From an uncultured Gemmatimonadales bacterium (GTDB taxonomy: Bacteria; Gemmatimonadota; Gemmatimonadetes; Longimicrobiales; Gaopeijiaceae): DNA of 64,000 nucleotides. Below, piece by piece: positions 1 to 64,000 of the stretch (its first letter is position 1; every line of letters begins with the position of its first letter). The DNA lies in contig CAVVTW010000005.1 in the NCBI GenBank assembly GCA_963751255.1, positions 102,189-166,188 on the forward strand. Reading direction: 5' to 3'. A model generated the notes under the pieces. The model was not told where the DNA came from. It saw only the letters and a program-made list of their open reading frames with translations, and searched no databases. A program made the position numbers and the translations under genes.

Positions 1-129
1 GGGCTCCGGAGGCGGGGAGCCACACAGATCTACGTGAGCTCGGGGACCGGCTTCTGGGGCCCTCCCATGCGCCTGGGAACCACGGCGGAGATCGCCCTCC
101 TCACCCTACGGGCACCCGAAGCTCGCTGA
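1..129 (+). CDS. 3' end of a metallophosphoesterase-like gene (5' part outside the window)
   Basis: Frame 1 is open from base 1 and reads ...QIYVSSGTGFWGPPMRLGTTAEIALLTLRAPEAR, with stop TGA at 127-129. The tail resembles YkuE/calcineurin-like phosphoesterase C-termini (from memory). Only 42 codons are visible. Confidence 0.45.
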   Translation, partial: GLRRRGATQIYVSSGTGFWGPPMRLGTTAEIALLTLRAPEAR

Positions 130-179
130 GCGGGGCCGGACGCCGGAAAGGACCCCTTCCGACCGGCCGGTCCCCGGCC

Positions 180-1018
180 TTGATCGGCCGTGGCCCTTTC
201 CTTTTGCAGAGCGCGGACATCAACACGCTCTACGACAACGCCCACCGACTCGGGGATCGGCTCAGCACCCTGCCCGAGCTTCAGGACCTGACCAGCGACC
301 TCCTCGTGGCCAACCCCGAGGTGAAGGTGGACCTGGACCGGGCCGCCTCCCTCGGGGTGACGGCGGCCCAGATCGAAAGCGCTCTCTACGACGCCTACGG
401 ATCTCGACAGGTCTACACGATCTATACCCCAACGACGAATACCAGGTGATCATGGAGCTCCTGGCCGTCGCGGTGTTCGTGATCTACATCGTGCTGGGGA
501 TCCTCTACGAGAGCTTCATCCACCCCTTGACCATCCTTTCGGGTCTCCCCTTCGCGGCTTTCGGGGCCCTTCTCACCCTTCTGGTCTTCCACGTGGACCT
601 GGGGGTCTATGCCTTCGTGGGGCTGATCAAGCTGGTGGGCCTGGTGAAGAAGCACGCCATCACGATGATCGATTTCGCCCTGGACGCCGAGCGCCGGCGC
701 GGCCTCCCTCCGGCCCAGGCCATCGAAGAGGCTTGCAGCATCCGCTTCCGGCCTATCATGATGACCACGATGTCGGCGCTGATGGCCACTTTGCCCATCG
801 CCATCGGTCTGGGTGCCGGAGGCGAATCCCGCCGCCCCCTGGGGGTGGCGGTCGTGGGGGGACTCGCGTTCTCTTCGCTCGTGACCCTCTACGTAACCCC
901 CGTTGTCTACACCTACCTGGACACCTGGCAGGGTAAGGTCCGCGCCCACTTCCGGCGGAGTCCCGAGGAAGCAGCCACTCGTGCGCAGGAGTTGGGAGCC
1001 TCCCCAGAGGCGACCTGA
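180..1018 (+). pseudogene. Remnant of an RND (AcrB/MdtB/MdtC-type) efflux permease. Only the C-terminal quarter is present, with one frameshift and a ~100-codon internal deletion.
   Basis: ORF 180-449 gives ...LSTLPELQDLTSDLLVANPEVKVDLDRAASLGVTAAQIESALYDAYGSRQVYTIYTP. A 1-nt loss near 429-431 is needed to read PNDEYQVIMEL. That runs straight into LAVAVFVIYIVLGILYESFIHPLTILSGLP (ORF 446-1018), which in intact pumps lies ~100 aa further on. No N-terminal ~750 aa is present. Confidence 0.75.
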
Positions 1019-1067
1019 CCCGTGGAGCGCGATCGGCTCTCACAACCGAAGGGAGAGGAGAGAATCC

Positions 1068-1553
1068 ATGGACGGGGCGAAGAGCATCGAGCTGTTGAAC
1101 AGCGGCGTGGCCGACGAGCTGCAGGCCGTGCACCAGTACATGTATTGGCATTTTCATCTGGACGACCAGGGCTTCGGGCCCCTGGCGGCCATGTTCAGGC
1201 GGATCGCTATCGTGGAGATGGGCCACGTGGAGATCCTCGCGGAGCGGATCCTCTTCCTCAAGGGTGAGGTGGAGATGGTGGCGGCCGGGCCGGTGGAGAA
1301 GATCACCGAACCCGAGGAGATCGTCGCAAGGGCGGCAAAGATGGAAGACGACGCCGTGGGCACCTATAACCGGGCTGCCGTCCAGTGTGGACAGAACGCC
1401 GACGCGGCCACCAAGCAGGTCTTCGAGGCCCTGGTCAACGACGAGGAAAGCCACTTCGACGAGTTCGACAGGCAGCTCGACAACATCAAACGCTTCGGAC
1501 CGAGCTACCTGGCCCTCCAGTCCTTCAACACCAGTGGGGCGGCGGGCGAGTAG
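1068..1553 (+). CDS. bfr: Bacterioferritin
   Basis: 161 aa beginning MDGAKSIELLNSGVADELQAVHQYMYWHF. Di-iron ligands and the heme Met are in the expected contexts (ADEL, VEMGH, KMEDDA, NDEESH). RBS GGGAGAGGAG lies 6 nt upstream of ATG 1068. The longer 903 start in the ORF track is upstream read-through. Confidence 0.9.
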   Translation: MDGAKSIELLNSGVADELQAVHQYMYWHFHLDDQGFGPLAAMFRRIAIVEMGHVEILAERILFLKGEVEMVAAGPVEKITEPEEIVARAAKMEDDAVGTYNRAAVQCGQNADAATKQVFEALVNDEESHFDEFDRQLDNIKRFGPSYLALQSFNTSGAAGE

Positions 1554-1699
1554 GCCGGAAACAGGCAGGTAGGGACACAATCGACGTCGGGGTTCCGGGG
1601 GGCCGGCGGCCGTTGGCCTGGGCTCCACCCTGGCCACCCTGCTCCCGGCCGGTCCGGGCGCGCCAGACGGCCCATTCCGGCAACCCTCGGACGTCCCTC

Positions 1700-2209
1700 T
1701 CCGGCAACCCCATCCTCCCGGCTGGTACGATCTCTTCTTCTCGACCAACGACATCCAGAGCGACGAGGAGATCGGCGGCATCGGCGTGGCCCGGGCCCGC
1801 ACCGCCGGCGGTCCGTTCAAGGACTTCATGGGAAAGCCGCTCATCGGGACCTTCCACAACGGGGCCCGGCCCATCGACCCCTTCGTGTTCCGGGATACCG
1901 ACGACACCTCCTACATGGCCCACGGCGGGTGGGGCCACTGCAGCACCGCCCGGCTGAACGACGACTCTACCGAATTCGTCCCCTTCGACGGCGGCGCCAC
2001 GTTCCGGGGGATCATCCCGGAGGGGCACGTAGAGCGCTCCTTCATGCTGTTGACGGACGGGAGGTACTACCATGTGGTCGGTGGGCGGCGGGACGGGGCT
2101 GAACTACGCGGTGGCCTCCGCCGTGCCGACCCCGCCCGCGGGCCCGTTCAGGCGCGTGGGCAAGATCCTCGAGCAGAACCCCGACGTGGCGACCGGGGCC
2201 GGCCATCAT
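1700..2209 (+). pseudogene. GH43-family glycoside hydrolase remnant (internal deletion, frameshifts, 3' truncation)
   Basis: GNPILPG (1703-1720) shifts frame into WYDLFFSTNDIQSDEEIGGIGVARARTAGGPFKDFMGKPLIGTFHNGARPIDPFVFRD...GGWGHC...LNDD. The ~90 aa normally found between the NPILPGWY motif and the (Y)FFxxNDIQSD motif are missing. A second shift near 2068-2075 gives MWSVGGGTGLNYAVASA...GPFRRVGKILEQNPDVATGAGHH. The gene then stops at the IS junction. Confidence 0.7.
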
Positions 2210-2602
2210 GGGTCCGATCCGCGACGAAGTCATTCGACCAGAGGTTATGCTTGTACAAAGGCCTCAGCCGGATGCAAGGTCCATCGTTCAGCCAGATCCG
2301 GCCCCGTTTCGGTTGCTTCCTTGGCGCCTTCAGCCCCTCCTGCCTCCAGATCCGCTCCACCCGTTTGTGATTCACTCTCCACCCCTCGGCCCTCAGCCTC
2401 CCCGTGATCATCCGATACCCATCGCGCCCGAACCGCCCGGCCAGGTCCAAGACATCATCCCTCAAGGCCTCCTCGTCAGCTCTCCCCTTCGGACTCCGTC
2501 TCTGAGTTCACCGGGCCTGGCGGAGGACTCGACAGAGTCTCCTCTCGCTCGCCCCAAGCTCCTGGCGTGCTCTCACCACACATCGCCTCCGGCGCTCGGG
2601 GC
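2199..2602 (-). pseudogene. IS3-family transposase orfB, N-terminal fragment with in-frame stop
   Basis: Reads ...ARQELGASERRLCRVLRQAR*TQRRSPKGRADEEALRDDVLDLAGRFGRDGYRMITGRLRAEGWRVNHKRVERIWRQEGLKAPRKQPKRGRIWLNDGPCIRLRPLYKHNLWSNDFVADRTHDGR. The in-frame TGA is at 2508-2510 (complement). The catalytic domain is absent. Confidence 0.7.
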
Positions 2603-2883
2603 TCAGGAGTTTCCCTGGGCGGCCTCTTTCAAGATCAGGTTATCAAGGGTCAGGTCCGCCACTGCGCGCTTCAGGCGTTGGTTCTCTTTCTCGAGCTCCT
2701 TGAGCTTCTTGGCCTGAGCCGTGTTCATCCCGCCGTATTCCCGTCTCCAGCGGTAGTACGTGTGCTCGCTGACGCCCAGGGTCTTGCAGACCTCCCGGAC
2801 CGACTTCCCGTTGGCAGCTCCACCCCCGCCCTTGGGAGCGCGTTGGTAATCTGGCTCGGGGTGGCGTTCTCTCGTCTCGCCAT
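2603..2883 (-). pseudogene. IS3-family transposase orfA (HTH/leucine-zipper part), frameshifted near its 5' end
   Basis: ATG 2883 gives MARRE. Reading on in another frame gives ...RHPEPDYQRAPKGGGGAANGKSVREVCKTLGVSEHTYYRWRREYGGMNTAQAKKLKELEKENQRLKRAVADLTLDNLILKEAAQGNS, with stop at 2603-2605. Confidence 0.7.
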
Positions 2884-2951
2884 CTCGTTCCCTCTCCTGG
2901 TTGGAACCAGCCCCAACCTACAACACCTCTGAGACTGGACTCGGTCTCGTT

Positions 2952-3100
2952 TCAGAGGGGCATGCCACTCTCCCGAATCCGCTCATCCGGATCCAACACC
3001 ACCGAGCCCTGGCCGTCATAGAAAGAGCCCACCGGTAACCGGAACCGGGGCTCTCCCCGCCTCGCTTGACCAGGGCCTAGCGAGAAGGAGCTGATCAGTC
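2952..3100 (-). pseudogene. Scrap of a (large) serine recombinase gene, cut by the IS3 end
   Basis: The minus ORF ends ...GQARRGEPRFRLPVGSFYDGQGSVVLDPDERIRESGMPL*. The P.G..YD..G..VLDPDE pattern resembles the start of the Recombinase domain (P.GY....G.LVIDPEE). The stop codon TGA 2952-2954 is supplied by the IS terminal TGA. No catalytic N-domain is present. Confidence 0.35.
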
Positions 3101-3140
3101 CCCCGGCTCCCTTGGCCGAGCGGCCTTCCCTCGTTATCAT

Positions 3141-3186
3141 TTCGCAATACCGCGTTTCGCTCAATTGCGATTCGCGCTTTTGCGAA
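3141..3186. promoter_or_regulatory. Cluster of TTGCGA(A)/TTCGCAA half-sites upstream of the ATPase gene (possible operator)
   Basis: TTCGCAAT 3141-3148, AATTGCGA 3163-3170, TTCGCG 3171-3176 and TTGCGAA 3180-3186. These are mutually inverted copies in a locally AT-richer stretch 20-65 nt before ATG 3207. Confidence 0.3.
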
Positions 3187-3206
3187 GCAACCAGACGGGA
3201 GCACAC

Positions 3207-4355
3207 ATGGCGGCGTCACCTTTTCGCGTCGGCGGTCCGGTGACCGGGGAGTTCTTCACGAACCGGTCAGGGGAGGTGAACGAACTGCTGAACGCCATGA
3301 GGCACCCCACGCGGCTCCTGATCCGGGGAGCGCGGCGCCAGGGAAAGACGTCCGCAATGGCGCAGGCCGCGCGGCGCTTCCGCGAAGCTGGCGGCATTCT
3401 TCTCTGGGCCGACCTGTCCACGATCGCCACTTTCTCGGATCTGCGGGATCGTCTTCTCTCCTCTCTTCCGAAGGGCTTCTTCGGAATTCTCGAGGGTCTT
3501 CCCGACCTCGTCCCCATCCTCGAGGTCGTGGTCTCGGATCCGGCTACCGGTGCTCTGGCCTACCGCTTCCGGACCGGCACGGCACGCCGGCAGGACCCGG
3601 GAGTCAGGGAACAGGTGCGCCTTCTCCTTCGGGCTATCGATCAGCGGAGGGGGGAGATCGCCAAGCCGATCGCGATCGTGTTGGACGAGATCCAAGCGGT
3701 TCTCTCCATCAGTGAAGAGCGCCCCGACTGGTTCCTGAGGGATCTCATGCAGTCGGCTCCGGATATCAGCTTTCTATGTGCTGGATCCCAACCGTCGATC
3801 CTGGAGGCCATGGCGAACGAGAAGGACGCTGCGTTCTTCCGATTCTTCGCCCTCGGCCCGGTGTTCGGGCCCATGGACAAGGACCATTTGGCCAACTGGA
3901 TTGCCCACCGCATGACGGAGGCCGGGGTCGCGTGTGGGGTCAAGAGCGCCATGGCCATCGCTCGGATCGGTGACCGGACTCAGGACATTATTCAGTATGC
4001 CGATGCTGTGTTCTCCGAGTCCCGGGCGACGGGCCGAGTGGACGAGGCCACACTGGACAACGCCCTGCGATCCCTCCTCAGGAAAGAGCACGATCGATAC
4101 CTGCGAGTGTGGGAGGCGTTGTCGTCGAACCAGCGGATCGGGCTTCGGGCCATCGCCTCCGGCATTGAGGATCTCTTCGCGCACGACAATCAGATCGGAT
4201 TGGCGCCCAGCAGCCTTCACCGCGTGGTAGGGGCTCTGCGGAACCGCAGAATCCTCGCGGATGGCCCTCCGGAGCCGGAGATAGACGATCCGCTCTTCCG
4301 TGAATGGATCCTGCGGTATGCTATGCCTGGAAGCGTCATGGAGGATGTCCTCTAG
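3207..4355 (+). CDS. AAA-type ATPase of the 'archaeal ATPase'/DUF234-like kind (P-loop NTPase with C-terminal winged-helix-like tail)
   Basis: Walker A is GARRQGKTS and Walker B is IAIVLDEIQ. The C-terminus reads ...LHRVVGALRNRRILADGPPEPEIDDPLFREWILRY. RBS GGGAG lies before ATG 3207. The track's TTG 3165 start is less likely. Confidence 0.6.
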   Translation: MAASPFRVGGPVTGEFFTNRSGEVNELLNAMRHPTRLLIRGARRQGKTSAMAQAARRFREAGGILLWADLSTIATFSDLRDRLLSSLPKGFFGILEGLPDLVPILEVVVSDPATGALAYRFRTGTARRQDPGVREQVRLLLRAIDQRRGEIAKPIAIVLDEIQAVLSISEERPDWFLRDLMQSAPDISFLCAGSQPSILEAMANEKDAAFFRFFALGPVFGPMDKDHLANWIAHRMTEAGVACGVKSAMAIARIGDRTQDIIQYADAVFSESRATGRVDEATLDNALRSLLRKEHDRYLRVWEALSSNQRIGLRAIASGIEDLFAHDNQIGLAPSSLHRVVGALRNRRILADGPPEPEIDDPLFREWILRYAMPGSVMEDVL

Positions 4356-4436
4356 CGCGGATGGGGTACCTCTCAGCGTCAGAAGGCAGCCCGGAGCTAC
4401 GCTCGCTTGGCGGTGCTGTGACGTGGATCCGGCGAG

Positions 4437-4459
4437 CTGGCCGCCTCAGGAGCGGCCAG
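4437..4459 (+). terminator. GC hairpin downstream of the ATPase gene
   Basis: CTGGCCGC-CTCAGGA-GCGGCCAG gives a perfect 8-bp stem. There is no U-tract. Confidence 0.3.
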
Positions 4460-4807
4460 ACCGGGCCCCTGGGCGGGGGAGGAATCGGACGATGGCGGCG
4501 CCGCCCGGGCCCCGGAGAGCCGAAGGCAACCGAGGTGCGGCCCTCCGCCGCGGCGACCTGACCGAGGCACCTCGAGATCTACCCCGCCTTCGCCCACGAG
4601 GCCAATCTCATGGCCAAGGGTGTGCCCAACCACGTGGAGAAGGAGTTCCGAGACCGCGCTTGAGGCACCCTTCACAACAACCCGCCGGGGGCGCACCCGG
4701 AAAGCGCCAGATCGCTCTTCCCTGGCCCAAGAACCCCACCCCGGCCCACCGTGGCCACCGTGCAGCTTGACGCATGGACGTCGAGTTCGATATCCCTGTC
4801 CATGCGT

Positions 4808-4881
4808 GGCGTTCTCCTTCCTGGAGGGTGAGTACTGTACGTCCGCAAACGACAGTGTGTCCCCTCCCGTCGGAGAACGCC
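4808..4881 (-). terminator. Long imperfect hairpin 9 nt after the lemA stop
   Basis: GGCGTTCTCC (4808-4817) pairs with GGAGAACGCC (4872-4881). Inner pairs are GGAGGG 4823-4828 with CCCTCC 4862-4867, and ACTGT with ACAGT. There is no U-tract. Confidence 0.4.
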
Positions 4882-4890
4882 ATTCCTTGT

Positions 4891-5499
4891 TCAGGCTGTT
4901 GGTCCCGGGGCCTCCTCGATCCGATCCCCAGGTCCCCGGAGACCCTCCACCCTGGGCACCACTCTCTCGGCCGAGTCATCCAGCTCGAAGAAGCCGGCGG
5001 GCTTCACCGACATGAGGGCGGCGATGAGATTCGTGGGAATGCTCTCCCGGAGAACGTTCAGCGTCCGGGCGTTCCCGTTGTAGAACCGCCGGGCGGCGGC
5101 GATCCGGTCCTCCGTGAGAGCCAGCTCCTTCTGGAGAGCCAGGAAGTTGCGGTTGGCCTTCAGCTCGGGATAGGCCTCGGCCACGGCGAACAGGCTCTTC
5201 ACTCCCCGCATCAGCTCCGACTCGTCCCGGGCCTGGGAGTCCGGGGCTCCATGGTTGCTCGCGGCCCGGTTCCTGAGCTCCACGATGCGCTCCAGAACCT
5301 CCCGCTCGTGGTGAGCGTAGCCCTGGACGGTCCTGACCAGGTTGGGAATGAGGTCGTAGCGCCGCTTGAGTTCCACGTCGATGTCGGACCAGCTTTCCCT
5401 CATGTGCTGCCGGAGCCGCACGAACCGGTTGGTGGTGGCGACGGCCCAGATCACGGTCACGGCCAGGACACCGAGGACGACGGCCAGGGAAGGGGTCAT
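4891..5499 (-). CDS. lemA: LemA family membrane protein
   Basis: 202 aa reading MTPSLAVVLGVLAVTVIWAVATTNRFVRLRQHMRESWSDIDVELKRRYDLIPNLV...AEAYPELKAN.NF..LQ.EL..TEDRIAAARRFYN. This is a textbook LemA pattern. The rest of the 488-aa track ORF is upstream read-through. Confidence 0.9.
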   Translation of the reverse strand: MTPSLAVVLGVLAVTVIWAVATTNRFVRLRQHMRESWSDIDVELKRRYDLIPNLVRTVQGYAHHEREVLERIVELRNRAASNHGAPDSQARDESELMRGVKSLFAVAEAYPELKANRNFLALQKELALTEDRIAAARRFYNGNARTLNVLRESIPTNLIAALMSVKPAGFFELDDSAERVVPRVEGLRGPGDRIEEAPGPTA

Positions 5500-6194
5500 G
5501 TCTTCGGTCCGTGCCGGGAGGGGAGTTCGCGCGTGAGGTGCTCCGGCCACAATTCCAGGAACGCCTGGAACCAACCCGGCGCTCCGGCGAAGGTGTCGGG
5601 ATCCCAGCGACCCAATCCCTCCCGAATCAGGCACACGTCGTCCAGGATCTCGATCCGGGGCGTGGGCCCCTGGAGGAGGAAGCGCATCATCCGCGGGTGG
5701 ATGACGTCGTAGGCGAAGCGCTTGTCCCCGCTCTTCACCCAGAAGGCGCGACTGAACTCCTCGGACTCGAAGTCGATGTCGTCGAATCCGAGCCCGCCCA
5801 CGAGCTTGTCCCCGATCCCCTCCTTCCGGATCAACAGGTCCGGTGTGCCCACGAAGGGAAGCTGGAAGGTGGCGTAGCTGATGCGATGGGTCTGCCGACT
5901 CTTCCCCGACCCCGTGACGTAGCTGTAGTCCCCCATGTGCACGTAGACCGGGCGGCCGGCGAGGGTCATGGTGCCGTAGAGCGCGTTGTACCCCCGCCGG
6001 GACCTGCCCTTCTGGAACGCCGAGTGGCGAAATCTCCGGTGCAGGGCACGGTTGTCGCCGGGATCGAAGGTCAGGCCCAGGCGACCGGCCAGCGCCGCCA
6101 GGGCTTCTCGCCGTTTCTGCGCCCCCAGGTAGCTGAAATAGAGGATGACGGCGGCGGCAACCGCGACCAGGGCGAGAGGAAGCACATGGTTCAT
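5496..6194 (-). CDS. Membrane-anchored protein, DUF3137-like (usual LemA partner)
   Basis: 232 aa with an N-terminal TM (MNHVLPLALVAVAAAVILYFSYL). Its stop overlaps the lemA start (ATGA at 5496-5499). The family name comes from my memory of LemA neighbourhoods. Confidence 0.6.
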   Translation of the reverse strand: MNHVLPLALVAVAAAVILYFSYLGAQKRREALAALAGRLGLTFDPGDNRALHRRFRHSAFQKGRSRRGYNALYGTMTLAGRPVYVHMGDYSYVTGSGKSRQTHRISYATFQLPFVGTPDLLIRKEGIGDKLVGGLGFDDIDFESEEFSRAFWVKSGDKRFAYDVIHPRMMRFLLQGPTPRIEILDDVCLIREGLGRWDPDTFAGAPGWFQAFLELWPEHLTRELPSRHGPKT

Positions 6195-6355
6195 CGTGCC
6201 TCAAGGTAGGCCTGCCCTCCCGGCGATGGCCAGCCCCGCGACTCCGGCGCGAGAAGGTGCACGATCGGCCCCGGAGCCGTATTCTGTCCTCCGTTCGATT
6301 TCTGGACCCGGGGGTCAGGCTCTCAGCCCCCGGGGAGGCGTGGAAGGAGGATCCC

Positions 6356-7030
6356 ATGAAGCGACGCCACCCAAGGACATTCTGGCCAATTCCCGTGATC
6401 CTGCTCCTCGGACTGGGGTCGCTTCTGCAGGCTTGTGCGGAGCAGAGCTCCGGCGCAGCCGCCTCGGCCGGGGACGCCGACGGAGCCGACGTGCCGGAAA
6501 CGGCTCAGGAGACCCCTGCGGGGACCGTCGATGGAGCCTCCGCGGCCGCCGGCGAGAACGGGCACGTCGTGAGCCCCGCCGGGGCCGTCGACGCCAATGC
6601 CGTCCTGGCGGCGGGACTCGCCGAAGCCGACCGCACGAAGCGCCTCGTGTTCCTCCACTCGGGAGCCTCCTGGTGAAGTTGGTGTCGCCGGCTGGAGGCC
6701 TGGCTCGTGCGGGACGACATCGCGCCCATCTTCTCCAAGGATTTCGTGGACGTGAAGATCGACGTGGAGGCGATGGAGGGGGGAAAGGAGCTGATGTCGC
6801 GCTACAACGGCGGCTACAGCGGACTGCCCTGGCTCGCCATCCTGCGACCGCCCGACGGAACGGTGGTGATCACGTCGGACGACCCCGAGAAGGGGAACAT
6901 CGGCTCCCCCCAGGCCGACTGGGAGATCGAGCACTGGAACCGAATGATGCGGGCGGCGGCCCAGCGCATCACGGAGGAGGAGATCGAGTACATGGGGGCC
7001 ACCTGGGCGGAGGACCGCAAGGCGCCCTGA
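6356..7030 (+). CDS. Thioredoxin-fold lipoprotein with in-frame TGA (6674-6676) at the first Cys position of CxxC. Either a candidate selenoprotein or a nonsense pseudogene.
   Basis: ORFs 6257-6676 and 6707-7030 are in the same frame. Read-through gives ...KRLVFLHSGASW[TGA]SWCRRLEAWLVRDDIAPIFSKDFVDVKIDV..., where relatives read ASWCGWC. The lipobox is LLQAC. RBS GGAAGGAGG lies before ATG 6356. Confidence 0.6.
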
Positions 7031-7035
7031 CCCCC

Positions 7036-8751
7036 TCACCTCTCCTCGTCGGGTCCCTCGAAGAGCTCGTCGAAGTGGAAGCTGACCCAGCTCTGGTAGG
7101 GAGCGTCCCAGAGATCCGTCGCCAGATCGTCCCGCACCACGTCCAGCGTCATCTCGTTGGCCCTGAAGATGACCGAGTACTCCGTCGTCCCGTGGGCCAC
7201 GCTCTGGAGCAGACGCCGCATGTCGGCGGTGGTGATCTCCCTTCCCCGACGGCTCCAGGCCTCCACCGTGTTCATCCCGGCCTCGTACCGCCAGAGGGAG
7301 GAGAAAGACGCCTCCTTGCCGAAGGATAGGCCACGCTGGCCGGCGTCCACACCGTAGCTCAAGTAGTGGTTGGTGGCCATGATGTCGAAGGGACTCAGGG
7401 GCGGCACCTCCGCCGGCCTCCGCACGGCGGTACCGAAGCGGTCCCCCTCGGATACGAACGCGGGAGCCTCCTGACCGTGATACGGCAGGGCCCAGAGGAT
7501 GATGGACCCCGCGCCGAAGGTCCCGCCCCCCGCGGAGCCGAACTTCCCGACCATCTCACCGATGGACTCGGGGGTGCTCTCGGCCCCCGCGTTCTCCAGG
7601 ATGTAGCGCTGCACCCACGTACACGGCGTGAGGCCGTCGACCACGGGTCCCGGTCCCGTCCCGCCGGCGTTCTCCATGCTGTAGAGGCCTTCCTCGTTGA
7701 TGCCGCTCAAGGTCCCCACGAAGCCCGGCCACATGGTAGACACCCATCGCCGGTGCCCCGGCTCCGAGGGATTCACGGCGAACAGGAGGAAGTGGCTGAC
7801 GGTCACCTTCCTCAGGTCCACCTCCCCGTCCATGTTGCGTCCCGCGATGAGGCCTCCCTGAAGCTCCCGTCCCTCGGTGGCGTCGCCCCAGAATGCGAAC
7901 TGGGAGCACGACGGCCCAGCCGGCGGAGAAGGCTGCGTGGCGCGCCGTTCGATGTAGGCGTTGATGGCCAGGAGGTCCAAGAGGCCGAAGTCTCGGCCCA
8001 GCCACTTCACCCCCATGTCCATACCCGAGGCTCTCATCCCCCGGATCACGGCATCCGCCTCCGCGAGGTAGTCGGGGTCGTAGTCGAAATGACTTTCCAG
8101 GAAGGGGGCGAAGTCCTCCTCATACCTGCTGGCCGACTGCCAGCTGTCCTCCAGGACGTAGAACTCGAAGAAATCGATGATTTGCGGCCCCACCAGGAAC
8201 CCATGAGCGAAGCCCCGCTCCTCCGCCGTGCCCCAGAGCTGGAGTACCGGCAGCCCCTTCATCCATCGGAGGGCTCCGTGCTCGGTCGTGGCTCCGTCGG
8301 CCGGGAAGCGTCGAGGTTTCCGCAGGACCACGTTCATTCCGGGGTGGGCCCCGGCCCCCAGCTCCAGGTTGGTCATCGGGCCCGCCGGCTCCACTGTGTA
8401 CCAGCCGAAAGGCTCCGTGGGATCGAAATCCAGGGCGCCGTCCCCGTTCAGGTCCATGAAGGCGATGACATTGTAGAACCCCTCGTCCAGGCCGGTGATC
8501 TCGTAGGGACCGGGGCCGGGAAGGCGGACGCTCCGAACCGGCTCGGCCCCGCCGAGGACCTGGGCCTTGCTCAGCCTCGATGGACGTCCCGATGCGTCCA
8601 CGTCCAAGCGGTAGGCAGACACGATCACAGGGCCACGATCGTCTCCGGAGAAGCGAATCTCCCCGCTGAGATCGGCTTGGAGACCCGGCTGAAGCGGGAG
8701 CAGGCGAGCCAGGAGGAGGGCGACTTCCAGAGCCGGCAGGTGAAGGGCCAT
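7036..8751 (-). CDS. Peptidase C45 / acyl-CoA:6-APA acyltransferase-like Ntn hydrolase with an N-terminal DUF2141-like beta domain
   Basis: The 571-aa ORF is intact. ...PSCSQFAFWGDATEGRELQGGLIAGRNMDGE matches the C(S/T)xF...G...GRNxD pattern of the family. The N-domain carries ITGLDEGFYNVIAFMDLNGDGALDFDPTEPFGWY. Confidence 0.5.
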   Translation of the reverse strand: MALHLPALEVALLLARLLPLQPGLQADLSGEIRFSGDDRGPVIVSAYRLDVDASGRPSRLSKAQVLGGAEPVRSVRLPGPGPYEITGLDEGFYNVIAFMDLNGDGALDFDPTEPFGWYTVEPAGPMTNLELGAGAHPGMNVVLRKPRRFPADGATTEHGALRWMKGLPVLQLWGTAEERGFAHGFLVGPQIIDFFEFYVLEDSWQSASRYEEDFAPFLESHFDYDPDYLAEADAVIRGMRASGMDMGVKWLGRDFGLLDLLAINAYIERRATQPSPPAGPSCSQFAFWGDATEGRELQGGLIAGRNMDGEVDLRKVTVSHFLLFAVNPSEPGHRRWVSTMWPGFVGTLSGINEEGLYSMENAGGTGPGPVVDGLTPCTWVQRYILENAGAESTPESIGEMVGKFGSAGGGTFGAGSIILWALPYHGQEAPAFVSEGDRFGTAVRRPAEVPPLSPFDIMATNHYLSYGVDAGQRGLSFGKEASFSSLWRYEAGMNTVEAWSRRGREITTADMRRLLQSVAHGTTEYSVIFRANEMTLDVVRDDLATDLWDAPYQSWVSFHFDELFEGPDEER

Positions 8752-9064
8752 GATCCTCTCCTTCGGTTCGGCAATGGTCAGGGAGATCCGAAGAGAAAGC
8801 TACGGGCTCGAGAGGCGCGGGGACACTCCCCGCCGTGACCGAGCCCCGGTTGCCCCACCCCAGGCAATGTGAGCTGCCGCCGGCTCCGCCGGCGGCCCCA
8901 GCCCTGGCCCGGACGCCCCCCTCCCCCGTAGTTTGCCCCCGGCCCCGAACGGGCGCCGTCGAACGTTCTGGAGCCCGTTGCCCGGGTCGCGGAGCCCGAA
9001 TGTCCTCGTGAGCGTCCCGGCGCCCGACAGATATCCGCATCAACCCTCTCAGTCGAGGTCGAAC

Positions 9065-10815
9065 ATGCGTACAGTTCTTTCCGTAGGCCGGATCCAAGGC
9101 CTGGGAGCCGCTCTCTTCGTCGCCGCCATGCTTGCGACACCTCCGGCCGACGTGAATGCCCAACAGGCCTGGAGCCCCGTGGCCAACGGATTCCCCCGTA
9201 CCCCGGCCGAGCTCTCCAACTTCGAGGTCAACACCGATCACCAGGCCATGTGGGACTACCTGGAAGCCCTTTCGGGAGCCAGCACCGAGATGCGCCTCGG
9301 AAGCTACGGGAAGACCTGGGAAGGCCGTGACCTCGCCTACGCCGTCTTCAGCCGCCCCCTGGTGAGCGAGCCCTGGGAAGCCTGGGCGCTGGGCCGGCCC
9401 ATCGTGGTGCTGGGAGCCAATGTCCACGGCGGGGAGCGCACGTTCCGGGAGGGACTCCTGATCCTGATGCGGGACCTCGCTACCCCGGGAACGGCCGCCA
9501 ACGCCCTGCTGGACAAGGTCACGGTGCGTGGTCGCCCCCCAGACTCAACCCCGACGGCTACGAGGCTTCGGACCGAGGCACCCGGGGCAACGCCTGGGGG
9601 ATCGATCTCAACCGCGACTACGTGAAGCTCGAGCAGCCGGCTCTGGCCAATTATGTCCAGAACGTGCTGGAGGCCTGGAGGCCGCGACGTCATGGTGGAC
9701 GGCCACAACGGGTGTGCCCAGCCCTACAACCTCTGCTACCAGTGTCCCAGCCACTACGACCCGGCCCAGGAGATCACCGCACTCTGCGACGAGAACATCT
9801 TCCCGGCCATCGACGAGAGACTGGAATCGGAGGGTCTCCGGTCCTGGTATTACTCGGGAGGCAACGAGGAAGAGTGGCGAGGAGGCGGCTCCGAGGCCCG
9901 TATCGGGAGGAACTACGCTGGGTTCATCAACACCATCGGGATCCTCTTCGAGGCCCCGAGCCAGGGCGCGGAGGAGGGAGCCCGAGCCGGATACCTGGGC
10001 ATACCTCACCGTCGTCCAAGTACGCCGCGGAACACCCCGACCAGGTTCATGGGGACGGTGAAGGCCGCCCGGATGGAGACGCATGGCCATGGGTGAGGAG
10101 CCCAGCGGCGAGATCGCCGTCGAGATGGAGTACGCCGCCGAGGATTATCCCGGTAAGCTACACCCTCATCCAGGGGGGCGGCCGGAACAACCCCGACGCC
10201 CCCCGGGACACCATCGAGGTCACCGGCGCCCGACTCATGAAGAAGCCCGTGGCCACCAAGCTGCGGCCACGCCCCTGGGCCTATCTCCTCCCCAGGGACG
10301 CCGTGGACGCCGTCGCCCTGCTCCGCAAGCATGGCATCACCGTGGAGGTTCTCCAGGCCCCGGCCGACCTGCAGGTGGACGCCTACACGGTGGCGGGCGT
10401 GACCTACGAACGGGCCTATAACCACGTGGCCGCGACACGGGTGGAGGTGGGAGAGGTCCTGACGCTGGAGGAGAGCTTCCCCAAAGGGACCTTCGTGATC
10501 CCCACGGCCCAGCTCCTGGGACGCCTGGCGGCCCACATGCTGGAGCCGGAAACCCCGGACAACATCGTCTACTGGAACACCATGGACGCCTGGATCCCGC
10601 GACCGGCCGACGATGAATCTGGGGCCGGCGAGGCCGGCAACGCACCGAGGGGCGGCCCCCCGGCAGGGGCGGCTGGACCTCCGGCGGCGGGAGGGGGGCC
10701 CCCGGCCGGCGGCTTCATGCAGGGAAGAGGACAGCAAGGCCCACCCGTGCTGCCCATCTACAAGCTCATGACGCCGACGCCCCTCCCCATGGTCCTCTTG
10801 GAGCAGGGCAGGTAG
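9065..10815 (+). CDS. Secreted M14 zinc carboxypeptidase, interrupted by ~8 single-base insertions (pseudogene or consensus errors)
   Basis: Signal peptide is MRTVLSVGRIQGLGAALFVAAMLATPPADVNA. Motifs are NVHGGER, LNPDGYEA, GIDLNRDY and VMVDGHNG. The protein can only be followed by hopping frames at ~9527, 9543, 9685, 10001, 10020, 10048, 10082 and 10152, across ORFs 8933-9625, 9622-10815, 9653-10096 and 10083-10421. Confidence 0.7.
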
Positions 10816-10854
10816 GAGCCCGACCCGGAACGCACGGGCCGTCGCCGGCCTGCT

Positions 10855-12498
10855 TCAGGCGGCGGCCCGCCCTCGCTTCAGCTCCTCGTCGAAGGCCACG
10901 AGCTCGAAGTCGTCCAGGTAGTCGACCCGTCCCGGGTTCTGCGCGTATCGCTCCAGCTCGGTCTGGCGCTCCATCTCCCGATCGAAGGCCTCCAACTCCC
11001 TCTCGTTGGCCTCGGCCTCCGTCTGGTCGCTCGAGTAGACGATCTCCCCCACCGTCTGCCCTTCAAGGCGAAGTCGGTTCCTGAGGACTTCCGAGCCCTC
11101 GAACTGGGTCCTGACGAGGGGGAACCGGTACCGGACGGTCCCCTCGGCCCCTTCCTCCACCTCACCGTCGAACTCCGCGAGAAGGGACTGTAGTTCCCCT
11201 TCCACCGAACCGGCCCCCTTTCCCGGTCCGGAGCCGGCCGGGACTCCCTTGGGAAATGCCCCTCGTACGTGCTCCCGGGTCCCGGCAACGGTGACCCACT
11301 GTGCGCCGCGAGAGTTCAGCGAGGCCTGGAACGCGTAGCCCAGGATCACTTTCCTCAGGTTCCGTCTCCGGCGCCTCTCGTTGGCCCGGTTGACCAGGAA
11401 GTAACGCACAGCCGGTATGGCGAAGAAGAGAGCACTGAACACCAAGGGGACCCAGACCAGTCCGATCCAGGCCCAGAGGCCACCCAGCCCTAGACGGGGA
11501 AAGATGTAGAGCGGAGCCGTGGCTGCGGCTACGAGGTTGAACCCGTTGATGCCGCCGACGATGGCGTTGGATTTGGCCTCGTTCCCCGTGACGCTCAGGT
11601 CCGGTTCCAGGCGCCTCCAGGCCGGATCGGGCTCGGTTTCCGTCACCCGTCCTTCTGCACTCAGCATCAACTCCGGAAACACATAGGTGAGAACTCCCTC
11701 CCCCACCACCTTCACGTCCCCGTCGTAGGCTCCCATGAGGCGCGCCATCTCTTCCTCGGCCTCGTGGAGGGGGAGGCCCGTGTGCTGGACCAGCTCGGCT
11801 GCCGTCAGGACACCCCGCCGGGATCGAATCAGGCGGATGACGCTCCGGTCCTTCTGCCGCTGGCTGGGCCTGGGCCGATCCGGCCCGAAGACGAAGGCGA
11901 ATACCTTCATGATGAACGGAACCTTGGGCTTCGAGCCACCGGAGGCGTAGCGCTGTTCCCATCGGTGCCCATAGTAGGGGCGTCGCCATCCCCAGCCCCA
12001 TCCGGGAGACCAGAACATGTACCAGATCCAGAAGCTGGGGAAGCCTCCGAACCCGCCCCTTCGGCCCCCGTAACGGCGCCGTCCGCCCCCACGCCCACCT
12101 CCCCGGGATTCGCTGGCCACCAGAGCAGCGATGAGGAGGGCTACGAACACCACGAAGTAGACCACCAGCATGAGGACGATCCAGACCTTGAAGGCCTGGG
12201 TGAAGAGGGCCCACGACCTCTCCCGAATCCGGGCCCAGAGGGATTCGGCATCCCGTTGAAGGAGCTTCGGGTCAAACCGGTAGACCAGGGTCCCGGTCTC
12301 TCCCACCTCCAAGTGCCCCCTCCGCGTCTCCAGGAGGCTCTTGAGAGTGCTCTCCGCCTCGTCCCGGGGCATCCCCGTGGCAGCCACCACGTCCCCCACG
12401 GTCACCCGACCGCGCTGCTGGCGGAGGGCCCTCAGGACGGGACGGGCAGTCGGGCCGGCTTCCGCAGCCGGCAACACGTTATCGCTCATGGTCGCCAT
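10855..12498 (-). CDS. Uncharacterised polytopic membrane protein with repeated winged-helix-like modules and a Gly/Arg/Trp-rich segment
   Basis: The 547-aa ORF is intact with clear codon bias. See the finding for this gene. I recognise no family. Confidence 0.7.
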   Translation of the reverse strand: MATMSDNVLPAAEAGPTARPVLRALRQQRGRVTVGDVVAATGMPRDEAESTLKSLLETRRGHLEVGETGTLVYRFDPKLLQRDAESLWARIRERSWALFTQAFKVWIVLMLVVYFVVFVALLIAALVASESRGGGRGGGRRRYGGRRGGFGGFPSFWIWYMFWSPGWGWGWRRPYYGHRWEQRYASGGSKPKVPFIMKVFAFVFGPDRPRPSQRQKDRSVIRLIRSRRGVLTAAELVQHTGLPLHEAEEEMARLMGAYDGDVKVVGEGVLTYVFPELMLSAEGRVTETEPDPAWRRLEPDLSVTGNEAKSNAIVGGINGFNLVAAATAPLYIFPRLGLGGLWAWIGLVWVPLVFSALFFAIPAVRYFLVNRANERRRRRNLRKVILGYAFQASLNSRGAQWVTVAGTREHVRGAFPKGVPAGSGPGKGAGSVEGELQSLLAEFDGEVEEGAEGTVRYRFPLVRTQFEGSEVLRNRLRLEGQTVGEIVYSSDQTEAEANERELEAFDREMERQTELERYAQNPGRVDYLDDFELVAFDEELKRGRAAA

Positions 12499-12695
12499 CG
12501 TCGTTGTGTACCAGCGGGTTGCCGGAGCCCTCCGTGAGAAGGACCCCGGCCATTCACGGCATACACGTGCTGATCTGGTCTACACGAATGTCCGGACGAT
12601 AGGTCCGGGCCAGTCACGAAGAGAAGCCCCCGGACCCGCCGTCTCGCGAGTCCAGGGGCGATTTCCCCGGGGCGGTGCGCGCCACGTTCGAGGGC

Positions 12696-15600
12696 TTACA
12701 GGCCTCCCCCTCCGATCCCCAGCAGAGCGTTCACCTCCGCTTCCATGGCGTCCAGCTGGGCACGGAGCACCTCGTAACGGTCCAGGGCGTCCTGACCGAC
12801 CTTCTGGTCCACCCGGCTCGTCATCCCGGCCAGGTAGCGGATATGCTCCTGAAGTCCGGGCTTGCTGTAGCGGACCGGGGGTGTAATGAGACGGGGCGCG
12901 AGCTCATCGAGCTGTTGGGCCAGCTGTTCGTTGACTTGAGCTCCACTCTCGAGGCGGGCCTGCGCCTCCTGGACCCGGGTCACGAGGGCGTTGACCTCCT
13001 CCACCATGGCCTGCATCCGCAGGTTGAAGGCGAACTGCTCCTCGAGGTCCGCGACCGTGACGCCCTCCGCCGCGATTCGGGGATCGATCAACACCGTGAA
13101 CGGCTGTGTCAGCGTCGTGCTCCCCACCTTGAGCCTGGCCTGATATTGCCCCGGAGGGGCTCCGACTCCCGACTGGTGCTGAACGTCCCACACGAAGCGA
13201 TTGTGCCCCTGATTGGCCGTTACCCTGGAGGCGGGGGCAAAGCCCCCGCGCCCCCGGAAGCCGCCCCCTCTTCCAGCACCACCACTGGGAGCGGGGGCAG
13301 CGCTGCTGTAGGCGTTCACGATCGCCCCCGAAGAGTCCAGGATGTCGATGGTCACGGGTCCCGTCGGCGTCGAGGGAAGGTAGTACTCGATGTTCGGACC
13401 CAGAATGTCCGGTCGGACCCGGGTCCGGTACCCGTCTCGGGGCTTGTAGAGCAGCACCTGCGTGGTGCTCTGGGAGGGGGTGATCTGGGCCAGGGAGGAG
13501 AGGTTGTCCAGGATCCAGAAGGCCCTTCCCTGGGTCGCCACCACCAGGTCCTTATGGTACACCTTGAGATCGGCCACCGGGATGTTGGGCAGGTTCAGCT
13601 GGAACGGCTGCCAGTGGCCCCCGTTGTCGAAGGAGATGAACATCCCGAACTCGGTGCCGGCGTACAGGAGTCCCTCCCGATCGGGATCCTCCCGCACGAC
13701 GCGGGTTGGCCAGTCCTCCGGGATACCGTTCGTCCCGTCGGTCAGGAGGGTCCAGCGTCTTCCCGTAGTCATCGGTCCGGTAGAGGTAGGGGTGGTAGTC
13801 TCCCAGGAGGAACCGATGCACCGCGTAATAGGCCGAGCCCGGGCGGTGGGGCGAGGGCTCGATGTTCTGGACCCGTCCCCCCGGCGGTAGATCCGGGGGG
13901 GTGATATCCGTCCAGGTCGTCCCGTCGTCCCGGGTCACGTGGAAGGGGCCGTCGTTGGATCCCACCCAGATGACCCCGGCCTCCAGGACCGACTCCCGGA
14001 TGGAGTAGAGGGTGCTGTAGAACTCCTCGCCGGTGACGTCCCGGGTGATGGGCTCACCACTCACCCCCTGGGTGCCCTCCGGCGTGGCGGTGAGATCGGG
14101 GGAGATCGTCTCCCAGTGCACCCCCATATCCCGCGTCCGGTGCAAGTACTGAGAACCGTAGTAGAGGACATTGGGATCGTGGGGCGACACCTCCATGGGC
14201 GACACCCGCTGGAAGCGGAGGATCAAGTCTTCGGCGGGGTTGCCATAGAGGGATTGGGCGCCGATCCAGTAGTTCTTGGACTGCCCCGTCTCCATGTTCT
14301 CGACTGTGAATTGCCCCTTGCAGGAGCCGTACACGATGTTGTCGTAGAGGGGATGAGGCATCAGCGGCCCCGTTTCACAGCCTGGCCCACTCCACGAGTC
14401 CACGCCCAGCTCACCCCCGTCGGCCATGCTGGAGATGATGTGGGTGCCGTCGTCCTGCTGGGCTCCGTACAGGCGGTAGGGGAAGCGGTCGTCCATCCAC
14501 ACCCCGTAGATCTCGGCGGTGGGTTGGTTCATCTGGGTGGACCAGGTCGAGCCCGCCGTCGGTGGAGACGTTGGCCCCCCGTCGTTGCTCTGGACCATGA
14601 TGCGGCCGTCGCGCGGGCTCACCCAGATGTCGTGGTTGTCCCCGTGCGGGGTGCGAAAGGTGGTCCAGGTGACGCCCCCGTCGGTGGACTTGAAGAAGCT
14701 CTCCGCCCCCCCGTAGACCGTGTTCGCATCCGTGGGATCGGCCCCAAGCGTCGTGTAGTAGAAGGGGCGCTGAATCATCGCGGGCTGGTCACTGACCATC
14801 TCCCAGCTCTCACCGTAGTCGTCGGACCGATAGAACCCCCCACCGGGCTTGGCTTCGATCAGGGCGTAGACCCGGTCCGGCTTGGCCGCTGTCACCGCCA
14901 GGTTCCCCTTCCCGATGAGCTCACCGGGGAAACCCGCCTTGATGTTCTCCCAGGTCTCTCCCCCGTCGGTGCTCTTGTAGAAGCCCCCTTCGTAGGATCC
15001 GCTGATGATGGTCCAGGGCTTCCGCTCCAGTCGGCTCATCCAGGCGTAGACCACATCGGGATTGCCGGGCTGGAGCTCCACGTCCATGGCGCCGGTGCTG
15101 TCGGAGACGAAGAGGGTCTTCCGCCAGGTCATCCCCCCGTCGGTGGTCTTGTAGATCCCCCGCTCGGGCGTCGGCTTGAAGACGTCGCCGTTGGCGGCCA
15201 CCCAGACGATGTCCGGGTTGGTGGGGTGGATCCGGACCGCTCCGATCTGGCCCACGTCGTAGAGGCCGGCGAAGGTCCAGGTGTCCCCGCCGTCGACGCT
15301 CTTGTACACGCCTCGACCCGTGGAGACGTTGCTCCGGGCGCCGTCGGAGCCCGTCCCGTAGTAGATGATGTTCGGGTCCGAGAGGGCCACCGCCACATCG
15401 CCGGAGGACCCCACGGGAACCTGACCGTCGGTGAGGGGAACCCACGTTTCTCCGTTGTCGGTGGTGCGGAAGAGGCCCCCGCTGGCCACGCCCATGTAGA
15501 ACGTCGTGGGTTGGGAGGGCACTCCCGTAACGGTGGTAACCCGGCCGCCCTGGTTGGGACCCACCAGTCGATAGTGGAGGCCCTGGAGGAATGCCGGGTC

Positions 15601-15711
15601 CACCGATTGCATCATGGGGGCCTGGGCTCCACGGGCCTGAGCCAACACCCTGGCAGGGGATGGCGTGAGTGAGGCCAAAGCCAGGAGAAGTACTGTAGAG
15701 AGCCGATACAT
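12696..15711 (-). CDS. BNR/Asp-box repeat, sortilin/VPS10-like beta-propeller glycosyl-hydrolase-like protein (~1005 aa), one frameshift
   Basis: Signal peptide is MYRLSTVLLLALASLTPSPARVLA. There are many SxDxGxTW boxes (TTDNGETW, SVDGGDTW, TTDGGMTW, STDGGETW, STDGGVTW). One extra base near 13755 (...YRTDDYGKT|WTLLTDG...) splits it into ORFs 13552-15870 and 12696-13772. Confidence 0.8.
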
Positions 15712-15953
15712 GGCGTCCCCCGAATCTGACGAGGCAATGAACGACCCCGGGGCAAGGAGCTCCAGGGAGAGTGAACGGGTCAAGAGGAGAAAGTGCAGGA
15801 AGGTGGGGAAGGTGGGCAAGTGCTTCCCCATGGTGGCCCTTCCGTGGACAGGAGCCCCGGCATCAAGCATTATCGTCTGATCCTGGCCCGGAGGTGGTCG
15901 TTCGCACGGTCGCGGTCACCGGGCTCCGGGCCACCAGTGAAGGACGCGGTTTC

Positions 15954-17505
15954 ATGCGGAACTCCATGTATGCAGCCCTGACCAGCCTGCTGCTGGTCCT
16001 CGCCTCGCTCTCTACGACTCAACCTCTCCGCGGCCAGAGCGCCGCCGGATCCATCACGGAGGCCGAGATCCGGGACCATATCTTCTACCTGGCCTCCGAT
16101 GACCTGGAAGGGAGAGGTACCGGGGAGGAGGGCTACTTTGCAGCGGCTCGTTACGCGGCGGACCAGCTCCGGGATTCGGGCGTCCTCCCCCTCCTCCGAG
16201 GACGAGGGCGGAGCGGCTTCCTTCTTCCAGGAGATTCCCATGGGGAAGATCTCCTACGGCCCCGGGAATAGCGCTACCCTGAGCCGAGGCGCAGCACAGC
16301 GGCCCTTGACGTTCGGTCGGGACTACTTCGTTATCTCGAACGAGAGCGGGACGTCCGAGGAGGTGGCCGGCTCCCTCGTGTTTGCCGGATTCGGCATGCA
16401 GGCCCCTGGGACAGGATGGGACGATCTGGGAGGGCTGGACTTGTCCGGGGCCATCCCCATCGTCCTCTTCGGGCGGCCCGGAGAGGATCTTACGCCGGCC
16501 TTCTCGAGCCAGGAGGCGGGCGATTCGTGGCAGGAGTTCGGCGCCAAGGTCCGGGCCATGGAAGAGCAGGGCGCCTCGGCCGTCGTGGCGGTCCTCGAAC
16601 CGGGAAGGTGGCGGGCCTGGAATTCCTACGTTCGACGCTACGCCTCGGACCGCCTCGTCACGGGGCAGGCCCCTCCTCCGGGAGAGTTTCCCGGGACGCG
16701 GATCCCGGTGGCCTTCCTGAGCCAGGATATCCTGGGTGAACTGTTCGCCGGGCATGGCTTCAATCCCGTTACTCTGGAGGGCGACTACTCGACCTTCTCC
16801 GATCTCGGGGCCCGTCTGAGCTTCGTGACCGAGGCCTCCTACGAGGGCATTCAGGTGCCGAACGTGGTCGGGTGGGTGGAGGGCACGGACCCGGCCCTGA
16901 GAGAGGAGTACGTCGTCGTCGGCGCTCACCTGGATCACCTCGGGGTCAGGGACGGGGTCGTCTACAATGGGGCCGACGACAATGCCAGCGGGAGCGTCGG
17001 TGTGCTGGAGATCGCCGAGGCCATGGCCATGGACCCGCCTGCCCGATCAACCATCTTCGTCCTCTACACCGGAGAGGAGCGCGGTCTCCTGGGCTCACAG
17101 TATTTCGTCGAGAACCCTCCCGTCCCCCTGGACCGCATCGTCGCAAACGTCAACATCGAGATGATCGGGCGCTTCGATCACCGACCCCTCGGAACGGGCG
17201 GGCTCTTCGCCATCATCGGGACCCCCCGTGGCGACGCCATGCGCCGACTGGTGGCGGAGGTCAACCGGAACGGGTTCGACTACGAGTGGGAGATCCCCGA
17301 TGAGTTCATGGGTGGAAGCGACCACATGGCCTATGAACAGGCGGGCATCGCCAACGTCACGGTGGCAGGGAGCCCACCCTACGGCACCCACGAGGACTAT
17401 CACCGCCCCGGCGACGATCCGGAGAAGATCGACATCGCCGGCATGCGGAAAGCCGCCGCGTTCATCTACGAGCTGACGGTCGCTCTGGCGAATCAGGGCC
17501 GGTAG
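15954..17505 (+). CDS. M28 family aminopeptidase with PA domain, one frameshift
   Basis: Signal peptide is MRNSMYAALTSLLLVLASLS. Zinc-site contexts are GAHLDH, NGADDNASG, TGEERGLLGS and GGSDHMAY. The frame changes near 16186-16195 (...DSGVLPL / EDEGGAASFFQEIPMGK...). Confidence 0.8.
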
Positions 17506-17517
17506 GCGCTCCGGCAC

Positions 17518-17584
17518 GGGGCCGCCAGGGCTGCGGCGCGGGGCCGCCCGGGCTCCGGCCCGGGGCCGCCCGGGCTGCGGCGCG
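17518..17584. repeat. Three tandem GC-rich ~22-nt units in an intergenic region
   Basis: GGGGCCGCCAGGGCTGCGGCGCG (17518-17540), GGGCCGCCCGGGCTCCGGCCC (17541-17561) and GGGGCCGCCCGGGCTGCGGCGCG (17562-17584). Confidence 0.8.
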
Positions 17585-17619
17585 CGTCTCCGAACCGGCC
17601 ACCCGTTTCCAGAAGAGGA

Positions 17620-18861
17620 ATGACCGAAGACGTCAGTGGCCGTGCGCTCCTGAGGGAGCGGGACTACATGGTCTTCCTGACCACGCGGGCCTTCGGCGTG
17701 CTGGGCACGGTGGCGCAGAGCGTGACCATGGGGTGGCAGGTCTACGACCTGGCCAGGGTGGAGAGGGGGGTAGCGGAATCGGCGCTCTATGTCGGGTTTC
17801 TGGGGCTGGCGACGTTCCTCCCCCTCTTCTTTCTCGCCCTGCCCGCCGGCGTCGTCACCGACCGATATCCGCGAAAGATCGTCCTCCTCACCTGCTTCGC
17901 CGCCGAGGCGGTCTGTGCCGGTGTCCTCGTCTGGACCGCAGCCACCGGTATCCTCTCCGTGCACACCCTCATCGGCATCGCCTTCGCCTTCGGGATCGCC
18001 CGGGCCTTCCGCGCCCCCGCAGGTGTGGCTCTCGCCCCCATGCTGGTGCCCAGAGCCCTCCTTCCCAGGGCCATCGCCTGGAACTCCCTCGCTTCCCAGA
18101 TGGGAACCATCAGCGGCCCCGCCTTGGCCGGGTTCGTCGTGGGCCACTGGTCGTCGGCTCACTCCTACGGCGTCTCGTTGGTGTTCTACCTGGTCCCGGT
18201 TGTGGGGCTCTGGTTCGTGTCCCGGCCCACGAGGCCCGCGCAACAGGGTGGATCCCGGCTCCAACAGGTCAGGGACGGGCTCCACTACATCTGGACCGAA
18301 AAGGTGGTTCTGGGCGCCATATCGCTGGATCTCTTCGCCGTGCTCCTGGGAGGAGCGACGGCGCTCCTGCCGGTGTTCGCCCGAGACATCCTCCACGTGG
18401 GAGCGGAGGGATTCGGGCTTCTCCGGTCCGCCCCGGCGGTGGGCGCCGCCGCGGTGGCTCTGGTTCTGGCGAGCCGGCCCATCCGGACCCGGGCCGGACT
18501 TTCCATGTTCACGGGGGTGGCCATCTTCGGGGTTGCAACGATCGTGTTTGGGCTCTCACGATCGTTCCCCCTCTCCCTGGGGGCCTTGGCCATTCTGGGA
18601 GGAGCCGACATGGTCTCGGTCTACATTCGTCAAACCCTGATCCAGATTGTGACTCCCGATCCCATGCGGGGGCGGGTGGCGTCCGTGTCGTTCCTCTTCA
18701 TCGGGGCCTCCAACGAGCTGGGGGAGTTCGAGAGTGGCGTTACCGCCCGCCTCTTCGGACCGGTGCTGGCGGCGGTTCTGGGAGGCGCGGCCTCCCTTTT
18801 CGTCACCGGGCTCTGGGCTCGCCTCTTCCCTTCCCTCCGCAAGGTGGACGCGCTAGGCTGA
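17620..18861 (+). CDS. MFS transporter (EntS/MFS_3-like)
   Basis: 413 aa and intact, with ~12 hydrophobic segments. The N-terminus LLRERDYMVFLTTRAFGVLG is typical of this MFS subgroup. Confidence 0.8.
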   Translation: MTEDVSGRALLRERDYMVFLTTRAFGVLGTVAQSVTMGWQVYDLARVERGVAESALYVGFLGLATFLPLFFLALPAGVVTDRYPRKIVLLTCFAAEAVCAGVLVWTAATGILSVHTLIGIAFAFGIARAFRAPAGVALAPMLVPRALLPRAIAWNSLASQMGTISGPALAGFVVGHWSSAHSYGVSLVFYLVPVVGLWFVSRPTRPAQQGGSRLQQVRDGLHYIWTEKVVLGAISLDLFAVLLGGATALLPVFARDILHVGAEGFGLLRSAPAVGAAAVALVLASRPIRTRAGLSMFTGVAIFGVATIVFGLSRSFPLSLGALAILGGADMVSVYIRQTLIQIVTPDPMRGRVASVSFLFIGASNELGEFESGVTARLFGPVLAAVLGGAASLFVTGLWARLFPSLRKVDALG

Positions 18862-18864
18862 GGC

Positions 18865-19713
18865 ATGAGGATCGTGCTCGTGGGAGTGGTCGCGGCATTC
18901 CTCGGGGCTTGCGCTCGGGAGGCGCCCGCACCCGCCGGTGCACCAACCGAGGCGGCGAGAGAGGCGCCGGGACCGGAGGAGGCTCCGGGCCAGGCACCGG
19001 GCGAATCGTCGGAGGGAGGCGCGCTGGCCCGGAGCCGGCAGCATCTCCTCGTGATCACCGAGGCCCCAAATGAGGTCGAGGGGACGCTGCACCGGATGGA
19101 GAGGGTGGGCGGAGCCGAAGGAGGACGGGGGAGGCCAGGGTCCGGGTCGGGAAACGCCTCATGGAGGCAGGTCGGCCCTTCCCTCCCGGTCGTCGTCGGC
19201 CGGAGCGGCATCGGGCCCAAGCGCGAGGGAGACGGCCGCTCCCCCCAGGGCGTGTTCGAGTTGGGACCGGTGTTCGGGTACGCACCCGAGCCCCCACCCG
19301 GCGTGACACTCCCCTACCAGCCCATGTCCGCCGGCTCGGTTTGCGTGGACGATCCGGCCTCCGTCCACTACAACGAGGTCTTCGACGCCGATACGCTCAC
19401 GGGCGATACGGACTGGACCACCTACGAAGACATGCGCCGGGACCTCGCCGACGGGGACGACCTTTACAAGTGGGGCCTCGTGGTCCACTACAACCTGCCC
19501 CCTGAGCCAGGGGCCGGATCCTGCATCTTTCTTCACGTGTGGCGGGCCGCGGGCAGCCCCACGTCCGGGTGCACCGCCATGACCGAGGACCGCCTCCTTG
19601 CCGTCCTGCGGTGGCTCGACCCACAGGCCCAGCCCGTTCTGGTGCAGGGCACCCGAGCCTATCTCGACAGCCTGCGCCTGGACGGCGGTCTACCCTATCC
19701 CGTGCCGCGGTAG
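18865..19713 (+). CDS. L,D-transpeptidase (YkuD-fold) lipoprotein
   Basis: Lipobox is FLGAC. The catalytic context is GSCIFLHVWRAAGSPTSGCTAM (H...SxGC). It starts 4 nt after the MFS stop. Confidence 0.75.
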   Translation: MRIVLVGVVAAFLGACAREAPAPAGAPTEAAREAPGPEEAPGQAPGESSEGGALARSRQHLLVITEAPNEVEGTLHRMERVGGAEGGRGRPGSGSGNASWRQVGPSLPVVVGRSGIGPKREGDGRSPQGVFELGPVFGYAPEPPPGVTLPYQPMSAGSVCVDDPASVHYNEVFDADTLTGDTDWTTYEDMRRDLADGDDLYKWGLVVHYNLPPEPGAGSCIFLHVWRAAGSPTSGCTAMTEDRLLAVLRWLDPQAQPVLVQGTRAYLDSLRLDGGLPYPVPR

Positions 19714-19753
19714 ATACGACCGGCTCCATCCCACCCCGCCACGCACCCCGCCC

Positions 19754-22700
19754 TCAGCCCACTACACACCCCTCGGGCCGGCCGCATCCGGGGTCCAGGG
19801 GGGCCAGATTGAGTCGCCGGAGCTCGGCGTTCACGGCCGGCAGCTCGGTGGACCAGATCTGCTCCAGCCGATCCGTGTACCCCTTCAGCTCCGTCACCAG
19901 GATGTCGAAGATCTCGGGCATCATGTTCCCGGGCCGACCGTCGCCCCGTTCGTTCATGGCCAGAAGGTTGGCCAGACGGTTGTTGACCTTGATGGGAAAG
20001 TTCAAAGGGTCCTGGCCGCTCTGGTTGCGAACCTGGTAAATGTTCTCCTCCACGGCAGAGAGGTCGGTGCCCAGCCGACGTCCGAGCTCCCCCAACCGGG
20101 CATCATCGGATCGGCCGTACCGGTCCTCCAGCTGGTCCTTCACCCGGCGTATTGCGATGACCGCCTCGTTGGCTTCCGTCACCTTGTCCCGGACCCGAAC
20201 CGAGAACTCGTACTGGGCGTGGAGGTCGGCATCGGTGACGTCCGTGATGAGGGGATTCCGCTCCACCTTCAGGGGAGCGGTGGCCGTCTCGCCGTCCGCC
20301 GTGAGGCGCAGTGTGTATTGTCCCGGTGGCACGGCGGGACCTTGGGATCGGGCACCCCAGAAGATCATCCCTGGGAAGGTCACGTACCCCTCGGTCCGGA
20401 GGTCCCAGGTGATGTGGTTGAGCCCTGGCTCGTCGGGCAGGGACGCCGCGCCTCCGCCGACGCCGCCATAGCCTCCCCCGCCCTGCCCACCCGGCTCCTC
20501 GCGAGGACTGGCCTCGAAGGTGCGTAGCACGGCTCCGGAGCCGTCCAGGATCTCCAGTCTCGCCTCGTCCGCCCCGTTGACCAACCACCAGCTCAGGGTC
20601 ACGCCCGGCCCCGATCGAAGGGCCGTGGGAGGCGTGAACAAAACCACATCGCTGGCGGTAGTCTCGGGCGTCAGCTGCCGCAGGGGCGCAATATTGTCCA
20701 GGACCCAGAACCCCCGCCCGTGCGACGCCATGACCAGCTCATTCTTCTCCACGACCAGGTCTACCACCGGAATGTCGGGGAAGTTGGGATCCAGGGGCTG
20801 CCATTGCGCCGCATCGTCGTAGGAGATGTAAACACCGTGCTGGGTCCCGGCGTAGAGGAGCCCCTGTCGCTCGGATCCTCCCGGACCACGTGGACGTAGG
20901 CGTCGCCCCGAATCCCGTTCACGGCGTTCGTCCAGCTCCTGCCGAAGTCGTGAGTGACGAAGATGTAGGGTGCCTTGTCGTCCAGGAGGGGTCTCTTTAC
21001 CGCCACGTACGCCGTACCGGCGTCGAAGGCCGACGCGTCGATCTGGCTCACCCGCCCGAAGTCGGGCATGTCGGGCGGCGTGACGTCGGTCCAGGTGGTC
21101 CCCGCCGTCCCGAGTTACGTGGATCAGCCCGTCATCGGAGCCGGTCCAGATGACGTCCATGTCCACTTTGCCCGGTCCCACCGAGAAGATGGTGGCGTAC
21201 ACCTCGGGGCCATTCATGTCGTGGGTGATGCGGCCCCCCGACGGTCCCATCGTGCTGGGGTCGTGCCGGGTGAGGTCTCCGCTGAGGGCGGTCCAGTTCT
21301 TGCCTCCGTCTGTGGTGCTCCAGAGCCGCTGGGAGGACGTGTAGAGCGTATGGGGGTCCAACGGGGAGAAGAGGATGGGGAAGGTCCACTGCCAGCGCTC
21401 CCGGATCTCGCTGGAAGGCTCTCCGGAGTAGAACCACGGATAGGGGTTCACCTCCCGGTGCGTCTCGATGCGCCGGTTGTACTTGTCGATGTAGCCGCCG
21501 TTGTTGGTGCCCGAGTAGTAGAGGTCGATGTCCAGGGGATCCGGGCGCGATGTAGCCCGGCTCGCCGCCGCCCACCTGGTATGCCACCTCCATGGCGCCC
21601 GGCGGTGATGTCCTCGCCGCCCCCGCCTCCGCCACCCCGTCGCCGGCCTCCTCCGAAGCCGTAGGCCGAAGCGTTCCAGTCGTAGGGGATGCAGAGGGTG
21701 CTGTTGTCCTGCTGGGCGCCGCACACGTGGTAGGGAATGTGCGCGGTGGTGATGACGTGGTAGAACTGGGCCGTGGAGTAATCCTCGTCGGTCCAGCTCT
21801 CCCCGGTGTCGGTGGTCACCGCACCGCCTCCGTCGTTGCCCACCACCATGTGGGAGGGATCGTCGGGGTCGATCCATAGGTCGTGGAAGTCTCCGTGGGT
21901 CCCGTTGTTGATGGACTGGGTGGTCGCGCCCCCGTCGTCCGAGCGGAAGAGGCTGGTGTTCTCCATGTAGACCACGTCGGGGTCCCGGGTGTCGGCGAAG
22001 ACGTGCGTGTAGTAGAAGGCTCGCTGCCGGATGGCGCGGTTGTCGTTGACCAGGCTCCAGGTGGCGCCGGCGTCGTCGCTCCGGAAGAGACCGCCGTTGT
22101 CGTTCTCCACCAGGGCGTAGACGCGGTTCGAGTCGGCGCCGGAGACCGACACGCCGATGCGGCCGATAAGGCCCTCCTGGGGCATGCCCGGGTTCCGGGT
22201 GATCTCGGTCCAGGTCTCGCCGCCGTCGGTGCTCTTGAAGAGGCCGCTACCCGGTCCGCCGCTGGACATCTGGTACTCCTTCCGGTAGGCCTCCCAGAGC
22301 GCGGCGTAGACCACCTGGGGATTGTTCCGGTCGATGCTGATGTCCACCGCCCCTGTCCTGTCGTCCCGGTAGAGGACCTTGCGCCAGGTGTTCCCCCCGT
22401 CGGTGCTCTTGAAGACCCCTCGCTCCTCGCTGGGCACCGCATACTTCCCGAAGGCCGCAACGAAGATGACGTCAGGGTTGGTGGGGTCGATGCGGATCTT
22501 GGAGATGGCGTCGGAATCGCGGAAGCCCAAGTGTTCCCAGGTGTCCCCTCCGTCTTTGCTCCGGTACACGCCGTCCCCGGGCATGATGTTGCCCCGGATG
22601 CAGCTCTCGCCCGTCCCGATGAGGACCAGATCCGGGTTGGTCTCGCTCACCGCCACCGCCCCCACGGAAGCCGAGGTGATCTGGAAATCGGTGACGGGCC

Positions 22701-23043
22701 GCCAGGTCTCGCCCCTATCCGTCGTCTTCCACAGGCCCCCACCCGTAGCGCCGAAGTACGCCTCCTCCGGCCGCCCCTTCACGCCGGTCACGGCGATGGA
22801 ACGCCCCCCTCGGTCGGGGCCCAGGTTCCGCCAGCGGTACCCGGCCAGGAAGGCCGAGTCCAGGACCACGGACTCCTGGGCGGCAAGGCGCGAAATGGAG
22901 ACGGGCAGAGGCGCCGCCGCCAATGACAAGCCCAGAACGGAGAGGGCCACCACGAAGGACCCGGGAAGCAGACGGGTTTGGGCGGCGGGGGCGCCCGCGG
23001 TGGACGCGGGCACCGATGAGGAGGCACAGCACGACGGTTTCAT
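19754..23043 (-). CDS. Second BNR/Asp-box sortilin-like propeller protein (~1095 aa), four frameshifts
   Basis: Asp-boxes include TTDRGETW, SKDGGDTW, STDGGNTW, STDGGETW, SDDAGATW and TTDGGKNW. Frame changes occur near 21597, 21542 and 21101 (extra base each) and 20868 (missing base). It is split over ORFs 21448-23043, 21132-21635, 19754-21877 and 20761-21069. Confidence 0.75.
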
Positions 23044-23284
23044 GGGTCGACCCGGGACGGGAGCAAGAGCGGTATCACCGACGGCAATGTGAAGAACTTA
23101 GACGAAGAGCGTTTGCCGCGCACGTGAAGGTAGAACCGGGAGCGCGGAGACCACGGCACGAAGAGCGCGGCCTCCTTGCCAGGGGGACATGCGTCGCCTA
23201 CCCTCCCCTTCCCCATCAAGGGGCCCACTGTTCCCGCCCAAGAGGGAACAGGCTTCTCACTCGAGACACAAGGAGTGGCAAGGT

Positions 23285-26074
23285 ATGTCCGGCTCCCGTC
23301 TGGCGTCGTCTTTCCTGGGACGGACCGTGTTGGTGACCGTCCTCGGTGCGCTCTCCGTCGCCCTTCCGGCCCCTCAGGCCGCGTTCGTTCTTCGGGCCCA
23401 GGAATCGGTATTGGAGACCCGGAACCCGAACCAGGCTCAGGACGAGGACTTCGCTCGGGCCGTGGCGGAATGGACCACCATGCCCGAGTTCATGAGTCCT
23501 CTCGTGGACCACCTGCCCCTGGTGGAGGGCGTGCCCACACCCAAAGAGGTGCTGGGCTACCACATCGGGGCCCCGAAGAAGCTCACTTACTACGAGGATA
23601 TCCTTCGCTACTACCAGGCGCTGGCGGACGCGTCGCCGCGGGTGCGCGTCATGTCCATCGGCGCCACCGACGAGGGGCGAGAAGCCGTCGTCGTCTTCGT
23701 GGGCTCGGAGGAGTCCATCAGTAACCTCGATCGATACCGGGAGGACCTGGCGAAGCTGGCCGATCCGCGAGGCCTGACCGAGGAAGAGGCCCACCAGGTC
23801 ATCGCCGACGCCAAGCCCCTCTACCATGTAATGGGGGGGCTCCACAGTGGCGAGACCGGGCCGCCGGAGATGCTCATGGAGCTGGCGTACCGCCTCGCCA
23901 CCGAGGACTCTCCCCTCGTCCGACAGATTCGCGACAACGTCATCGTGTCCATCACCCCTGTCGCGGAGCCCGACGGACGGGACCGATACGTGGACTGGTA
24001 CTACCGCTACCTCGTCGACGTCGAGGACGAGGACGCCCGGATCCCAGGGCCGCCGTACTGGGGCAAGTACGTCCTCCATGACAACAACCGGGACATCAAC
24101 TTCTCCCAGATCACGATGAGGACGCTCCTGGACTGGTACCTCGACTGGCACCCGCCCATCATGCACGACCTGCACGAGTCCATCCCGTTCATGTACGACT
24201 ACAGCGGAGCGGCCCCCCAGAACCCCGACCTGGATCCCATCCTGTTCGGCGAGTTGCCCTGGTATGCCAACTACGAGATGGCCCAGATGATCAAGTACGG
24301 GATGCCCGGAGTCTGGACCCATGCCTTCATGGACGCCTGGTCCCCGGGCTATCTCGGGTCCATGGCGTATAACCACAACGGCCTGATGAGGATGTACGAG
24401 ACCTTCGGAAACGGGGGAGCCACCACCATGAAGCGGGACCTGGGCGGGGGCGGCGGCCGCACATCCCGGGAATGGTACCGTCCTCTACCACCGTACGACT
24501 CGGTCCAATGGTCCATCCGAAACAACACGAACTACATGGAGACCGGTGTCCTGCTGGGGCTACAGCTCACCTCCGCGTTCCCCAAGGTGGTCCTGGAGAA
24601 CTTCTATCTGAAGAGCCGTCACTCCCTCGAGGAGGGCGAGAGCGAGGCCCCCTACGCCTACGTCCTGCCGGCCGGGCAGCGGGACATGACGCGGGTGGCC
24701 GGGCTGGTGAACATTCTCCGGCTCCAGGGCATCGAGGTGGGCCGCGCCACCCGACCGATCCAGCTGGAGAGCGACAGCTTCCCCGAAGGTTCATACGTCG
24801 TCAAGCGGAACCAACCCTACGGCCGCTTGGCCCACATTCTCCTGCAGATCCAGGATTTCCCCGACCCGAGCCTCCGGACGTACGACGACAGCGGCTGGAC
24901 CATGGGGCTCATGTTCCAGACCGAGGTGGTTCCGGTGGACGACAAGGCCATCCTGGACGCCAGGGTCTCCTCCGTGGACCAGGTGAATCTGGAGGGGACA
25001 GTCGCCGGTAACGGCTCACCCGCCTTCTACGCGGTGGCCCACTTCGGCTCCACGAACATGATCACGCTGCGCTACCGTCTAAAGGACCTGGACGTAAAGG
25101 CGGTGGAAGCGTCCTTCGATGCCGCCGGCACGGAAATGCCCGGAGGCTCCTTCATCATCCCCGCCACGGGAGCCGCCGATCGGATTCGCGCCGCCGTGGA
25201 GGAGCTGGGACTCACGGCAGTGGGGCTCGCGACGGAGCCGGATGTGCCCATGCACGAGCTGGACCTTCCGCGCATCGCCATGTTCAGCATGTGGGGGAGC
25301 ACGCAGGAGGTCGGGTGGGTGCGGTACTCCTTCGACCGGTTCGCGATCCCCTACGACCTCATCTTCAAGGAGCGTGTGCGACGGGGAAATCTCAGGGCGG
25401 ACTATGATGTCATCGTCATGCCGAGCCAGGGCCGGGACGGAAAGAGCATCGTGTTCGGCATCACGCCCGTGGACGAGCCCATCGCCTACACGAGGACCGA
25501 GGAGTATCCGAACCTCGGAATGTACGGCTCCTCTGACGACATCACGGGAGGCATGGGCCTGGAGGGCATCGTCGAGCTCCAGGATTTCCTGAGGGAGGGG
25601 GGGCTCCTGATCACGCTGGGCAATGCCACGAGCCTCCCGCCTGACTTCGGGCTGGCCCGGGATCTGAGCGCCACCCGGACCTCGGGGACCTTCTACGCCC
25701 CCAGGCCCATCGTCGAGGCCGAGATTCTCAAACCTGAGCACCCGCTCTTCTATGGGTACTCGGACACCACCATCCCGATCAAGTACTCCAACGGCCCGCT
25801 CCTCCAGGTACGGGACGAGGACGAAGACAACGTGGTGATGATGCAGTTCGTGGGGGGCCAGGGGGCCGTCCTCAGCGGGCTCATGAACGGAGCGGACCAG
25901 ATCAGGGACCGGCCCGCCATCGTGAACATGCCCGTGGGCCAGGGCCGCCTGCTCATGTTCTCCACCAACCCGGTCTACCGGTGGCAGAACCACGGTGAGT
26001 TCAACATGGTCTTCAACGCTCTGATGAACTACGACGACCTGGAGGTGGCCCCAGGCTCCCCGAGCGAGGGCTGA
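23285..26074 (+). CDS. Large M14-family metallopeptidase-like secreted protein (intact)
   Basis: 929 aa from ATG 23285 (RBS AAGGAG) with a signal peptide. Motifs are GGLHSGETG (HxxE), HDNNRDIN and HDLHES. Confidence 0.8.
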   Translation: MSGSRLASSFLGRTVLVTVLGALSVALPAPQAAFVLRAQESVLETRNPNQAQDEDFARAVAEWTTMPEFMSPLVDHLPLVEGVPTPKEVLGYHIGAPKKLTYYEDILRYYQALADASPRVRVMSIGATDEGREAVVVFVGSEESISNLDRYREDLAKLADPRGLTEEEAHQVIADAKPLYHVMGGLHSGETGPPEMLMELAYRLATEDSPLVRQIRDNVIVSITPVAEPDGRDRYVDWYYRYLVDVEDEDARIPGPPYWGKYVLHDNNRDINFSQITMRTLLDWYLDWHPPIMHDLHESIPFMYDYSGAAPQNPDLDPILFGELPWYANYEMAQMIKYGMPGVWTHAFMDAWSPGYLGSMAYNHNGLMRMYETFGNGGATTMKRDLGGGGGRTSREWYRPLPPYDSVQWSIRNNTNYMETGVLLGLQLTSAFPKVVLENFYLKSRHSLEEGESEAPYAYVLPAGQRDMTRVAGLVNILRLQGIEVGRATRPIQLESDSFPEGSYVVKRNQPYGRLAHILLQIQDFPDPSLRTYDDSGWTMGLMFQTEVVPVDDKAILDARVSSVDQVNLEGTVAGNGSPAFYAVAHFGSTNMITLRYRLKDLDVKAVEASFDAAGTEMPGGSFIIPATGAADRIRAAVEELGLTAVGLATEPDVPMHELDLPRIAMFSMWGSTQEVGWVRYSFDRFAIPYDLIFKERVRRGNLRADYDVIVMPSQGRDGKSIVFGITPVDEPIAYTRTEEYPNLGMYGSSDDITGGMGLEGIVELQDFLREGGLLITLGNATSLPPDFGLARDLSATRTSGTFYAPRPIVEAEILKPEHPLFYGYSDTTIPIKYSNGPLLQVRDEDEDNVVMMQFVGGQGAVLSGLMNGADQIRDRPAIVNMPVGQGRLLMFSTNPVYRWQNHGEFNMVFNALMNYDDLEVAPGSPSEG

Positions 26075-26109
26075 GGGTCAGGATTCCGCTGAGGCAACGC
26101 GAGAGGACG

Positions 26110-26133
26110 CCGGAGGGCACCCCCGCCCTCCGG
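26110..26133. terminator. Perfect 9-bp GC hairpin between convergent genes
   Basis: CCGGAGGGC-ACCCCC-GCCCTCCGG, abutting the cfa stop (26135-26137) and 36 nt after the M14-like stop. Confidence 0.5.
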
Positions 26134-26134
26134 C

Positions 26135-27250
26135 CTACCGGATGGCCGGGTATCCTCCCACCGCGCCCCGGGGACTGAAGACGACCTGCCAGAGCTGGAT
26201 CCCTCTGGAACGGAAGGCTCCGGCAGAGGTGAGGAGGTAGTAGCGCCACATGCGGTAGAACCGCTCTCCGTACCGGGACCCGAGCCGAGGCCAAGCGTTC
26301 TCGAAGTTCTCCCACCAGGCGAGAAGGGTCCGGTCGTAGTGCTCGCCAAAGGAGTGCCAATCCTCCAGCACGAACCGGCCCTCGGCGGCCCGAGCGATCT
26401 GAGAAGGGCTCGGGAGCTGCCCGTTGGGAAAGATGTACCGATCCGTCCAGCGATTGGTGGAGGCCGACGGCGTGTTCTTGCCGATGGTGTGGAGAAGGAA
26501 GAGCCCGTCCTCCGCCAGGCAGCGGCGCACTACGGAGAAGAAGCGTCGGTAGTTCTTCTCCCCCACATGCTCGAACATCCCCACGGATACGACCCGATCG
26601 AAGTCCCCCTCCACCTTGCGGTAGTCCAGGAGCCGCACCTCCACCGGTAGGCCCCGCGTCGCCTCCTGGGCGTAGGACGCCTGCTCCTCGCTGATGGTAA
26701 CGCCCAGCACGGAAACCCCGTACCTCTCCGCGGCGTACCGTGCCCACCCGCCCCATCCGCATCCGATGTCCAGAACCCGCATTCCCTCCCTCAGCCCGAG
26801 CTTCCGACAGATAAGGTCCATCTTCCGTTCCTGGGCCTCGGCCAGGGTCGCCCCCTCCTCCCAGTACGCGCAGCTATACTGCAGATAAGGATCGAGCATT
26901 GCCTGGAAGAGATCGTTCCCCAGGTCGTAGTGCTTTCTCCCTACCTGACCGGCCCTCCTCGGCGACTGGCGATTGAAGAGTCTCGCCCTCAAACCGTGCC
27001 AGACCACGGGCAGGTTCGGGCGAAGCTCGTGCTCGAGATCCGCTCGGAGGATCCGGTCGGTCAACTGGTCGATGCGCTCGCAATCCCACCACCCGTCCAT
27101 GTACGCCTCGCCGAGGCCCAGTGCACCCTGAGCCAGCACTCGAGAGTAGAATCGGTCGTCGTAAACGCACAGGTCCCGCGGGTCGCCGCCGTTGGTGCCG
27201 ATGGAGGCGCTTCCCAGGAGGGCTTGGATGGTGTCTCGGGCAGGTGGCAT
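26135..27250 (-). CDS. cfa: Cyclopropane-fatty-acyl-phospholipid synthase
   Basis: 371 aa with HYDLGNDLF, SCAYW, the SAM motif VLDIGCGWGG, and the FEHVG...IFPNG...LP tail typical of Cfa/mycolic-acid methyltransferases. Confidence 0.9.
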   Translation of the reverse strand: MPPARDTIQALLGSASIGTNGGDPRDLCVYDDRFYSRVLAQGALGLGEAYMDGWWDCERIDQLTDRILRADLEHELRPNLPVVWHGLRARLFNRQSPRRAGQVGRKHYDLGNDLFQAMLDPYLQYSCAYWEEGATLAEAQERKMDLICRKLGLREGMRVLDIGCGWGGWARYAAERYGVSVLGVTISEEQASYAQEATRGLPVEVRLLDYRKVEGDFDRVVSVGMFEHVGEKNYRRFFSVVRRCLAEDGLFLLHTIGKNTPSASTNRWTDRYIFPNGQLPSPSQIARAAEGRFVLEDWHSFGEHYDRTLLAWWENFENAWPRLGSRYGERFYRMWRYYLLTSAGAFRSRGIQLWQVVFSPRGAVGGYPAIR

Positions 27251-27639
27251 GGTGGATTCTCCGGTCCAGTTCAGGAGGATGGGCCCTCCTTCTCCCGGTC
27301 ATCATCCCATACGCGTCCCTACACCACTGGGGCGAGTTTGCTCTTCCTTTCCCGGCCAGCGCAAGGGAAGGCGCCCAGGAGGCGCTCGGCTCCTCCCTTC
27401 ACCGGACTTCTTCAACCCTGAAAAGATAGATCGAAAGATGTGCCTTCCGCTTGTGCCGAGATCCATTCAAGACCTCCCCCGCTCCCCCTAGCTTATTCGT
27501 ACGGCGCAATCATGAGAAGACGTGACGACAAGCTTCTCTTCGGCGTCCGGCAGGTCTCCGGGCGACGAAGGCACCGGGAGATGCTCAACGGTGCTTTCAG
27601 CGGCAAACGAAGACCAGCAAGAAATGGAGGGAGAATAAA

Positions 27640-28359
27640 ATGGCTAGCAGAATTCAGACGTATACGCAGGAGGATCAGCAGCAAGGAACGCCGGCGCAGC
27701 CTCGTCCCCAGTATGGCAACGGGGCCATCTCGGCGAGTACCGTGCATGAGTTGGAGGGCGGATCGTTCGCCGAGACCATCGCCGGTGCCGGGGGAGTGAC
27801 CCTGGCTATCCTGGCGATCATCGGTGTCTTGCCCATGGTGTTGGGCTCCATCGCGGTCATCGCGGTTGGGGTCGGTCTGTTCCTGGGCGGTGGATCCATT
27901 GCCGCCCGTTCGGCACAGCTCGAGAAGGGGCCCGGAGGCAAGCAAGCTCGCCGGCAGATCATGGCCGGCCTGGGGATGGAGGCGCTTGCCGGCGCGAGTG
28001 GAGCCGTTCTCGGACTCCTGGCGCTGCTCGGAATCAGTTCCCTCACCCTCATGGGTGTCGCGGCCATCGTCCTGGGCGGTGCGCTCCTGCTCGCGAGCGC
28101 GGCCACGGCCCGCCTGGAGACTGACCTGTCGCGGATGACCTCGAGCGAGGCACCGCACCAGACATCGCATGAGGCAGTCAGTCTCGCCGCCGGATCGGAC
28201 TTTCTGGTGGGAGCCGGCGCGATCGTCCTGGGCATCCTGTCCCTGACGGGTTGGGCTCCGCTCACGCTGGCGTTGGTGGCAATGCTCGGCGTCGGCGCCG
28301 CCGGTATGCTGAACGGTTCGGCGCTGGCCGTGCGGTTCTTCGCCATGTTCGGCTATTGA
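27640..28359 (+). CDS. Uncharacterised membrane protein built from three tandem Gly/Ala-rich TM-hairpin repeats
   Basis: 239 aa. RBS GGAGGGAG lies before ATG 27640. See the finding for this gene. Confidence 0.6.
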   Translation: MASRIQTYTQEDQQQGTPAQPRPQYGNGAISASTVHELEGGSFAETIAGAGGVTLAILAIIGVLPMVLGSIAVIAVGVGLFLGGGSIAARSAQLEKGPGGKQARRQIMAGLGMEALAGASGAVLGLLALLGISSLTLMGVAAIVLGGALLLASAATARLETDLSRMTSSEAPHQTSHEAVSLAAGSDFLVGAGAIVLGILSLTGWAPLTLALVAMLGVGAAGMLNGSALAVRFFAMFGY

Positions 28360-28398
28360 TCCCGACCCGGGCTCCGTGACTGCAGTCACCTGGCCCTA

Positions 28399-29175
28399 TT
28401 AACCTGATTGTCCCTCCAGAGGCCGGGTCCCGCGGTGTTCCCACCGTGGGGGCCCGGCCCTCGGTGGCTCTTCTTTGCGTCCCGGCCGTCCGTTTCCGGT
28501 CAAGGCCCGCCCTTCCTCCTTCTCGAGTAGGCCATCCCCATCGGCAAGGGGGAGGAATGCCGCATCCTCCCGACTCCGGACATCCAGCTTCCGGAGCACG
28601 TGGTGAACGTGGTTCTTCACGGTGCCGAGACTGATCGAGAGGTGTTTGGCGATCTCTCGATTGGTGAGGTTCCGCTTCAGCAGACGCAGGATCTCCTCCT
28701 CGCGGCGCGTGAGCTGGTGGACGCGGGCGGCGTCCCCGACCTTTCCGGCGGGGCGGTCGATCAAGTGGTGGAGGCGCGCCAACAGGTGGCCGGCGACCTC
28801 CGGCTCCAGGATGGAGTGTCCTCGGGCGAGGGCCCGAATCCTCTCCACCAACTCTTCCGTCGTCGCTTCCCGGACGAGGTAGCCCCCGGCTCCGGCTTCC
28901 AGGTACTCCAGGACGACGCCAACCGATGGGGGTAGACCCTCCACGAGGACGCGGGCCGCACCCTCCCGGCAGCGAGCGTGGCGGGCCAATCTGAGGGCTC
29001 CTTCCTCTCGAAGGCCCTGACTGACTACGAGCACATCCACCTCTCCGGAGAGGGCCATCCCCGCCTCCACGGTCGTGCCGGTGCCCGCGACCTGAATGTC
29101 CTGGCGCCCCTCCAGCACCGTAGCCACCGCGTCGCCGTTGAGGCCATCCTCGGAGATGATGGCAACCTGGATCAT
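28399..29175 (-). CDS. LuxR/NarL-family DNA-binding regulator with a degenerate (probably non-phosphorylatable) receiver domain
   Basis: Starts MIQVAIISEDG. The HTH is LTRREEEILRLLKRNLTNREIAKHLSISLGTVKNHVHHVLRKL. The receiver has Ser where the phospho-Asp is expected (VDVLVVSQGL). The track's longer N-terminus is unlikely. Confidence 0.75.
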   Translation of the reverse strand: MIQVAIISEDGLNGDAVATVLEGRQDIQVAGTGTTVEAGMALSGEVDVLVVSQGLREEGALRLARHARCREGAARVLVEGLPPSVGVVLEYLEAGAGGYLVREATTEELVERIRALARGHSILEPEVAGHLLARLHHLIDRPAGKVGDAARVHQLTRREEEILRLLKRNLTNREIAKHLSISLGTVKNHVHHVLRKLDVRSREDAAFLPLADGDGLLEKEEGRALTGNGRPGRKEEPPRAGPPRWEHRGTRPLEGQSG

Positions 29176-29365
29176 CGTACGACCATTCCCTGGCTCTGGT
29201 CCGATGCGTGCACCGTTGGAGGGGTGGCGCCCGGGCCCATGGTGGATCTCTTCTGGGGACAATTCCTGATACCACGGAGGAAGCAGAAGGTTGACGCCGG
29301 TGGCGGGGTCGCGAGATCCAGGCCCGGTGCACTAGATTCACCGAATTCGTCAACCTGGAGGAATA

Positions 29366-30844
29366 ATGGGAGCAAGATCAGGGTGGGGCTCGGTGAGGCA
29401 TCCGCCGCGGGCGGGCGGTCACCGCGCCGTGCCAGCCGCCATCCTCCGCTCCCTCCTGACCGCCACTGTCCTCCTCACGGGATGTGTCCGCTACCACGCC
29501 GCGCCCATCCGTCCGTCCCAGACCCTGGAGGAGTTCCAGCGGCGGCGATTGGACGCGCCGACCCTGGGGGCCTTTCTCACCAGCCGGGATAGTAGCCTCG
29601 CCTGGCCGCCCGCCGCCTGGGGGCTGAGCACCCTGACCCTGGCAGCGTTCTACTACAGCCCCAGGTTGGATGAGGCACGGGCCCAGTGGGGCGTGGCCCA
29701 GGGCGGAGTGGTCACCGCGGGAGCCCGACCCAACCCGTCCCTCACCGGCGCCCTTGGATACAACAGCACCACCCCCACCGGCGAGGTCAGTCCCTGGATC
29801 CCCGAGGGTGTCCTGGACCTGCCCATCGAGGTCGCCGGCAAGCGGGGCATCCGGATCCGGGAAGCCAGTCAACTCTCGGAGGCCGCGCGCCTGAACGTCC
29901 TGACCGTGGCCTGGCAGGTACGCAGCCAGGTCCGACAAGCCTTCCTGGAGTTCTACGCAGCGCGGCAATCGGACTCTCTCCTCACCCGCCAGGAAGAGAT
30001 CCAGTCGGCCACCGTGAGCATCCTGGAGAATCAACTGGCGGTTGGCGAGGTCTCACCTTTCGAGCTCACCCAGGCTCGCATTGCCCTCGCCAACAGCCGG
30101 CTGGCCCGACTGGGTGCCGCCCAACTGCGTGCCGAGGCCAGGAGTGCCCTGGCCGACGCCATCGGCGTTCCCCCCTCGGCCCTGGACTCCGTTCCGTTCT
30201 CCTTCCGGGAGATGGGTCAGGTATCGGAGGCGTTGCCCGCGTCGGAGATCCGTCGCCGGGCCCTTCTCAGTCGATCCGACGTTCTGGGCGCCCTGGCGGA
30301 ATACGAAGCGAGCCAGGCCGCCCTCCAGCTGGAGGTGCGGAGGCAGTACCCGGACATCAGCCTGGGACCGGGATACCAACTCGATCAGACGGACGACAAA
30401 TGGACCCTTGGGCTGACCTTGACGCTGCCCATCCTGAATCGAAACCAGGGGCCCATCGCCGAAGCCGCCGCCCGGAGGGAGGAAGTCGCCGCACGGTTCC
30501 TGAACGTCCAATCCCGGGCGCTGGGAGAGATCGAGGCGGCCCTGGCCTCCGCCCGAGCCGCCACCGACCAGGTTGGCGCTGCGGACAGCCTCCTGCTGGA
30601 TCTGTCCCGGCGTGGCCAAACGGCCGAGACGGCCTACCAGGTGGGGGAGATCTCACGTCTCGAGCTTCTGGGCCTCCAGGCCGAGATGGTCACCACTCAG
30701 CTTTCCCGCCTGGAGGCTCTCGTCGGTGCGCAACGGGCCATCGGCCGGCTGGAGGATGCCATGCAGAGTCCCCTGAACGTGGAGGCCTTCGTGCTTCAGG
30801 GGCCATCCCGCGTCCCTGGGCAGGAAGAGAGGAGCGATGGATAG
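29366..30844 (+). CDS. Outer-membrane efflux protein (TolC/OMF family) lipoprotein
   Basis: 492 aa with lipobox LLTGC and two OEP-type repeats. RBS GGAGGA lies before ATG 29366. First gene of an OMF-MFP-RND operon. Confidence 0.8.
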   Translation: MGARSGWGSVRHPPRAGGHRAVPAAILRSLLTATVLLTGCVRYHAAPIRPSQTLEEFQRRRLDAPTLGAFLTSRDSSLAWPPAAWGLSTLTLAAFYYSPRLDEARAQWGVAQGGVVTAGARPNPSLTGALGYNSTTPTGEVSPWIPEGVLDLPIEVAGKRGIRIREASQLSEAARLNVLTVAWQVRSQVRQAFLEFYAARQSDSLLTRQEEIQSATVSILENQLAVGEVSPFELTQARIALANSRLARLGAAQLRAEARSALADAIGVPPSALDSVPFSFREMGQVSEALPASEIRRRALLSRSDVLGALAEYEASQAALQLEVRRQYPDISLGPGYQLDQTDDKWTLGLTLTLPILNRNQGPIAEAAARREEVAARFLNVQSRALGEIEAALASARAATDQVGAADSLLLDLSRRGQTAETAYQVGEISRLELLGLQAEMVTTQLSRLEALVGAQRAIGRLEDAMQSPLNVEAFVLQGPSRVPGQEERSDG

Positions 30845-31922
30845 GCGTCGAGCCGTCATCAGCGTGGTCGCCATTGCCGCGCTGCTCGTGGTGATGGTGG
30901 TGGTGTGGAGGGTGATGGGATCACCCGCCGAGGAGGGAGAGGTGGTCACCGATGTAGGCGTCCACGTGGGCACCGTGTCACGAGCCACCCTGCACGGCTA
31001 CGTCACGGCCTACGGCTACGTAGAGCCGGCACCCGCAACCGAGGGAGCTCCCGCCGCGGGTGCGCTGGTTTCCGCCTTCGTGGGCGGCGTTCTCACCGAG
31101 ATCGACTGCGTTGCGGGCAGTCACGTGCGGCAGGGAGAGGTTCTCTTTCGTCTGGACAGCCGCATGGCGGAAGTGGAGCTGGAGAAGGCGCGCCAGCAGG
31201 CGAACTTCGCGGAGAAGGCCTTCGAGCGTCAGCAGGCGCTCCTGTCGTCCGACGGAACGTCCCAGCGAGCCTACCAGGAATCCCAGCAGCGCCTCGACGA
31301 GGCCCGGAGCAACGTGGCCGCCGCCGAAACCACGCTGGCCTACATGAATATCGCCGCCCCGCTGACGGGAACCGTGACCCAGGTCAACGTTCGGGCGGGG
31401 CAGTTCGTGGACGCCAACACCGTCCTTGGGGAAGTCGTCGATCTGGAACGCCTGGTGGTCTCCGCCGACGTGCCCGTTCGTGAAGCGGCCGGGCTCCAGG
31501 TAGGCCAGCGGGTCCTGGTGAGGCCCAGCGGATCCGAGGCGGATAGCTCCTTGCTGGAAGGCTCCCTCATCGTGGTAGGACGGGATGTGGATCCGCGCAC
31601 GGGCACCTTCCGGGTCCTGGCCTCCGTTCCGGCGTCCGCCGGCCTTGATCCTGGTGTGTTCACCGATATTCGGATCGTGGTGGAAGAACATGAGGACGTT
31701 CTCGTCGTGCCCGAGGTGAGTCTGGTGACCCGGACCGGCGAGGGCAGTTGGGTCATGGTTGTGGAAGGTGACCAGGCCGTCCGGACTCCGGTGACGGTGG
31801 GCCTGCGGGAGGGAGGTCGGGTGGAGGTGTCCGGGGAGGGGATCAGGGAAGGGACCACCATCGTCACCGAGGACGCATACAGCCTCCCCGCGGAGACGAC
31901 GATCCACATCGTGGAGGGCTGA
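30837..31922 (+). CDS. Efflux RND periplasmic adaptor (MFP/HlyD family)
   Basis: 361 aa with an N-terminal TM, a lipoyl/coiled-coil/beta-barrel pattern and ...YMNIAAPLTGTVTQVNVRAGQFV... It overlaps the OMF stop by 8 nt. Confidence 0.85.
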   Translation: MDRRRAVISVVAIAALLVVMVVVWRVMGSPAEEGEVVTDVGVHVGTVSRATLHGYVTAYGYVEPAPATEGAPAAGALVSAFVGGVLTEIDCVAGSHVRQGEVLFRLDSRMAEVELEKARQQANFAEKAFERQQALLSSDGTSQRAYQESQQRLDEARSNVAAAETTLAYMNIAAPLTGTVTQVNVRAGQFVDANTVLGEVVDLERLVVSADVPVREAAGLQVGQRVLVRPSGSEADSSLLEGSLIVVGRDVDPRTGTFRVLASVPASAGLDPGVFTDIRIVVEEHEDVLVVPEVSLVTRTGEGSWVMVVEGDQAVRTPVTVGLREGGRVEVSGEGIREGTTIVTEDAYSLPAETTIHIVEG

Positions 31923-31923
31923 C

Positions 31924-34900
31924 GTGCTAGGGCGCTTCGCCACGCGGTACTCGGTCCCCGTGGTCTTCATCAGCATCGCTCTCTGCCTGGCTGGCATCTA
32001 CGCTGCCGTCAGCCTCGCCTCCTCGGTCTTCCCCCAGACGGATTTCCCCCGCGTGGTCATCCTCGTGGACAACGGGGTGATGCCGGCAGACGAGATGATG
32101 GCCACCATCACACGCCCCATCGAAGAGGCCATGCACGATATCCGGGGCGTTACCACCGTCAAATCCGCCACCGGCCGGGGCTCGGCAGAGATCAACGTGT
32201 TCTTCACGTGGGACGTGGACATGATCCAGTCCGAGCTCTACGTCCTGAGCCGTCTCTCCCAGATCCGAAGCACCCTCCCCACCACGGCCGAAACCACGGT
32301 CTACCGGCTCACCTTCGCGGCCTTTCCGGTCCTCGGCGTGAGTCTGACCAGCGATACCCGGGACATCACCGAGCTCTGGGAAACGGCTCGCTACAACCTG
32401 AAGCTGCGCTTCCTGCGCATCCCGGGGGTGGCCCGGGTGGATCTGGTAGGGGGCCGGGCGCCGGAGTATCACATCGTCGTGGACCCCCTTCTGCTCAGCA
32501 ACGCCCACCTGAGCCTCGCAGAGGTGGTGGATGCCCTGAACGCCAACAACCTGGTGGCTTCGGCTGGCATGCTGCAGGAGAACCACACGCTTTACCTGAC
32601 GGTGGTGGACGGAAGGGTCCACTCAATCCGTGACATCGAGGACTTCATCGTCACCGCCCCCGGCGGGCACCCCATTCGGGTGGGGGACTTCGCGAAGGTG
32701 GAGCGTGGTCCCGAACCCGTGTTCAACGTGGTCACCGCCGATGGGCACGATGCGGTGCTCCTGAACGTTCGCAGCCAACCGGACGGCAGCACGCTCCACA
32801 TCGCCAGGGATCTGCGCCAGCAGATCGCCGAGCTGCGTCAGGAGCTGCCGCCGGACATGAAGTTGGCATTCTTCTACGACCAATCGGAGATCGTTCGATC
32901 CTCCGTGCACAGCGTGTGGGAGGCCATTCTCTTCGGGCTCTTCCTCTCGGTGCTGATCCTCTACTTCTTCCTGAAGAGCTGGGGCACGACCCTCGTTGCG
33001 ACCATGGTCATTCCCGTGACCGTGCTCATCACTCTCGTGTCCATGGAGCTCACGGGGCTGACCTTCAACCTCATGACCCTGGGGGGGATCGCTGCCGCCA
33101 TCGGGCTCGTCATCGATGACGCTATCGTTGTGGTGGAGGCCATCCACACCCGGCTCATGGCGGGGATGAGTCGGGTTCATGCCGTCCAGACCGGGATCAG
33201 CGAGATCTTCCGGCCCCTGGTGGGCTCGACCCTCACGCCGGTGGTGGTGTTCATCCCCCTGGCCTTCCTCAGCGGCATCACGGGCGTCTTCTTCCGGGCC
33301 CTGGCCATGACCATGGTGGTCTCCCTCCTGACCTCCCTGGTCCTCGCCGTCACGCTGACCCCCTCTCTGGCCGCCTGGCTGATCCGGCCCCGAAAGGGCA
33401 CCCCTCTCGGCGAGCAGAGGGGTGGAGCCCACGCCGGAGCCGCCGCCGAGCAGGGAGGCCCCTTGCTCCAGCAGCTCATCGACCTCTATGAGCGGGCGGT
33501 ACGACCCGCCCTTCGTCACCCGTGGCGTGTAATGGGTGCCTGCGCCCTGATCCTCGTGCTTGGGCGTGGTGGTCTACGGCCGCCTGGAGAGCGATTTCCT
33601 CCCCCCCATGGACGAGGGGGGGTTCGTCATCGACTACTTCACCCCTCCTGGAACGAGCCTGGAGGAAACCAACCGCCAGCTTCTCCAGGCCGAGGCCATT
33701 CTCCGCACGGTGCCCGAAGTGGAGAGCTACTCTCGACGAACGGGCGCCCGCCTGGCCCTGGCCATTGCCGAACCCAACACGGGTGATTTCCTTGTCAAGC
33801 TTCGCCGGGACCGCCGCAGGTCCACCGACGAGGTGATCTCCGAGCTGCGCCGACGATTCAACACCGGGCTGCCGGGGCTGGAGTGGGAGTTCCCAGGGAT
33901 CCTGGGGGACCTGATCGGCGACCTCATGTGGGCCCCCTCGCCCGTCGAGGTGAAGCTCTACTCCACCGATCAGCGATGGCTGGAGGAAAAGGCTCCCGAG
34001 GTGGCCTCCCAGCTGGAGCTGATCCCTGGGGTCGTGGACGTCTTCGACGGCCTCGTCTACACCGGCCCCACCGTGAGTCTGCGAACGCGAACGGCGGATG
34101 CCCGACGCTTCGGGCTCACCGCCGATGACATCGCCAATGCCGCCAACACGGCCATGCTGGGGCAGACCGCCTCGTCGGTGCTGGAAGGCGACCGGGTCGT
34201 GGACATCCGAGTGCGGGTGGATTCGACGAAAGTCCTGACGCTCCGCCAGATCCGGGAGCTCCCGATCCGCACGCCGGAAGGTACGCTGGTCAAGCTGTCA
34301 CAGGTGGTGAACGTGGTGGAGGAGCCGGGCCAGCTGGAGATTCGCAGGGAGGACGCACGCCAGGACGTGGCCGTAACCGCCCGTCTGGAAGGGCGGGACA
34401 TGGGGAGCGCCATGGCCGAGATCCGCCAGACCCTCGGCCAGGATGCATCCATCCCGGCGGGAACCATCGAGTACGGCGGCCTCTACCAGCAGCAGCAGGA
34501 GTCCTTCCGAAACCTGGTGTTCGTGCTCCTCATGGCCATTACTCTGGTCTTTACCGTTCTCCTCCTTGAGTTCGGCTCGTTCTGGGAGGCCATTGCCATC
34601 ATTTTCGGAGCCGTGCTCGCCATGTTCGGCACGGTCCTGGCGCTGTGGCTCACCGGCACCTCCTTCAATGTGGTCTCCTTCCTGGGAGCCATCATCGGTG
34701 TCGGCATCGTGGCGAAGAACGGCATCCTGATGCTGGACTACGTGCAGCACCTGAGGGACGAGGGCCTGGACCTGGCCGAAGCCCTCGTGCGCTCGGGCCG
34801 GCGGCGGCTCCGGCCCGTCCTCATGACCTCCCTCGCGGCGGCGCTGGGGATGCTCCCCCTGGCCTACGGAATCGGGTCGGGCGCGGACATGCTTCGGCCG

Positions 34901-35011
34901 CTGGCCATCGCCGTTATCGGCGCGTTGTGCATCTCGGTGCTCCTTTCCCTGGTGGCCACCCCCACGCTCTACTACATCCTGGTCCACCCGCGGGAGAGCA
35001 AGGCAGCCTGA
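31924..35011 (+). CDS. Efflux RND permease (HAE-type, LVIDDAIVVVE motif), one frameshift
   Basis: ORFs 31924-33786 and 33560-35011 are the two halves. One extra base near 33559 (...ACALILV|LGVVVYGRLESDFLPPMDEGGF...) separates them. It starts with GTG 1 nt after the MFP stop. Confidence 0.85.
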
Positions 35012-35014
35012 GCC

Positions 35015-35032
35015 GCGACGGCCCACCGTCGC
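35015..35032 (+). terminator. Hairpin 4 nt after the RND stop
   Basis: GCGACGG-CCCA-CCGTCGC gives a perfect 7-bp stem. There is no U-tract. Confidence 0.4.
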
Positions 35033-35199
35033 TGCGGGAGGCGGAGGCTGCCGGGTGGGCCTGGTGGAAGCGGTACGTTGCATGGGGCGCCGCGGAGATT
35101 ACTTTTGCCATCATTGCGAGGGGTCGCCGGGCGGGTCCTCGCCGGCTCCGCGGGTCCGGACGACTCGGGGCCCCGTTCCACCCCCGGTACCAGGAGGCA

Positions 35200-35760
35200 A
35201 TGGCTATGGCCACGAGGCCCACGATCCCTCGGCTCACGGTGGCACTTCTTCCGATTCTGGCCGCTGGATGCGCGTCCATGACCAGTGGCGACGTAGGTGG
35301 CGGGATGCCGGCCACCGTCGGAGGGCCCGAGGCCCGGGTGGAGGAAACGCTCCCGTCCGTCCTCTCCTTCCCCGAAGCGAGCGTCGACGACCTCTGGAGG
35401 GTGCTGCCCGGAGCCTTTCAGGCGTTGGGTATCCCAGCCGGAATCATAGACGCCCGGGCTCGCGTCTACGGCAACGGCACCGTCACCGAGACGTCTGTGG
35501 CGGGCAAGGCCACCCGGGATCTTTTTCGGTGCGCCGCCGGCTCGGGCCTTTCCCTGGGGCAATATCGCGTTCAGTTCGGCATCAGCGCCCAGCCCAGAGC
35601 GGCCATAGACGGGGGAGCCGAGCTCTTCGTGCAGACGGTAGCCTTCGGGCGGATGGTCAGCGCCAGTCGCTCGGGCACCACCCACTGCGTCTCCAACGGC
35701 ACCCTTGAGCTCAAGCTCAAGGAGCAGATGGACGCCGAGCTGGGGCGGATCGGGGGATAG
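35200..35760 (+). CDS. Hypothetical lipoprotein
   Basis: MAMATRPTIPRLTVALLPILAAGCASM (lipobox LAAGC). AGGAGG lies just upstream, so ATG 35206 may be the real start. No family recognised. The upstream part of the track ORF from 34645 overlaps the RND gene. Confidence 0.5.
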   Translation: MAMATRPTIPRLTVALLPILAAGCASMTSGDVGGGMPATVGGPEARVEETLPSVLSFPEASVDDLWRVLPGAFQALGIPAGIIDARARVYGNGTVTETSVAGKATRDLFRCAAGSGLSLGQYRVQFGISAQPRAAIDGGAELFVQTVAFGRMVSASRSGTTHCVSNGTLELKLKEQMDAELGRIGG

Positions 35761-35770
35761 CCCGGCCAGC

Positions 35771-37009
35771 CTAGTGGAAGAACAAGTAGGCGATGAAGAT
35801 GCCGGCGACCACCGACACCAGGTCCGCAAAGAGCCCGCAGGGCACGGCGTGGCGGGTCTGCTTCACCCCCACGGAGCCGAAGTAGAGGGCAATGATGTAG
35901 AAGGTGGTGTCCGTGGCGCCCTGGAAGGTGCTGGCCAGGCGCCCCACGAAGGAGTCCGCCCCGTACGTCTGCATGGCGTCAACCATCATCCCCCTGGCTC
36001 CGCTCCCGCTGAGGGGCTTCATGAGAGCCGTGGGGAGAGCCTCGATGAAGTCCGTATTCAGGCCCATCGCCCCAACCCCCTTTCCGATGACGGCGACGAG
36101 GTAATCCATGGCGCCTGAGGCCCGGAAGACCCCGATGCCGACGAGGATGGCTACGAGGTAGGGGATGATCTTGATGACCACCGCGAACCCTTCCTTGGCC
36201 CCGTCGATGAAGGCATCGTAGACGTTGACCCGCCGGATCATGGCCAGGGTGATGAAGCCCACGATGATGCCGAAGAGGATGACGTTGGCGATGACGTTGG
36301 AGACCGTCTCGACCTGCTCCTGGGGAAGGCTGGAGAAGTACACGATGGTCCCGCCCACGACGCCGGTCAGGCCCAGCAGATAGGCGAGGACTGGTCCTGT
36401 CCAGGAGGTTGATCCGCTGAACCAGGGCCACCGCGATGAGGCCCCGCGAGGGTGGAGAAGAAGGTGGTGAGGAGAATGGGAAGGAAGATGTCCGAAGGGT
36501 TGGCGGCCCCCATCTGGGCCCGGTAGACCATGATGCTGATGGGGATGACCGTGAGACCCGGACGTGTTCAGGACCAGGAACATGATCTGGGCGTTGGAGG
36601 CCGTCTCCGGGTCCGGGTTCAGCTCCTGGAGCTCCTGCATGGCCTTGAGCCCAAGGGGGGTCGCCGCGTTGTCCAGGCCCAGCATATTCGCGGCGAAATT
36701 CATGATGATGGAGCCGTGAGACCGGATGGTCCCTGGGAACCTCCGGGAAGAGCTTGCAGGAAGAAGGGCCGCACAACCGGGCCAAGCACCCGGACGGCGC
36801 CGCCCCGCTCCCCCACCTTCATGAGGCCCAGCCAGAGAGTGAGCACCCCGATGAGGCCCAGGCAGATGTCCACCACTCGTGGCGGCCATCTCGAAGGTGC
36901 TGTTCACCATGGTCGTGAAGATCTCGGTGTCGTGCAGAAAGACCAGGCGTACCAGCGCCACGACGAAGGAGACCAGGAAGAACCCGATCCAGATGAAGTT
37001 CAGGACCAC
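35771..37009 (-). CDS. Fused SpmA/SpmB-type nucleoside-recognition membrane protein. The ORF stays open, but ~6 single-base insertions scramble two internal segments.
   Basis: In frame: MVLNFIWIGFFLVSFVVALV...FEMAATS, ...SIIMNFAANMLGLDNAATPLGLKAMQELQELNP...NTSG and PVLAYLLGLTG... to the end. Family-like sequence in other frames: VDICLGLIGVLTLWLGLMKVGERGGAVRVLGPVVRPFF, KLFPEVPRDHPVS, LTVIPISIMVYRAQMGAANPSDIFLPILLTTFFSTLAG and LIAVALVQRINLLD. Confidence 0.7.
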   Translation of the reverse strand: MVLNFIWIGFFLVSFVVALVRLVFLHDTEIFTTMVNSTFEMAATSGGHLPGPHRGAHSLAGPHEGGGAGRRRPGAWPGCAALLPASSSRRFPGTIRSHGSIIMNFAANMLGLDNAATPLGLKAMQELQELNPDPETASNAQIMFLVLNTSGSHGHPHQHHGLPGPDGGRQPFGHLPSHSPHHLLLHPRGASSRWPWFSGSTSWTGPVLAYLLGLTGVVGGTIVYFSSLPQEQVETVSNVIANVILFGIIVGFITLAMIRRVNVYDAFIDGAKEGFAVVIKIIPYLVAILVGIGVFRASGAMDYLVAVIGKGVGAMGLNTDFIEALPTALMKPLSGSGARGMMVDAMQTYGADSFVGRLASTFQGATDTTFYIIALYFGSVGVKQTRHAVPCGLFADLVSVVAGIFIAYLFFH

Positions 37010-37705
37010 GGCACGTCCCCGGCCAGCAGCTCGGCGAGCACGGGCACATGCTCACGGACCAGAACATCGATGGATGTGAGCGGGAATTCGTAGGTCACCA
37101 CTCCGATGCCTCGCTCCCCGCCCCAGGTCCCGAAGGAGCCCGGCGTGGGGTATCCCACGTCGGACACCAGGGGGAGGCCGGTCTTCTCGGCGATCCAGTG
37201 AGCCAGGTCGCCCTGCCTGGCGTCATCGACGCAGGCAAGGGGGGCGTGCAGGGCTACGACCGTCTCAGGCTCGAGCTCCTCGATCAGGCGGATCAAGGCC
37301 CCGGTCTCGACCTCCGACCCGGCGTGTGTGCCCGGGCTCAGGCGGACATCCCTGGGGTCGTCCAGGGTGGACCGGTGCAGGACGGGATCGGGACTCCAAT
37401 CCCGGGTCGGGAAAGTTGCGGTTCAGATCCACGCCCCGGGCATTGCCCCGGGTCCCCCGGACCAGCCCGTCCGGGTTCGCGGCCAGGACCACGGCGCAGT
37501 GAGGGGACGGCTCGGTGAGAAGGCGGAGCGCCCTGGAGAGAGCCACCGTCGTCTCCCCCTCCTCACCGTGGATGCCGGCGTGGATCAGGATCTTGCAGGT
37601 GCTGGAAGGGTGCCACACCTCCAGGGGCAGGCCCAGGTGGGAATGGCCGTAGACCTTGGGATCGAAGGGGAGGGTGCCGATATCTCGTCTCGGGCGAAGC
37701 TTCAT
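37000..37705 (-). CDS. MpaA-like M14 peptidase (murein peptide amidase / AstE-AspA-like), one frameshift
   Basis: Motifs are IHAGIHGEEGET (HxxE), ANPDG and GVDLNRNFP. One extra base near 37408 is followed by TRDWSPDPVLHRS...LIRLIEELEPETVVALHAP... (ORF 37000-37296). The 3' end overlaps the spmAB start by 10 nt. Confidence 0.6.
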
Positions 37706-37753
37706 GGGGAAAAGGAGTGGTGACGGTTCATGGGGAAGCCGGTCGGGCCGTGT

Positions 37754-38427
37754 TCACCACGAACCGCCGTAGATTTCGTCCAGGTGCTGCAGGACGGTCT
37801 CCTTCAGCTCCATGTCGGCCTGGGCGATGACCATCCGAAGATGCTCGAGGGTGAGCGCCTCTTCGAACGCCGAGGCCACGGGGGCATGGCTCAGGTGCCA
37901 CCGTTCCGGCGCCACACCTCCCCGATCCCGTCGTAGGGTCGGAAGAACCCGAAGGCCGAGGAGGAGGCCATCCGCTGGTCCAGCCAGGCATGAAGGGGCC
38001 CGAACATCCCGCCTGCGTTCACCTCGGCCGGGACCAGCTGGATCTCGTACCCCTCGGGCACCGCGTTCCCGTCCACCACGTCCAGGTCCGTCCCCCAGTG
38101 ATGCCGGGAGCCCCCGGGAAGGGCAGACCATCGGAGGATGGCGAAGACCAACCCTCCCTCGTCCAGTTGGTCAATGTCGAGGGGCCTGGCGCGGCTGTCG
38201 AGCACGGGGAGCTCTCCCCTCGCCTTGCGGTTCCAGATGGAGAGCTGACGGTCGAAGCTCCGGAAACCACTGAAGATCACCGGCTCGAACCCGCTCTGCC
38301 GAGCCTCTTCCCTGAGGCGAAGGAACGACTCAACCACATGCCCGTGAACCCGGGCGCCGAGGGCCTGGGCTTCATCGGCTGTGCACAGATGCTCCTCGGA
38401 ACGGCCTGTGATCGCTTCGATTCGCAT
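37754..38427 (-). CDS. VanY/M15-family D-alanyl-D-alanine carboxypeptidase-like protein, one frameshift near the 3' end
   Basis: Starts MRIEAITG. Motifs are FSGFRSFDRQ, GGSRHHWGTDLDV (SxHxxGxxxD) and, after a missing base near 37929, ...RDRGGVAPERWHLSH (ExxH) from ORF 37754-38131. Confidence 0.65.
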
Positions 38428-38455
38428 CGGCTTCGAACTCCGGGCTCCAGACTGC

Positions 38456-39262
38456 TCAGGATCGACCTCGTCCTCCCCCACGCTGCCGCGCCGCAATATC
38501 GACCAACCTGCGCAGCTCCGCAAAAGGGTCCTCGGCATCGTCCACCTGGAGCCGTAGGACAACGTCGTTGTTGAGCCAGACGCCGCCGCCCTTCTTGACG
38601 ATGAGCATCGCCGCCGACTGCATGCCGCGTGTGTCACCCCCTGCGGCCTGGCCCGCCTCCAGGGCTGCCAGCAGCCGGTAGGAGAGATGCCCCTCCGTCT
38701 CTTCGAAGGCTCTTACCATTCCTTCGACCACGGCGGGCCCCGCCAGGATGTTCCCCTGTGCCGAACAGTACTGGCCGATCCGGTGACCGGCCCATTCGCT
38801 GGCGGCCGGTCCCGTGTGGGTTGCCACGTTTCCCTGCGCGTCCATGACCGAGAACTGGCGTCCGGCCCTGGGCCACCGCTCGCCAAGGGGATCGGGGTCT
38901 TCCGCGAGGAGCGAATCCACCACCTCCTGGGGTGAGAGACCCGCCTTCAAGAGGCCGAGTCCCTTCGGCCCGTAGCTCACGTCCACCCAGGCCTGCGTGG
39001 CCACCACGCCCACGTCCGCCTCGCCCCAGATGACCCCGTTTCCCACCGAGAACACCCGGGACTGGACCGCGACGCCCACCTCCCCGGTGGCTGGATCGAA
39101 GCCCACGATGCTGAACGTCGCGACGGGCGACCAGCCCTGAGGAGAGGGCAAGGGGGCTTCCGGACCTTCCTGTGCCTCGGCCGCGACCGGCCCCCAGACG
39201 ATTGGGCAGCAGGTCAGAGCCGCGAGGAGGAGGCGAAGCGGTGGAACGGGACATCGGTTCAT
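38456..39262 (-). CDS. DUF1028-family (Ntn-hydrolase-like) secreted protein
   Basis: Signal peptide is MNRCPVPPLRLLLAALT. The hallmark is TFSIVGFDPATGEVGVAVQSRVFSVG. RBS GGGGAG lies before ATG 39262. Confidence 0.75.
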   Translation of the reverse strand: MNRCPVPPLRLLLAALTCCPIVWGPVAAEAQEGPEAPLPSPQGWSPVATFSIVGFDPATGEVGVAVQSRVFSVGNGVIWGEADVGVVATQAWVDVSYGPKGLGLLKAGLSPQEVVDSLLAEDPDPLGERWPRAGRQFSVMDAQGNVATHTGPAASEWAGHRIGQYCSAQGNILAGPAVVEGMVRAFEETEGHLSYRLLAALEAGQAAGGDTRGMQSAAMLIVKKGGGVWLNNDVVLRLQVDDAEDPFAELRRLVDIAARQRGGGRGRS

Positions 39263-39531
39263 CGTGTGGCTCCCCTGGGGCGATCTCATCTCTCGAGTCT
39301 GCGGGCAGGAACGAAGCTCGGGTCCGCGCAACACACGGTAGGATGCGCGGGATGGGTGTTCGCCGCCAGTCTCACCCGCCCCCCTCTCTCCCCCCGCGTT
39401 CCGAAGCAGACCACCACCTCATAGCCTCTCCTGGCGTCAGTCCCGGTGGCCAGATTGACCCGCGCCCCGGGGTCCCTCCCATCTTCCTCGGAGAATGCGG
39501 TTCATTCACCCCAAGTCGGGAATCCACGTCC

Positions 39532-41994
39532 ATGAAGAGCTCTCCCCCGGATCGCCGGATTCCCGTCGACCTCCAGCCTCCCTTCCTCCCGGCCCTCCTC
39601 CTTCTCTTCTTGGGAAGCGGGTGCGCGGCCCTGATCTACGAGATCATCTGGTTCCAGATGCTGCAGCTCGTCATCGGGGCATCGGGAATTTCCCTGGGGG
39701 TCCTCCTGGGCACGTTCATGGGGGGTATGTTCCTGGGGAGCCTCCTGCTTCCCCGTTTCGTGCCTCCGTCGAGACACCCGCTCCGGGTCTACAGCGTCAT
39801 CGAAGGTGGCATCGGGGTCTTCGGCGCGCTCCTGTTGGTGGCCGTTCCGGGGGTGAGCGGACTCTACGGATCCCTTGTTCCCCCCGGTCTCCTGAGCGTG
39901 CTGGTGCGTACCCTCCTCTGCGCCCTCCTCCTGCTCCCTCCCACGATCCTCATGGGGGCAACGCTTCCGGCGGTGGCACGGTACGTGGAGGCCACGCCGC
40001 GAGGCGTCTCGTGGATGGGCTTCTTCTACGGCGGCAACATCGCCGGGGCCGTCATCGGCTGCCTCCTGGCCGGCTATTACCTCCTCCGGTCCTACGACAT
40101 CCCCACGGCGACGGGCGTGGCGGTGGCCTTGAACGCCGCGGTGGCCCTCGGGGCACTGGCCCTCTCCTGGGCATCGTCGAGCCGGGCCCCCGCGCCGAAG
40201 CCGAGAGCGGAGGACGGCCCCATCCTCACTCCCGGCCGAAGGGGGGTCTACGTCGCCATCGGGCTCTCCGGGCTCACCGCCCTGGGGGCCGAGGTGGTCT
40301 GGACTCGCCTCATGTCGCTCCTGTTGGGGGCCACGACCTACACCTTCTCGATCATTCTTGCGGTCTTCCTGGCAGCGCTGGGGGTGGGCAGCGCCGTGGG
40401 CTCCTACCTCGCCCGGACCATGGCTAATCCCCGCGCGGCCCTGGGAATCTGCCAGGCCCTGGTGGCGTTGGGAGTGGCCTGGACCGCCTACATGATCACT
40501 TCGGCCCTGCCCTACTGGCCCATCAACCCCTCCATCACCTCGAGCCCCTGGTTTCTCTTTCAGATCGACCTCTTCAGGGCGGTCCTCGCGCTCCTGCCGG
40601 CTCCTCTGTTCTGGGGGGCCAGCTTCCCCCTGGCGGTGGCGGCCGCCGCGGAAAGGGGACGGGATTCGGGACGGCTCATGGCTGGGGTCTACGCCGCCAA
40701 TACGGTGGGAGCCATCGTCGGCGCGCTGGGATTCAGCCTGGTGGCCATTCCCCGGCTTGGCACGCAGGACTCGCAGCGGCTCCTCATGATCCTGACCGTG
40801 GTCTCGGCGGCGCTGCTCCTGGCGCCCGGCATGGTGAAGGGGAGGGCGGGAACGCCCTCGGCCGCCCAGGGAGGCAGGGGGCACCCGGCCCGGTGGGCCT
40901 GGGCAGCGGGCGCCGTGGCAATAGTGGGATTCCTCGTCCTGCAGCTGGAGCCCGTGCCACCTGTCCTGGTGGCTTACGGCCGCTACGCGCCCACGTACTA
41001 CCCGCCTCACGCTCTCTACGTGGGGGAGGGAATGAACTCCTCCATCGCGGTTACGGAGCTGGCCAACGGGGACCGGAACATCCACGTGGGTGGGAAGATC
41101 GTTGCCTCCACCGAGCCCCAGGACATGCGACTGCAGAGGATGCTGGGCCACATGACCGCTCTCCTGGCGGACGAGCCCAGGACGGTCCTGGTAGTGGGAT
41201 TCGGAGCCGGCGTCACGGCCGGCACTTTCGTCACCCATCCCGGGATCGAGCGCATCGTCATCGTCGAGATCGAGCCCCTGGTGACGGATGTGGCCTCCCG
41301 GTACTTCGCCGACGTCAATTACGATGTGTTGAAGGACCCCAGGGTAGAGCTGATCCTCGACGATGCCCGACACTTCCTCCTCACCACCGACGAGACCTTC
41401 GACCTCATCACCGCCGATCCGATTCATCCCTGGATGAAGGGCGCCGCCGCCCTCTACACCCAGGAGTATTTCGAGCTGGCCGCCCGGCATCTGAATCCAG
41501 GAGGGGTCATCACCCAGTGGGTTCCTCTCTACGAGAGCACCACCGAAGTGGTGAAGAGCGAGATGGCGACCTTCTTCCAAGTCTTCCCCCGGGGGTTGGT
41601 CTGGGGCAACACCAAGGACGGCCACGGCTACGACCTCGTCCTGGCCGCGCCGGACGGCGCCCCCACCATCGACGTGGACGCACTCACGGCTCGTCTCCGC
41701 CGGCCCGAGTACGCTTGGGTGCGGCAGTCCTTGGATGAGGTGGGCTTCTCCAGTGCCCTCGAGCTGCTCTCGACCTACGCGGGGCGGGCCCAGGATCTGA
41801 GGGCCTGGTTGGGACGAAGCCAGATCAACCGGGACCGGGACCTCCGGCTCATGTATCTCGCCGGCCTCAGCCTGAACCGCTACGAGGAATCGTCCATCTA
41901 CCGGGAAATCCTGGATCAGGCCCGCTTCCCTTCGGACCTCTTCACTGGCTCTCCCCAGTCGCTCCTCATGCTCCAGATGATGCTCGGCTCATAG
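39532..41994 (+). CDS. Fused polytopic-membrane / spermidine-synthase-like (aminopropyltransferase fold) protein
   Basis: 820 aa and intact. The N-terminal half has many TM helices. The C-half carries VLVVGFGAGVTAG (SAM-type GxGxG), FDLITADPIHPW and a TPR-like tail. Confidence 0.75.
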   Translation: MKSSPPDRRIPVDLQPPFLPALLLLFLGSGCAALIYEIIWFQMLQLVIGASGISLGVLLGTFMGGMFLGSLLLPRFVPPSRHPLRVYSVIEGGIGVFGALLLVAVPGVSGLYGSLVPPGLLSVLVRTLLCALLLLPPTILMGATLPAVARYVEATPRGVSWMGFFYGGNIAGAVIGCLLAGYYLLRSYDIPTATGVAVALNAAVALGALALSWASSSRAPAPKPRAEDGPILTPGRRGVYVAIGLSGLTALGAEVVWTRLMSLLLGATTYTFSIILAVFLAALGVGSAVGSYLARTMANPRAALGICQALVALGVAWTAYMITSALPYWPINPSITSSPWFLFQIDLFRAVLALLPAPLFWGASFPLAVAAAAERGRDSGRLMAGVYAANTVGAIVGALGFSLVAIPRLGTQDSQRLLMILTVVSAALLLAPGMVKGRAGTPSAAQGGRGHPARWAWAAGAVAIVGFLVLQLEPVPPVLVAYGRYAPTYYPPHALYVGEGMNSSIAVTELANGDRNIHVGGKIVASTEPQDMRLQRMLGHMTALLADEPRTVLVVGFGAGVTAGTFVTHPGIERIVIVEIEPLVTDVASRYFADVNYDVLKDPRVELILDDARHFLLTTDETFDLITADPIHPWMKGAAALYTQEYFELAARHLNPGGVITQWVPLYESTTEVVKSEMATFFQVFPRGLVWGNTKDGHGYDLVLAAPDGAPTIDVDALTARLRRPEYAWVRQSLDEVGFSSALELLSTYAGRAQDLRAWLGRSQINRDRDLRLMYLAGLSLNRYEESSIYREILDQARFPSDLFTGSPQSLLMLQMMLGS

Positions 41995-42273
41995 TGAAGC
42001 GGATCGCTCGGGACCCCAAGGACGGGCGACGGGGGTCTTCTCCTGCGACTTCCGCAGTCCACCTGCCGAATCCGCACCCGTCCGGCGCCTCGAACGCCGA
42101 AAAACCCAGGAAAGTCAACATTCTCGGCACGGCACCTTTCATGCCCTCCTTCTCTAGCGACGGCTGCGGACGGTAGTACAACAGTCCGGACGGCCAATCG
42201 CGGCCCTGGCCGCGCGCCAACAGGCCGGTGACTCCCGATCCTGGGGCACCGACACGAAGAAGGAAGGGACACC

Positions 42274-43527
42274 ATGAAATCGCAGAAGATCTGGATTGCT
42301 CTGGCCGTCCTCGCCACCGCCGCCGTGGCCTACGGCCTGACGACCAGGCGGTCGGGCGACGCGGTCGCGTACCGGTTTGTACAGGTGCAGAGGGGAACCG
42401 TGGAGGAGGTCGTCACCAGCACCGGAGCCATGCAGCCCACGGAGACCGTCGAGGTGGGGACCCAGGTTTCCGGTCAGATCTCCAACATCTACGTGGATTT
42501 CAACGATCGGGTGAAGAAGGGCGAGCTCCTCGCCGAGATCGACCCGACGCTTCTTCAGCAGGAGGTGCGCTCGGCCGAGGCCAGCCTGGCCCGGAGCCAG
42601 GCGGAGCTCAGCCAGGCCAGCCGCACCCTGGACCGAACCAAGGAGCTCTTCGAGGCGAAGGTGGCCACCACCTCCGACCTCGAGACGGCCCAGTACCAGT
42701 ACGACGTGGCCCAATCCTCCTCAGAGCAGGCCCAGATCGCCTTGGACCGGGCCAAGCGCAACCTGGAGTACACCGTGATCCGGGCGCCCGTGGACGGGGT
42801 GGTCATCGAGCGGGCCGTGGACGTTGGGCAGACCGTGGCCGCGAGCATGTCCGCTCCGATCCTCTTCCTTCTCGCCGGGGACCTTTCCCGTATGGAGATC
42901 CTGGCCTCCGTGGACGAGAGTGACATCGGTCTGGTGCAGCCGGGCCAGGACGTGGAATTCTCGGTCCAGGCCTACCCCGACCAGGTCTTCCACGGCACGG
43001 TGAGCCAGGTGAGGATCCAGTCCACGGTCGTGGAGAACGTGGTCACCTACGGTGTCGTGATCACCGTGGACAACAGCGACGGACGACTTCTCCCCGGAAT
43101 GACGGCGACGGTCCGGTTCATCGTGGCCCGCGCCGAGAACGTGCTGAAGGTCTCCAACTCCGCCCTCCGCTTCCAGCCCACCGAAGCCATGCGGGAAGAG
43201 TTGGCGGCCGAGGGACAGGGACAGGCCGGTAGCGGAGCCAGAACTCGTGAGGCCGCGTCGAGCCCCCCCACTCAGGGGCCCGGTGAGTCCGACCGACCTC
43301 TCTCCGTGCTCTATTCTCTGGACGGGAGCGGAAAGCTCACCGCCACGCCCGTCGAGACGGGGATCACCGACCGGCAAAGCACGGTCGTCAGCGGCCCCGG
43401 AATTGTCGATGGGACGCCGGTCATCGCCGCCGTCACCACCGGCGTCGCCGAAGCGGCGACGGAGACCACCAATCCGTTCCAGTCCCAGGGTGGCGGACGT
43501 CGCCCCGGCGGGCCGGGGATGATGTAG
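42274..43527 (+). CDS. MacA-like periplasmic adaptor (HlyD/MFP family)
   Basis: 417 aa with an N-terminal [31 protein letters not shown] and a coiled coil. It lies upstream of an ABC ATPase and an FtsX permease. Confidence 0.85.
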
Positions 43528-43541
43528 AGGAGGAGAGAGCC

Positions 43542-44309
43542 ATGAGCACGCAGAGCACGCCCTTGATCATCCAGGCCAGGAACCTCCGGAAGATCTACCG
43601 GATGGGAAGCGCCGAGGTCCAGGCTCTCCGGGGAGTGGACCTCACGGTGGAAGCAGGAGAGATGATGGCCATCATGGGGGCCTCAGGGTCGGGGAAGTCC
43701 ACCCTCATGAACATCCTCGGGTGCTTGGACCGGCCCACGGGAGGCACATACACGCTGGAGGGGATCCGCGTTGACTCCCTGGGCAAGAACGAGTTGGCCA
43801 CCATCCGAAACCAGAAGCTCGGCTTCGTCTTCCAGGGATTCAATCTCCTGCCCCGCACCTCGGCGCTGGAGAACGTGGAGCTGCCTCTTCTCTATGACCG
43901 CACGGGCCGAAAGCTGGATACTCGAGGGCGAGCCATGGCCGCCCTGGAGAAGGTCGGTCTGGCGGACCGCATGGACCATGAGCCCAGCGAGATGTCCGGG
44001 GGCCAGCAGCAGAGAGTGGCCATCGCCCGCGCGCTGGTGACGGAGCCCGCCGTGATCCTGGCCGACGAGCCCACGGGAAACCTGGACACCAGGACTTCCC
44101 TGGAAATCATGAGCCTCTTCCAGGAGCTGAACGAGGAAGGAACCACGATCCTCCTGGTGACCCACGAGCCGGACATGGCCGGCTACGCCCAGCGGATCGT
44201 GGAACTCCGGGACGGAACGGTGATCCGGGACGAGCCGGTGCTCTTTCCCCGGAAGGCAGCGGAAGACGCGATGCTCTACCACGAGCCGGAAGGTGCAGGT
44301 GTATCATGA
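43542..44309 (+). CDS. ABC transporter ATP-binding protein (MacB/LolD type)
   Basis: Walker A is GASGSGKST, the signature is [14 protein letters not shown] and Walker B is [11 protein letters not shown]. Confidence 0.9.
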
Positions 44310-45523
44310 AGAAACAGATTCTGTTCAAGGTCGCGGGCCAGAGCATCCTGAAGAACAAGATGCGATCCCTCCTCACCATGCTCGGGGTCATCATCGGCGT
44401 AGGTGCCGTGAGCGTTCTCGCTGCCATCGGAACCGGCGCGAAGAGCCAGATCGAAGAGCAGATCAGGAATCTGGGGACGAACCTCCTGGTCATCACCCCG
44501 GGTGCGGCCACCCAGGGCGGAGTGAGCCAGGGCGCCCAGAGCTTCAACCGCCTCTCCATCCAGGACGTGGAGGCCTTGGATGGGCAGGCGTTCCTCCTCG
44601 CCGCGGTCTCCCCCATCATCGTGTCCCGGGCGCAGATCGTGGGCGGAACCGGGAACTGGGTGACCTCGGCCGAGGGCGTAGACGTGGACTACCTCACCAT
44701 CCGGGACTGGCCCGTCGCCAGCGGTGAGTTCTTCGAGGAAGAAGACGTCGCCAGCAACCGGAAGGTGCTGGTCCTGGGAAGCACCGTGGCGGACGCCCTC
44801 TTCCCCTATGAGGATCCGGTGGGAGAAGAGATCCGCGTGCGGGACGTGCCCTTCGTGATCATCGGCGTCCTCGCCCCCAAGGGGCAAACGGCGAGCGGTC
44901 AGGACCTGGACGATGTCATCCTGGTCCCCTACACGACGGCCCAGACCCGCCTCTCCGGGCGACAGTTCATTCCCCAGATCCTGGCGAGCACGTACAATCC
45001 CGAGGACATTCCCGCCGCCCAGGAAGAAATCCGGGCCATACTCCGGGACTCCCACGGGCTGGGCCGGAACGAGGCGGACGACTTCCAGGTGCGAAACCAG
45101 AGCGAGCTGACGGACACGGCGTCGAAGACGGCGGAGGTCATGACGCTGCTCCTCTCGGCCATCGCGGGGATCAGCCTTCTCGTGGGAGGAATCGGCATCA
45201 TGAACATCATGCTGGTCTCGGTGACGGAGCGGACCCGGGAAATCGGTCTGCGCCTCGCCATCGGAGCCCGTGGGTCGGACGTCCTCGTGCAATTCCTGGT
45301 GGAGGCCGTGGTCATGAGCCTCGTCGGTGGCCTCGTTGGGGTGGCCCTGGGATTCACGGGGAGCGAGGTCGTGAGGGCCGTGACGGGCTGGAACACGATC
45401 ATCTCCCCCGAAGTCGTCCTCCTGGCGTTGGGATTCGCCGGCGGCGTGGGCGTGTTCTTCGGCTTCTATCCGGCTCGTCGAGCGGCGGGTCTGGACCCCA
45501 TCGACGCCTTGCGGTATGAATGA
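44306..45523 (+). CDS. ABC transporter permease (MacB_PCD + FtsX domains)
   Basis: 405 aa. It overlaps the ATPase stop by 4 nt. The FtsX C-terminus reads ...[27 protein letters not shown]..., and ...[18 protein letters not shown]. Confidence 0.9.
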
Positions 45524-46778
45524 ACCGATCATGGCCAAGACGAAACGGAGAACGTCCGGTGCCCGGTGGGGATGGCTCCTCACCACCCTCGCCCTGGGCG
45601 TCGGGCTGGCCCTGGCCTCCTGGGCCAACTACCGAAGCGCCCGGGCCGCCGTTTCCACCCTGGACGTTGGGCAGGCCAGAGTCTTCGAGGGAATCGTGAT
45701 GAGTGCCTTCCGGTCGGCAGGGCCGGGAGGTCAGCTTCCGGACCTGGACAGCCTCGTCGCGGCCCACTCCGACACCGGCCTCCGCTTCGTGGGCGTGTTC
45801 GCGCCGGATGAGGGACTGACCCTTCTCGGCGGGACTCCCCTGTCCAACCCCATGGAGGTCCCACGCCGGGGCGGGAGTCAGGATCTGATCCACGTGGGAG
45901 ACAGGATGCGGGTGTTTCTTCCCTCGCCGCCCACCCGGAGCCGAAGCCGCATGGAGCGGGACAGTCATCTCGTGGTGGAGTTCGAGCCCGTGGTGGCTGG
46001 CCAACTCGTGAACCGGGCTTTCCGATCTCTGATCCTCGGAGTCCTGGCTGCAGCCCTCCTCATGCTCATGGCGCTCCTCTTCTGGCGCGCCTCCGTGCGT
46101 CGTGAGGCCGAGGCTCGAGTGATGGAGGAGCAACGGAGGCTCAGCACCCTCGGCGAGTTATCCGCGGTTCTGGCCCACGAGATTCGCAACCCCCTGGCGA
46201 GCCTGAAAGGTCACGCCCAGCTTCTGGCGGAACGGACGCCCGAGAACGCGCCTGAACGACGCAAGGTGGACCGGATCGTTGCCGAGGCACACCGCCTGGA
46301 GGCCCTCACCACCGATCTGCTGGACTTCGTCCGGACCGGTCCCCTCGAGGTGGAGGAGGTGGACCTCGAGGAGCTCTTCCGGGCGGTGGCGACGGACGTG
46401 GGAGGCGGGGAGGTGGAAGTGGACACCTCCCGGGCCCCACCGGCGTGGCCCCTGGATGAGCGGCGCATGCATCAGGTCCTCCAGAACCTCCTCCGGAACG
46501 CGGTGGAAGCTTCCCCCGCGGGAACTCCCATTCAGGTCGAGGTGGTCCGAGACGGGCCATCCCTCTCCGTATCGTTCCTGGACCGGGGAGAAGGGATCCC
46601 GGAGGAAAGCCTGGATCGGATCTTCGAGCCCTTCTACACCACCCGAACGAGGGGAACCGGCCTGGGCCTCGCCGTGGCGCGCCGGATCGTCGAGCTCCAC
46701 GGGGGAACGCTGACGGCCCGGAATCGGCCCGAGGGCGGAGCCGAGTTTCGCATCACCTTACCGGGAAAGGCGGGCTGA
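45516..46778 (+). CDS. Two-component sensor histidine kinase
   Basis: Two TM segments flank a periplasmic loop. The H-box is [16 protein letters not shown]. The N/G boxes are [18 protein letters not shown] and GTGLGLAV. Confidence 0.85.
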
Positions 46779-46779
46779 C

Positions 46780-48115
46780 ATGGCCTCCATCCTCATCGTG
46801 GACGACGAGGAGGGAATCCGGGAGTACCTGGCAGAGGCGCTGGCGGGAGAAGAGGACACGGTCGCCGAGGCGGCCGACGGGGTGGAGGCGCTGCGTCACC
46901 TGGGGGAACACTCCTTCGAGGTGCATGATCACCGATCTCCGTATGCCCGGCGCCCTGGACGGCATCGATCTCCTGCGAAAAGCCCAGGCCGAAAGCCCCG
47001 AGATGGAGGTCATCGTGCTCACCGCCCACGGCTCGGTGGACACGGCGGTGGAGGCCATGAAGCTGGGGGCTTTCGACTATCTCCAGAAGCCCCTGGGCAG
47101 CCCCGCCGAGCTCCGCCTCCTCGTGGGGCGGGCCCTGGAGCACCGAAGGCTCCTCGCCCTGAAGGACCAGAGCCGCCGGGAGGTGGAGGCCACTCCCCCT
47201 CTCACCTTCGGGGACCCGGTCATGGTCCCGGTCGTGCGGGCACTCGAAAAGGTGGCCCCCACCAACGCCACGGTCCTCCTCCTGGGCGAGAGCGGCACGG
47301 GCAAGGAAGTGGCCGCCCGGACCATCCACCAGCGCAGCACGCGCAGGGAGGGGCCGTTCGTCCCCGTGAACTGTGCCGCCATCTCCGAGACCCTGATGGA
47401 GAGCGAGATCTTCGGGCACGAAGCCGGGGCCTTCACGGGGGCGACCGGCTCCCGCCGAGGCCGGTTGGAGCTGGCCGACGGTGGCACGCTCTTTCTGGAC
47501 GAGATCGGGGAGTTGAAACTGGAGCTCCAATCGAAGCTCCTTCGCGTTCTCCAGGAGCGGAGATTCGAGCGCGTGGGAGGCACCCGGACCATTCAGGTCG
47601 ATGTCCGATGGATCGCGGCCAGCAACCGCAACCTGCAAGCCATGGTCCAGGAGGGTTCGTTCAGGGAGGATCTCTACCACCGCCTGGCCGTCTTCCCCGT
47701 GACCCTCCCACCCCTCAGGGAGCGCCAGGAGGACCTCCTTCCCCTGGCCGAGAGCCTCCTGGCCCGCATCTGCCGGGACCTGGGGCGCCCCCCCCTTCGC
47801 CTCGACGACTCGGTGGGTGCCCTGCTCCGGCGGGCACCCTGGCCAGGGAACGTCCGGGAGCTGGCCAATGCCCTCGAACGGGCCACAATCCTGAGCGAGC
47901 GGGATCGACTCAGTGCCGAGGATCTTTCGTCTTCTCTGGGTGGGGCCGTGGGCGACCGGCCCGGCCACCGACCCCGGACCATGGAGGAAGTCGAGAAGGA
48001 CGCCATCCGGGAAGCCCTGGAGGCCGCGGGCGGGCACCGGAAGAAGGCCGCCGAGGCCCTGGGCATCGGCGAACGCACGCTCTACGACAAGCTGAAACAG
48101 TACGGAATCAAGTGA
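46780..48115 (+). CDS. NtrC-family sigma54-dependent response regulator, one frameshift inside the receiver domain
   Basis: [17 protein letters not shown]...HSFEV, then an extra base at ~46924, then MITDLRMPG... (ORF 46925-48115). Motifs are [23 protein letters not shown] and the C-terminal [24 protein letters not shown]. The 471-aa ORF 46780-48195 is wrong-frame read-through. Confidence 0.85.
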
Positions 48116-48129
48116 GCCTCCCCCGACAG

Positions 48130-48143
48130 GCTGCATATGCAGC
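48130..48143. promoter_or_regulatory. Perfect 14-bp palindrome, possible enhancer (UAS) for the adjacent sigma54 activator
   Basis: GCTGCATATGCAGC, located 15 nt after the activator stop and ~100 nt upstream of a -24/-12-like element. Confidence 0.3.
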
Positions 48144-48240
48144 GCTGGCCCCTCCGCGGGAGAGCTCGCCCCCAGGAACCCAACCCCCCCCGTAGTGATA
48201 CAAGACAGGAGGCGGAGGCTGAATCCACGGGTTCGCATCG

Positions 48241-48257
48241 TGGCTTCCTTTCCTGCC
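48241..48257 (+). promoter_or_regulatory. Sigma54 (-24/-12)-like element upstream of the beta-barrel gene, with spacing one nt too long
   Basis: TGGCTTCCTTTCCTGCC has GG at 48242-48243 and GC at 48255-48256, with 11 nt between them instead of the canonical 10. It lies 45 nt before ATG 48302. Confidence 0.25.
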
Positions 48258-48301
48258 CGAGCCTGGACTTCCGCAACCGTCAATCTGATAGGAGTGAGTC
48301 T

Positions 48302-48919
48302 ATGCGAAGCAATCGATGGGGGTGGTCTATCCTGCTAGCGTTGAGCCTCGTCACCGCCACGGTCTCGGGGCTCCGGGCCCAGCAAGGGGTCGTGCTGGGC
48401 TTCAGGGGGGGAGTTTCCGTCGCCAGCGCGTCGCTCGATGTCTCCCAGACCTTCTCCAAGAGCAACCGAACAGGCTTCGCCGGGGGCGTCTTCCTGAACT
48501 ATGATGCCGCCATACTTGGTCTCCAGCTCGGCGCCGAGTACACGCAGAAGGGCGTGGATCTGGACATTGGGGGAGCCATCCACAACCTCAGCCTGGATTA
48601 CCTCGAGATTCCGGCCGTCGTCAAGCTGGGCCTCCCCCTGGGGGTCCTCAAACCCAGCGTGTTCGGTGGTGTGGGCTTGGGGTTCAAGACCAGCTGCGAC
48701 GACGACGGCGTGGACTGTGGAAACGAGTTCAAGAGTACGGACTTTTCCGGGATCGCGGGAGCGGATGTGGCGATCTACCTGAGCTCGGTGTCTCTCTGGG
48801 CGGACGGTCGTTACCACTTCGGATTGAGCGACATCAGCAAGGCCAGCGACGTGGTCGGCGACCTGAAGAACCGGAACTGGACGCTGCAGGCCGGGATCGG
48901 CTTTACGCTCGGGGGCTAG
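48302..48919 (+). CDS. Small outer-membrane beta-barrel (porin-family/OMP_b-brl-like) protein
   Basis: Signal peptide is MRSNRWGWSILLALSLVTATVSGLRAQ. It has alternating beta-strand patterns and a C-terminal ...WTLQAGIGFTLGG. RBS GGAG lies before ATG 48302. Confidence 0.7.
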   Translation: MRSNRWGWSILLALSLVTATVSGLRAQQGVVLGFRGGVSVASASLDVSQTFSKSNRTGFAGGVFLNYDAAILGLQLGAEYTQKGVDLDIGGAIHNLSLDYLEIPAVVKLGLPLGVLKPSVFGGVGLGFKTSCDDDGVDCGNEFKSTDFSGIAGADVAIYLSSVSLWADGRYHFGLSDISKASDVVGDLKNRNWTLQAGIGFTLGG

Positions 48920-49335
48920 TCAGGGAAGGTCTAGAAGGAGCCCACACCTTTGCCCCCGCTCCTGGGCTCTCAGGGCCCTCGACGGCAGCAGGACCGCGAG
49001 GGTGATCGCGCCAAGGCTGGCGAATGCTGGGAGCCGGACAGGGAAAGCTCGGACCATCATGGCGCTACCCCTCTGGGAGCCCCTGGCCCCCCGACGGTGC
49101 CCGGGCTCCCGGCCCGGGAGGATCGGGAAACGAGGACGGGAGAGGTGCGGGCAGGCCGGCCCGCACGAGAGTAGTCTGCGCGGGGACGCTACGATCGGGC
49201 AAGGTGGTCTCCTCTCCCATCCGGTTTCCTCCCCCGTCCCCTCCCGGACCCTGGGGAACGGGCCCGCCCCTCTGGGGGCTTTTCGAGGACGGCCGCACCC
49301 CGAGGCCTCCCCGGGGGTAGGACTGACGAGGAGGA

Positions 49336-50055
49336 ATGACCGTGGACGATCAAGCCGACAGCGCCGCCGCCTTTCCCCAGGTAGGGGTACACCCCGGCAC
49401 CAGGATCCAAGGGATTGAGCTCGCGATCTTCCTGTTTCTCATCGTCCCCTCCATGGCCTTTTCCTTCCTGGCCATCAAGCAAGGAATCGTCGGTTTCGGA
49501 ATCACCGCCGTAGCCACGATCTTCCGGGACCTCTCCCTGGTCGCCCTGATCCTGTTCTTCTTCTGGCGAAATGGCGAAGGAGTGGTTTCCCTGGGGTGGC
49601 GCCCGGAGTGGAGGGACATGGGAGTCGGCGCCTTGCTCTTCGTCCCGTTCTTCTTCTTCAGCGATTGGCTGTCCGGTATGCTCGAGTCCTTGGGCCTGTC
49701 GGCGCCCGCCACCCCACCCATCTCCGTGGATCCCCAGGGCACGTCACAGCTCCTCCTCGCCTGCGTCCTGGTTCTCGTCATCGCCGTGGCGGAGGAGACC
49801 ATCTTTCGCGGCTATCTGATCCTGCGTTTCCAGGCCATATCGAAGAGCCCCGCCTTCGCAGTGGTGGCCTCTGCGTTCGTCTTCTCCCTGGGTCACGGCT
49901 ACGAGGGATCGGCAGGCGTGGTGACGGTCGGGGTGATGGGCCTCATCTTCGGCCTCATCTACCTCTGGCGGCGGAGTCTCGTGGCGCCCATGACCATGCA
50001 TCTCCTCCAGGACCTCCTGGTCATCGTGGTCCTCCCTTTCCTCGGCCTCAGGTAG
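49336..50055 (+). CDS. CPBP-family intramembrane protease (CAAX/Abi type)
   Basis: Motifs are VAEETIFRGY (EExxxR), FSLGH and MTMHLLQD. GTG 49342 is an alternative start with better RBS spacing. Confidence 0.8.
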   Translation: MTVDDQADSAAAFPQVGVHPGTRIQGIELAIFLFLIVPSMAFSFLAIKQGIVGFGITAVATIFRDLSLVALILFFFWRNGEGVVSLGWRPEWRDMGVGALLFVPFFFFSDWLSGMLESLGLSAPATPPISVDPQGTSQLLLACVLVLVIAVAEETIFRGYLILRFQAISKSPAFAVVASAFVFSLGHGYEGSAGVVTVGVMGLIFGLIYLWRRSLVAPMTMHLLQDLLVIVVLPFLGLR

Positions 50056-50431
50056 GCGAGAAGCATGACGTGGAAAGGGCCTTTCACGAGCTGAGAGTCG
50101 ACACCTGTTCTCGCCCACAATCTCATGCCGGGGGTGTGCCAGGGAGTGCGGCGCCTCGTCCAATCGGGACCTCGGGACGCCCTCGTGCTGGCCTTCGAGG
50201 TCGGTCTGCCTTTCCCTGGATCCGTACGCTGCGGACTCCAGAGGCACCTGCGCCGAATGGGCACAGCCCACATGTACGTGTGGCTCTTCGGGTGGGTAAC
50301 GCTACCGATTTGCACCGCCTCACCCCGCGGCAGATATGGCCCAGGAGCCTGATCGGAAAGGGGGGCGAGCTGGAGGAGAGCGCGGCGCGCGGCCATGGAT
50401 GTTCGGCCAATCCGCGAGTCGACAGCCTGCC

Positions 50432-50761
50432 TCAGTGGGGGCGGACCAGGTCCACGACCCCCGCCAGCACCTTGGCGTGAATGTGACCACCACCCAAGAC
50501 GAGGAATTCGAGGCCCGTGCCCGAGCAGAGGATCAGGCCGACCATGAGCAGACTGAAGACCAGCTTGATGAATCCTCCCCCCCGGCCTTCGTCTCCCTTT
50601 CCCTGGTGAAACCAGGTTTCCCAAAGGGCGTACACGGCGCCCGCCCAAAGTATCAGAAGCCCGATGGGGGCGATGACGGACCAGAAGAGCGGGCCGTATT
50701 CCCCCAGCGTGTCGGCAAGGGACGCCTGTAGCTGGTTTCCAGCCAGAACCAGGTACTCCAT
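50432..50761 (-). CDS. Small hypothetical two-TM membrane protein
   Basis: 109 aa from ATG 50761, with strong RBS GGAGGA 6 nt upstream. It reads MEYLVLAGNQLQASLADTLGEYGPLFWSVIAPIGLLILWAGAVYALW...FIKLVFSLLMVGLILCSGTGLEFLV. No family assigned. Confidence 0.45.
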   Translation of the reverse strand: MEYLVLAGNQLQASLADTLGEYGPLFWSVIAPIGLLILWAGAVYALWETWFHQGKGDEGRGGGFIKLVFSLLMVGLILCSGTGLEFLVLGGGHIHAKVLAGVVDLVRPH

Positions 50762-50787
50762 CCAGATCCTCCAAGATCGACTGCCTT

Positions 50788-50802
50788 GGCGCACCGTGCG
50801 CC
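50788..50802. promoter_or_regulatory. 15-bp palindrome in the leader/promoter of the small membrane-protein gene
   Basis: GGCGCAC-C-GTGCGCC, 27-41 nt upstream of start codon 50761 (minus strand). Confidence 0.3.
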
Positions 50803-50835
50803 GGTGCCGATCCTCCGGCTCCCGAACACGGCCGG

Positions 50836-50884
50836 CTCAGGTGAGCCTCGCGCCCGCGAAGCCTACGTCGCGAGGTCACCTGAG
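50836..50884 (-). terminator. Strong 16-bp (one bulge) hairpin ~70 nt downstream of the cytochrome c gene
   Basis: CTCAGGTGAGCCTCGCG ... CGCGAGGTCACCTGAG with a 16-nt loop. There is no U-tract. Confidence 0.4.
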
Positions 50885-50955
50885 CGCAATCGCCCTTGGC
50901 GGCCCCCTGGCGGACCGCCGCTGCCTTCCCGCCCCCCCGGATGCCCTGGTTCGGG

Positions 50956-51543
50956 TCAGTCCCCGCCGGACGAGCCGGCGGCAGCTGCCTCCGGCTGGAT
51001 CGGCATCAGGGAGATGTACGGCGTGGTCGGTTCCTGGTCCGGCGGCACCGGCTGGGGCACGGAATCGCCAAGGGCCCCGAGGGAACGGATGTACCGATAG
51101 ATCGCCCGAGCGTCGCTCTCCGAGAGTTGATTGACGTCCATCCAGGGCATGGGCGGAAGGCTCTTCCGCTCGTGGACGGTCTGAACGAAGGTGTCCTCGC
51201 TCCACTCCTGGGCCCGCAGACGGAGGTTCCGAGGATAGGTCGTCCCCCAGGGGCCTCGCCAGCCGATCCGCGACCCGGCCAGCCATTGCTGCTCGGGGAC
51301 GTCCCCCTGGCTCTGGAGATATCCTTCGGTGTGACAGTCGTTGCAGCCCCCGACGATCACCAGGTACCGGCCGGCCTGGACGTCGGACGTAGCCATGACG
51401 TGGGGCGGCGAGCTCATCCCGGTCTCCGGGGCCGTGTCGGCGGCCGGGCGCTGGCAGGAGCCCATCGCCACGATGATGAGCCCCGGAAGGACTCGGTGTA
51501 TCGTGGAACGCAAAGCCCCCGGCAAACGCATTCCCTGTCTCAT
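50956..51543 (-). CDS. Mono-heme c-type cytochrome lipoprotein
   Basis: CNDCH heme-binding motif, lipobox-like AMGSC and ...PPMPW...L...DARAIYRYIRSLG. Confidence 0.8.
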   Translation of the reverse strand: MRQGMRLPGALRSTIHRVLPGLIIVAMGSCQRPAADTAPETGMSSPPHVMATSDVQAGRYLVIVGGCNDCHTEGYLQSQGDVPEQQWLAGSRIGWRGPWGTTYPRNLRLRAQEWSEDTFVQTVHERKSLPPMPWMDVNQLSESDARAIYRYIRSLGALGDSVPQPVPPDQEPTTPYISLMPIQPEAAAAGSSGGD

Positions 51544-51764
51544 GATCGGACCCTTCCTTTCGATCCAGCTGCTGGTGGACCCCCGAGGGCCGGCCCGGCA
51601 GCGTAGGGCCGCTGCCCAAGCCGACGATCGAGCCGCGACCTCGGCCTGCCGCGAAGCTCTTCCGAGCCCGTAGCTCCTTGGTTTGCTTCAGGGGTGCCGA
51701 CGATGCGTCGGCGCCTGCCAGTTCATGACCCCAAGAGAGGAGATCGGTTCGAAAGCAGCGCTGG

Positions 51765-52133
51765 TCAGGTCCCGGATCCTTCTTCCCGGAGCTGCTCCAG
51801 GGCCTGGCGGGCACCGGTCACTCGCGGCTGGAGCTCCGGGTCCGCCTCCTCCCAGAAGGCGATGAATCGGCTGTAGGCACCGGCCGCTTCCGTCCAGCGC
51901 CCCTCGGCCTCCAACGCCTGGGCCAGCGGCAGGTTGAGGGCGACGCTGACGATGGGGTCCAGGTACATGAGGTCCTTGAGTCGCGCGATGCCGCGGTCGC
52001 GGGTTTCCGGAAGAGACCCCTCTGTGCGCGCCAGGGCGATGAGAGCCGGTCCGAGCGCCACACGAGAGAAATCCACAACCCGTTGCCCGCCGATGCCCTC
52101 TCGGGCGACCCGCTCCGACCCCGGCACATGCTC
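51765..52133 (-). pseudogene. C-terminal fragment of a TPR-repeat protein (possibly kinase-associated)
   Basis: Only the tail ...VVDFSRVALGPALIALARTEG...LNLPLAQALEAEGRWTEAAGAYSRFIAFWEEADPELQPRVTGARQALEQL looks protein-like. The upstream part of ORF 51765-52472 is low-complexity and runs into the next gene. Confidence 0.35.
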
Positions 52134-52225
52134 CCGGTCCGAACGTTCCTTCTGTTCGGGAGACTTCCTCCAGCACGCGTGGCACCGCTGGGGCTGGTCG
52201 AAGCCTCCATCAGGGGACTGTGGAC

Positions 52226-52639
52226 TCAGCCCCCTCCGACCCGGACGTTCCGCTGGCTGACAGACCATTCGACCGTCTTCACGCCAACGACGCTGAAGTC
52301 GTTGGAACGCAGCTCGCCTGTCCGTCCCATGGTACCCGACGTCGGGCCCTCCGGCTCGGCGGTGAGGTACACACGTCCGGTTTGGAGCATGGAGACGTAG
52401 TTGAACGACCGTCGGCCGTTCGGCGGCACGGAGCCCAACCGTCGCCGGTTCCCGGTTTCCGGAATCGCCCACACGACGACGGTGGTGGGGGGGGTCATGT
52501 CGTTGACGACCTGGATGGAGATGCCCTCGCCGCTGGGCTCCGGCTCGCCGGCCGCGCCTCCGCTGGAACTGGCGCAGGCGGTGATGCCGGCGATGGCCAG
52601 CGCAATGAACATCCCCTCAATCGGCCTGTAGATGCGCAT
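52226..52639 (-). CDS. Hypothetical lipoprotein
   Basis: MRIYRPIEGMFIALAIAGITACASS (lipobox ITAC). RBS GAGAGGA lies before ATG 52639. No family recognised. Confidence 0.5.
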   Translation of the reverse strand: MRIYRPIEGMFIALAIAGITACASSSGGAAGEPEPSGEGISIQVVNDMTPPTTVVVWAIPETGNRRRLGSVPPNGRRSFNYVSMLQTGRVYLTAEPEGPTSGTMGRTGELRSNDFSVVGVKTVEWSVSQRNVRVGGG

Positions 52640-52807
52640 GCGAATTCCTCTCACTTCTTGCACGGCGGGAAGCCGGCCGGTGACCGGAGGGGCGGCGCGG
52701 GGGCCTCCAACATTCCAGTACGACCGGGAGGCGGATACCCCGATAATGTGTCCACAGATCGGGTTGAGCGCTATCCCGCATTGCTGCAGGGGGGGAGCCA
52801 GCGCCCC

Positions 52808-53596
52808 CTACGGCCCCGCCCCACCCCATTCCGCAAGCTTGCCCTGGATGAAGGCGATCACGGCCTCGTGCTCCCGGGTCCCTCGACCCTGGACCTCCAG
52901 CGGCGGGCCGAACGCCAGATGAACCTTCCTGGCCGGGTCGATCTTGCCGAAATCCTTGAGTCGTTTCCCGTTGCCCCAGGCATCGGTCACCAGCGCGAGG
53001 GGAACTACGGGTACATCGGCCCGGTGGGCAAGCTTGACGCCGATGGTGTTGAACTCGTCCGGATCGAAGGAGGCGGATCGGGTCGTCTGTGGGAAGACGA
53101 CCAGCGAGATGCCCTTCGCAAGACGCTCCTTCCCTTTCTCCATCACCGCCTTGAAGTCCTGGCGCGGGTTCGTGCGGGTAACCGCGATCGGGTCACGGGA
53201 CCGCATCACGTGGCCGAAGACCGGGTAGGTCATCAGGCTCTCTTTGACAACGAAAGTCACGGGCATCAGAGGACGAATCAGACCGGGGAGGACGAAGGTC
53301 TCGAGGACACTCATGTGGTTGCCAACCACCACACAGGGGGTATCCAGGCTCTCCAGGTGGTGGAGGCCGGTAATCTCGAAACGGATCCCGGCGCGCTCCA
53401 ATGCCCGGACCACATCGTGGCTGCTCTGACTCCACTCGGAGTCTCCGTACAGCCCCCGCTTCGCCTGTGCGCTGGACCTGAAGACGATGGGCAGGAGAAC
53501 GCCGTAGAAGTAGAGCGAAGGGAAGGCTCGCGCCAGCAGTGAGACCTCCCCTTCCGGAGACGTGTAGCCGGATCCGTCGGTGGCGAGCCGTTTCAT
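52808..53596 (-). CDS. Lysophospholipid (1-acyl-sn-glycerol-3-phosphate) acyltransferase family protein
   Basis: VVGNHMSVLE (HX4D-type block, here with E), VFPQTTRS (FPEGTRS-like block) and VPVVPLAL. Confidence 0.75.
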   Translation of the reverse strand: MKRLATDGSGYTSPEGEVSLLARAFPSLYFYGVLLPIVFRSSAQAKRGLYGDSEWSQSSHDVVRALERAGIRFEITGLHHLESLDTPCVVVGNHMSVLETFVLPGLIRPLMPVTFVVKESLMTYPVFGHVMRSRDPIAVTRTNPRQDFKAVMEKGKERLAKGISLVVFPQTTRSASFDPDEFNTIGVKLAHRADVPVVPLALVTDAWGNGKRLKDFGKIDPARKVHLAFGPPLEVQGRGTREHEAVIAFIQGKLAEWGGAGP

Positions 53597-53676
53597 CGTC
53601 GTTGCTTACCCTCAGGGGCAATCTCAGATCCTCGTCAGGAGGGATGAAACTATTCGGGCGTGGTCTTCGTCTATAT

Positions 53677-53693
53677 CCCTAGAACTCCTAGGG
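53677..53693. promoter_or_regulatory. Inverted repeat in the padR promoter region (possible autoregulatory operator)
   Basis: CCCTAG-AACTC-CTAGGG sits next to a TATAT stretch in a locally AT-richer segment, ~70 nt before the PadR start. Confidence 0.25.
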
Positions 53694-53759
53694 GGGAGCG
53701 GAAGGGCCGTGGTGGATGCCCCGCCCGCTCCGCACCTCGATGACCGGAGATCGACGACG

Positions 53760-54098
53760 GTGGCCGACACCAGAGCCGACCTGATGAAGGGTACGTTGGA
53801 CCTTCTCATCCTCAAGGCCCTCACTTTCGGGCCCCAACACGGGTATGGCATCGCCCGGTGGCTGGAGGAGTCGAGCGGGGACCTCTTCCGCATCGAGGAA
53901 GGATCGCTCTACCCGGCCCTCTACCGGATGGAGAAGCGAGGGTGGATCCGGTCCGAATGGGGATTCTCGGACTCGAACCGCAGGGCGAAGTACTATCAGC
54001 TGACCATTCGGGGTCGTGACCAGCTCGACGCCCAGGCCAAGGGCTGGGAACGCTTCGTTCAGGCCATGTCCCTGGTCCTCCAGCGGGAAGTGTCCTGA
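53760..54098 (+). CDS. PadR-family transcriptional regulator
   Basis: ...LMKGTLDLLILKALTFGPQHGYGIARWLEE...EGSLYPALYRMEKRGWI...KYYQLT. The start is uncertain: GTG 53760 has GGAGA 9 nt upstream, and ATG 53784 is the alternative. Confidence 0.85.
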   Translation: MADTRADLMKGTLDLLILKALTFGPQHGYGIARWLEESSGDLFRIEEGSLYPALYRMEKRGWIRSEWGFSDSNRRAKYYQLTIRGRDQLDAQAKGWERFVQAMSLVLQREVS

Positions 54099-54107
54099 GG
54101 ACCGGTC

Positions 54108-56771
54108 ATGTCCTCTTCCCTGGATCGCTGGACGCGCATGTGGTCCCGCCTCCTCCGGCGTAGCCTGAGGCGCGAGGTGGAGGACGAGCTGGACTTCCAC
54201 CTGGAGATGTTGACGCGCCGATACGAGGCAGGAGGCCTGGAGCCCGAGGCTGCCAGACGCGCGGCCGAGGCACGGTTCGGAGATCCGGCTCGGGCCCGGC
54301 GAAAGGCATTCACGGCGGAACGGTCCCGAATCCGGCAACACAAGAGAGCAATGCTCATGGACAACCTGCGTCAGGATGTGCGACTCGCCTTCCGCCAGCT
54401 CTGGAGGCGGCCCCTGTTCAGTGCCATCGCCCTTGCCATGCTGGCGCTCGGGATCGGCGCCAACACCGCCATCTTCAGCGTCGTGTACACCGTCCTTCTC
54501 AGGCCCCTCCCCTTCCCCGATGCCGACCGGATCGTACAAATCTGGGAGTCCCGGGTGGAGCAGGGATGGGACCGGACCTCCGTGGCCCCGGCGAACTTCT
54601 GGGACCTGCGGGAGATGAGCCGGGCCTTCGAAGACCTGGGGGCGTACCGGTTCTCCTCGGCCAATCTCACGGGATTGGACTACCCCGAGCGCCTCAACGT
54701 GGGCCGGGTGACCTCGGGGTTCTTCGGTCGGGTCCTGGGAGTCCGGCCGGCCCTGGGAAGGACCTTCCTTCCAGGCGAGGACCAACCGGAGGCCGACACC
54801 CGGATCGCATTGCTGAGCAGCCTCTTCTGGCAAAGGCGCTTCGGGGCGGACCCCTCGGTGGTGGGAACCCATCTCACTCTGGATGGAGAGAGCGTGACCG
54901 TGGTCGGCGTGCTCCCCCCCGGCAGACCATGGCTGGACTATGCGGATCTCTACCTTCCCCTGGTGCGGAACCCGGACGACACGCGAACCAGCTTCGAGTT
55001 GGCGGTCATCGGCCGCCTCCGCCCGGGAGTGACCCCGGAAGCTGGACAGAGCGACCTGACCGGGGTCGCCCAGCGCCTCGAGGAGACCTTTCCCCAGGAC
55101 CTCGCCGGAATCGGAATCGCAGTAGCTCCGTCCAGCGAGTGGGTCGCGGATGCCCAGACCCGCCGGGCCTTGTGGATCCTCCTGGGAACCGTGGGCTTCC
55201 TCCTCATGATCGCGTGCGTGAATCTGGCCAACCTCTTCCTGGCCCGGGCCACGGGCCGGGTCCGGGAGACGGCGATCCGGGCCGCTGCGGGAGCCTCCCG
55301 GGGACGTCTCGTGCGCCAGGGTCTCACCGAATCCCTCGTCCTGTCACTCCTGGGAGCGGGATTGGGGCTTGGACTGGCCGCATGGGGCATCGATGCCCTG
55401 GTGGCCCTAGCGCCCACGCAGATCTCCGGGCTCTCCGAGGTGACCATCAACCGTTGGATTCTGGCCTTCACCCTGGTGGTAAGCGTCCTGACAGGGATCG
55501 TCACCGGCCTCATTCCTGCTCTTCAGTCTTCCGGTGGAGACGCAGCGTCGACCCTACGGGCCGGAGGGCAAAGCATCGCGGGAAACCGGGCGCAGCAGCG
55601 TCTGCGGGGAGCATTGGTTGCGGCAGAAGTCGCCCTTTCCCTCGTCCTCCTGGTGGGGTCCGGTCTCTTCGTTCGGAGCTTCGGACGGCTCATGACGGCA
55701 GACCGGGGATTCGAAACGCAGGACCGCCTCGTCGCCTCGGTGAACCTCCCGGCGACCTATTCTCGGGAGGAATCCCTGGCGTTCACCCAGGGCCTCCTGG
55801 CCCGCGTTTCCGCCCTTCCCCCGGTGATCAGCGCCGCCGCAGTGCACATTCGGCCGCTGGCGGGGGGAAGCACCGGCCTGGGCTTCGTTCGGCCCGACGC
55901 CCCGAATCCCGAAGGGGGCACGCCCTGGGCCTCCTGGCGCCTCGTCACACCCGGGTATTTCGAGACGCTGGGGGTTCCCATCCTCAAGGGGCGTGATTTC
56001 AACCAGGACGATCTGGCCTTCGCCGGGGAGGGCCCCCTGCCCATTCTCATCAGCCAGAGGATCGCGGAGCTCCTCTGGCCCGGAGAGGACCCCATCGGGA
56101 GGACCATCACGCTCTGGGCCGGCCAGAGCGACACCCCCGGCGAAGTGCTGGGAGTGGTGGGAGACATGCGGGAACGGGGCATCGACCAAGGTCCGACGAT
56201 GGCCGTGTACCTGCCGTATGTTGCCCCGGGCTGGCCTCCCGACATCATCGTGCATTCCGCTGGCGACCCCACATCCATCGTTCCCGCTCTTCGGTCCATC
56301 CTGTCCGATATGGACGCGAGCGTTCCCCTGTCGGACATCGCCACCCTGGAGGATGTGGTGGGGCAGTCGGTGGGAGGCCAGCGTTTCCTGGTGGTGCTGG
56401 TGAGCCTTTTTGCGGCCCTGGCCCTCATGCTTGCCCTGGCAGGTGTCTACGGGGTCCAGTCCTACTCGGTGGCTCAGCAGACCCCCGAGATCGGCGTGAG
56501 AGTGGCGGTGGGGGCCAGCCGGGGCCAGATCCTGAGGAAGGTCATGGCTCAGGCCATGGGACCGGCTCTGCTGGGGGTGGCCCTTGGGCTGGCCGGCGCC
56601 TACGGCCTCTCGCGATTCGTGGCCAGCCTCCTGTTCGAAGTGCAGCCGACCGATGTCCCCACGTACATGACCGTGGCAGGAGCGCTGACGCTGGCGGCGT
56701 GGCTGGCGGCCTGGCTGCCCGCCCGGCGGGCCACGAAGGTCGAGCCGGTGATCGCGTTCAGGACGGAGTGA
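54108..56771 (+). CDS. Duplicated FtsX/MacB_PCD permease (ADOP-family-like), intact
   Basis: 887 aa with two MacB_PCD+FtsX halves. The N-terminal ...EVEDELDFHLEMLTRRYEAGGL... leader is typical of PadR-linked ADOP permeases. Confidence 0.85.
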   Translation: MSSSLDRWTRMWSRLLRRSLRREVEDELDFHLEMLTRRYEAGGLEPEAARRAAEARFGDPARARRKAFTAERSRIRQHKRAMLMDNLRQDVRLAFRQLWRRPLFSAIALAMLALGIGANTAIFSVVYTVLLRPLPFPDADRIVQIWESRVEQGWDRTSVAPANFWDLREMSRAFEDLGAYRFSSANLTGLDYPERLNVGRVTSGFFGRVLGVRPALGRTFLPGEDQPEADTRIALLSSLFWQRRFGADPSVVGTHLTLDGESVTVVGVLPPGRPWLDYADLYLPLVRNPDDTRTSFELAVIGRLRPGVTPEAGQSDLTGVAQRLEETFPQDLAGIGIAVAPSSEWVADAQTRRALWILLGTVGFLLMIACVNLANLFLARATGRVRETAIRAAAGASRGRLVRQGLTESLVLSLLGAGLGLGLAAWGIDALVALAPTQISGLSEVTINRWILAFTLVVSVLTGIVTGLIPALQSSGGDAASTLRAGGQSIAGNRAQQRLRGALVAAEVALSLVLLVGSGLFVRSFGRLMTADRGFETQDRLVASVNLPATYSREESLAFTQGLLARVSALPPVISAAAVHIRPLAGGSTGLGFVRPDAPNPEGGTPWASWRLVTPGYFETLGVPILKGRDFNQDDLAFAGEGPLPILISQRIAELLWPGEDPIGRTITLWAGQSDTPGEVLGVVGDMRERGIDQGPTMAVYLPYVAPGWPPDIIVHSAGDPTSIVPALRSILSDMDASVPLSDIATLEDVVGQSVGGQRFLVVLVSLFAALALMLALAGVYGVQSYSVAQQTPEIGVRVAVGASRGQILRKVMAQAMGPALLGVALGLAGAYGLSRFVASLLFEVQPTDVPTYMTVAGALTLAAWLAAWLPARRATKVEPVIAFRTE

Positions 56772-56799
56772 GCGGGGACTCCAGGGCGCGGCTTGCCGC

Positions 56800-57174
56800 T
56801 CAGTCCCCCAGGATGAAGGCTTCCACTCCGTCCGCCACCCGGGCCGGATTGAGGCGGACCCATGCCCGGGCGAAATCCCGGTAGATGCCCATGTCCGGAT
56901 CCGAGGCGAACAGCTCCTCCCGGATCCTCTCGCTGGCTTCCTCAGACTCCATCCGGAGGTAATCCCCCTCTCCGGAAAGAAGACGAAGGAGAACCTGCTC
57001 GTAGTCGGCACCGTCTCCCGAGTCCGGCCAGCCCGGCTGGATCGGAGGGGGCACCAGGTCCCGGTAGATCTCCGCTACGGTGAGGGGAGCGCTCAGGTCC
57101 CACTCGTCCCTGCTCGTCAACTGCCGCACCAGAGTCTGGTGAAACCTGTGCAGCTGGTCCTGGTGGTCGGCCAT
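56800..57174 (-). CDS. Hypothetical acidic cytoplasmic protein
   Basis: The 124-aa ORF has good GC3 bias and is convergent with the permease gene. No family recognised. Confidence 0.45.
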   Translation of the reverse strand: MADHQDQLHRFHQTLVRQLTSRDEWDLSAPLTVAEIYRDLVPPPIQPGWPDSGDGADYEQVLLRLLSGEGDYLRMESEEASERIREELFASDPDMGIYRDFARAWVRLNPARVADGVEAFILGD

Positions 57175-57525
57175 GATGGGCTATCCTCCATTCCGTGGGA
57201 CAATACCTCCCCGATTCCCAAGATCGACGGAGGGAGCAAAGGTCGTGCCCTGGGGGATGACGATGGCGCAATGCGTTGATTGAACGTCATTTACCGGACA
57301 ATACCATACACGCACACCGGGCTGGAAACGGCAGAAAACTCTTCCGGATCGAGCACCTTTTTCCCGGACAATCCTCTTCCCGGTCCACCCGATCCCCCCG
57401 GACCGACCGCCCCGGTCCGACGAGATGGGGCGCAGCCACCGCTGCCCCATGGGCCACCGCGCAGCTGGCTCTAACCGTCGGACGGCGTCATCGACCCTCG
57501 CGGCGCTCGCCCGTATCCCGGCCCA

Positions 57526-57557
57526 TGCGAAGTCTCCCTCGTGCGAAGTCTCCCTCG
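57526..57557. repeat. Perfect 16-nt tandem duplication
   Basis: TGCGAAGTCTCCCTCG appears twice, at 57526-57541 and 57542-57557. Confidence 0.85.
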
Positions 57558-57669
57558 CCTTTCGGCCGAGGAGGCCGCTCCCGTATGTTGGCCTCCGGAT
57601 GGTGACCCAGGGTCGACGAGCGGAAATCAGCCGCTCTTCTCCCCTCACGACTTGGACGGGAAGGTCAAA

Positions 57670-60600
57670 ATGATGCACCGAAGCCCGGCACTCGTGCCGA
57701 CTCCCCAGTGGCTGCTTCTTGTCGCCTTGTTCGCGGCCTCCGGTCCCATCCCGGCGGCGGCCCAGAATAGCCAGCTGGCCCGGGACCCGACACTCTTCGT
57801 GGTAGGGTACGCCCACCTGGACACGGAGTGGCGCTGGGACTACGAGACCACCATCCGCGAGTACCTGCCCAAGACCATCCGGGAGAACTTCGCCCTTTTC
57901 GAGAAGTACCCGCACTACGTCTTCAACTTCAGCGGCGCGAACCGTTACCGGATGATCGAGGAGTACTATCCGAAGGACTACGAGAAGCTGAAGGCGTACG
58001 TGGCGGAAGGCCGCTGGTTCCCCTCCGGCTCTTCCATGGAAGAGAACGACGTCAACGCTCCTTCGGCAGAATCGATCTTCCGACAGATCCTGTACGGCAC
58101 GCAGTATTTCAGGCGGGAGTTCGGAAGGACCAGCGCCGAGTACATGCTTCCGGACTGCTTCGGCTTCCCCGCCTCCCTGCCCAGCATCCTGGCACATGCG
58201 GGCATCAAAGGGTTCTCGACGCAGAAGCTGTCCTCGAGCTGGCAGCCCGCCGCGCGGGTGGGCGGCCCTGATTCCCCGCAACGCACCCCCGAAGGGCATC
58301 CCCTTCAATGTCGGCATCTGGGAAGGGCCGGACGGCATCGAGCATCATCGCCGCCCTCAACCCCGGCAGCTACTCCGGCTCCGTCACGTATGACCTGACC
58401 AGGACACCACCGGCGCCGCCACCGCCGGACTCCACCAACCCGAGGCGACGGCCCCGAGAGCTCGTCGACTGGCCCGGACGCGTGCAGTGGAACGGCGAGT
58501 CCAGCGGTCTGTTCGCCGACTACATGTACTACGGGACCGGGGACACGGGAGGCTCCCCGACGGAAGCATCGGTGAAGCTCATGGAGGCCATCGTCACCCG
58601 GAGCCGTACCGTCCTCCCGCCACCATTCGGAAGAAGGTGGAGCGACGAGACCCCCGCTCCTGCGGCGGAGGCCCTGGTCGGGCGACGGCCCCTTGCACGT
58701 CGTCCCGCGCCACCGCCGAGCAGATGTTCCTGGCCATCGGCCCGGAGGAGACCTCCCGGCTACCGCGCTACAAGGGCGACCTGGAGCTGATCAACCACTC
58801 GGCGGGCTCCATCACCTCCCAGGCCTACATGAAGCGGTGGAATCGGCAGAACGAGGTTCTGGCCGACGATGCCGAGCGGGCCTCGGTTCTCGCCGAATGG
58901 CTGGGCGGGGCCCCCTACCCCATCGCGCGCCTGAACTCGGCCTGGACCCTGGTGATGGGGAGCCAGTTCCACGACATCATTCCGGGAACCAGCATTCCCA
59001 AAGCCTACGAGTACGCGTGGAACGACGAGTTGCTGGCCCTGAACCAGTTCTCCGGGATCCTCACCCACGCTGTGGGCGCCGTGGCTTCCACGCTGGACAC
59101 GAACGTCCGGGGTAGCGCCATCGTGGTCTACAATCCCCTGAACATCCGGCGTGAGGACGTCGTGGAGGCGAGAGTGTCCTTCCCCGGCGGCACGCCCAGG
59201 GCGGTGCGAGTGACGGGACCCGACAGCCAGCCGGTGCCGGCTCAGCTCACTGCGGACGGTACGGTGCTCTTCCTGGCCACGGTGCCGTCGGTGGGTTTCA
59301 CCGTCTACGACGTTGCTCCCGCCGACGCGCCTACTCCGGCCGAAACGGCCATGGCGGTCACCGAGTCCTCCCTGGAGAATGGCCGGTACCGCGTGCGCCT
59401 GGACGAGAACGGCGACATTGCTAGCATCTACGACAAGGACCTGGAGAAAGAGGTGCTCTCGGGCCCCGCACGGTTGGAGATCAAGACCGACAATCCCCGC
59501 AACTGGCCGGCATGGAACATGGACTGGGAGGACCAGGAACGGGCCCCCAGGGCGTACGTGGAGGGGCCGGCCCGGGTGAGGATCACCGAGCGCGGCCCCG
59601 CCCGGGTGGCGCTCGAAGTCGAGCGGGAAACGGAAGGCTCACGCTTCATCCAGACCATTCGCCTCGCTGCCGGTGACGCCGGAAACCGGATCGAGTTCGC
59701 CAACGTCATCGACTGGGCGACCCGTGAGGCGCACCTGAAGGCCGTCTTCCCCTTCACGGCCTCCAACTCCTCTGCGACGTACAACCAGGACGTCGGCACC
59801 ATCGAGCGGGGCAATGACGACGAGCGCCAGTTCGAGGTCGCCTCACACCAATGGTTCGATCTCACGGACCGGAGTGGGAGCTTCGGCGTGACCGTCCTCT
59901 CCGATACCAAGCTCGGATCGGACAAGCCCGACGACCACACCCTCCGCCTCACGCTCATGCGCACGCCGGGGACCCAGGGCGGATACGAGGACCAGGGCAC
60001 ACAGGACATCGGCCGCCACGAGCTCGTGTACGGTCTCGCGCCCCACGCATCCGGCTGGAGGGAGGCCAGGACTGACTGGCAGGCCCAGCGGCTGGATCAG
60101 CCCCTGGTCGCCTTCCAGAGCTCGAGCCACGCCGGAACGCTGGGCAGGGAGCTCTCGCTTCTCCGCGTGTCCAGCGATCGAGTGCGGGTTCTGGCCCTCA
60201 AGAGGGCGGAGGAGAGCGACGAGTACGTGATCCGCCTCGTGGAGCTCGCCGGGCAGCCGGCGTCCGACGTGCGGGTGGCGTTTGCCGCACCCGTCACGGC
60301 GGCCCGGGAGGTCAACGGATCGGAGATGCCCGTGGGGCCGGCCGAGATCCGGAACGGCGAGCTGGTGACCGACCTCGGGCCCTATCAGCCCAGGACCTTC
60401 GCCCTTCGTCTCGCGCCGGCGCCGGCCCAGGCCGAGGTGCATCGGGTGCGAGCCGTCACCCTGGCCTACAACCAGGCCGTAGCGAGCCCTGACGGTACCG
60501 TGGCCGCCGGACGGTTTGACGGTTCGGGCCGGAGCCTGCCGGCAGAGATGCTCCCGGACCAGATCCGGTTTGGCGGGGTCCCCTTCATGGTAGCGCCCGG

Positions 60601-61159
60601 AAGCCAGATGAACGCCGTGACCGCGCGAGGCCAAACCGTGGCCCTCCCCGCCGGCGACTGGAACCGCATCTACCTGCTGGCCGCCGCCGATGGCGACCAG
60701 ACGGCAGAGTTCGAGGTGGGTGGAACCTCCGTGGAACTGACGATTCAGGACTGGACCGGCTACATCGGTCAGTGGGACAATCGCACATGGACCACGAGAG
60801 AGGAGCCGGTGCCGCCGCGCCCCGACGCACCGGCCGGCGCGCCGCCCCGGGTGCGCACCGTGAGCGAAGCCACGGGGCTGATCCCAGGGTTCGTCAAACG
60901 GGCCCCGGTGGCCTGGTTCGCATCCCACCGTCACGGCACCGACGGCACGAACGAGCCGTACCAGTACTCGTACCTGTTCGCCTACGGCGTGGATGCCCCC
61001 GCCGGGGCGAGAACCCTGACGCTACCCGACAACGACCGGATCCGGATCCTGGCCGTCACCGTGGCGGACGAGCCTTCCCGGGTCGTGCCCGCCCACCCGC
61101 TCTACGACACGCTGGAGAGGGCCAAGGACGACTGGAGGTTTTTCCCCGAGGGGAGGTGA
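57670..61159 (+). CDS. GH38 alpha-mannosidase-like secreted protein, four frameshifts
   Basis: The signal peptide is followed by VVGYAHLDTEWRW. Extra bases occur near 58279, 58337, 58683 and 58705. It is split over ORFs 57541-58398, 58196-58393, 58308-58790, 58693-59115 and 58487-61159. The C-terminal 800 aa is continuous. Confidence 0.8.
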
Positions 61160-61224
61160 ATGCGCCGCCGGCCCCTCCCGGATCCCGAGGGAAAGGACGT
61201 GCCCCGCGGCCGGTGCCGCAGGGC

Positions 61225-61262
61225 AAGGCAGGCGAGCCGTGGAGCTCCGGCCCGCCTGCCTT
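61225..61262. terminator. Perfect 10-bp hairpin between convergent GH38 and S8 genes
   Basis: AAGGCAGGCG, an 18-nt loop, then CGCCTGCCTT. Confidence 0.5.
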
Positions 61263-61296
61263 CGATGCCGTAGGGCTGTACCGGCCGTTGAGCGCT

Positions 61297-62901
61297 TCAG
61301 CCGCACCTCACGGCCTTCCCCCGGGTCCGGCAGACGACGGTCTGAGTAGCCTGATCCGTGCCGGTCCCGTCCGACACCATCAGGGTGACGCCGTAGTCGG
61401 CTTCCACGTCCGGGAAGGTATGGGTAACGCTCTCCCCGGAGTCCGACCCATCGGTCCCGAACGTCCAGTCCCAACTCGTGGCTCCGGTGGATCCACTCCC
61501 GTCGAAGTTGCAGTCCAGGCCCTTGCAGGAATAGGTAAAGGCGGCGGTGAGCGGCCCAGGCGGCGGGGACGACGCCCCTTCATTCAAGGTGCTATTCGTC
61601 ACCGCCCGGTAGCTGTTGAGTCGGCCGTTCCCGAACTGGGTGTCGTAACCGGCGGGCCCGAGGTCGTCCGCTGTGCCGAGGATCTGCGACCGCAACGCGC
61701 TTCCCTTGAGGCCATCCACCGAGGCCACCACGGCGGCCGTACCCGTGACCTGGGGAGCGGCCATGGAGGTTCCCTGGTAGTAGGCGTACCCTCCCCGGAC
61801 CGAGCTGTAGATCCCGGCTTCGCTCGTGGTGTTGGAGTAGAGCTCACCCCCGGGAGCCGTGATGTCCAGTCCATCGCCCCAGTTCGAGTAGTAGGCGAGC
61901 CCGTCCTGCCAGTTGCTGGCCGCCACCGAGATGGCGTTGGGGTCGCAAGCCGGGCAGCTCACGGTACCGGTGCCCCCGTTCCCAGCCGAGGCGATGACGA
62001 GGGCGTCGAGGCTCGTGGCATAGTCGATGGCGTCCGCTTCCGCCTGACTCTCCGAGCTCCCCCCCAGGCTCAGGTTCATGGCTACGACACCCTCATCGGT
62101 GGCGGCGTAGATGGCATCCACGATCGCCGAGGTCGGACAGCCCAGGGGGCCGCATACCCGGTACACGTAGACCGTCACGTTACTGGCCGCGCCGGCCACG
62201 CCGGCTACACCGACCGTCCTTCCCACCATCGTCCCCGTGGTGTGAGTGCCGTGGTCGTCCTCGTCGGTGGGATCGTCGTCGTCGCTGTAGAAATCATGGC
62301 CGGCGATGAGATCTGCCCCTCCGGCCGCGACATCGAACTCCGTATGTCCGAAATCCACGCCCGTGTCGATGCTCGCGATGGAGACGGACCCGCCGCCCGT
62401 CGCGTACGCTTCGACATTGTCCTCGTCGGCGTCATCGGTGGAGAGGTAGGAGGATACGGGCTGGTTCTTGTTCCTGCCCCGTGTGAAGCTCACCGACAGG
62501 TCGCCCGGATTGTAGAAGGCCCAGAGCCGGGAATCGATCCCGGTCGGCTGACGAAGGTAATCCGGCTCGGCCCATACGACCCGAGCGTCGCCCCTCATCC
62601 TCGCCGCCAGGGCCCGCTCGTTCCCCACAGCTCCCCGGAACACGGCGAAAGCCCCCCGTGCGCCGGAGCGCTCGAAGGCCACGCCGTTGGCCTGGGCCAC
62701 GGCCTAGGGATCTGCCTCGGGCGCCAACCGGGCGAGGACGCGCCCGGGCATAACCCGCTCCGCCCGCTGAAGAACGAGGGCGCTCGGCTCGGCGGAAGGC
62801 TCGGCAACGGAGTCAACGGAAGCGACGGGCTGGGACAGGTCCTGGCATGCGGCGAGGGCCATGGCGAGGATCCCGGCGACGAGGATCAGGGTGCGGCGCA
62901 T
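61297..62901 (-). CDS. Subtilisin-like S8 serine protease lipoprotein with C-terminal PKD-like domain, interrupted by an in-frame TAG
   Basis: The triad contexts are SIDTGVD, HGTHTTG and GTSMAAP. The N-terminal piece is MRRTLILVAGILAMALAACQD...RLAPEADP. TAG at 62704-62706 (complement) follows. The same frame then continues AVAQANGVAFERSG... Confidence 0.8.
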
Positions 62902-62989
62902 TGGGGAGCCTCCCTTGTCGGTTTCGGTCACGGGCGACAAGCGAGGCTACCCCGGGTGGGAGATTCGGTGCCGCCGGAATCCGACTACC

Positions 62990-64000
62990 CTAGTGGAACC
63001 TCAGCCATTGGCGCATCCGGCGGGTCAGAACCAGGGGGATCTCCAGCTGGGGGCGCCACCGAGACCGTTGGATGCGCCGCTTGGCACCGTACCACGCACC
63101 ATGCATCCGGGCCGAATGGGATCGTCGGCCCACCGAGCTCTCTGCGATCACCGAGTCTCCGGTCTTGAATTCCGCCTTGTAGCGTTCGTTCCCCGTGCCG
63201 AGATCGATGCGTCGGATTCCCCGCTCCGCACTCGCTTCGGCGAGTCGCAGGAGGAGAATGAGGCGGGGCGAGTATCGTGAATACGCCAAGTTGTAGGCGG
63301 GGAACCAGACGTGCAGCGCGCTGCGGCTCCGCAAGCCCATGTTGACCGCGACCAGCTGGTCGCCCGCGTAGAGTGCGGACAGAGGCCCTCCCCAGAGCTC
63401 CGCATCGCAGGCACGCACCGCTTCCAGCAATGAGACCACCCACGGAAATCGAAAGACCTGGAGGATCTTGCTGCGACGATACTGGGCCGACTTCCACTCG
63501 AGCAGTGAAGAGAACACCTCCGGGTCCTGGGAGTGGAACTCGAACCGCAGCGGACCACATTCGCGCTCGAGCTTGCGGCTCTTACGGTCCACCTCCTCGA
63601 GCCTCGACCCGGACCTCTTCTTGTCCAGCCGGTATTCGCCGTAGCCGCTCGCCAAGTCGATGTAGGGGGAGAGGGCCTTACCCCAGACATAGGGGTTGAA
63701 GGCCACTTGCGACGCGGGCACGTGGTCGAAGTGCCAGGAGGTGATGCCGCAGGCCCTGCACAGGTCCTTTGGAGACCAGAGGAGGCCGGCGGGACAAACG
63801 GCGCCGTGGAACTCGGAGAGGCGGCCCACCACGGCCTGCGCCTTTCCATGTCGGCCGCGCTGGAAAGGGAAGAAGCCGACACGGCCGCCCCGGTCGCTCA
63901 TGACCACGACCTCCACGTCCTTCCGGACGGAAGCCGTCAGCCGTACGAGCTCCGGCCGGAACCAGGGGCTGTGCAGGGAGGGATCGGCCAGTTGCACGGC
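62990..64000 (-). CDS. CelD/BcsL-like GNAT (Acetyltransf_6 / FemAB-like) protein, 5' end probably beyond the window
   Basis: ...KSRKLERECGPLRFEFHS...LLEWKSAQYRRSK... and ...VWFPAYNLAYSRYSPRLILLLRLAEASAERGIRRIDLGTGNERYKAEF. The frame is still open at base 64000. Confidence 0.6.
   Translation of the reverse strand, partial: AVQLADPSLHSPWFRPELVRLTASVRKDVEVVVMSDRGGRVGFFPFQRGRHGKAQAVVGRLSEFHGAVCPAGLLWSPKDLCRACGITSWHFDHVPASQVAFNPYVWGKALSPYIDLASGYGEYRLDKKRSGSRLEEVDRKSRKLERECGPLRFEFHSQDPEVFSSLLEWKSAQYRRSKILQVFRFPWVVSLLEAVRACDAELWGGPLSALYAGDQLVAVNMGLRSRSALHVWFPAYNLAYSRYSPRLILLLRLAEASAERGIRRIDLGTGNERYKAEFKTGDSVIAESSVGRRSHSARMHGAWYGAKRRIQRSRWRPQLEIPLVLTRRMRQWLRFH

Follow-up and report, generated by a model that had tools for sequence, protein, structure and literature searches.

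In the 64-kb stretch of DNA analysed here (the window), two ORFs, 6257-6676 and 6707-7030, lie in a common frame and their sole separator is the TGA at 6674-6676. The question raised by this locus is whether that TGA ends a gene, damages one, or is decoded as selenocysteine (Sec). A sequence-only reading had favoured Sec, placing the TGA on the first Cys of the CxxC motif of a thioredoxin (Trx)-fold lipoprotein. What it had stated about the two ORFs, including the coordinates and the sequence, all holds. Translation of 6356-7030 gives a single frame from ATG to TGA that is broken solely at this codon, and the read-through product of 224 codons (...LVFLHSGASW-*-SWCRRLEAWLVRDDIAPIF...) ends at a terminator TGA of its own. 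The features of the gene are listed in Table 1. A scan of the 64-kb window for other TGA codons with coding on both sides returned solely ordinary gene ends or antisense frames.

Table 1. Features of the proposed selenoprotein gene (positions are those of the window)
Feature	Position	Strand	Basis
Shine-Dalgarno-like AAGGAGG	6344..6350	+	5 nt 5′ of start codon ATG 6356-6358; read from sequence
Complete gene for a proposed 224-residue selenoprotein precursor, a Thioredoxin_7-domain lipoprotein with putative Sec as residue 107; own stop TGA 7028-7030 included	6356..7030	+	Translation, Pfam PF13899, alignment with 30 Cys homologues, orthologues with the same TGA
Putative signal peptide (residues 1-26) and probable lipobox L-Q-A-C; Cys27 (6434-6436) would be lipid-modified	6356..6436	+	Judged by eye
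Thioredoxin_7 domain, residues 83-165	6602..6850	+	Pfam match; AlphaFold2 model of P0013; nearest solved folds 3fk8, DsbD-gamma, DsbH-type
UGA, proposed to be read as Sec, residue 107, first position of the U-S-W-C redox motif	6674..6676	+	Aligns with invariant first Cys of W-C-x-W-C; TGA in relatives; frame beyond with dN/dS ~0.18
TGT, Cys110, predicted resolving Cys of the UxxC motif	6683..6685	+	TGT in 17/18 clade members, TGC in L108
Invariant 24-nt core CGCCGGCUGGAGGCCUGGCUCGUG, proposed SECIS core within the coding sequence	6686..6709	+	Exact match (R at one position) in window and 17 loci
Candidate SECIS hairpin GCCGGCU-GGA-RGCC(U)GGC, 7 pairs	6687..6704	+	RNAfold -8.2 kcal/mol; structure inferred
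Proposed pairs of the hairpin: G6687-C6704, C6688-G6703, C6689-G6702, G6690-C6700, G6691-C6699, C6692-G6698, U6693-G6697; bulged U6701; loop GGA 6694-6696			

The ribosome-binding site and the domain downstream of the TGA had been described as intact, and both were found to be so. AAGGAGG precedes the start codon and, when Cys is substituted for the stop, the product matches Pfam Thioredoxin_7 (PF13899; 40 bits, cut-off 27, E 4.3e-10). Thioredox_DsbH (PF03190) is also above its cut-off (32.7 vs 27 bits). The signal and lipobox had likewise been called intact and, judged by eye, the leader does look like that of a lipoprotein, with the N-terminus MKRRHPRTFWPIPVILLLGLGSLLQA directly followed by Cys. 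The lipobox is LLQA-C, in which the Q at position -2 is atypical. An Ala/Gly/Asp low-complexity linker follows the leader, and the folded domain comes next. Relatives keep the charged n-region, the hydrophobic core and the Cys, with lipobox variants IPAC, IPGC, LPAC, LSAC and ILAC. The window protein may be exported as a lipoprotein.

A protein search of a 5.8-billion-protein collection recovered 57 relatives, the 30 closest of which are 53-73 % identical to the window protein, and the named ones among these 30 are from Gemmatimonadales. Where the window reads W-TGA-S-W-C, W-C-[GS]-W-C is found in all 30 of the full-length close homologues, and this alignment upholds the placing of the TGA on the first Cys of CxxC. 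The AlphaFold2 model of one Cys homologue, P0013 (mean pLDDT 85.4, and >90 across most of the domain), has a Trx fold (strand 72-78, C82/C85, helix 83-92) in which strand beta-1 is followed by a helix with the first Cys at its N-terminal end, an arrangement shared with canonical thioredoxins, and there are two additional C-terminal helices. The family profile matches the solved Trx-like "disulphide isomerases" 3fk8 and 2kuc and the DsbH-type domain 7tkv, and the structures that Foldseek places nearest to the model are 3fk8, ERp18, DsbD-gamma and DsbH. Because of this profile, the model and its Foldseek neighbours, the window protein reads as a probable envelope disulfide reductase or isomerase with Sec as the predicted nucleophile.

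The window and one related locus, L109, share the gene order LemA, a 232-aa gene, the candidate Sec gene and a 571-aa gene. Comparison of synteny among the relative loci found no conserved neighbours beyond L109, and the candidate Sec gene is therefore regarded as stand-alone.

Conservation of the TGA and of the frame beyond it

A one-genome-per-species scan identified an orthologue in a Gemmatimonadota genome bin (L003) that is 67 % identical to the window protein and has TGA at the same codon. The 45 nt 3′ of the TGA are nearly unchanged between the two. Two patterns were used in the genome-collection scan, one of which required Cys, while the other mismatched the MMRAAAQRIT of the window, and the genome of the window itself was not among the matches. 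Metagenomes were scanned with the pattern H..A.W-TGA-x-W-C-x-R-L-x-x-W, which is made up of invariant residues, with the TGA fixed and third positions free. This gave 18 matches. Of these, 17 are genuine relatives, in which the frame stays open as far as the conserved ...AEDR terminus. Twelve of the 17 are single-domain lipoproteins like that of the window, and are referred to here as clade A. The remaining five are two-domain proteins of ~320 residues, with Cys in the first Trx domain and TGA in the second.

Further relatives were found using the C-terminal ORF (6707-7027) as the query, which recovered 41 additional protein clusters. Of these, 37 contain proteins of 90-107 residues that start exactly at [MV]-R-[ED]-D, corresponding to the GTG 11 codons past the UGA. 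The clusters are mostly unnamed or listed as "hypothetical protein", and all lack a precomputed Pfam match. Their common start at the GTG is the mark left when a gene caller splits the gene. The DNA of four such clusters (L106-L109) was examined and TGA is present in all four; L109 is 92 % identical to the window protein across the C-terminal half.

The same codon is therefore TGA in 17 single-domain and 5 two-domain relatives, and at least 21 relatives from other samples, each an independent assembly, conserve it. In a neighbour-joining tree, the window protein is the basal member of clade A and, of the Cys forms, P0013 and P0014 lie nearest. TGA forms are found in at least two further places in this tree, and Sec and Cys forms are intermixed. 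The sequence-only reading had allowed for a TGA peculiar to this one copy; however, the whole clade has TGA, and the sister clades have TGC or TGT at the Sec codon.

The reading frame continues to be maintained after the TGA. For the region that begins 16 codons past the TGA and is beyond the invariant block described below, the median dN/dS among eight complete clade-A genes is 0.18, with dS from 0.6 to >2. On these values, the frame 3′ of the TGA is evidently under purifying selection. In the two-domain relatives, synonymous changes occur right after the TGA (GGA/GGG, CGC/AGA/CGG and CTG/CTC/CTT) and leave the peptide G-W-C-x-R-L-E-A-W unchanged. As the terminal stop is TGA in the window gene and also in L088 and L095, UGA has not been reassigned genome-wide in this lineage.

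The invariant stretch and the candidate SECIS

In clade A, the mean pairwise nucleotide difference over the 42 nt from the TGA is 0.022, compared with 0.29 just upstream and 0.20-0.35 downstream. The corresponding value for the equivalent 42 nt in eight Cys-type orthologues is 0.244. Among degenerate codons in the TGA clade, 10 of 11 at +1 to +13 are invariant vs 1 of 22 in flanking sequence (Fisher p = 1.3e-6); none of the nine at +1 to +13 in the Cys orthologues is invariant. The invariant block retains AGT and TGT, codons that are rare for a GC3-rich genome. TGT is the rarer Cys codon in the genome of the window, yet it is used by all but one of the 18 clade members. This invariance was not imposed by the pattern used in the metagenome search, and is seen despite near-saturated synonymous divergence elsewhere in the clade genes.

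When extra loci were added, the strictly invariant part shrank to 24 nt (Table 1). The window and 17 loci share this core and all of the Cys-type loci lack it, and the only variation in the core and hairpin among the 18 sequences is A/G at the loop-closing position. Conservation of a hairpin had been named as something on which the Sec proposal would stand or fall, and a conserved element, the 24 nt shared by 18 clade members, does lie directly 3′ of the TGA.

The loop of the candidate hairpin opens 17 nt past the UGA. The bacterial SECIS consensus has a loop of 3-9 nt starting with G then G/U, a stem of at least 4 bp, a spacing of 16-37 nt and an energy of -7.5 kcal/mol or lower (PMC13188914). 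The candidate hairpin agrees with this consensus in all four respects (stem, loop with G-G, 17 nt spacing and -8.2 kcal/mol), but every Cys orthologue also has some hairpin that passes. A scan with these criteria was therefore dropped as a discriminator, and the evidence for an RNA element is the clade-specific invariance rather than a fold prediction. Folding energies compared with those of shuffled sequences were unremarkable for the G+C content (z -0.04 to -1.95). As the hairpin is invariant in the 18 sequences, the pairing has no covariation to support it. RNAalifold found no structure common to the single-domain and two-domain Sec forms. In three of the five two-domain forms, a different helix (GGAGGCC-UGGAU-GGCYUCC) located 24 nt past the UGA is maintained with differing sequences and registers.

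The segments from which the sequence-only reading had assembled a fold (GCCGG 6687-6691, CUGGC 6700-6704, GGUGUCG 6681-6687 and CGACAUC 6715-6721) are at the positions it named. The 5′ arm of its upper hairpin (6687-6692) is retained in the pairing proposed here. However, the register is shifted, with a bulged U6701 and a GGA loop in place of the 8-nt loop. Its lower stem, GGUGUC/GACAUC, is not supported: U12 is replaced by C in L108, and A rather than C is opposite G6687 in most clade members. The minimum-energy fold of 57 nt of the window (stem 6681-6721 with a GCCUGG loop) was also considered and rejected. Pairs G14-C42 and G24-C31 of this fold are broken in L003 and most clade members, and G18-C37 is broken in L107 and L108. 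We propose that the invariant stretch may be a SelB-binding SECIS with the pairing shown in Table 1.

Alternative readings and the proposed mechanism

The window and the related loci were searched for components of the Sec decoding machinery. Neither Rfam nor ARAGORN gave any match in the 64-kb window, which therefore has no tRNA-Sec, and Pfam scans of ~40 window ORFs revealed none of selA, selB and selD. ARAGORN also gave no match on 21 related loci, and tblastn with E. coli SelD and SelA (approximate queries) gave none against the window and related loci. On the Sec reading, selA/B/C/D would be encoded elsewhere in the genome from which the window derives. One related contig, L084, contains a second gene of interest. 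The clade-A gene there is adjoined by a second lipoprotein gene with an AhpC-TSA/Redoxin/ResA-like domain, in which an in-frame TGA occupies the first Cys position of F-W-G-D-W-U-P-P-C, with a hairpin (ACGAGC-GGUC-GCUCGU) 31 nt past the UGA (-7.9 kcal/mol, z -3.2). This ResA-like gene is a candidate for a second UxxC selenoprotein and lends indirect support to Sec decoding. In the literature available for searching, no paper discussing the use of Sec by Gemmatimonadota was found.

The TGA could be a pseudogene mutation or a sequencing or assembly error, in which case its coincidence with the Cys position is accidental and the gene is either dead or actually has TGC. TGC to TGA is a single substitution and the window carries other disruptions, reported earlier as of the indel type and seen here in AcrB, GH38 and a sigma-54 activator, where they are of the frameshift type. 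However, damage or error of this kind is exceedingly improbable given that 21 or more independent assemblies of relatives from many samples share this TGA, that ~37 further clusters are split, that the downstream frame is under purifying selection and that a clade-specific invariant block lies 3′ of the TGA codon. A truly split gene would stop at the UGA and restart at GTG 6707 with the help of GGAGG 6694-6698. Its products would be a fragment with the signal peptide and a separate protein of 107 residues, with the invariant block serving as the restart signal. The block indeed covers both the GTG and the GGAGG, which is 8 nt 5′ of it, and gene callers choose the GTG start in 37 clusters. However, the product of such a restart would have no signal peptide, no strand beta-1 and no part of the UxxC motif. 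In addition, the frame is kept between TGA and GTG, where the conserved peptide S/G-W-C-x-R-L-E-A-W is encoded and the two-domain forms show synonymous changes. Cys-type genes (L099 and L103) have the same CTG-GAG...GTG/ATG codons, encoding R-L-E-x-W-[LM]-V, and the appearance of a Shine-Dalgarno sequence plus start codon is therefore a by-product of the peptide. We consider a genuine restart to be very improbable.

The absence of Sec machinery from the window and related loci would also be consistent with read-through of the UGA that does not involve Sec, namely structure-stimulated insertion of Trp, Cys, Gly or Arg by a near-cognate or suppressor tRNA in a genome that lacks this machinery. 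However, the site is the nucleophilic Cys of CxxC, the classic site of Sec/Cys exchange, and Trp, Gly or Arg there would abolish the active site. Such read-through is without known precedent at a catalytic Cys, and we know of no bacterial mechanism for efficient non-Sec read-through of a UGA conserved at such a position. The element 3′ of the UGA also has the distance and loop type of a bacterial SECIS, and a GGUC-loop hairpin accompanies the second UxxC gene, that of contig L084. Insertion of another amino acid therefore has only a slight probability.

The selenoprotein reading of the in-frame TGA is strongly supported by these comparisons. It is highly probable that 6356-7030 is one intact gene for a ~22-kDa exported, probably lipid-anchored Trx-fold oxidoreductase of the Thioredoxin_7/DsbD-gamma/DsbH type, with Sec as the attacking residue in the motif W-U-S-W-C. 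The exchange of Sec for Cys at a redox position, as the sequence-only reading had it, is favoured by the TGA clade, the purifying selection and the clade-specific block. In the mechanism that we propose, the UGA at 6674-6676 would be recoded during translation. The hairpin 6687-6704 inside the 24-nt core would bring SelB and its Sec-tRNA(Sec) to a ribosome that has paused on this codon, and the ribosome would then proceed to the true stop at 7028-7030. The exported U-x-x-C pair would cycle between the selenol/thiol and selenenylsulfide states, reducing or shuffling disulfides of the cell envelope. Reductase activity, and a partner for it, are presumed. On balance, we also favour the broader interpretation that there is an uncatalogued, abundant family of exported Thioredoxin_7 UxxC lipoproteins, with two-domain relatives, that Sec is decoded in a sediment-dwelling branch of Gemmatimonadota and that the SECIS is an unusually rigid one of 24 nt.

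The main immediate value of these findings is that they mend an annotation error that is widespread and point to Sec decoding in this lineage. Dozens of public entries are split into two "hypothetical" ORFs, with a C-terminal half that has no domain match, and reading the TGA as Sec restores a complete redox enzyme. This reading would add an exported, envelope-facing UxxC protein to the bacterial selenoproteins, and suggests that Sec is decoded in Gemmatimonadota and related sediment lineages, where the gene could be a useful marker of selenium use. It also provides a candidate SECIS that is compact (18-24 nt), together with closely related Sec and Cys versions of a gene. This pairing would be a clean system for studying recognition by non-enterobacterial SelB and the benefit of Sec over Cys in an oxidising compartment. 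If the SECIS is indeed a rigid 24 nt, SelB recognition and the R-R-L-E-A-W-L-V peptide would have to constrain each other very tightly, and the element could act as a simple probe for such organisms.

Comparison with known selenoproteins

UxxC Trx-fold selenoproteins with Cys homologues are a well-known kind, and include thioredoxin (PF00085), the thiol:disulfide interchange protein (PF13098), DsbG-like proteins and redoxin (PF08534) (PMC13188914, PMC9312934). Like these, the window protein would have Sec in place of the first, nucleophilic Cys of CxxC, and its family has widespread Cys orthologues, a hairpin in the coding sequence after the UGA, and Sec and Cys forms mixed in the tree. Unlike these, it belongs to PF13899/PF03190 and has a conserved C-terminal two-helix extension (NIGSP...WEIEHWN...RITEEEI.YM..WAEDR), a lipoprotein leader and a distribution centred on Gemmatimonadota.

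A UxxC Thioredoxin_7 lipoprotein is absent from the two prokaryotic selenoprotein catalogues of 2022 and 2026 (PMC9312934, PMC13188914), and PF13899 is present in both solely as a PDZ-containing CxxU family. That family, the Trx7/PDZ selenoprotein (NF041199, PF13899) from the Global Ocean Sampling analysis, is the sole catalogued selenoprotein with a Thioredoxin_7 domain, as found in the window protein. However, Sec is second in its motif (CxxU) and it includes PDZ, whereas the window protein is UxxC with no PDZ domain detected by Pfam. In an NCBIfam scan, NF041199 did not match the window protein at E ≤ 0.1.

The DsbD gamma domain, DsbH and the DsbD-like part of TsoB, which are periplasmic Trx-like W-C-x-x-C disulfide reductases, are the best neighbours in sequence and structure. 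When the window protein, a clade-A protein, a two-domain form and the ResA-like protein of L084 were scanned, no NCBIfam model reached its cut-off, and none of the NCBIfam selenoprotein models covers the window family. The scores for the window protein relative to the cut-offs were 23.6/805 for TsoB (NF045694), which was the best, 16.2/190 for DsbH (NF043050) and 14.1/330 for DsbD (NF001419). The likeness to TsoB, DsbD and DsbH is at the domain level only. Unlike them, the window protein has no membrane domain and no rhodanese domain, and the TsoB motif is UxxxxU.

The fdhF-type SECIS of E. coli has a minimal upper stem-loop with a bulged U, ~11 nt past the UGA. The candidate element described here resembles it in being a short hairpin inside the frame that starts 10 nt past the UGA, with a bulged U and a G-G opening a small loop. 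It differs in sequence, in having the bulge on the 3′ side and in a loop of 3-5 nt. The known picture of how selenoproteins work is unchanged by these findings, and the window gene is most likely an uncatalogued, but otherwise ordinary, bacterial selenoprotein.

Split gene calls and probable Sec-type relatives

Among the 41 public protein clusters (P0058-P0098) matched by the C-terminal ORF of the window gene, at least 37 contain proteins of only 90-107 residues, which start at a GTG lying 11 codons downstream of the UGA and are either unnamed or named "hypothetical protein". These short clusters, including the four for which DNA was retrieved (L106-L109), are miscalled C-terminal halves of Sec-type genes and reflect an error of the gene finder. 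The N-terminal halves of such genes are called separately, as small ORFs.

Five relatives have two thioredoxin domains, the first with Cys (WCGWC) and the second with TGA. In three of the five, a different candidate hairpin, with a UGGAU loop, is found 24 nt past the UGA. The two-domain relatives of Cys type belong to Planctomycetota, Aminicenantes and other phyla.

A second candidate selenoprotein gene was found in L084, a 2.9 kb contig that also carries a clade-A gene, i.e. a single-domain lipoprotein relative with TGA at the same codon as the window gene. The product is a lipoprotein with an AhpC-TSA/Redoxin/ResA-like domain at the C-terminal end, and the TGA replaces the first Cys of the motif FWGDW-U-PPC. 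A hairpin with a GGUC loop is located 31 nt downstream of this UGA. No NCBIfam model reached its cut-off with this ResA-like protein.

Features of the window and of related loci. Positions are those of the window unless a locus is named.
Feature	Position	Strand	Remark
Candidate selenoprotein gene	L084 579-1772	+	In-frame TGA at 1455-1457
Two-domain relatives	L082, L083, L090, L092, L094		~320 residues each
Large membrane protein with spermidine-synthase-like domain	39172-41994	+	Counterpart L088 4937-7291
AcrB-type RND transporter, split in two ORFs	31924-35011	+	ORFs in different frames
GH38 alpha-mannosidase, broken	57541-61159	+	Domains in different frames
Sigma-54-dependent response regulator ORF	46780-48115	+	Begins mid receiver domain

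Disrupted reading frames in the window

The AcrB-type profile continues across two ORFs in different frames (31924-33786, Pfam profile positions 4-540, and 33566-35011, positions 543-1020), which indicates a 1 nt indel near 33562; there is no obvious homopolymer at the junction. In the GH38 gene, the N-terminal domain ORF (57541-58398) ends at profile position 149 of 270, and from about 58487/58724 onwards the middle and C-terminal domains are read in a different frame, so that one frameshift is the minimum and two are likely. The response regulator ORF is also a probable frameshift, as its first residue corresponds to receiver-domain position 46. The missing ~45 N-terminal residues must lie in a different frame, directly after the histidine kinase gene, which ends at 46778.

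The sequence-only reading had cited one in-frame TAG as a sign of nonsense substitutions. This codon is located at 28933 (+ frame). Because a LuxR/GerE-type regulator gene lies opposite on the minus strand (28399-29175), the TAG may be an antisense-frame artefact and not the result of a nonsense mutation within a true gene.

A gene shared with a clade-A contig

L088 also bears a clade-A gene. The spermidine-synthase-like membrane protein common to this contig and the window (76 % identical) suggests that they derive from related organisms with rearranged gene order.
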